Virus record (IMG/VR): IMGVR_UViG_3300034965_000040
Span: 1-29,884 of that record
Strand: one strand, 5' to 3'
Source: a virus
Lineage: Duplodnaviria; Caudoviricetes
DNA: 29,884 nucleotides
Below the pieces are notes generated by a model. The model made no database searches and was not told the DNA's origin. It saw nothing but the letters and a program-made list of their open reading frames with translations. The translations under genes were made by a program, and so were the position numbers. Below are positions 1 through 29,884 of this stretch, piece after piece (position 1 is the stretch's first letter; every line of letters starts with the position of its first letter).

Positions 1-180
1 GACTATGTTGAAAACCCCATGGGTCATCAGTGGCAAGAAAACGACGATGGAAACGGGGTTGATTTCATGGCTATGGACGCTTGGCCCGACTTCCACAATG
101 GTCCCCGATGCGTGAAGTGCGGCTACACCTTTTGCGAGCATTGCACCCCCCGCCCCATCGAACCGTGCCCCAAACCGTAA
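1..180 (+). CDS. 5'-truncated small Cys-rich (zinc-finger-like) phage protein
   Basis: Frame 1 open from base 1 to TAA 178-180: ...DFHNGPRCVKCGYTFCEHCTPRPIEPCPKP*, two CxxC pairs. Confidence 0.7.
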   Translation, partial: DYVENPMGHQWQENDDGNGVDFMAMDAWPDFHNGPRCVKCGYTFCEHCTPRPIEPCPKP

Positions 181-213
181 CTGTCCACATTCACACCCCT
201 CCCTGGAGCCTCT

Positions 214-522
214 ATGGACCTCGTTAAACACCTTCGCCGTCAGATGGCTTTCTCGCTCAAAAACTTCGGTCCCGGTAATCGGACCCAAGGCGTCATCGAC
301 CACATCCGAAAGGAACTAGGGGAGATTGAAGCCGCCCCGCACGACCTGGAGGAATGGGTCGATGTGGTCCTGCTGGCGCTCGATGGCGCATGGCGCTCCG
401 GGCATACCCCCGAGCAGATCGCCGCTGGCATCGAAGCCAAGATGACCAAGAACGAGGGGCGCAGTTATCCCGACTGGCGCACCGCTGATCCCAACAAAGC
501 CATCGAGCACATCCGCGCCTAG
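214..522 (+). CDS. DUF550 family dATP/dGTP pyrophosphohydrolase (MazG-like fold)
   Basis: FGPG..GVIDHIRKELGEIE..PHDLEEWVDVVLLALDGAWRSG..K..KN..R.YPDW..AIEHIR is the characteristic DUF550 pattern; GGAG SD upstream. Confidence 0.9.
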   Translation: MDLVKHLRRQMAFSLKNFGPGNRTQGVIDHIRKELGEIEAAPHDLEEWVDVVLLALDGAWRSGHTPEQIAAGIEAKMTKNEGRSYPDWRTADPNKAIEHIRA

Positions 523-565
523 CGCGTATGTCCAGGAGGTACCTGGACCACGAAAGGAGAACCCC

Positions 566-664
566 GTGAAAAACATCAAGTGGTTCCGCAAGCACATCAA
601 CCGATGGAACAAGGCCCATGCCCGCCGCGCCCGCTGGACCTCCCGTTTCGCCAATCAGCAGTAG
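566..664 (+). CDS. 32-aa basic Arg/Lys/Trp-rich microprotein
   Basis: AAAGGAG SD then GTG; MKNIKWFRKHINRWNKAHARRARWTSRFANQQ*; fills the gap between neighbours (below ORF-track cutoff). Confidence 0.6.
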   Translation: MKNIKWFRKHINRWNKAHARRARWTSRFANQQ

Positions 665-708
665 ATGTCCACTCGCTCCACCTTCCAACCATCGAAAGGA
701 ACCACCCC

Positions 709-993
709 ATGACCACAGAAGAAGCCATCGCCCTAGCCGGAACCAAGTTCTGGGAGAAGATGACGCCCCGGGAAATCGCCACCTTCCAGATGCACGAGGA
801 AAAGCTGTGTATGCCTTTTGGTGTATTCCACAAGGCTATCGAGGAAGCCCTTGGGCGACCCGTCTGGACCCATGAATTTGGGCTCAACGCGGAAGGCATC
901 AAAAAGGAACTGGCTGGCGATGCACCCATGCCAACCATGACCGAAATCCTCAACCTCATCCCCGCTGAAAAGCGAATCGTGGTCGGCATCTAG
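709..993 (+). CDS. Hypothetical phage protein (94 aa)
   Basis: AAAGGA SD before ATG 709; MTTEEAIALAG...LCMPFGVFHKAIEEALGRPVWTHEFG; start trimmed from the track ORF 580..993. Confidence 0.8.
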   Translation: MTTEEAIALAGTKFWEKMTPREIATFQMHEEKLCMPFGVFHKAIEEALGRPVWTHEFGLNAEGIKKELAGDAPMPTMTEILNLIPAEKRIVVGI

Positions 994-1021
994 CCGAGCA
1001 TGTCCAGATGCGGGAGGCACC

Positions 1022-1198
1022 GTGAAGCCTAAATTCATCATCTGCGATGTCACTGCACCCGCTGTATGTGCGTTCTGTCAGAAGGTCAAAGAACTGCGCC
1101 CCTATGGACCTCAGGGGCAGTCGATCTGTTTTGACTGTGCGATGCACGATGAGAAAACAACCGGCAAGCAATTTTTGAAACGATTCGAGCAGGCGTGA
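1022..1198 (+). CDS. 58-aa CxxC...CxxC zinc-finger microprotein
   Basis: GGGAGG SD then GTG; MKPKFIICDVTAPAVCAFCQKVKELRPYGPQGQSICFDCAMHDE...QA*. Confidence 0.8.
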   Translation: MKPKFIICDVTAPAVCAFCQKVKELRPYGPQGQSICFDCAMHDEKTTGKQFLKRFEQA

Positions 1199-1221
1199 AG
1201 CTGTCCAGGAGGCCTACCGCC

Positions 1222-1467
1222 ATGGAACGAACCCGATTGCCAGTCTGCCCGAGGTGCCGCAGTAAGCACCTCCTGCTGGCTGAAAAAACGGAGTGCTGGA
1301 CCACTTTTGAGATCGGACCAGACCAGCAGGTTGATTGGGGTGATGGCTCCCTAGAACCAGGGGCAACGGCAGGCGTTTGGGGTGAGTGCATGAATGCCGC
1401 CTGTCGCCACAAATGGCGAATCAAGGGCGTTGTCAACGTCCTGGTTTTTGAACAAATCACGGACTAA
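1222..1467 (+). CDS. Zinc-ribbon-like hypothetical protein (81 aa)
   Basis: AGGAGG SD; CPRC near the N-terminus and CMNAAC near the C-terminus. Alternative in-frame GTG at 1195 overlaps the upstream stop. Confidence 0.8.
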   Translation: MERTRLPVCPRCRSKHLLLAEKTECWTTFEIGPDQQVDWGDGSLEPGATAGVWGECMNAACRHKWRIKGVVNVLVFEQITD

Positions 1468-1485
1468 TCATGCCCAGGAGGCGCG

Positions 1486-1650
1486 ATGCCCCGCAAGCAC
1501 CGCAAGCGAACCCCGTCCCTGGACCTCCAGGCGTTCCGCAAGCGGATCCTGTTCACCGCTTATTGCTGCCTGTGGGACATGGAACCTGGTTTCAGCCCCC
1601 ACGCACCCACCCAACCCGGTTTCCGCGCCTTTTACTACTTCGGCGCCTGA
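1486..1650 (+). CDS. 54-aa hypothetical microprotein
   Basis: AGGAGG SD 4 nt before ATG; MPRKHRKRTPSLDLQAFRKRILFTAYCCLWD...FYYFGA*. Confidence 0.55.
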   Translation: MPRKHRKRTPSLDLQAFRKRILFTAYCCLWDMEPGFSPHAPTQPGFRAFYYFGA

Positions 1651-1657
1651 GCCCGCC

Positions 1658-1750
1658 ATGAACGAAATCATCTACTACTTCGCGGTGATCTGCCTGACCG
1701 GCGCTTACTGGTTCTGGCAGCGCGAGTGCCACGAAGACCGCAGCAACTAA
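1658..1750 (+). CDS. 30-aa single-TM microprotein
   Basis: MNEIIYYFAVICLTGAYWFWQRECHEDRSN*; hydrophobic stretch; no clear SD. Confidence 0.5.
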   Translation: MNEIIYYFAVICLTGAYWFWQRECHEDRSN

Positions 1751-1764
1751 GGCAAAGGAACACC

Positions 1765-3612
1765 GTGACAGATTTCCCCAATCTCTCCTCTTGCGACGAA
1801 GCAGGCATCGACAGTGAAACCACGGGCCTATCGTGGGTGCATGATCGCATTTTCGGCTTTTCACTTTCGCTGCCCAACGGGGAAGACTTCTATTGGGACG
1901 TGCGGCGAACTCCCCAGGCACTTGACTGGGCACGCGAGGAATTTCCAAAAATCAAACAACCCATCTTTTTCAACGAAAAATTCGATAAGCACTTTTTCCT
2001 AAACGAGGGAATCGAACTTAACGACACCAACGCACACGACGCAGCCGTAGCTGCGGCCCTCATCGACGAACACCTGGACGAATACAATCTGGAATTCCTT
2101 GCAGCCCGCTACACTACCGAACGCAAACTCACGAGCATCTACCAACAGCTCGCGGACATCTTCGGCGGCAAAGCCACCAAGACCCAGATGAAGAACCTCC
2201 AGCATGCGCCATTCGAATTAGCGTCCGTCTATGCCAAGGCCGACACCCGAGCCACCTTCGCACTGCGCCAAGCGCAAAAGCCACTCCTGGCGAAGGAGCA
2301 GCTAGAGCGCGTCTACGCCATGGAAATGCAGCTCACCCCTGTTCTCTTCGCCATGGAGCGTCGCGGCGCACGAGTAAACATAGCGGGCACGGAGAAGGCC
2401 ATCCAGGACATCACCGAAGTCATCGCCCGCCGCCAGCAGAAGCTCAACTACGAAGCCGGAAGCGTCGTCAACGCCAACTCCTCCGCGCAGCTCATCAAGC
2501 TCCTCGATCCCCGCCCCCATCCGAGTGGGCGGGGATTCGAGTTGCCGGATGGCACGTTCGTGCCGGCGACGAAGGGAGGCAAGCCGTCTATGAACAAGGA
2601 CGTGCTGATGAAGACTTCGCTGCCCATGGGCAAGCTGATCCGCGGGCTGAAAAACGCGATGAAGACCCGTGACACGTTCCTGGTGGGCCATATCCTTGGG
2701 CACCAGGTCAACGGCTACGTTCATGCGAACTTCAATCAGACGCGCATCGTGGACGAGGACGGGGACGAATACGGCGCGACCTCGGGCCGCTTGTCGTGCA
2801 ACAATCCCAACCTTCAGCAGATCAGCAAGCGCGACCCCGAAATGGGGGCCATCGTGCGATCCCTGTTCCTGCCTGACGAAGGCCAGGAGTGGTGCTGCAG
2901 AGACTGGAGCCAGATGGACTTTCGGATCATGGCCCATTATCTGGATAGCCCCTCGATCAACAAGAAATACGACGAGGACCCGAACACCGATTTCCATTCG
3001 CTGGTGGCCTCGTTTACCGGCCTTCCGCGTTCTGCGACACCTGGCATCAAGGGTGACGCCAAGGCCATCAACCTGGGGCTCTGCTTCGGCATGGGCCAGG
3101 GCCGCATGGCCCAGGAGATGGGCTTGCCTTACACCGAGGAGCTGCGCAATGACGGCTCCGTGTGGAAGAAGGCAGGCCCCGAGGCCGAAGAGATTTTCGC
3201 GACCTACCACCGCAACGTGCCTGGCGTGAAGGCCATGCTCATGGAGATGACGGCGGTCGCGAAGTCCCGCGGGTTCGTTCGCACGGGCTTCGGCAGGCGC
3301 ATCCGGTTTCCTCGCGGAGAGAAAGCCTACAAGGCCGGTGCCATGATCTTCCAGGGCACTGCGGCGGACGCGTTGAAGTTGAAGTTGATCGCGGTTCACG
3401 GTATGCTCAAGGACACGGGGAGCCGCCTGATCGTGAACGTCCACGACGAATTCGATGTGAGCTTGACCCCTGGCCCTGCCGGACGGGAATTGTCTGATGC
3501 GATGGGCCATGTCGTCGAGACCTTCGATGGTGTGACGTGCCCCTTGAAACTAAACGTGCCTATCCGATCCTCGGTGGGCTATGGCACCAATTGGTGGGAG
3601 GCGTGCAAATGA
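1765..3612 (+). CDS. polA: Family A DNA polymerase with 3'-5' exonuclease (no 5' nuclease), DpoZ-like
   Basis: ExoI DSETTGL, ExoII FFNEKFD, ExoIII YAKAD; TSGRLSCNNPNLQQI; motif A DWSQMDFRIMAHY; motif B KAINLGLCFGMG; QGTAAD; motif C VHDE. GTG start after AAAGGA. Confidence 0.96.
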   Translation: MTDFPNLSSCDEAGIDSETTGLSWVHDRIFGFSLSLPNGEDFYWDVRRTPQALDWAREEFPKIKQPIFFNEKFDKHFFLNEGIELNDTNAHDAAVAAALIDEHLDEYNLEFLAARYTTERKLTSIYQQLADIFGGKATKTQMKNLQHAPFELASVYAKADTRATFALRQAQKPLLAKEQLERVYAMEMQLTPVLFAMERRGARVNIAGTEKAIQDITEVIARRQQKLNYEAGSVVNANSSAQLIKLLDPRPHPSGRGFELPDGTFVPATKGGKPSMNKDVLMKTSLPMGKLIRGLKNAMKTRDTFLVGHILGHQVNGYVHANFNQTRIVDEDGDEYGATSGRLSCNNPNLQQISKRDPEMGAIVRSLFLPDEGQEWCCRDWSQMDFRIMAHYLDSPSINKKYDEDPNTDFHSLVASFTGLPRSATPGIKGDAKAINLGLCFGMGQGRMAQEMGLPYTEELRNDGSVWKKAGPEAEEIFATYHRNVPGVKAMLMEMTAVAKSRGFVRTGFGRRIRFPRGEKAYKAGAMIFQGTAADALKLKLIAVHGMLKDTGSRLIVNVHDEFDVSLTPGPAGRELSDAMGHVVETFDGVTCPLKLNVPIRSSVGYGTNWWEACK

Positions 3613-3770
3613 TCGTGCCCCAGGTTTACTACAGCGGCATTTTCCTGAATGCCAGTTCCGAAGAACGACGTTGCCACAAGTGCGAAATGCTCATCCGCAT
3701 AGACGACACCGCGTTTAGGCTGGTGGTCCCCAACGAACCCACCCGCTACACCTGTCTTAGCTGCCTCTAG
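3609..3770 (+). CDS. 53-aa zinc-finger microprotein
   Basis: ATGA overlap with the polymerase stop; CHKC...CLSC. Confidence 0.7.
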   Translation: MIVPQVYYSGIFLNASSEERRCHKCEMLIRIDDTAFRLVVPNEPTRYTCLSCL

Positions 3771-3780
3771 GAGAACCACC

Positions 3781-4071
3781 ATGCGCGACGCAATAGAATT
3801 GATCACGAAACTGCGGCAAGGCGTTTTCACGGGGGCCGACAAGGCGCTGGCCGTGGAGGAACTGAAACTCCAGACATCGCCCACCAACGAAATGAGGAAC
3901 ACCGCCATTGCCGTCTATTCCGGCCAGGAGGTGGAGCAGTTCTACCTGGGCCGATTTGAGGCGTGGATCGACGAACATATCCACCGCACCTACCCACGGC
4001 TGCCCGATTCCAATCTCGCCGTGGCCCAGGTGGGCCAACGCAAGCCTTACCCCTGGGAGGTGAAGCGATGA
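3781..4071 (+). CDS. Hypothetical protein (96 aa)
   Basis: AGGAG SD, ATG, compact operon position. Confidence 0.75.
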   Translation: MRDAIELITKLRQGVFTGADKALAVEELKLQTSPTNEMRNTAIAVYSGQEVEQFYLGRFEAWIDEHIHRTYPRLPDSNLAVAQVGQRKPYPWEVKR

Positions 4072-4283
4072 CGCGGCCCTCGTTCTACGCCCAGGTGGGC
4101 CTTACCGGAACCATTCTCCGCTTCAACACGCCCTCTGAGCGGGATACCTGGGTGGCCCAGCTCGCCCAAATTCGCCGGTCCCTGACCGGGAAAGAACTAT
4201 TCCCCAATTCCCGCAGGCAAGCCCGCGCACGATGGGCCGCCACGTCGAACCCGCAGGTACAGTTCCTGATCGCGGAGAGCTGA
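4068..4283 (+). CDS. Hypothetical protein (71 aa)
   Basis: GGAGGT SD; ATGA overlap with the previous stop; MTRPSFYAQVGLTG... Confidence 0.7.
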   Translation: MTRPSFYAQVGLTGTILRFNTPSERDTWVAQLAQIRRSLTGKELFPNSRRQARARWAATSNPQVQFLIAES

Positions 4284-4284
4284 C

Positions 4285-4395
4285 ATGGGCTGCATCGGCT
4301 TTGGCTTCTACCTGCTCCTGTGGCTCATCTGTTGGCCCGTCGCATTGGCCGTGACCGTCGTGGTCGGGGGATGGAAGCTGATGAGGATGAAATGA
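4285..4395 (+). CDS. 36-aa membrane microprotein
   Basis: MGCIGFGFYLLLWLICWPVALAVTVVVGGWKLMRMK*; GGAG upstream; its TGA overlaps the ATG at 4392. Confidence 0.65.
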   Translation: MGCIGFGFYLLLWLICWPVALAVTVVVGGWKLMRMK

Positions 4396-5075
4396 TCGCC
4401 GCACTCTATGTCGAAACCAACGGGTGCTACTTCAATCTCCCAGGGGTTGACCCATGGGACATCCACCGGGATGCCAGGCGCTACGCTGGCCCTCACCCCG
4501 TGGTCGCGCACCCGCCCTGCCAGCGTTGGGGCCGTTTCTCAGAAGGCCACATGAAGATCAAGGGCAAGGTGACCGGCGACGATGAAGGCTGCTTTGCCGC
4601 TGCCCTGGAATCCCTTCGGACCTTCGGTGGGGTGCTGGAACACCCGGCCCATTCAAAGGCTTGGCCTGCTTTCGGAATCCCGACCCCTGCCAACCAAGGC
4701 TGGACCCGGATCAGCATGACCAATTCGTTCTGTCTCTGGGTCTGTGAAGTGGAGCAGGGGCATTACGGTCATGTCGCCCGGAAGAAAACATGGCTCATCT
4801 TCGCCGGGGTTGTGATGCCGCCCGAACTGATCTGGGGCCGGTCTGAGCAGCGCCTCCCGGCCAAGCGGCTGGCAGAGCGTGGTTATGAATCAGCCAGGCG
4901 ATGCGGGGCCGTGGCGAACCAGTCCTCCCGCCAGCGTCAACGGACCCCCCCGCAGTTCCGCGATCTTCTGCTTTCCCTCGTCCGGCCGCTTGACGGTGGG
5001 GACGAAAACGATCACCACCCCAGCACGGCCAACCCGCACACACGTAACGCGGTCTCGCCTGCATCGGTGGAGTAG
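4392..5075 (+). CDS. Minimal DNA cytosine-C5-methyltransferase-like protein
   Basis: AHPPCQRW (motif IV PC), VLEHP (motif VI ENV-like), EQGHYGHVARKKTW (motif VIII-like). No FxGxG motif I. ATGA-coupled start. Confidence 0.65.
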   Translation: MIAALYVETNGCYFNLPGVDPWDIHRDARRYAGPHPVVAHPPCQRWGRFSEGHMKIKGKVTGDDEGCFAAALESLRTFGGVLEHPAHSKAWPAFGIPTPANQGWTRISMTNSFCLWVCEVEQGHYGHVARKKTWLIFAGVVMPPELIWGRSEQRLPAKRLAERGYESARRCGAVANQSSRQRQRTPPQFRDLLLSLVRPLDGGDENDHHPSTANPHTRNAVSPASVE

Positions 5076-5119
5076 GTGCGGCACCTCGGGGGGTCAGAGA
5101 TCCGTCCACCAGTCGCACC

Positions 5120-5146
5120 AAGGGGCCTCTTGACGAGGCCCTTTTT
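5120..5146 (+). terminator. Intrinsic terminator of the early operon
   Basis: GGGCCTC-TTGAC-GAGGCCC hairpin followed by TTTTT. Confidence 0.85.
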
Positions 5147-5158
5147 CTATTCTACATT
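5130..5158 (+). promoter_or_regulatory. Sigma70-type promoter embedded in the terminator
   Basis: TTGACG (5130-5135), 17-nt spacer, TACATT (5153-5158). Confidence 0.6.
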
Positions 5159-5163
5159 GGAGG

Positions 5164-5338
5164 TCTTCGAGCCAAGGGGGCGTTATGAAGTAGCCCGCTG
5201 AGACGTGCAAGCGCAGCTCCTCAAGCTAACCTGGAGGCGTTATGTGAACCGGCAAGGGCCAGAGCAGCCCAAAGTAGCTCCCATTTGATGATTGATTTAC
5301 CCTTGAGAGCAAAAGGCCCCGTGACGACGGGGCCTTTT
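5164..5338 (+). ncRNA. Putative ~175-nt small RNA carrying two minigenes
   Basis: Bounded by a promoter and a terminator; no credible protein ORF; tandem GGRGGCGTTATG units; several predicted stems. Confidence 0.5.
5311..5338. terminator. Bidirectional intrinsic terminator
   Basis: AAAAGGCCCCGT-GACG-ACGGGGCCTTTT perfect inverted repeat with a U-tract on both strands, just past the last lysis gene. Confidence 0.9.
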
Positions 5339-5354
5339 CAATGCCTGCGGGGGA

Positions 5355-6050
5355 TCACCAGCGGAACAGCAAATGCGCCCGTGCATCCCACGCGGACCCC
5401 GTGAGCGTGTTCTTCACGGCCACCTCCCCACCCACCCGGAACATGGCCATGTCCCGCTGCACGATCACCCCCATGACCCCGTCCGTACCGTAGAGCAGCC
5501 CCACCGCATTGGGCTTCACCTGGGACAACGCGGCCTTCAGGGCGACCTGGGAGTGCCCTGTGGCCTCTTCCTGCTTTCCAAACGCCGCCTTCCACTGGCC
5601 AGCGGACCCCTGAGCTGCTTCGGCAGCCACCCGATAGCCCTCAGCCTCACGCTCCCGCCCGGCGACGGCTTCCGTGAGCCCCGGCACCCGCAACGCCTCC
5701 TTGCCCCATTTCCAGACGACTGGGGCGTCCTCCACGGCGATTTGCGCAGGTCTCAGCAGCCCCATCCGTACCAGTTCCGGCACGAGCAAGGGAAGGGGCG
5801 GGGGATCGCCGACGGGAGGAGGTAACGGAACCCTTGCCTTTCGAGCAGTTTCCGCAGCGGCCCAGGCGACTTTGGCCACTTCCTCCATGGCCTGGGCCTG
5901 GCCCTTGAGCACTTTGGCCTCGCCAATCGCCACCGTGGCCCGGTCGGACTCGACCTTGACCCGCCGCGCCTGGTATGCGTAACCGATCAGCGCAGCCGCG
6001 AGGGCTGCGCTGAGTAACCCGATGCCTGCTTGGGTCCAAGTCACTCTCAC
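5355..6050 (-). CDS. Spanin-like lysis protein (N-terminal TM, Ala-rich helices, C-terminal beta strands)
   Basis: Last gene of the lysis cassette; GTGA-coupled to the holin; TM GIGLLSAALAAALIGYAY; coiled-coil-like middle; ends ...HLLFRW. Confidence 0.6.
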   Translation of the reverse strand: MRVTWTQAGIGLLSAALAAALIGYAYQARRVKVESDRATVAIGEAKVLKGQAQAMEEVAKVAWAAAETARKARVPLPPPVGDPPPLPLLVPELVRMGLLRPAQIAVEDAPVVWKWGKEALRVPGLTEAVAGREREAEGYRVAAEAAQGSAGQWKAAFGKQEEATGHSQVALKAALSQVKPNAVGLLYGTDGVMGVIVQRDMAMFRVGGEVAVKNTLTGSAWDARAHLLFRW

Positions 6051-6490
6051 TTTGACACCTCCTGGGTAAGATTTTCGACCTTGTCGATGCTCTGGATTGG
6101 CGGGTCAGCCGGCCCCTGGAGCTTGGCCTGGAGCTTGGCCTGGATAGCCGAGGAGCCGAGCACCACAACACCTACGAGGCCGGCAATGACCGAGAGCAGG
6201 ACGACGAAGACCCAGGTGGGGTCAAACTCCTTCATCGAATCAATGCGGCGCACGATGGCCAAGGTGATCTTTGCATAGGACCAGCAGAGCACCGCCGCAC
6301 CCATGAAGTAGCCGGCGTTCTTCGAGGAGGCTTTGCCATCCGCGCCATTGAGCATTTCGCGAAGGTAGGCGATGAAGCCGCCCAGTTCCCCGCGGGCGTA
6401 GGCGATGCAGGCCACGATTCCCATGAAGATCCCCACCAGGACGCCAAAGTTCTGCGCCACCAGGTGAAGGAATTCCCGGAGGAAGGTCAT
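6047..6490 (-). CDS. Probable holin (3 TM segments)
   Basis: Three hydrophobic segments, hydrophilic C-tail, ATGA-coupled to the endolysin. Confidence 0.65.
   Translation of the reverse strand: MTFLREFLHLVAQNFGVLVGIFMGIVACIAYARGELGGFIAYLREMLNGADGKASSKNAGYFMGAAVLCWSYAKITLAIVRRIDSMKEFDPTWVFVVLLSVIAGLVGVVVLGSSAIQAKLQAKLQGPADPPIQSIDKVENLTQEVSK
6115..6144. repeat. 12-bp tandem repeat (2.5 copies) in the holin tail
   Basis: CCTGGAGCTTGG x2 + CCTGGA, encoding IQAKLQAKLQG. Confidence 0.8.
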
Positions 6491-7032
6491 ACCCCATAGG
6501 CCCGGAGAGCACGAGCGTAGTAGCGCTCACGCTCAGGGAGCCCGTTGGTGCCCCCGTTGATCTTTTTCGTAGCCCCGAGAATGTCCTTGCGATCCGCAAA
6601 CGCATTCAGCCCCTTGTCCTGCCAAAACCACGCGGCGGAACGCGCCCCGCTGATCACGTCAGTGGTCAACACGCGAGGGGTGTCCAGCAACCGCAGGTCG
6701 TGGAACAGCGCAAGCGAGCAACGGCGATGGTTTTCGTGGCCCGTGATTTGAATGGGGCCATGACCCTTGAACCTCTGCCCGTCCCCATCGGCCTCGGGGG
6801 TGTTTCCCAGCCGCGCCGCGAGTTTCCCCGTGTCGTAGGCCGCGCCCGTGGCCAACTCCTCCTGATAACGAAGCTCCCCGGATTCGTGTGCAAGCTGCGC
6901 AAGGAACATGGCCTGGCGCAAGGGAGTATCCACGTCGAACTCCTCCATGGCCGCGTTCAACGGCGCGAGCCAAGAGTCCCATCGCTTCTTCGCCAGCGGC
7001 ATGATCTGGGCGAACAACTCAAGCGTGAGCAT
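6487..7032 (-). CDS. Endolysin, glycoside hydrolase family 19
   Basis: FLAQLAHES, FKGHGPIQITGHEN, SAAWFW, INGGTNGL..R motifs. Confidence 0.95.
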   Translation of the reverse strand: MLTLELFAQIMPLAKKRWDSWLAPLNAAMEEFDVDTPLRQAMFLAQLAHESGELRYQEELATGAAYDTGKLAARLGNTPEADGDGQRFKGHGPIQITGHENHRRCSLALFHDLRLLDTPRVLTTDVISGARSAAWFWQDKGLNAFADRKDILGATKKINGGTNGLPERERYYARALRAYGV

Positions 7033-7034
7033 GA

Positions 7035-7337
7035 TCAGCCCTCCTCTATGTCGCCCTTACGCGAGTGCTTGAAATAAAGGCAATCCGGATTGGTGCAGCG
7101 CGGCTGGGCATTGAGCTGATCCAGCTCCCTTCGATGCTGCGCCATGCGCTCCGTGGACACTTCCTTGTGCGCTTCCAATTTCGCAACCACCGCCGTGAGC
7201 TGCGCGATGGTGGCGTTCAACTGGGAAATGGAAGTCAACAGCGAGGACATCCATACCCTCGCGAAAAATACCGCGACAAGTACCGCTCCAACCACACAAA
7301 AGATAATGAACGCGGTAACGAGAGCTTGATCAAGCAT
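7035..7337 (-). CDS. Single-TM plus coiled-coil lysis-region protein (holin/antiholin-like)
   Basis: Long N-terminal hydrophobic helix, heptad-like middle, directly upstream of the endolysin. Confidence 0.6.
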   Translation of the reverse strand: MLDQALVTAFIIFCVVGAVLVAVFFARVWMSSLLTSISQLNATIAQLTAVVAKLEAHKEVSTERMAQHRRELDQLNAQPRCTNPDCLYFKHSRKGDIEEG

Positions 7338-7358
7338 GCGGCACCTTTGGGTTTTTCG

Positions 7359-7387
7359 ATGATACCACGATTGTTCGTTGCCCTAAG
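7359..7387 (-). promoter_or_regulatory. Putative extended -10 promoter for the lysis cassette
   Basis: Minus strand TCGTGG-TATCAT (TGn + -10) in the AT-rich intergenic gap; -35 poor. Confidence 0.45.
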
Positions 7388-7398
7388 TATTTACTCCT

Positions 7399-8766
7399 TC
7401 AGCGGGTGCGGGGCCAAAGCTGGCCGCGGGTGCCCCTGCTGCACTGGACGGTGCGGGTCCTGGGCCAAAGCTGGCCCTTGACTGGCCTGCCATCCAGATA
7501 GCGCAGGAAGGTGTCATCTAGCCACAGCTCGGGCTTCACGCCCTCAATGTTCTCGATGTGAAGGATTTTCCCGCCGCCGACCAGCCGGGAGAAGATCGAA
7601 TATTTATGTGCGTGCGTTGTGTCGCTGGCCTTCACCACGAAAAAGCCGGTGTAGTCGAACGAGGAAGGAGTGGTGGCCAGAGTGCCATTGACTGTGGTGT
7701 AAATGAATCCCTCATTATTTCCCCACACTCCCACCAGGCGGTGAGCACTGTTAAGAGTGCTGACGCATGGCTGGACCGGAGCCTGCACAGAGGTGCCGTC
7801 CCAATAGCCATCGGTGATGGTCGCACCTGCTGCGGCATCGCTGACTGAGATAGCAGTAGCCACATCGTAGGTGATGGGGTAGTTGACCACACGGCCAAGG
7901 AACAGCGCGTGCTTGGCGCAGCCATCATAGGCAACGGGCCAAGCTATCTGGCTGTCGCTGCGCTTCCATAACTGAGAAGCGGCGCTGGGATGTTTCTGGC
8001 CGCCAGGGGTGATGCTGAGAGTCGTGTTCGTGTCAACGAAGGTGATGCCCATTCCGCAGTTGGTCGTGATGGTTTCACTTGAATGGACCTGGACCTGAAA
8101 GTGGGAGGCTCCGAACAGTGGAGGGGAATATGGGTCCGAGATGGCGATGTTCTTTTCTGCTACCCATTGGACATCGAATTTATAAGCATCAACAGTGGTT
8201 GATGGATGCTTAGGCGTGGCTCCATAGTAGCCCGTATAGTCAGATCCGTCGTAGCCAGCGGTGGTCCCGAGGACGTCCACGATGGCGCCGGCGTGGAGGT
8301 TCACGGTGTTGGTTGCTGTGCGCGAGAAAACGGAATTTCCAACCTCGTTGTAAAAGAAGTCGGAGTACTGTTTAGATTCAAGCACGGGATAGGTGGAATA
8401 GTAGCCAACGAACGCATTGATCGTTGTGTTGCCCGGATAAAGAATGGTCGAGTCGATCAGCGTGAATGAGCCCACCCCAGCGGTCACGCTGTCTAGACGG
8501 TAGAGCCTGGACTCCATATGCCCCATGGCCCACCCGTTGTACCCGATCAAGATGGCCATGATGAAAATGTTGTGGTCGTCAGAGTAGATCCAGGAAGGTG
8601 CCCCCATCTGCGCCACGATGGCGCTTGGAATCGAAGCCCAGTTCTGGAAGGTGTGGCTGACCCTGTCGCCCAATAACCTGCGCTTAATGTTGCCCGTGCC
8701 ACCAGCAACATTAAGCACCAGCGTGTGCAGGTAGCAGCCCAACCAGATGCCGGGAAGGCTGTTCAT
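7399..8766 (-). CDS. Putative tail-associated / receptor-binding protein (455 aa)
   Basis: ATGA-coupled to the fibre gene; beta-rich Tyr/Thr/Ser/Gly composition; no recognised catalytic motif. Confidence 0.6.
7402..7476. repeat. 24-bp direct repeat (2 mismatches) encoding GQLWPRTR twice
   Basis: GCGGGTGCGGGGCCAAAGCTGGCC (7402-7425) and GCGGGTCCTGGGCCAAAGCTGGCC (7453-7476). Confidence 0.85.
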
Positions 8767-11078
8767 CGCGCAATCCTGAAGCCTCTGGTGTCGGCGTAGA
8801 ATGTTTGCCCCGTGCCAACCGTGAACCTAATCATATATGACATATTGGTGCTGCCTGGCATTCGTTTAAGGAATACATTGGGAAGATAGAAATACTGGGT
8901 GGCCGATAGTGCATTCCCAATTGCGCCAAAGCTCTCGGCTGTCGTTTCTGGGAAAGATGCAGTTGCATCCATCTCGGCACCGATGCCCCATGCCGAGAGG
9001 GTGTTGGATGGGAGCCCAATAACAGAAGTGATTGCAATGTGGGTGCATTGGTCGCCACAGATCACCCCCGCAGCGCTGAAGTTGGTAGGGGTTGTTGCTG
9101 TGCCGCCCGATACAATTCTAAACGGTGCTGATCCGCTCGCTGTGACCCAATTCGTGTCAACCGTATTGCCAGAAATCGAGGACCTGAATTTATAGATATT
9201 TCCAGACGCATCGGTGAGCGCACTAAACAGATAACGCCTTGAGGTGTCTCCCGTCTTGGAACGGGCACTCCCGGAAAAGGCTGCGCCTGGCCCAGTGGAA
9301 CTGCTTTCCACAGCCCCTGCTGCGGTGAGGTAGAAGTGGATCCACGTAGAGGTTGGGCCTGACAACCCCGTGAGTGTTGCGGTGGCGGCGAGGGCAACGG
9401 CCGTCCCGGTGGACTGAATAACGGCTGATCCAACAGAGATCGAGATGCTCGATGCACTGACCCAGGTTGGCAAGAGACCGCTGATATAATCGGGAGGAGC
9501 GCTTCCACTTCCAGCGGGTCCCGTTGCGCCAGTCGCACCGGTTGCCCCAGCCGGTCCAGTTGCTCCAGCCGGTCCAGTTGCTCCAGCCGGCCCTGTCAAT
9601 CCAGTTGGTCCAGTTGCGCCCGTCGGCCCTGTCAACCCTGTGGGCCCCGTTGCTCCCGTTGCGCCCGTAGGCCCCGTTGTCCCCATCGCTCCGGTCGGCC
9701 CCATGGGACCGCTGGGATCTACCAACTCCTGCGGAAGAATTGTGAAATCGAGGTCAATCGTCCCGGAATAACTCGACTCCATATTGGTGATTGCTAGATA
9801 CGCGGTTTTCCCAAGAACCGTGTCCTCGTTATTAAAGAGAGGCGCGGGGCTCCAGGAGAGCGATAGGTTCCCGGTGTACGGATAAATCTCGCCCATGATG
9901 CCAGAGCTTGTAGCAGGGTCCTGGTCGATGGTTCGGGCAGCGTCCGCCGTTCGGGCCGCGGCCGATGAGTAGACAATGATCCAGCAAGCCTTCGAGGCCG
10001 TGACGGCAACAAGATCGCAGGTCTCAGAAAACTGCAGATCAAGCGTTACCCTCGCGCCGGGGGCTGCGGTGGGGGTCGTTCCAAGGACATGGACCCGCCC
10101 CATGCCGCCACCGCCGCCGCCCGGCGATTCCCAGGTTCTATTGCCCGCCCCGTCGTCCTGAAAAACCTTTACGGCTCCGCTTGTATTCTCTGGAAGTGCG
10201 GCGATATATTCCGAAGTCACTCGATGAACACCCGCAGTGCCCAGGGCCGAGGTGGTGTCGTAGACCAGTTTGAAAATGCCACCATCCGGCGATCCGAAGC
10301 TGTCTCCCACCTGGAACCTGGTGCCGTAGTCCTCAAAACCAGGCAGAAGCTGGAGCATGAACTTAGTGGCCGGATTGACCACCGAAGCCACGACTTTGCA
10401 GATGGTGGGCACGGTATGGCCATCTCCGGCCACGCCGAAGTAGGTCACCGCAGGGTTCCACCACTCACACATGACGAGGATCGAACCCAGAACTCCCTTC
10501 GCGCCGAAGAACCCGGTCAACTGAGCCGCCGTGAACTCGGTCTCCATGGCGGTGCCCACGCCCGCGACCCCCAGGTACCAGATGTGGCCGCTGATGCCAT
10601 CCGCGGGAATCGTGTTGGCGACTGCGCGAACGGGAGGGGCGGGGATCAGCACGGGAGCGTTGGGTGTGGTGATGCTGATGGTGGGATAGTTCACTTCCCC
10701 TGACCCGTCAGCCATCGAAGAGACGAGGTAGAATTGATGCGTCGCGTTGGGCAACGCGGGGATGAGCGTGTAGTCGATCCGGGTTACAGCTCCTAGTGCG
10801 ATAGCCTCCCAAGTGAGCGTGGTCGGCGCGCTCCCCACGTAGGCGACATGCTTCAACGTCCAATTCGCCGCGGGCACGCTATCCAAACTGGTGATCCGAA
10901 TTCCTGCTCTTTCGGCCACGATGCCCAATGGATACGCCAACACCGCCTGGATGAGCGGGCTGACTGCCGTTCCAAAATCAGGAATCGGATAAGCCTGCGC
11001 AACTTTGGGCAAAGGTCGCTTGCTGACCTCGATGTCCAGCCGCAAGCCCCATTTGGTCCATGTCGATTTGCTTGACAT
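8763..11078 (-). CDS. Modular tail fibre with collagen-like segment
   Basis: Position after the tail tip genes; Gly linker, 22 G-X-Y triplets, Ser/Thr/Gly-rich distal domain. Confidence 0.8.
9513..9710 (-). repeat. Collagen-like (G-X-T/A) repeat, 22 triplets
   Basis: [21 protein letters not shown]...GPA; includes the exact 18-bp tandem CCAGCCGGTCCAGTTGCT at 9547-9590. Confidence 0.95.
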
Positions 11079-11569
11079 CAGAAGTCCGGCAAAATGGGCT
11101 GCGTGAGAACCGCGCGGCCCGTGAACTCGACATTGACGTCGCCCCCCAGGCCGGAGAGCACCGGCTTGTAGTCCGGCTCCTTCGTCACCAACGCCTGAAA
11201 CCCTTTTCGGCTCCCCGCAGGCGCAGCGGGTCCGGGGCTCACTCGTAGACGGCCAGGGGCAAGGGCCAATACCTCTTGCAGATCAGTCAACGTGAGCATC
11301 TGCCCATCCGCCTGCCCTCGGGTGATCCCGTAGTTCGATAGGTCGTTGTAGATTTTCCACTTCAGGTTCATGACCGGTGTGTACCCGATCACCCGCATGC
11401 GTTCGGCCCCGTCCACCAATTCCTGGCGCACGTCCTTCTTCTTCCACGCCACCAGCGTCTCCCCCGGCTGATCGACGGGAGGAAGGTAGAGCGTGCGCTG
11501 AAGCGTGGTCTGTGTGACATCGCTGTAGACCTTGATCATCGGGAACCCGTAGCTCCAGGGCAGACTCAC
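11078..11569 (-). CDS. Tail tip protein (possibly Dit-like, 163 aa)
   Basis: GTGA-coupled; size and beta-rich pattern; position in the tail module. Family not recognised with certainty. Confidence 0.55.
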
Positions 11570-14217
11570 AGTGCCTCCAAGAGTTTCGCGGTCGCTTCGC
11601 CCGAGATCACGTCGTATTCTAACCCAGTCAGGATCTGATTGCTACCCCCGTTGATCGTGAGCGTGGCCCAGGGGAGCAGCGACTCCCATGGGGCTGCTGC
11701 GTCCGCGTCCTCATGGAACCACTTCTGGGCCTCCTCCTCGCGGGGAACGCCATGGAACTGCGCGTAGGCACTGGCCAAGGCGAAACAACCACCTTCCGTC
11801 CAGATCAGCGGCATGTTGGACAGCTCGAAACCCGTGCCGCCTTTCCACGCGCCAAGCACGTCCGCGTAGGTGTCGTTCTCACCGCTCACCCGCACGACTG
11901 AGAAGAAGTATTTGCTGCGCTTCATCTGCGTGACCGACACACGATCCACGGTCAACGCCACCGGAGCCACCGCCACCCGGCTGATGATCTGAATTGTCCC
12001 GGTCGGCGTGGCCGCAGCTACGGCACACATGGCCTGAGCGATATGCTCAATCAGTTCTGCGCCAGTCATCCCGTAGGCCCGCACACGCTCAATGGTCGAA
12101 GGCAGCTTTGCAGCGACCTGGAAAAAACGACCCCCCAGCATGCCCACAACGCGATTCGCACTGGGGTCCTTTACCGCCATGATCAACCGAGGAGCGCCTT
12201 TGCTCACCATTTCGCTGCTGAGTATCGGCGATACTTCCCCCGTGGGATCCGGCGTTGTCGAAAGCTGAAGCAAATGAATCTCCGTCTGCTGCTTCCCTTC
12301 CTTGTCGAGTTGGTTGAACTGCGCAAAACACCACACCGCCGAATTGTCGATGGCCGCAAACGTGCTCGGAAGCAGCACCGCCTGGCCCGCACCGCGCACC
12401 GAAGCCCACGCCAACGTGAGCACCCCCGCGGCGTAGGTGATTCGCCCATAGCCCCCCGGCCCCAGGAGGAAGGCACCCCACGGCGTAACCCGGAGCTGAG
12501 CGCCAACCAATGCGGAATCCAGCGCCAGCCGAACCGTCGCGCCCGCAAAGGCCAGTTGCAGCTCCCAGGCGACCCCGTTGTTGCACACCGCCAGGATGGC
12601 CTGCCCCTGGGGCGCTACGGGGCCTGTGGTGGCCGCCACGCCCGGCATGGGCACTGCGCAAGCCCACTTCCACCCGGCCACCGGCCACGCTACCGTCGAG
12701 CCCCCCGACCACGCACTTCCGGACCACCGCTGCTCAAGCACGTTACCCGTGGTATTGGTCATCTTCAATCGGCGAAGCTGATTGTAATCATGGCACAAGA
12801 CCACCGCGGGAAGCTGCGCAGGCGTGTAAACCGGTTCGATAGACCCCCATCCCGCGTCCAGATACTCCGCGCGAACGTATTTCCACTCGTAGAATCCCCG
12901 ATTGCGCGGTCCGGTGTTCGGGGCTAACGCAGGAGTTTCATCCGGCAACAGCACGGCAGGGGCGGAGGTGAGCTGCGCGGTCCACGGCACGTTGCGCACG
13001 GCCCCGGAACTCACGGTCCAGCCAGCGTCGGGCGTGCCGGTCCAGGAGGCGTCCGCCGTGCCCCAGATGCGCAGGGCCGCGAGCGTGGGTTCCACGTCGC
13101 GGGCACCGTTGAGATCGCGACCGTCGATACGGAGAGGGAGCCAGGCCAAGATCGGACGAGAGAGCGTGGGGGCCACGAAACGGGTCAAGTCCATCGCATA
13201 GGGCATTGCCGCACGAGCGAGCAACGTGCCCGCTTCCTCGTAGACCAATGTTTCCCTGCTGTCCGCACTGAGATACAGCTTCTGGCCAAGCCCCGCCGAG
13301 GCGGTGATGGGCTCAAGGCTGATCACCTCGCTCCGTTCGCTGTCCACGTCGTTTATGTTGATCTCTCCCCCGCTTGACGTGACCAGCACGTCGCCAGGAG
13401 TAAGTTGCTCCGTGGTGTCCAGCTTCGCCACATAGATGGGGCTTGAGTCCAACGGATTTTCCTCGCCAGGGACAATGCCCTCCGGGGCCAAGTAGTAGTG
13501 CTGATCCACAAGCGTGTCTAGGCTCGCGTCCCTCGTAAACGTCCACGGAGAAGCATAGCCCTCGCCCGTGAACCCAGGAAGATTGAAAATAAACCCGTTC
13601 CCCCCCAGAGTGGAAGGATACTTGAACAGCCCAGCAATTTTAAAGCCCGTGCCCGTTGGCCCATGACGAATCGTGTCGCCTTCTTGAAGGTCCAGCGTAG
13701 CGCCAGGGTCCTGGACAACCAAGTTCTCTGGATTATCCGGCACCCAGCCCGACATCACGTTGAACACGGCAGCCGAAAACGGTCCCGCAAACCCTCGGCT
13801 CCCCGCGCCATCCCGCGGAAATGCGCGTTCCCACAACGGGCCGTCCAGCACTTTGTCCTTCAGCAAAGCGCTCCAGTCCTGCGCGGTGAATTGAATGGTG
13901 CGCGTCTTCAAGTCCCGCGATACCGCAGACACGTCCAGGACCCCGGTGAACTTCACCGTACCGCCCACGGTGAGCACGATCCACGGGGGGAACTGCTGGT
14001 TAACGCCCGTGTTGATCTGGGTATCCAGCCACGACCAAATAGCCTCGTCTTCGTCCCACACTTTCACCGTGAGCGTGCCGGGGGAAAACTTGGAATACTC
14101 CTCATCCAGCGACCATGCGAGCTTGCCCAGATCCGCAATCTTGCCCGTTACCGATGACGAAGCGCCAACGCCGCCTGCTCCGTCATTCGCATACAGCGTT
14201 ACCGCGATAGCCCTCAC
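11566..14217 (-). CDS. Large tail tip / hub protein (883 aa)
   Basis: GTG at 14217 overlaps the tape measure TGA, GGAGG SD. N-terminus (LTVKVWDED..VKFTGVLD..IQFTAQDWSALLK) resembles tail hub proteins. Confidence 0.7.
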   Translation of the reverse strand: MRAIAVTLYANDGAGGVGASSSVTGKIADLGKLAWSLDEEYSKFSPGTLTVKVWDEDEAIWSWLDTQINTGVNQQFPPWIVLTVGGTVKFTGVLDVSAVSRDLKTRTIQFTAQDWSALLKDKVLDGPLWERAFPRDGAGSRGFAGPFSAAVFNVMSGWVPDNPENLVVQDPGATLDLQEGDTIRHGPTGTGFKIAGLFKYPSTLGGNGFIFNLPGFTGEGYASPWTFTRDASLDTLVDQHYYLAPEGIVPGEENPLDSSPIYVAKLDTTEQLTPGDVLVTSSGGEININDVDSERSEVISLEPITASAGLGQKLYLSADSRETLVYEEAGTLLARAAMPYAMDLTRFVAPTLSRPILAWLPLRIDGRDLNGARDVEPTLAALRIWGTADASWTGTPDAGWTVSSGAVRNVPWTAQLTSAPAVLLPDETPALAPNTGPRNRGFYEWKYVRAEYLDAGWGSIEPVYTPAQLPAVVLCHDYNQLRRLKMTNTTGNVLEQRWSGSAWSGGSTVAWPVAGWKWACAVPMPGVAATTGPVAPQGQAILAVCNNGVAWELQLAFAGATVRLALDSALVGAQLRVTPWGAFLLGPGGYGRITYAAGVLTLAWASVRGAGQAVLLPSTFAAIDNSAVWCFAQFNQLDKEGKQQTEIHLLQLSTTPDPTGEVSPILSSEMVSKGAPRLIMAVKDPSANRVVGMLGGRFFQVAAKLPSTIERVRAYGMTGAELIEHIAQAMCAVAAATPTGTIQIISRVAVAPVALTVDRVSVTQMKRSKYFFSVVRVSGENDTYADVLGAWKGGTGFELSNMPLIWTEGGCFALASAYAQFHGVPREEEAQKWFHEDADAAAPWESLLPWATLTINGGSNQILTGLEYDVISGEATAKLLEAL

Positions 14218-17200
14218 GCCTTCCTCCGCTGTCGCTCGTCCAGCACGCCCCACACCTTGTCCCCGATGATCCTGGCGGACTCCGCCGATTCACCCAGGAC
14301 GTGGCCGAAATAGAACTGCATGGGCGGGAGGGGCGCGCCGCCGGCCGCAGCCGGAGCCTCGCGTTCCTGGCGCAAGAGGTTCTGCGCAAAGTTACCCGCC
14401 CAGCTCATGAAGCTCACTTCGGGCACGGCCAACTCCCGCTGCATGCCTTCGCCCATGACCGTGAGCGTAGGTTTATCGAACCATGCCCCGTTGGCCGCAC
14501 CCGTGGCAGATGAGAAATCGTTCGGGTCCGCGGCCCCGCTGTAAGACACCGCCGCCGCGCTGCCCAGCATGCCCGCCGCGGCTACCGAAATGCCCATCGC
14601 CACGATCTGCGCCTCCGCCAGCCCCGCGCCGATGAACGGTATCCACCCGTAGGCGGCCCACGCTCCCGCAGCCCCCTCCGTCAGATACGCCGCCGTTTTC
14701 GCTCCGCTTTGGGCCAAGGCCGTCTTCGTTACCGCAGACCCGACCAAAGCGGTCATGAGCCAATTCGCGGCCATGGTTGCCCCGGCCTGAATGACCACCC
14801 CCACAAGGCCTTTCCACAGGGCGTCCCACTTCTGCGCGCCGGTCTGACCCGACTTGAAGATCGAGGCAAAAAACGAAGTGAACGCTTGCTGCGTGCCATT
14901 CAGCATCGTCGTGGCGAGCGTCTTGAACTGCGCGAATGAATCAGTGGCCTGCGTGAGCCAGGAGGTGATGCCCTCGCGCCATCCGCCAAGCCAATCCGCC
15001 CGCTTGTCCACGTTGACCTGAAGCGCGGCGGTCATGCGGTCAATGGCCGCAGCGGCAAACCCATTGGCTTCGGCCCACGCCTTCATGGCCACAATTTCCT
15101 CTTCCGGCGTCATCTCCCGCCGAAGTTTCTTCTCCATGGCCCAGGATTTTTCCAACCGCTCGAAATCCTTCAACTGCGTCTGCGCCTTCGTATCGGAAAG
15201 CATTTTGTTCCATGCGATCTGTTCCTCGGCGGACAGCTTGTAGCTGCCCTTGACCAGGCCATTGGCCTCTTCGTGCATGGCAATGGCCTTCGCCAACGCC
15301 TGCTTCAGCGACTTCTCCTTTTTGTCCCACCCTTCGTCCGTGATGATCCCCAGCTTGGTTTGGAAATTCGCCTCCTCGGTTTCCATCTTCTCCGCAAACT
15401 CCTCGCGGATTCGCAACACCACGTTGGCAGAATCCTTCTCCAACTGATCCTTTGCCTTGTCCTTTTCGGCCTTCGGCATGAGCTTCATCGCATCGATTCT
15501 GCGCAGCTCATCCGCCAGCTTCTTTTCTTCCCTGCGGACAGCCAGAATCTTCTGCTCCTCCAGGCTTTTCCTTTCCAACAGGCGGAGGGCGGAGGCTTCG
15601 AGAATGGACGCTAGTTCGCGCTGCTCGTTCTCCTTCTGATGGATCTTGGCCAGCTCCGCTTCCGTGAGGGCTCGCTTGTTCGGAATGAGGTTGATCTTAT
15701 CCGCGTCGATAGGCTTATTCAGGTCGGAGAGCTGCTTATTCACTTGCTCAAGCTCTTGCGCCGCGCGCTTGGCCTGGAGTTCCATTTTTGCCAGCCCCGC
15801 CTCCCACCCTTGGCTGCTCCCCGACATATCCAATTGCGGGCCACCGGCTACTTCCGCGCCGATTTCCGCGTTCTTCGTGGCCAGCGTCGTCTCAAGCAAG
15901 TCCCGCTTCGTCCGAAGCGAATCAATCAGCCCCTTGTTCTCCGCGCCAAGCAGATCCACCACAGCCTTGCGGCCCAGCGTTTCGTCGTGCAGGACCGCCG
16001 CCAACTCAGGGAACGCCTGGCTCAGCGCCTTGCGCGTATCGGCGAGCCGGGCATACTCCTCCTCCAAATCTTCGGTGGGCTTCTTGCTCGCCTTGATGGC
16101 ATCGAGCTGAGCAAGATAGTCCTTCGCCATGCGCTGATACTCGCTCACACGACTGGCGTTTTCCTTGTTCCGCTCCATCTTCGCTTTGTGCGCACGCTCC
16201 TCGGCCCCCGCAAGATAGATCACGGCGACTGCGAGCGCGGCGATGGCTGCCGTGACCAGCACTACCGGGTTGAACATCCCCACGATGCCCGCGGTGTAGC
16301 TGCTCAAGCTGGACGAGGCTTTCGCAGCGCCCATACCCAACCCCATGACAGCATCGGACGATGCGGCCAACGCAACGGTGGCCGCGGCCTGCGTGGCCGC
16401 CATGCCCTTTACCACGCCCACAAATACCAGCGCGGTGATCGCTGCAGCACGGAACCCTTCGCTCGTGGTCCCCAGCCAAGCGGCCAAATCGGCGAACAGC
16501 TTCACCACGACCACCAGCAACGACCACAAGCCACTCAGCACCCCGCCAATGAGCCCCTTCAGCGTCTCGATGAACCCATTCACTCCATTCCGATTCGCCA
16601 CCCACCAATCCGCAAGATCCCGCAAAAGCTGAATCGAAAAATTGAGCGCGGCCACCAGAGCCTGGCCAAAATACTTCGCCAGATCCTGGCCCATCGCCAC
16701 GATGTTGGCCATTTCCTTCGAGATGTTCGCCGTCTTCACGTCCACGATGGTCATCAGCACGTCATTCAGCGCAGCCTTCAGCTCACCAAACGGATTGCGC
16801 ATGATGTCGCCCATGAGGATCTGCGTGGCCTCCTGGATGTTGCTCAGAATCACGGTCCAATTGTTCATGGACTCTTTGCCCGCTTCCGTGAACGCTCCCA
16901 TCTTCTTGTTCAGGTTTTCGAACAGCGTGCCCGCGTTCCGCCACTGCGTCACTTCCGCGTTCGTGATGCCCAGTCGGATGGCCACACGCGAATTGCGGTC
17001 GATGGTGCCATCCAGGATCGAGCGGATTTCCTGGTTCAACTGGTTCATGGGCACGCCCATTGCGCCAGCCGCCTGGACCGTCTGGACCGTGAGCACGCGA
17101 ATCTGATCCAGGCTCATGCCCGCCCGCAAACCGCCGCCCACCGCGTCCTGATAGGCCGACACGAGCTGTTCCGTCGTCGCTGCAGTCTGAAGGCCCGAGA

Positions 17201-17606
17201 TGCGCAGCTTCTTGATCTGCTCATCGCCCATCGCCATGGCCGCATTCAACGACTGCTGCGCATTGAGCTGCTTCCCATCGCCATCCACGAGCTTCGCCTG
17301 GGCGGTGATCAGCGCACCGATGCCCAGCTTCGCATTCTCGATCTGCGCGAGGAAGTCCACGCCGATATGGGCCGTTGCCCCGAGCGACTGGAGGCCCTTG
17401 AAAGCCACCCAGAACGCGGAGAAACGGCCAATCATATCGCGCAGCGTGGATCGGAACGACTGAGCCGACGTGTTCGCCTGATCGAAGCTGGTCTTACCCG
17501 CCTGGCCTACGCCCTGCAGACCCGTGACCACCTTCCGCAATTCCGCCTGAAGCTGCGCGGTATCGGCCATCAGCTTGAGTTGAACGGCAAGCTGTTCGTT
17601 GGCCAT
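14214..17606 (-). CDS. Tail tape measure protein (1130 aa)
   Basis: Long Ala/Leu helical protein with hydrophobic segments, after the chaperone genes; C-terminal AANGAWFDKPTLTVMGE..ELAVP motif typical of TMPs. Confidence 0.93.
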   Translation of the reverse strand: MANEQLAVQLKLMADTAQLQAELRKVVTGLQGVGQAGKTSFDQANTSAQSFRSTLRDMIGRFSAFWVAFKGLQSLGATAHIGVDFLAQIENAKLGIGALITAQAKLVDGDGKQLNAQQSLNAAMAMGDEQIKKLRISGLQTAATTEQLVSAYQDAVGGGLRAGMSLDQIRVLTVQTVQAAGAMGVPMNQLNQEIRSILDGTIDRNSRVAIRLGITNAEVTQWRNAGTLFENLNKKMGAFTEAGKESMNNWTVILSNIQEATQILMGDIMRNPFGELKAALNDVLMTIVDVKTANISKEMANIVAMGQDLAKYFGQALVAALNFSIQLLRDLADWWVANRNGVNGFIETLKGLIGGVLSGLWSLLVVVVKLFADLAAWLGTTSEGFRAAAITALVFVGVVKGMAATQAAATVALAASSDAVMGLGMGAAKASSSLSSYTAGIVGMFNPVVLVTAAIAALAVAVIYLAGAEERAHKAKMERNKENASRVSEYQRMAKDYLAQLDAIKASKKPTEDLEEEYARLADTRKALSQAFPELAAVLHDETLGRKAVVDLLGAENKGLIDSLRTKRDLLETTLATKNAEIGAEVAGGPQLDMSGSSQGWEAGLAKMELQAKRAAQELEQVNKQLSDLNKPIDADKINLIPNKRALTEAELAKIHQKENEQRELASILEASALRLLERKSLEEQKILAVRREEKKLADELRRIDAMKLMPKAEKDKAKDQLEKDSANVVLRIREEFAEKMETEEANFQTKLGIITDEGWDKKEKSLKQALAKAIAMHEEANGLVKGSYKLSAEEQIAWNKMLSDTKAQTQLKDFERLEKSWAMEKKLRREMTPEEEIVAMKAWAEANGFAAAAIDRMTAALQVNVDKRADWLGGWREGITSWLTQATDSFAQFKTLATTMLNGTQQAFTSFFASIFKSGQTGAQKWDALWKGLVGVVIQAGATMAANWLMTALVGSAVTKTALAQSGAKTAAYLTEGAAGAWAAYGWIPFIGAGLAEAQIVAMGISVAAAGMLGSAAAVSYSGAADPNDFSSATGAANGAWFDKPTLTVMGEGMQRELAVPEVSFMSWAGNFAQNLLRQEREAPAAAGGAPLPPMQFYFGHVLGESAESARIIGDKVWGVLDERQRRKA

Positions 17607-17615
17607 CGGCGGCTC

Positions 17616-17957
17616 CTAACTTTCGTCGAATTCAGGGGGCGGGGGCGCTTTCTCGACATTCGCGTAGCGCCCTTGGCAACCGGACCACACGAGCATCTTG
17701 AACTGCCAGCGTTCGATCTTCTTGCGCCGGGCTATCTGAGTCGCTTCCGCGAGCGCTTGCCAGTAGGGCATTTCCCCGAATTCGAACCAGTGACGGCCTG
17801 TAGCCTGGGCTAGGTAGGTGGTAACAGGGAAATCCCCAGCCCCAGGGATTTCATCGAGCGCTCCATCACTTCCATCTTCAGCCGGAGCATCATCTCGTCG
17901 GGCATGCCCGCAGACTTCAGGATAGAGTTCTGGTAGCGCTCGTGCTGCCCGAAAAAA
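17616..17957 (-). CDS. -1 frame extension of the tail assembly chaperone (gpGT-like)
   Basis: T TTT TTC slippery heptamer at 17957-17951; the -1 frame is open to TAG at 17618-17616, just before the TMP start. Confidence 0.8.
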   Translation of the reverse strand, partial: FFRAARALPELYPEVCGHARRDDAPAEDGSDGALDEIPGAGDFPVTTYLAQATGRHWFEFGEMPYWQALAEATQIARRKKIERWQFKMLVWSGCQGRYANVEKAPPPPEFDES

Positions 17958-18175
17958 TCGGCCAGCACTTCGGATACCTCCGTGCTTGGAAGATCCTCAG
18001 CCTCTTCGAGCTTGGGGGCCAGCACGTCCTCGCCTTCCGTACGGAGCCTGCGCAGTTCGGAAGGCGTGCAGAGGTAGATGGCCACGATGCGGGTGGCCAC
18101 TCCTTCCTCGGCAATCTTCGCGAGGAAGGGAGTGGCCGATTCCATGTGGATCAGACTGAGCGGTTTGGCTTGCAT
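17810..18175 (-). CDS. Tail assembly chaperone (gpG-like)
   Basis: Between tail tube and TMP; AAGGAG SD; ADFF slippery motif. Confidence 0.85.
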   Translation of the reverse strand: MQAKPLSLIHMESATPFLAKIAEEGVATRIVAIYLCTPSELRRLRTEGEDVLAPKLEEAEDLPSTEVSEVLADFFGQHERYQNSILKSAGMPDEMMLRLKMEVMERSMKSLGLGISLLPPT

Positions 18176-18198
18176 GGATTCTCCTTGGTGATGCTTGT

Positions 18199-18246
18199 CC
18201 AGAGAAACGGGCGCAGGCTCGTGAGAGACTTCGCCCGTTTCTCTGG
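18199..18246. promoter_or_regulatory. 15-bp perfect inverted repeat after the tail tube gene
   Basis: CCAGAGAAACGGGCG ... CGCCCGTTTCTCTGG, no U-tract. Confidence 0.75.
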
Positions 18247-18254
18247 CCTTTGGG

Positions 18255-18917
18255 TTAGCTCGCGGCGGCGGTGACGCGATCCTCGATCCAGTAGACCGGA
18301 CGGCCCGTGTCGGGGTTCGCGAGCAAGGAGCTGCCGATGGCGCTGACCTTGAGCTTGGCCTGGCGCACGGCCTTCTTGGACAGCTCGTAGTCCGTGTCCA
18401 CCTCGAAGACCGCGAAGGGGATCAGGACATGCTCGAATTCTCCGGGGAACTTCTTGGACGGGTACTGGTACATCACCGTGTAGGTGAGGGGATACGCCTC
18501 TCCGCCAAGGCCCACCGTCTTGCGGCCCGCTTTGCCGGTAGCCGCGGCGAACGTGAGCAGCGCAGCAGCCGTGCCGGAGAGCATTTCGGAGAGCTTGTCC
18601 GCGCTGAGATCGGCAATGGTGACTTCCGCTTCCGCCAGGAGATGCTGGTAGCCCACCGGGTAGGGCGGCCCATCCCCCGGCTCGAAATTGACCGCTTCCT
18701 GCTTCAACTTCGCCTTGAACCCGTCGGCGGTGATCGCAGCCCACGGAGTATCCGCAGTCAGCGCCTTGCGGGTATCCCCCGACACGTAGAACTTCTGGAA
18801 CAGCTCGTCGATCTTCAGCGCAAAGGTCGCGCCGGATAGCGTGGTGGGGGCCAACGCAAGGAAGAGACGACCGGGGGCCGTCTGAATGAGCGTGCTGTCG
18901 ATGGTCGAAATGGCCAT
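18255..18917 (-). CDS. Major tail tube protein
   Basis: AGGAG SD, strong codon bias, 220 aa beta-rich (TAPGRLFLA...), directly upstream of the chaperone. Confidence 0.8.
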   Translation of the reverse strand: MAISTIDSTLIQTAPGRLFLALAPTTLSGATFALKIDELFQKFYVSGDTRKALTADTPWAAITADGFKAKLKQEAVNFEPGDGPPYPVGYQHLLAEAEVTIADLSADKLSEMLSGTAAALLTFAAATGKAGRKTVGLGGEAYPLTYTVMYQYPSKKFPGEFEHVLIPFAVFEVDTDYELSKKAVRQAKLKVSAIGSSLLANPDTGRPVYWIEDRVTAAAS

Positions 18918-18920
18918 GGC

Positions 18921-19130
18921 CTACTCCTGCGATTTGAGGGGGACGTTGAGAGGAACGACGGTCTTGTTCTCCGTGACCTCCACACCTTCCACGGTGCGGA
19001 AATACACGGCCTGCTCTTTGGTGATGGGAGTGGGGGCACCGCCCGCCTCCAACTCGATGCGTTCGGTGATCGAATCATCCGCGCCGCGATTGAAAATCTG
19101 CGTGTTGGTCGTGCTCTTCGCGAAGAACAT
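18921..19130 (-). CDS. Small hypothetical tail-region protein (69 aa)
   Basis: GGGAG SD; fills the gap before the tube gene. Confidence 0.7.
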   Translation of the reverse strand: MFFAKSTTNTQIFNRGADDSITERIELEAGGAPTPITKEQAVYFRTVEGVEVTENKTVVPLNVPLKSQE

Positions 19131-19142
19131 AACGCTCCCTTT

Positions 19143-19625
19143 TCAGATTGGATTTCCCAGGTAGTATACCCGAAAAAGCAGGCCCGCGGCGCAGTAAACC
19201 TGCCTGCCCGCAAAAGATTGATACTGCACTCGGTCCAGCTCCATGCGGTCACTACGGCCCCCGAGCCGTTCATCGCTCAGCAGCACCGAACACACGTAAT
19301 CCACATATGGGTCCAGGAACTTGTCTGGGGCACCGTCCAGATCCGCAGGCGGGGCCACGACCCGTGCCTCCACCCACACCCACGCACAACGCCGGTATAC
19401 CTTCTCACTCGGCGAAGCCTGCGGCTGCGAATCGTCCTCCGAATTCTCGACGACCACAACCACGAAAGTCGGGAGCGAATCGTCATCAAGCGAAAGCGAT
19501 GCACTGCGATGCGCAGGAAGAATACCCGGAATGGGCAGCAGCGGAGGACTGGCTGCAGGCAAGCCAGCATCAAGCCTCGAAATTACTTCAAGGACAATGG
19601 CTTCCTGCCCCGTCACGTAGCTCAT
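19143..19625 (-). CDS. Tail terminator / completion protein (gpU-like)
   Basis: ATGA-coupled; LPTFVVVV..SED, LD.YVD.VCSVLLSD.RLGG, terminal FRVYY pattern; position. Confidence 0.7.
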   Translation of the reverse strand: MSYVTGQEAIVLEVISRLDAGLPAASPPLLPIPGILPAHRSASLSLDDDSLPTFVVVVVENSEDDSQPQASPSEKVYRRCAWVWVEARVVAPPADLDGAPDKFLDPYVDYVCSVLLSDERLGGRSDRMELDRVQYQSFAGRQVYCAAGLLFRVYYLGNPI

Positions 19626-19936
19626 GCGTCCCTCAACCAAACGCGCATGGTGCGCCCGTCCGCTTCGATGTTCGTGTAGTTCACGTAGCGCGCCACCCCG
19701 TCCACCGTGATTGGATCGTTGCGCTTAGGCGGCACTGGAAACTTGTGCCTCAGAATCAGCACCGAGGCCACACTTACCGTCACTTCGCTGCGCTGTGACG
19801 GGAACGTATGGTCCTCGGTTGACTGGTCCAAAATCCCCTTCGGATTCGGCGTTACCCCCCCGAACACGATCTCGACACCAAAATCGTCGAAAAAAGTGTC
19901 CAGGTCGCCATCGCCAAAGTCGTTGGGGTATGCCAC
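19622..19936 (-). CDS. Head-tail joining protein (gpFII-like)
   Basis: DLDTFFDDFG..GILD..D.ITVDG..Y.V..DG..RVWL pattern; position after the capsid genes. Confidence 0.75.
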   Translation of the reverse strand: MAYPNDFGDGDLDTFFDDFGVEIVFGGVTPNPKGILDQSTEDHTFPSQRSEVTVSVASVLILRHKFPVPPKRNDPITVDGVARYVNYTNIEADGRTMRVWLRDA

Positions 19937-19939
19937 GGG

Positions 19940-20317
19940 CTACCCCTTTTCCTGCAGCGCCTCGATGGTGGCCCACTGGTCATCGGTGCGTTCGGCCTCG
20001 GGAATGGCCAACAGCGCAGCCAGCATGGCCTTCTGCTCGGCCTTGGTGGGCTTCTTGCCCTTGGGGGCCTTGGCCTCCGGCACGACCTCTTCGAGGTTCG
20101 CACCCTTGCCCATGTCCTCCACCAGTCCGATGACCTCTCCGGCCTTGAATTCCAGCGTGTCCAGGGCCTCGTAGAGGTCCGCTTCGCCCTCCACCGGCTG
20201 AAGGGGGCGGGAAAGGAGCTGCGCCTGCGTGAGGACCACGTAGGTGCCCCTGGGGAGCACGGCTTTGAAGCCCGTCACCCGGTAGAACTTGACGACTGCG
20301 ATCTCTTCGGATGGCAT
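19940..20317 (-). CDS. Head-associated protein downstream of capsid (gpFI-position, 125 aa)
   Basis: GGAGG SD before ATG 20317; the longer track start lies upstream of a terminator-like hairpin. Confidence 0.7.
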   Translation of the reverse strand: MPSEEIAVVKFYRVTGFKAVLPRGTYVVLTQAQLLSRPLQPVEGEADLYEALDTLEFKAGEVIGLVEDMGKGANLEEVVPEAKAPKGKKPTKAEQKAMLAALLAIPEAERTDDQWATIEALQEKG

Positions 20318-20329
20318 TGGAGCCTCCAT

Positions 20330-20358
20330 GAAGAAGGGGACCCCGGAAGGCCCCCTTC
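20330..20358 (-). terminator. Terminator-like hairpin after the major capsid gene
   Basis: Minus strand GAAGGGGGCC-TTCC-GGGGTCCCCTTC-TTC; weak U-tract. Confidence 0.6.
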
Positions 20359-20386
20359 GGGTTGCGATCATTGTAGTGCCGACCTA

Positions 20387-21331
20387 TTAGGTGAACGTGG
20401 TCAGCATTGCGCCCTGCCAGACGGACAGGCCGAAGTTCATGGTGCGGTTCACCCCGTAGAGATGCCGCTTGTTCTTGAACTCCTCTTCGGAGCCCTCGGC
20501 GAGAGCCGACACCTGGGTGTCCACCTCCACCTGCTTGACGAAGGGCTTGAGCACCGCATCCGACCGGAAGACGGCGAACTTGGTGGTCCAGGTCAGCCGG
20601 GGGTTGACTTCGAGGCTGAAGCCGAGGCCGCCGATGCTTCCCACCGCCTTGATGCTGTTCGTGGTGCTCTGGCCGCCGACGAGCAGGATGTCGGAACCCA
20701 GTGCAGCAGCCGCAGCCCTCATGAAGGGCACGGGCACCATGACCGTGAAGTTCTTCGCGGAGCCGTTGATGGGCTCGTTCTGGTCGTCCTTGAGGCCATA
20801 CATAGCCTGCACCGCCGCCAGGATGGCATCGCCCATTTCCCCGGCCGTGGGAGCCGTGGTGGACACGCTGTCGTAGGTGATGGAATTGCTCTGGGTGGCA
20901 CTGTCCCCTTCCTGGTGATCGGTGTCGAAGAAGTACTGCCCGTCGTAGCAGGGCAGGCCGTCCGCGGCGTTGATCAGGGCGGAGAGGAGCTGGGCGTCGT
21001 GGGTGTTGGCGCGTTCCACGAGCTGGCTGATCTTCATCTGAATCTGGCCGGTCTTGTCCCGACGGAGCCAGTCGGTGGGGATTTCCAGCGTGGCCTCGAA
21101 GTCCTTGTTGGGCACCGAGTAGTTGTTTTCGCGGATGGTCTTCGGCTGGCGACCACCGATCCACTGACGCATGTTGGGCGCGGAGCCCAGCCACACGTAT
21201 TTCTCGGAATCGCGGTCGCTGTCCACGCGGTTGCTCAGGGCTTCGACGTAGCCCGCGGGAGGAGCATCGAGCCCGCCCACGATCAGCGCGATGATGTCCT
21301 GGCTCTGGAGATTGTTGATAACGCTCGGCAT
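20387..21331 (-). CDS. Major capsid protein, Mu gpT-like family
   Basis: EKYVWLGSAPNMRQWIGGR..NYSVPNKDFEATLEI..DKTG; CYDGQYFFDTDH; terminal YGV..NFGLSVWQ. Confidence 0.92.
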   Translation of the reverse strand: MPSVINNLQSQDIIALIVGGLDAPPAGYVEALSNRVDSDRDSEKYVWLGSAPNMRQWIGGRQPKTIRENNYSVPNKDFEATLEIPTDWLRRDKTGQIQMKISQLVERANTHDAQLLSALINAADGLPCYDGQYFFDTDHQEGDSATQSNSITYDSVSTTAPTAGEMGDAILAAVQAMYGLKDDQNEPINGSAKNFTVMVPVPFMRAAAAALGSDILLVGGQSTTNSIKAVGSIGGLGFSLEVNPRLTWTTKFAVFRSDAVLKPFVKQVEVDTQVSALAEGSEEEFKNKRHLYGVNRTMNFGLSVWQGAMLTTFT

Positions 21332-21343
21332 TTGAGGGCTCCT

Positions 21344-21739
21344 TTACACGACGGGCGCGAGGAATTCGACAGCGGCCTTCGTGCTGGAAACCAGCCGACG
21401 GATCTTGCCGATGAGGGAGTTGCTGGTGGCCACCAGAGTGAAAGTGGCGTCGTCGGAGGCGTAGACGCTCGTGCCCACGGGGGTGTTGGCCGCGAGGGTG
21501 GCCACGGTCAGCACGATGCTGCCGCGGTCCTTGAAGCGAACGTTGATGTCGCCCGCGGCCTGGTCCGCCGAGTCGATGGCGAAGCCGGCGAACTTGTCGG
21601 CGGCCACGAGGGGGCGTACGGTGTTGTTGCCGGTGTAGCCCAGGGCAGCGCCGAGATAGACCTTGGCGCTGGCGGTCAGGGGGGCTTCGCCGATGTCACC
21701 GATTTCGTACACGGGAGACGCGTTCTTCGTGAGGGCCAT
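21344..21739 (-). CDS. Capsid decoration / cement protein
   Basis: Between protease and MCP; KVYLGAALG..FAGFA..VGTSVYASDDATF..IGKI. Confidence 0.75.
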   Translation of the reverse strand: MALTKNASPVYEIGDIGEAPLTASAKVYLGAALGYTGNNTVRPLVAADKFAGFAIDSADQAAGDINVRFKDRGSIVLTVATLAANTPVGTSVYASDDATFTLVATSNSLIGKIRRLVSSTKAAVEFLAPVV

Positions 21740-21751
21740 GTGGGTCTCTCC

Positions 21752-22288
21752 TTACTTCTTGTTCAGGTTGGGGGAATAGGCCCGCACGCGGCCCGTGGCG
21801 ACGAGATCCGCCCGGAGGGCTTCGGCCTTCTCGTACTTGGCGAAGTCGTTGCTGTAGAGCTTGCGGAGGGATTCGTTGCTGTTCCAACGCGCCTTGAGGT
21901 CCGTCTCTTCGGTCACGTCGTCCTTGCCCACGGTCTTCAGCGGCTTGACCGCTTCGTCCGTGGCGATCAGTGCTTCTGCGGCCCGGCGCTTCTTCTCCTC
22001 GCCGGACATTGCCAGCGCGGCATCGCCAGGCGTGGTCTTGCCGTCGAGCGCGAGGGTCATGGCCAGGTCTTCGTATCCGGGCAGCGCGGCTTCCAGCACG
22101 CCCTTGACGCGGGCAGTCTCCGCGGCGGTAATCTCCGCGTTGGCCGCTTCCGCTTCCGCTTTGTGCTTGCCTGGGTCGAACTTCTTGCCGCAATCGGGGC
22201 ACATGACCATGCCCCCACCCGCAGCGCCCAGATCCAGCGCAGCCTGGAACACCTCGGGGTGCTCAGCCTTGAGGGTATCGATGTTCAT
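21752..22288 (-). CDS. Nested scaffolding protein (Nu3-like internal start)
   Basis: In-frame ATG with AAGGGA SD after the protease domain; MNIDTLKAEHPEVF..AETARVKGV. Confidence 0.7.
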   Translation of the reverse strand: MNIDTLKAEHPEVFQAALDLGAAGGGMVMCPDCGKKFDPGKHKAEAEAANAEITAAETARVKGVLEAALPGYEDLAMTLALDGKTTPGDAALAMSGEEKKRRAAEALIATDEAVKPLKTVGKDDVTEETDLKARWNSNESLRKLYSNDFAKYEKAEALRADLVATGRVRAYSPNLNKK

Positions 22289-23149
22289 AGTTGGTCCCTT
22301 CTTCATGTTGGGTTTCTTGGGTTTCTTGCTCATCACGATGTTGTCCAGCGAGGAAATACCATCCACGAGACCCGCCGTGATTGCATCCTGGCCCATGAAC
22401 AACCGTCCATCGGCCATCTGATCGTGAACCTGTTCGGCAGAAAGAGCACCACGGTTTCGGCCCACATCAGCCAAAAACACCCCGTAGATCCCGTCCACAC
22501 GATCCTGAATCGACTGAAACCCCTCTTCGCTGAGAGGTGCGTGGGAACTGTCGATCCGCTTGAACTTCCCTGCGGTGACATCGGTGTAGACCTCGCCATC
22601 TTTCGCTTCTGCTCCGCTGCGGTCCACATGGGTGGCGACCACGCCAATGGACCCCACGAACGCGGTTTCGTCGCGCAAGAAAATCTGGTCCGCAGCCGAG
22701 GCGATCCAATAAGCTGCGGATGCCGCAAGGCCATCCACCCAGGCCACAATGGGCTTGGTCCCCCGCGCTGCGAAGATCATGTCCCCGATGGCTTTGGTGC
22801 CGTCCACGGAGCCGCCAGGACTGTCCACCATCAGGATGACGCGTTCCACTGTGGGATCGCTCATGGCCTGCTGGAACTGCTGCGCCAAGGCCTCCGTGCT
22901 GGTTCCCCCGGAGATGTCGTGCAGCAGACTGATGCGCTTGGAAATGACCCCTTCCACCGGAATCAGGGCATCTCCGTTCACCACTTCGAACGACTTCTGA
23001 TTGCCCAAAGGCCGTCCGATCTTCGCCTCCAGGCCCTTCAAGTCGATCTTGTCACCCTTCAAGTGCAACTTATAGATGGAATCCATCTCGTGCTTCTTGT
23101 CGAGCTGGATTGCCCAAGGCTCATTTAGAACCGACAGGATCGAGGACAC
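21752..23149 (-). CDS. Prohead protease, S49/SppA family (lambda gpC-like), fused to scaffold
   Basis: VDSPGGSV, AASAAYWIASAAD, VGSIGV, AGKFK, GLVDGI. Confidence 0.95.
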   Translation of the reverse strand: MSSILSVLNEPWAIQLDKKHEMDSIYKLHLKGDKIDLKGLEAKIGRPLGNQKSFEVVNGDALIPVEGVISKRISLLHDISGGTSTEALAQQFQQAMSDPTVERVILMVDSPGGSVDGTKAIGDMIFAARGTKPIVAWVDGLAASAAYWIASAADQIFLRDETAFVGSIGVVATHVDRSGAEAKDGEVYTDVTAGKFKRIDSSHAPLSEEGFQSIQDRVDGIYGVFLADVGRNRGALSAEQVHDQMADGRLFMGQDAITAGLVDGISSLDNIVMSKKPKKPNMKKGPTMNIDTLKAEHPEVFQAALDLGAAGGGMVMCPDCGKKFDPGKHKAEAEAANAEITAAETARVKGVLEAALPGYEDLAMTLALDGKTTPGDAALAMSGEEKKRRAAEALIATDEAVKPLKTVGKDDVTEETDLKARWNSNESLRKLYSNDFAKYEKAEALRADLVATGRVRAYSPNLNKK

Positions 23150-23172
23150 AGGAACTCCGGGGTGGTGACTGC

Positions 23173-23201
23173 ATTATGCCACGACAAGCGGCGTATATCA
23201 A
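23173..23201 (-). promoter_or_regulatory. Sigma70-type promoter for the head genes
   Basis: Minus strand TTGATA, 17 nt, CATAAT with extended -10 TG, in the portal-protease gap. Confidence 0.75.
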
Positions 23202-24854
23202 CTATTCCTTTGCCGGCGGTGCGGGGGGCACTGGCGGCTCCCTCACCGGAGGGGGCGGGGGCGTCGGGGGCACTGCACCAGGGGACAACAGCCCCGCTGC
23301 AGTGCGCAGCTCGGCGATCTTGGTGATGCGGGCATGCTTCTCCATGTAGGTGCTGCCCGTGGCGGCCAGCGACTCCTCGTCCAGGTCCGTGACGCCTGTT
23401 TCCAGGCGGATCTTCGCGGCGTTGGCGTCCTTGAGCGCATCCAACGAACCCGGCTCCTCGCCGATCCACGCGGAGCCCAGATAGGCCATGCGCAGCGCGG
23501 CATCCTCGAAGTAGCCCGGAGCCTTGATGCGGCCCGCGCTCACGGCCTCATCCATGAACCGCTCGTAGACAGGCTGGCAGAAGTTTTTGGCGATCCACGT
23601 TCGGCGGGAACGGTAGAACCTCCACGCCTGGAGGATCGCGGCCTTCGACGCGGAGTAGCTGCTGCTGAAGTGCATCACCAGCATTTCGTAGGGCAGGTTC
23701 AAGCCCACCGCGATCTTCTTCAAGATCGCCTGCACGAACGGATCGAACTTGTCGTTTGGCCGACCGGGATTAGCCGTGGAGATCGTGGTGTCTTCCGGCA
23801 CCTCCACCACCGCGCCCGTGCCCAGCTTCAGCTCGTTTTCGTCCGTGTTTGCTCCACCGCCGTCGTCATCCGCGTCCCAATTGATCGGCGGAAGGCCCTT
23901 GCCCGACTTCGACGAAACGAACACCGTGAAATAGGCAGAGACCACCGCGGCGGTCAGCTCGGCGTCGCTGTATTTGTCCAACGTGTGGAAGAGGTCGATG
24001 ACGGGTGCGAGGTAACTGATCCCGCGCGTCTGGTCGTACCAATCGGCGCATAGGAGATGGAACACTTGCCGCTTGCCGCTCTGTTCTCCGAAAGCGGGAT
24101 AGCGCGTGAACTTTTTCTTCGCCAACGCCATGTCGTCCGGCGCTTCGTTGCTGAAGTGATACGCCACGGGGTCCAGGTATTCGCCCAGCTCCACACCACC
24201 CACGATCCCGCCGGCACCGTATTTCGTGGGCGATGCGGGGGGATTTTCGCAGCGATCCGCAAGCACGAGCTGGATGGCCGTCTTGTAGAGCCGGCCCTTC
24301 CGTTCGATCTGCGGGAGCATGAAGAAGCAGTCCCCGTCCACGAACGCAGCGAACCCAGCGAGGTTCTGCATGTCGGCGAAATCGAACTTTCGCGACACGT
24401 CCACGTCCTTGGAGTTGGCGAAGAGCGCGAATTCAGCTTCCGTTTTCTTCTGCCACTTCAGCGCCTTCGCTTCGTCCCACTTCAGCGTCTCATAGTCCAC
24501 CCGGCTCTGCAAACGCAGTCCCGCGCCTACGATGGCGACCATGTTGTTCGTGACCGCGCCGCGCGCGAACGCATCATTGCGGACCAGATACCGTGCGCGG
24601 CTCATCATCTTCATGCGCGGCTTGGCCACCCCCATCTGGCCCATGCCCTCCGCACTGCGATCCGCCCCCCGCAGCCGCGTCACCCACGAGCGCAACGAAT
24701 TCTTGCGCCCACTGGCCCCCTGGAAGTCTTCCCCCACGGAAGTGGCAGCGGAAATGGCCGTGCGCGCCTGCGCCTGCTGAAGGGCCTTGCGCGGATTCCA
24801 TACGGCCACCAGGCGGTCGTAGACATTGAGCTGTAGCTGAGGCCGCATGATCAC
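23202..24854 (-). CDS. Portal protein, lambda gpB family
   Basis: RARYLVRND..A, DGDCF, GGVEL..PVAYH, QTRGISYLAPV, GLNLPYEML..FS.SYSASKA. Confidence 0.96.
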   Translation of the reverse strand: MIMRPQLQLNVYDRLVAVWNPRKALQQAQARTAISAATSVGEDFQGASGRKNSLRSWVTRLRGADRSAEGMGQMGVAKPRMKMMSRARYLVRNDAFARGAVTNNMVAIVGAGLRLQSRVDYETLKWDEAKALKWQKKTEAEFALFANSKDVDVSRKFDFADMQNLAGFAAFVDGDCFFMLPQIERKGRLYKTAIQLVLADRCENPPASPTKYGAGGIVGGVELGEYLDPVAYHFSNEAPDDMALAKKKFTRYPAFGEQSGKRQVFHLLCADWYDQTRGISYLAPVIDLFHTLDKYSDAELTAAVVSAYFTVFVSSKSGKGLPPINWDADDDGGGANTDENELKLGTGAVVEVPEDTTISTANPGRPNDKFDPFVQAILKKIAVGLNLPYEMLVMHFSSSYSASKAAILQAWRFYRSRRTWIAKNFCQPVYERFMDEAVSAGRIKAPGYFEDAALRMAYLGSAWIGEEPGSLDALKDANAAKIRLETGVTDLDEESLAATGSTYMEKHARITKIAELRTAAGLLSPGAVPPTPPPPPVREPPVPPAPPAKE

Positions 24855-25096
24855 ACCACCAGTCGCTTGATCTTGATGCCCGTTCCGCCCGACTCTCGCG
24901 CTGTTGCTTCGGCCAACTCACCCTTGAGCCAGTCGATGGTGTTCCGCACTTCAGGTAGATCAGCCCGCTTGAGCTGACGGCCGTTGCGAATTCCGCCGAT
25001 GGTGTACTCCTGACCCCTCATCAACGCGGTCAGTGCGGCATACCACCCATCCAATTGAAGCGTGACTTCGGCCACCGTCAGCAATCCCGACATCAC
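24851..25096 (-). CDS. Head completion protein (gpW position)
   Basis: 81 aa between TerL and portal; GQEYTIG..RQLKRADL.EV pattern. Confidence 0.8.
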   Translation of the reverse strand: MMSGLLTVAEVTLQLDGWYAALTALMRGQEYTIGGIRNGRQLKRADLPEVRNTIDWLKGELAEATARESGGTGIKIKRLVV

Positions 25097-26991
25097 TTCA
25101 CCTCGCTGCGCTTCCGCGCCTTCGGTTTCTCCGTCTTGCTGTGGCCCAGTTTCATCGCTGCGAGCATCTGGCGAAGGTCCTTCACGTCAAGGATGGTGAA
25201 AGCGCAGAAATTGTAGACCGTCAAATCGAGCACTTCATTCCGCTCTCGTGTCTTCGTCCAAATGCGATACTTGAGCCCCATTTTGTACTTGATTATAGCC
25301 TTTTCACCCGTCAACTGTCTATAAAACTCTTCGTCCAGGCCCTCGGGAAAATGGAAGTACCCCGGCCCTGGCCCCGTGATTTCCCGCAGGCTGTCCGCGA
25401 TCATGTCCTTCGCGTTGTTCACCCCGAGCTTGAACAGCTTGGCTCGATACTGATTCCCGTCCGTGGGCTTGGCCGACAGAGGGGCCGAAGGGTTCGATGA
25501 GCCGCTGCAGGCGAAGACTCGGTTGATGGCCCGCGCCTTCGTGTAGCGGTAGACGAAATCGGATACATTGCCATCGCTCGCGTCCACCAGGACCAGCGAC
25601 ACCCGCAACTTGCGCCCGGATTCGTGCTTGAATTGCCGAAAGAGGTGGGCATCCAGCATTCGCCAGGTGCTTTCTCGATTGGGTGGCCCCCAGATCACCG
25701 CGGGGGAGATCATCTTGCCCTCCGCATTCTCGGTCGGGATTATCCACTTTTCGTTTTCCAGCCCGTGGCCCATGAACAGCAATTCCAGCCGGTCTGCCTG
25801 CACGTCCACAGCCGCGGTGAGAATGATCGCGTCCATGGGCACCTCAGCATCGTAGCTTTCCTCCCGCGCACGGATACCTGTGGCGTCCAACTGTTCGCCG
25901 CCCATGTTGTCCCACGATTCCCCGAGCACGGTGTTAAAGAACACCCGCAACGTCTCCCTGCCCGAGTGCTTCGCGGCAATGAAAGCTGTCGCGATGTCCC
26001 CGAAGCCGCGCCACGGGGAATACAGTTCGTTGATATGGAAGCCGCGATATTTCGTCCGTTCGGGATGCTCCGCGATCCATGTTCCGCACGCCAGCATCAC
26101 CGACTTGTGCCGATCCAGGATACGTTCCGAGCAATGCGCGCACTCGTACCACGCCAATTCTGGCCGCCCTTCAGGCCAATGCACGTTGGCGAACACGAGC
26201 ACCTGCACCGAACCGCAATGCGGGCACGGCACCCAGTAGCGTTCCATCGTGGATTCGTTGTATAGATCCTCGATTCGCGAAATACCCTTCACACCAGGCG
26301 TAGAGCACACCACCGTTTTCGAGTTCCAGAACGTGGTCTGCCGTTTCTCAGCAAGGGAGAACGGATCGCCTTCCGCCTGGCCCATCTTGCCCACAGACAA
26401 CGCCATGCGGTCAATTTCATCCACGAACAAGTCGCGAATGGGGCGGGAGGCGAGCTGCGCGGGGCTGTTCCCGCCGATCATAGTGAGCTGGCCACCTGGG
26501 AACACTTTTCGCAGCAGCGTTCCGTCGTTCCCCGTATCCTTCGCCGTGCGGATCTTGTCCCGAATCCGCTCCGTGTCGCGAATCGTGGGATCGAGGCGAT
26601 CCTTCACGAACGCCTTGGCCATGTCCGTGGTTGGCTGCATGATCATCATGGGGCCGGGCCGCTTGTCCATGGCAAAGCAGGCCATGTTGAGCAGCGCTTC
26701 CGTCTTGCTCATCTGACTCGAAAACATCATGGTGATGCGGCGAACTTCGTCGTCGTTGTAGGCATCCAGGATGTCCCGCATGAACGGAACTTTCGACGTG
26801 CGCCATTGGCCTGGCTCAGACGATGATTCGGGGGGCAGCTTGCGATACGCGTCGGACCACTGGGAGACGGTAATGTCCTCCGGAGGTGCCCAGGCCTCAG
26901 CTATCTTCTTCCCCAATCTCTTCGTCATCTCCCGTAATGTCCCGCAGACTGCTGTCGGCGGTCGTTCGCTCGTAGTGCTGGGAAAGTTCAT
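25093..26991 (-). CDS. terL: Terminase large subunit, lambda gpA family
   Basis: SSEPGQW, Walker A-like SSQMSKTE, Walker B FVDEIDR, STP, CPHC/CAHC, nuclease AAVDVQ, RNEVLD. Start could be slightly downstream. Confidence 0.96.
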   Translation of the reverse strand: MNFPSTTSERPPTAVCGTLREMTKRLGKKIAEAWAPPEDITVSQWSDAYRKLPPESSSEPGQWRTSKVPFMRDILDAYNDDEVRRITMMFSSQMSKTEALLNMACFAMDKRPGPMMIMQPTTDMAKAFVKDRLDPTIRDTERIRDKIRTAKDTGNDGTLLRKVFPGGQLTMIGGNSPAQLASRPIRDLFVDEIDRMALSVGKMGQAEGDPFSLAEKRQTTFWNSKTVVCSTPGVKGISRIEDLYNESTMERYWVPCPHCGSVQVLVFANVHWPEGRPELAWYECAHCSERILDRHKSVMLACGTWIAEHPERTKYRGFHINELYSPWRGFGDIATAFIAAKHSGRETLRVFFNTVLGESWDNMGGEQLDATGIRAREESYDAEVPMDAIILTAAVDVQADRLELLFMGHGLENEKWIIPTENAEGKMISPAVIWGPPNRESTWRMLDAHLFRQFKHESGRKLRVSLVLVDASDGNVSDFVYRYTKARAINRVFACSGSSNPSAPLSAKPTDGNQYRAKLFKLGVNNAKDMIADSLREITGPGPGYFHFPEGLDEEFYRQLTGEKAIIKYKMGLKYRIWTKTRERNEVLDLTVYNFCAFTILDVKDLRQMLAAMKLGHSKTEKPKARKRSEVK

Positions 26992-27451
26992 TCTGCGCCT
27001 CGCGGACTTTTTCGCTCACCAACTTTTTCACCTCTGTCGCCGTGCGACCGTCCGCGAGCAGCGGTCGCACGTTGGCGGCCACCGCATCGGGGATGCCCTC
27101 CAACCGCGAATTGGCCCGGATCACCATGTCCACGATGAACTTTTCCACCACGTTGATATTCACCAGCTTGCCGCCCATCACATCGGCCTGGTAGCGAGCG
27201 ATGCGCGCCTTCTGCACGCGGTAGCGGTCCATCGCATCCTTTTCCTTCGGCGTATCCTCGTGCGACCGGCTCTGCGCACGCAGGGAACCCGCCTGTGAGC
27301 GAATCTTCGCCCGCAAAGCATCGCAGTACTTGGCCACCGCATCATCGGCCCACACGTTCGGTCGGATGGGCGTAAGCGCACCTTCCCGCACCATCAGCGA
27401 GATGTCTTGGTAGCTCACGCCGACTATCTCAGCGAATGTTTTCGTGTCCAC
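26897..27451 (-). CDS. terS: Terminase small subunit (Nu1-like)
   Basis: N-terminal HTH (TKTFAEIVGVSYQDIS), helical KARIARY..GKLV segment, overlaps TerL; GTG start just after the upstream stop. Confidence 0.85.
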   Translation of the reverse strand: MDTKTFAEIVGVSYQDISLMVREGALTPIRPNVWADDAVAKYCDALRAKIRSQAGSLRAQSRSHEDTPKEKDAMDRYRVQKARIARYQADVMGGKLVNINVVEKFIVDMVIRANSRLEGIPDAVAANVRPLLADGRTATEVKKLVSEKVREAQNELSQHYERTTADSSLRDITGDDEEIGEEDS

Positions 27452-27453
27452 GC

Positions 27454-28158
27454 CTACACCCGGACTTGCTGGATGTATTGCCCCATGTATAGCTTCGTGA
27501 GCACAGGCAGCGCGTCCTGCGCCGTCTGCGATCCCCGCTCGAAGAAGGGCCACTTCTTCGGGATCGTCACCGCGTCCTTGTAGAGAAACCACAGCGGTTT
27601 GTATTCCTTCGGGCCGACGCGCACCGCGATGGTTGGGATCTTGGCGTCCTTCAGGAACACCAGGCCGCCCTTGAACGCCTTCGTGCGTTTCATGTTCCGC
27701 GACTTGCCCTCTTTTCTCAGCGAGGCCGTGCGCGCCAGCATGTCCAACAGTCGCGCGGGCCAGTTGCTTCCTTTGAGCGTCTTGCGCTCATTGTCCGCGC
27801 CTCGCGGCATGTCGAATCCCCGCGCTCCTGCGCCCATCTTGGGGATGCCCTGCTGATTGTGGTAGGGTGCCTTCTCGCCCCCAAGAATCAGCTCGGGGGC
27901 TAGATCCAATCCTCGCTGCCCCCGGCGCACGCCTACTACCGAGACCAACCGATCCTTGGTCGCGGAGCGAGTCACCAATGACGTTCGCAGCCATGTGGTA
28001 CGGATCTTCATGTTGTCGCCCAGATGCTCTCGCTCCACCGTGCGCACAAAACCCGCGGCCTCGGTCAACGCACGAGCCGCAGCGAAATCGGCGTTGCGCC
28101 CGATCCGCTCAAGCACCTTGGCCGTGCGATTGATCGTGGTGACGAGGGTTATTTCCAT
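27454..28158 (-). CDS. Basic virion morphogenesis protein (lambda gpZ-like)
   Basis: FAAARALTEAA, RSATK..L.SVVG, terminal WPFFE pattern; very basic. Confidence 0.6.
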   Translation of the reverse strand: MEITLVTTINRTAKVLERIGRNADFAAARALTEAAGFVRTVEREHLGDNMKIRTTWLRTSLVTRSATKDRLVSVVGVRRGQRGLDLAPELILGGEKAPYHNQQGIPKMGAGARGFDMPRGADNERKTLKGSNWPARLLDMLARTASLRKEGKSRNMKRTKAFKGGLVFLKDAKIPTIAVRVGPKEYKPLWFLYKDAVTIPKKWPFFERGSQTAQDALPVLTKLYMGQYIQQVRV

Positions 28159-28595
28159 TGGCGGTAGCTCTCGAAGATGCGGGCGTAGGTGATCTTGTCG
28201 TTGGTGTATGGGAGGTCAGGATAAGGCGTCCGCCACACCTTGTCCAGGGCGCTTTCGGGGCAAGCGAACCACCCGAGAGGGCAATTCAGCACCATCATGC
28301 AGGGAAACACTCCTGCGCCCCATGCTCGCATGAAGCTGCGCTGGACCGGAGTCGGGCAAAACTTCTTCGGCAAATTCGACATCGCCCGCTTCGGCATGTC
28401 GCTCGCGTCCAGGGCTTTCACCTCGATCCACAGTCCGCTCGGAAGCGTCGGAAGGGGGCGGGAAATCGGCACCTGGATCAGCGTGTCCGGTATCCCCTCC
28501 GCCAGCAGATCGGTGAACTTCTGCACCAGGAGCCCCTGGCCCCTCAGCGCGTCCAGCATCCTCGTCTGGAACTTCGATTCGACGCGCCTCCGCAC
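28149..28595 (-). CDS. VRR-NUC-like PD-(D/E)XK nuclease
   Basis: ESKFQ, GIPD, WIEVK, PTPVQ..F motifs; GGAGG SD before GTG 28595. Confidence 0.85.
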   Translation of the reverse strand: MRRRVESKFQTRMLDALRGQGLLVQKFTDLLAEGIPDTLIQVPISRPLPTLPSGLWIEVKALDASDMPKRAMSNLPKKFCPTPVQRSFMRAWGAGVFPCMMVLNCPLGWFACPESALDKVWRTPYPDLPYTNDKITYARIFESYRQWK

Positions 28596-29394
28596 TTTTC
28601 CTCCGCATGTCCTGGATCGCTGCTTCCAACTCGGGATAGTCCTGCCGAAAATCATCCGCGTCGGCTTCCTCCTGCATCCGGCGCACGCGCTCAAGATCCT
28701 TCGCGTTCTGGCTGCGCTGCTGCTTTTGGTTGTAGCCCGTCTTGTCCAGGTGGTAGCGGAGAACGTGGGCCGGCACACCGAGCGTTTCCGCAACCGGGGC
28801 GATCTTCGCGGTGAACACGATCTTGCCCGAATTGAGCTGGCAGAGCCACCCGTGGTCCGCGCAGCGATCCATCAGGTGGCGGGTCAGCTGCTGGACACCA
28901 CGCTCGCCCCAGCCGATCTTGCGCCGCCAGAAGTACACCTTGCTCGTCGAGATGTTGGGGAAGATTCCCACGACCTCCGACGCGGGCATGTTCGTGATGC
29001 AGTGGACAAAAAAGTCGAATTCGGACATGCCCCCGCGTAGCTCCGTGTTCGACGTGAAGTCCATGCGCATCTGCCGATTGGTGAGCCCGTGCTGCATGCG
29101 AATCTTCTGGACCGTGCTCAACGAAACCCCGGTGATCTGCGCGTGCAGACGGCGAGGCGTCGTCGGCCAGGTCATCACCCGCGCCTCGGCCTTCGCGACG
29201 GCGTCCTTCGTGGCTCTGCGGTGGCCATTGCCCATGCCCAAGTTCATCGTGGACAACGACCCGAGGCTCACGTTACGACCGTAACGCTCCCACACGATCT
29301 CGCGAATCTTGCGGTAGCTGGTGCCTCCTCCCAGGCGTTCCTGGATGTCTGCGACGGCAGTGGGGGGCAGCATGGCTTCGAGCGACCGGCTCAT
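28216..29394 (-). CDS. Multi-HTH DNA-binding protein (3' end overlaps the nuclease gene)
   Basis: GGAG SD before ATG 29394; four HTH-like segments; the last ~125 codons overlap the nuclease in another frame. Confidence 0.65.
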   Translation of the reverse strand: MSRSLEAMLPPTAVADIQERLGGGTSYRKIREIVWERYGRNVSLGSLSTMNLGMGNGHRRATKDAVAKAEARVMTWPTTPRRLHAQITGVSLSTVQKIRMQHGLTNRQMRMDFTSNTELRGGMSEFDFFVHCITNMPASEVVGIFPNISTSKVYFWRRKIGWGERGVQQLTRHLMDRCADHGWLCQLNSGKIVFTAKIAPVAETLGVPAHVLRYHLDKTGYNQKQQRSQNAKDLERVRRMQEEADADDFRQDYPELEAAIQDMRRKSAEARRIEVPDEDAGRAEGPGAPGAEVHRSAGGGDTGHADPGADFPPPSDASERTVDRGESPGRERHAEAGDVEFAEEVLPDSGPAQLHASMGRRSVSLHDGAELPSRVVRLPRKRPGQGVADALS

Positions 29395-29559
29395 TCGGGT
29401 GATCTCCAACCGGAAGGCTACCGGAAACTGGGCGGGAAAACAACCGCCGATTCCGGCCATTTCGGCACGGGCCTTGCCACGAGCGCGGGTTAGGCACACG
29501 CAGGGCGACATAGGAGGTTATTGCCTCAGCCACTGTTCAACGAGGATGGAAACAAACAA

Positions 29560-29588
29560 CTTATACTTGAACAATGCTGCGATGTCAC
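29560..29588 (-). promoter_or_regulatory. Putative promoter of the late operon
   Basis: Minus strand GTGACA, 17 nt, TATAAG. Confidence 0.5.
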
Positions 29589-29699
29589 AAACCGCCTAAA
29601 CAACAGCTAAGTCCCCTGAAATATGTGCCGTTGAACAGCACCTGATACAATGACCTCCTCCTTCCTCGCGTGCGCATGCGATGGGCCAAAATCCGAAGG

Positions 29700-29771
29700 T
29701 TTCCGCCCCTTTTTAGTGGTTTTTGGCCATTTTAGTGCGTTTTTCGGGGTTTTATGGGTGTTTTTGGAATT
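29700..29771. other. Phased T-tracts (intrinsically curved DNA)
   Basis: T3-5 runs start at 29700, 29710, 29720, 29730, 29740, 29750, 29761. Confidence 0.8.
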
Positions 29772-29816
29772 CTTATTCGGCTTGTTTGGCGGGATATGCA
29801 AAATTCCACGCATAAA

Positions 29817-29828
29817 TAAGTATACTTA
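29817..29828. promoter_or_regulatory. 12-bp perfect palindrome, candidate operator
   Basis: TAAGTATACTTA flanked by ACGCATA direct repeats. Confidence 0.5.
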
Positions 29829-29884
29829 CGCATACTCCAATAAAAGAGTTGTATATCAGTCGGGGGGACCGGCTCGCGGCCACC

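Follow-up and report, generated by a model that had tools for sequence, protein, structure and literature searches.

A candidate small-RNA cassette with two minimal reading frames in a phage of a likely Acidobacteriota host

Gene setting and likely host

The 29,884 bases analysed here, called the window below, form a linear record of a soil-type phage, with a completeness of about 50%. Up to position 5075, its + strand carries a replication block, composed of a family A DNA polymerase gene plus small genes. A late block, transcribed leftward and ending at 5355, contains portal, gpT-type capsid, tail and GH19 endolysin genes, together with genes that we infer to be terminase-like, holin-like and spanin-like. 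The cassette lies in the 280-base gap that separates these convergent replication and lysis/late blocks. It is a 210-base stretch bearing promoter-like and terminator-like signals, and the RNA expected from it is about 175 nt long. The features of the region, in window positions, are:

4320..5075, + strand: last gene of the rightward replication block (phrog_12600), no assigned function
5120..5151, + strand: terminator T1, a 10-pair hairpin (5120-5144) followed by a T-rich tail, one-directional
5130..5158, + strand: sigma-70-like promoter, TTGACG at 5130-5135, 17-nt spacer, TACATT at 5153-5158, 9/12 consensus, with the -35 in the T1 loop
5174..5193, + strand: unit 1, SD AAGGGGG, 4-nt spacer CGTT, then ATG AAG TAG (Met-Lys-stop)
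5190..5280, + strand: GYAGCYC in four copies (5190, 5213, 5264, 5274), two behind each ribosome site, with partial complementarity to the SD region
5233..5247, + strand: unit 2, SD GGAGG, 4-nt spacer CGTT, then ATG TGA (start-stop), overlapping a GTG start
5244..5288, + strand: 14-codon ORF MNRQGPEQPKVAPI, GTG start, with a second TGA behind its stop (TGA TGA)
5300..5307, + strand: CCCTTGAG, predicted to pair with SD1 (5172-5178; 5300-5305 up to 0.89), closing the RNA
5311..5338, both strands: terminator T2, a perfect 12-bp hairpin with 4 T on each side
5355..6050, - strand: final gene of the late block (leftward), called spanin-like from its position after the holin-like gene and GH19 endolysin; no family match

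The true start of the phrog_12600 gene is probably at 4371-4386. Taken from 4371 to 5075, this gene has at least 8,000 relatives, mostly of 195-210 aa, and the phage copy is about 30 residues longer. Its protein gave no Pfam, NCBIfam or convincing PDB match; it contains an HPPC motif reminiscent of cytosine methyltransferases. On the other side of the gap, the spanin-like gene (5355-6050, - strand) belongs to an unannotated family that carries the motif WxWGKEAxRVP. Members of this family occur in prophages of the likely host class, and a small membrane-protein-like gene comes next in 7 of the 7 family loci inspected. Elsewhere in the window, a dATP/dGTP pyrophosphohydrolase gene (PF04447) is present at 214-522, near the family A polymerase gene; such genes often accompany modified-base phages. 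The head-gene block holds two strong sigma-70-like promoters on the - strand, at 23173-23201 (10/12) and 25292-25321 (11/12).

The host is likely an Acidobacteriota bacterium. The nearest named capsid relatives carry the labels Acidobacteria (65%) and uncultured Acidobacteriota (57%); of 157 genomes from one Acidobacteriota class, 15 contain spanin-family genes (with E <1e-25 in 4); and hairpins resembling T1 and T2 are also present in Acidobacteriota. Our guess for the host class is Holophagae.

Predicted transcription signals and paired minigenes

An initial annotation of this DNA had described a promoter (TTGACG, 17-nt spacer, TACATT) whose -35 sits in the loop of the upstream terminator, and a bidirectional terminator at the far end of the cassette. 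Upon re-checking of the letters both descriptions held, T2 being a hairpin with a T run on either strand, and all coordinates were correct. Transcription is predicted to start near 5163-5166. Within the region 4000-7000, T1 was the sole terminator-like site and 5130-5158 the sole promoter-like site; with a stricter hairpin definition applied to the whole window, T1 (+ strand) and T2 (both strands) were the only terminators. Promoter-like sites are no more frequent in the window than chance predicts, with 7 found against about 7.0 expected. Given this frequency, the unusual thing about the promoter is its position: a consensus -35 within the hairpin was seen in 0 of 107 strong terminators of the control loci. 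Since the + strand has two terminators separated by 190 nt and a promoter-like site lies at the upstream one, we infer that the cassette would be a separate transcription unit. T2 would terminate both the cassette RNA and the leftward lysis block.

Three further observations concern these signals. An SD-like GGAGGT lies at 5159-5164, directly after the -10 and at or before the predicted start, with no start codon behind it; we assume that it may be a promoter discriminator. T1 (5119-5136) and T2 (5310-5327), 191 nt apart, are alike at 14 of 18 bases and have TGACGA in both loop regions, which may hint at an old duplication. On the opposite strand, around 5100-5213, a frame of about 38 codons runs across T1 behind GAGGAG and a TTG start (found by eye); it is probably a by-product of hairpin symmetry.

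The two SD-led minigenes, which had been claimed as ATG AAG TAG (5174-5193) and ATG TGA (5233-5247), are present exactly so; the overlapping GUG start in the AUGUGA of unit 2 had been overlooked. UAG is read by RF1 and UGA by RF2. Under two definitions, these are the only SD-ATG-stop units on either strand of the window. The following comparisons are rough, with minigene criteria set after sight of the element: 160 control phage or prophage loci (4.86 Mb, both strands) gave 22 single units, 21 of them within a longer open frame, and 0 pairs within 150 nt; 48 further loci, chosen for the upstream gene, gave 2 single units and no pair; and dinucleotide shuffles of the cassette body produced one unit in 68 of 20,000 cases and two units in 0 of 20,000. 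Judged from the letters, the anatomy made of promoter-like site, paired minigenes and hairpin is real and non-random. Both ATGs and both copies of AAG TAG (5188, 5272) share one frame (5185-5277), and read-through of the unit 2 TGA would give an 11-codon frame that likewise ends in AAG TAG.

Common to the two units is a 12-mer, GGRGGCGTTATG, identical at 11 of 12 positions, the single change retaining a G-U pair with the anti-SD. Repeated 12-mers with one mismatch or none arose in 50 of 3,000 shuffles. By hand count, 86 matches to the 12-mer were found in 60 of the 157 genomes of the likely host class, versus 34 for a reversed control. Among 31 host matches inspected, 17 head an ORF of at least 69 codons, some of these being orthologues, and 2 are followed by an immediate stop, both within other reading frames. 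By these occurrences, the shared 12-mer is an ordinary translation start signal in the likely host class. In addition, the phage genes at 1022, 1486 and 11569 use GGAGG with 4-nt spacing, and the 16S tail CACCTCCTT was present in 4 of the 5 likely-host genomes searched. Since start signal, phage usage and host anti-SD agree, both sites should be capable of binding host ribosomes. Past the 12-mer, the unit bodies align no better than shuffles (1058/5,000 and 1976/5,000 reach the score).

RNA folding and search for relatives

The units had also been read as a tandem structured repeat, with specific pairings. Folding speaks against this: the cassette RNA is no more stable than its shuffles (z-score -0.70), and the units share short motifs only. 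The proposed helix between CTCAAG (5220-5225) and CTTGAG (5302-5307) has a pair probability of 0.005-0.009, and pairing of AGCTCC back on its own SD reaches at most 0.002 for each unit. The repeated motifs themselves are there, with GCAA at 5207 and 5252 and AGCTCC at 5215 and 5276, although GCAA falls at different places within the units. Predicted instead is pairing of the unit 1 AGCUCC with SD2 (by way of 5210-5220), at a probability of about 0.78. When freely folded, the units displayed no shared structure and no stable AUG hairpin, and a shared helix of each SD with its own AGCUCC was discarded, being 4-5 kcal/mol worse than the free fold. As for GYAGCYC, any 7-mer with two degenerate places reached four copies in 19 of 3,000 shuffles. 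The cost of opening was 11.3 kcal/mol for site 1 and 5.9 kcal/mol for site 2, and that of 14 real phage starts ranged from 3.5 to 11.7, with a median of 9.55.

Further ideas were rejected. For a switch between the units triggered by a ribosome on unit 1, the opening of site 2 changed only from 5.9 to 5.4 kcal/mol; for antisense control of phage genes, no exact complement longer than 12 nt was found in the window; and a likeness to SAM-II, twister-sister, boxB and tRNA-Ala ends had no support from Rfam.

The RNA had been presented as an undescribed one, and Rfam agreed: 0 matches were obtained at the gathering threshold, the best E value being 0.094, for the terminator only, and 3.1 for the body alone. 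ARAGORN gave 0 matches. Pattern scans, which require exact motifs and would miss diverged relatives, yielded 1, 0 and 0 matches in three DNA scans of IMG/VR, the single one inside an integrase gene, and 15 matches in metagenome DNA, none with an early stop or a cassette. BLAST against GenBank phages returned 109 records with a best E of 0.2 and a coverage never above 14%, and plasmid BLAST no cassette match. The search of 401 genomes from the likely host phylum gave 11 matches, all short, which we read as terminators or chance; one of the 11 lies in an unpublished genome that also contributed to two of the pooled counts given here, and no conclusion rests on it. The 157 genomes of the likely host class gave 9 matches of 19-35 nt (E >0.001), and 0 for the tandem-minigene pattern.

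Neighbouring genes were also used as entry points. The spanin-like gene has one close relative (48% identical) and no relative in IMG/VR or metagenomes; in the 7 distant loci of its family that were inspected, the genes are ordered differently and no cassette is present. For the capsid, there is a relative at 84% identity. No cassette was found at 48 loci carrying relatives of the upstream gene, nor any cassette relative by the polymerase route, and 160 capsid-gene loci stop short of the cassette region. Within the window, no further copy was detected among the 20 largest repeat families or by the 12-mer. The cassette is known from one genome, with no homologue in the databases searched. No phage RNA of such build was found in the open-access full-text literature, and four short motifs were absent from 6 supplementary files (those other than files 1, 2 and 4) of the phage csRNA catalogue PMC10690425.

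Possible functions and likeness to known systems

Our tentative preference goes to a stand-alone phage RNA of about 175 nt, CreT-like and largely peptide-free, which would cycle host ribosomes through initiation and release. Host sigma-70 RNA polymerase would transcribe the cassette, and 30S subunits with initiator tRNA would bind both sites. Unit 1 would yield fMet-Lys and end through RF1, unit 2 would end through RF2, and part of the ribosomes may start or restart at the overlapping GUG, with a 14-residue by-product. Such an RNA would likely drain host translation initiation mildly and in trans, much as CreT does, though with no rare-codon trap. Of the initial proposal, this keeps the stand-alone ribosome-binding small RNA, the reading that best suits the anatomy and matches no Rfam family, and gives up the tRNA-Lys version and the proposed pairing.

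Several points favour ribosome cycling. Two strong + strand terminators stand 190 nt apart where one bidirectional hairpin would suffice, and the position of the promoter fits the layout of promoter-coupled terminators described in bioRxiv 10.64898/2026.08.19.745784. The 12-mer is a real start in the host class, in keeping with the GGAGG spacing of the phage and the 16S tail. Because this ribosome signal is the sole feature kept between the units, the remainder failing to align and each unit having a different early stop, selection for product-less ribosome binding is suggested. Paired minigenes were absent from the control loci, site 2 opens at 5.9 kcal/mol against the median of 9.55 for real phage starts, and CreT RNAs and E. 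coli start-stop sites, in the accounts cited below, provide precedents. On the other hand, no homologue was found, hence no sign of conservation; site 1 is predicted among the most occluded (11.3 kcal/mol); the promoter has a 9/12 consensus, a level common by chance in the window; and the phage itself needs host ribosomes, with no antitoxin or regulator seen. Moreover, AUGUGA has a spacing for which both AUG and GUG serve as starts in E. coli, so that unit 2 may simply be a gene start.

This last point leads to a competing reading that we find doubtful, in which the cassette would be a small moron-type mRNA for a 14-residue peptide initiated at the GUG of AUGUGA, the Met-Lys minigene being an upstream ORF or the remnant of a duplicate. 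The GTG at 5244 is 6 nt from GGAGG, the ORF ends in TGA TGA, and the accessible site is site 2. The choice of GTG as the start was made by analogy with PMC9841429; according to that source, both AUG and GUG are used at E. coli AUGUG start sites with 12/14 spacing, and GUG initiates better with an A at the fourth position, through RF2-dependent termination-reinitiation. By our own arithmetic from the same source, the spacing of unit 2 is 12/14. Against the peptide, the ORF has a codon adaptation of 0.47, and only 16 of 576 13-codon windows of phage genes are as low or lower, yet so are 3 of 21 phage gene beginnings. Since a ribosome on unit 1 shifts the cost of site 2 only from 5.9 to 5.4 kcal/mol, no coupling of unit 1 to site 2 is predicted, and a 14-residue peptide is too short for protein searches. 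Rather unlikely, in our view, is transcriptional punctuation, whereby the promoter would strengthen T1 and send polymerases head-on into the late operon at a weak two-way T2, the ribosome sites being relics of an emptied cassette and the RNA functionless. According to two reports, promoter-coupled terminators are widespread and the promoter influences termination (bioRxiv 10.64898/2026.08.19.745784), and head-on polymerase collisions drive bidirectional termination (bioRxiv 10.1101/2022.10.23.513370). T2 has just 4 T per side, the cassette body folds like its own shuffles, and the lack of any homologue is in line with this. What punctuation leaves unexplained are two intact ribosome sites with different immediate stops amid diverged neighbouring sequence, and no other copy of the cassette turned up among the 20 largest repeat families or by the 12-mer.

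The two remaining proposals go back to the initial annotation. The RNA could be a folded decoy, hardly translated, that displays SD/AUG-like elements to an RNA-binding repressor or to a defence nuclease (for example ribosome-dependent RelE-type RNases). In predictions for the full RNA, both SDs are indeed base-paired (SD1 up to 0.89, SD2 about 0.78) and GYAGCYC occurs four times, but the fold is not significant, the freely folded units have no structure in common and no candidate partner was seen. The 12-mer heads unrelated host genes, and therefore does not mimic one operator. We found no direct support for the decoy and hold it improbable. Very improbable is a toxin like lambda bar or archaeal CreT that would trap tRNA-Lys as peptidyl-tRNA. 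Unit 1 does have the form start, one codon, stop, and minigenes inhibit growth through peptidyl-tRNA accumulation; the toxicity described is in Pth-defective cells (PMC2490762). AAG, however, ranks 4th in frequency among the 64 codons when 21 phage genes are counted (312/7,639), and a rough pool of likely-host loci counted 471 AAG versus 222 AAA, with AAG at rank 26. Trapping of a rare tRNA is therefore unlikely, and a tRNA-Lys trap would starve the phage's own genes. Unit 2 has no sense codon, which further weakens the sponge, and no cas gene or mini-array was seen in the ORFs and repeats scanned.

A bolder form of the ribosome-cycling reading, which we consider unlikely, is a peptide-free 'idling track': two empty frames, one RF1-ended and one RF2-ended, would tie up or probe host initiation and termination in trans, or lure ribosome-dependent defence nucleases off phage mRNA. 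If true, it would be a phage counterpart of CreT needing neither rare codons nor CRISPR control. To our knowledge, the main examples of RNAs whose sole action is to engage the translation machinery are CreT toxins linked to CRISPR and minigenes activated in the laboratory. A phage unit with two empty ribosome sites would show viruses using the CreT trick on their hosts, and the cassette, a candidate from one genome, would offer a 175-nt test object for futile initiation-termination cycles in cells.

Among known systems, the promoter and T1 resemble the promoter-coupled terminators of bioRxiv 10.64898/2026.08.19.745784 in having the -35 inside stem-loop DNA and the -10 just behind the T-tract. 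Those prefer an end-to-start distance of 8-11 nt and lead into a tandem gene, whereas the distance predicted here is about 14-16 nt and what follows the cassette promoter is a tiny unit opposed by a convergent operon. RNAs made of SD, mini-ORF and hairpin act as RNAs in CreT systems, among them haloarchaeal rare-codon (PMC8501985), Acinetobacter (PMC10097628) and P. aeruginosa proline-codon (bioRxiv 10.64898/2026.06.02.729485) toxins. Like these, the cassette has a strong SD, a start codon, a mini-ORF and a downstream hairpin, T2 being its sole firm hairpin, and its activity would rest on translation signals rather than on a peptide. Unlike them, it has neither tandem rare or proline codons (AAG being the 4th commonest) nor an AUG in a conserved hairpin stem, and it holds two tandem units and belongs to a phage. 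No cas gene matched among the ORFs scanned (17 in one set and 15 in another, a part of the ORFs, in a record about 50% complete), and no mini-array of the creA type, which in CreTA represses the promoter, was present among the repeat families examined in the window. Because the codon feature is missing and no creA or cas was seen among these ORFs and repeats, we do not count the cassette as a CreT member.

With lambda bar and other two-codon minigenes (PMC2490762; listed also in PMC8012679), unit 1 shares the SD-ATG-one codon-stop arrangement in phage DNA, which unit 2 does not; it differs from them by its common, not rare, codon, by its location in a promoter-terminator cassette of its own and by the adjoining zero-codon second unit. 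Unit 2, an SD-led AUG-UGA overlapping a GUG, is rather like the Start-Stop sites, reported to bind ribosomes in E. coli (bioRxiv 10.1101/520783), and the ambiguous AUGUGA start sites of the same species (PMC9841429). The cases described there act in cis and are found inside protein genes or where these begin, whereas the cassette contains no long ORF. Overall, its sequence would make the cassette a variant of the minigene or CreT-like kind, CreT-like at best.
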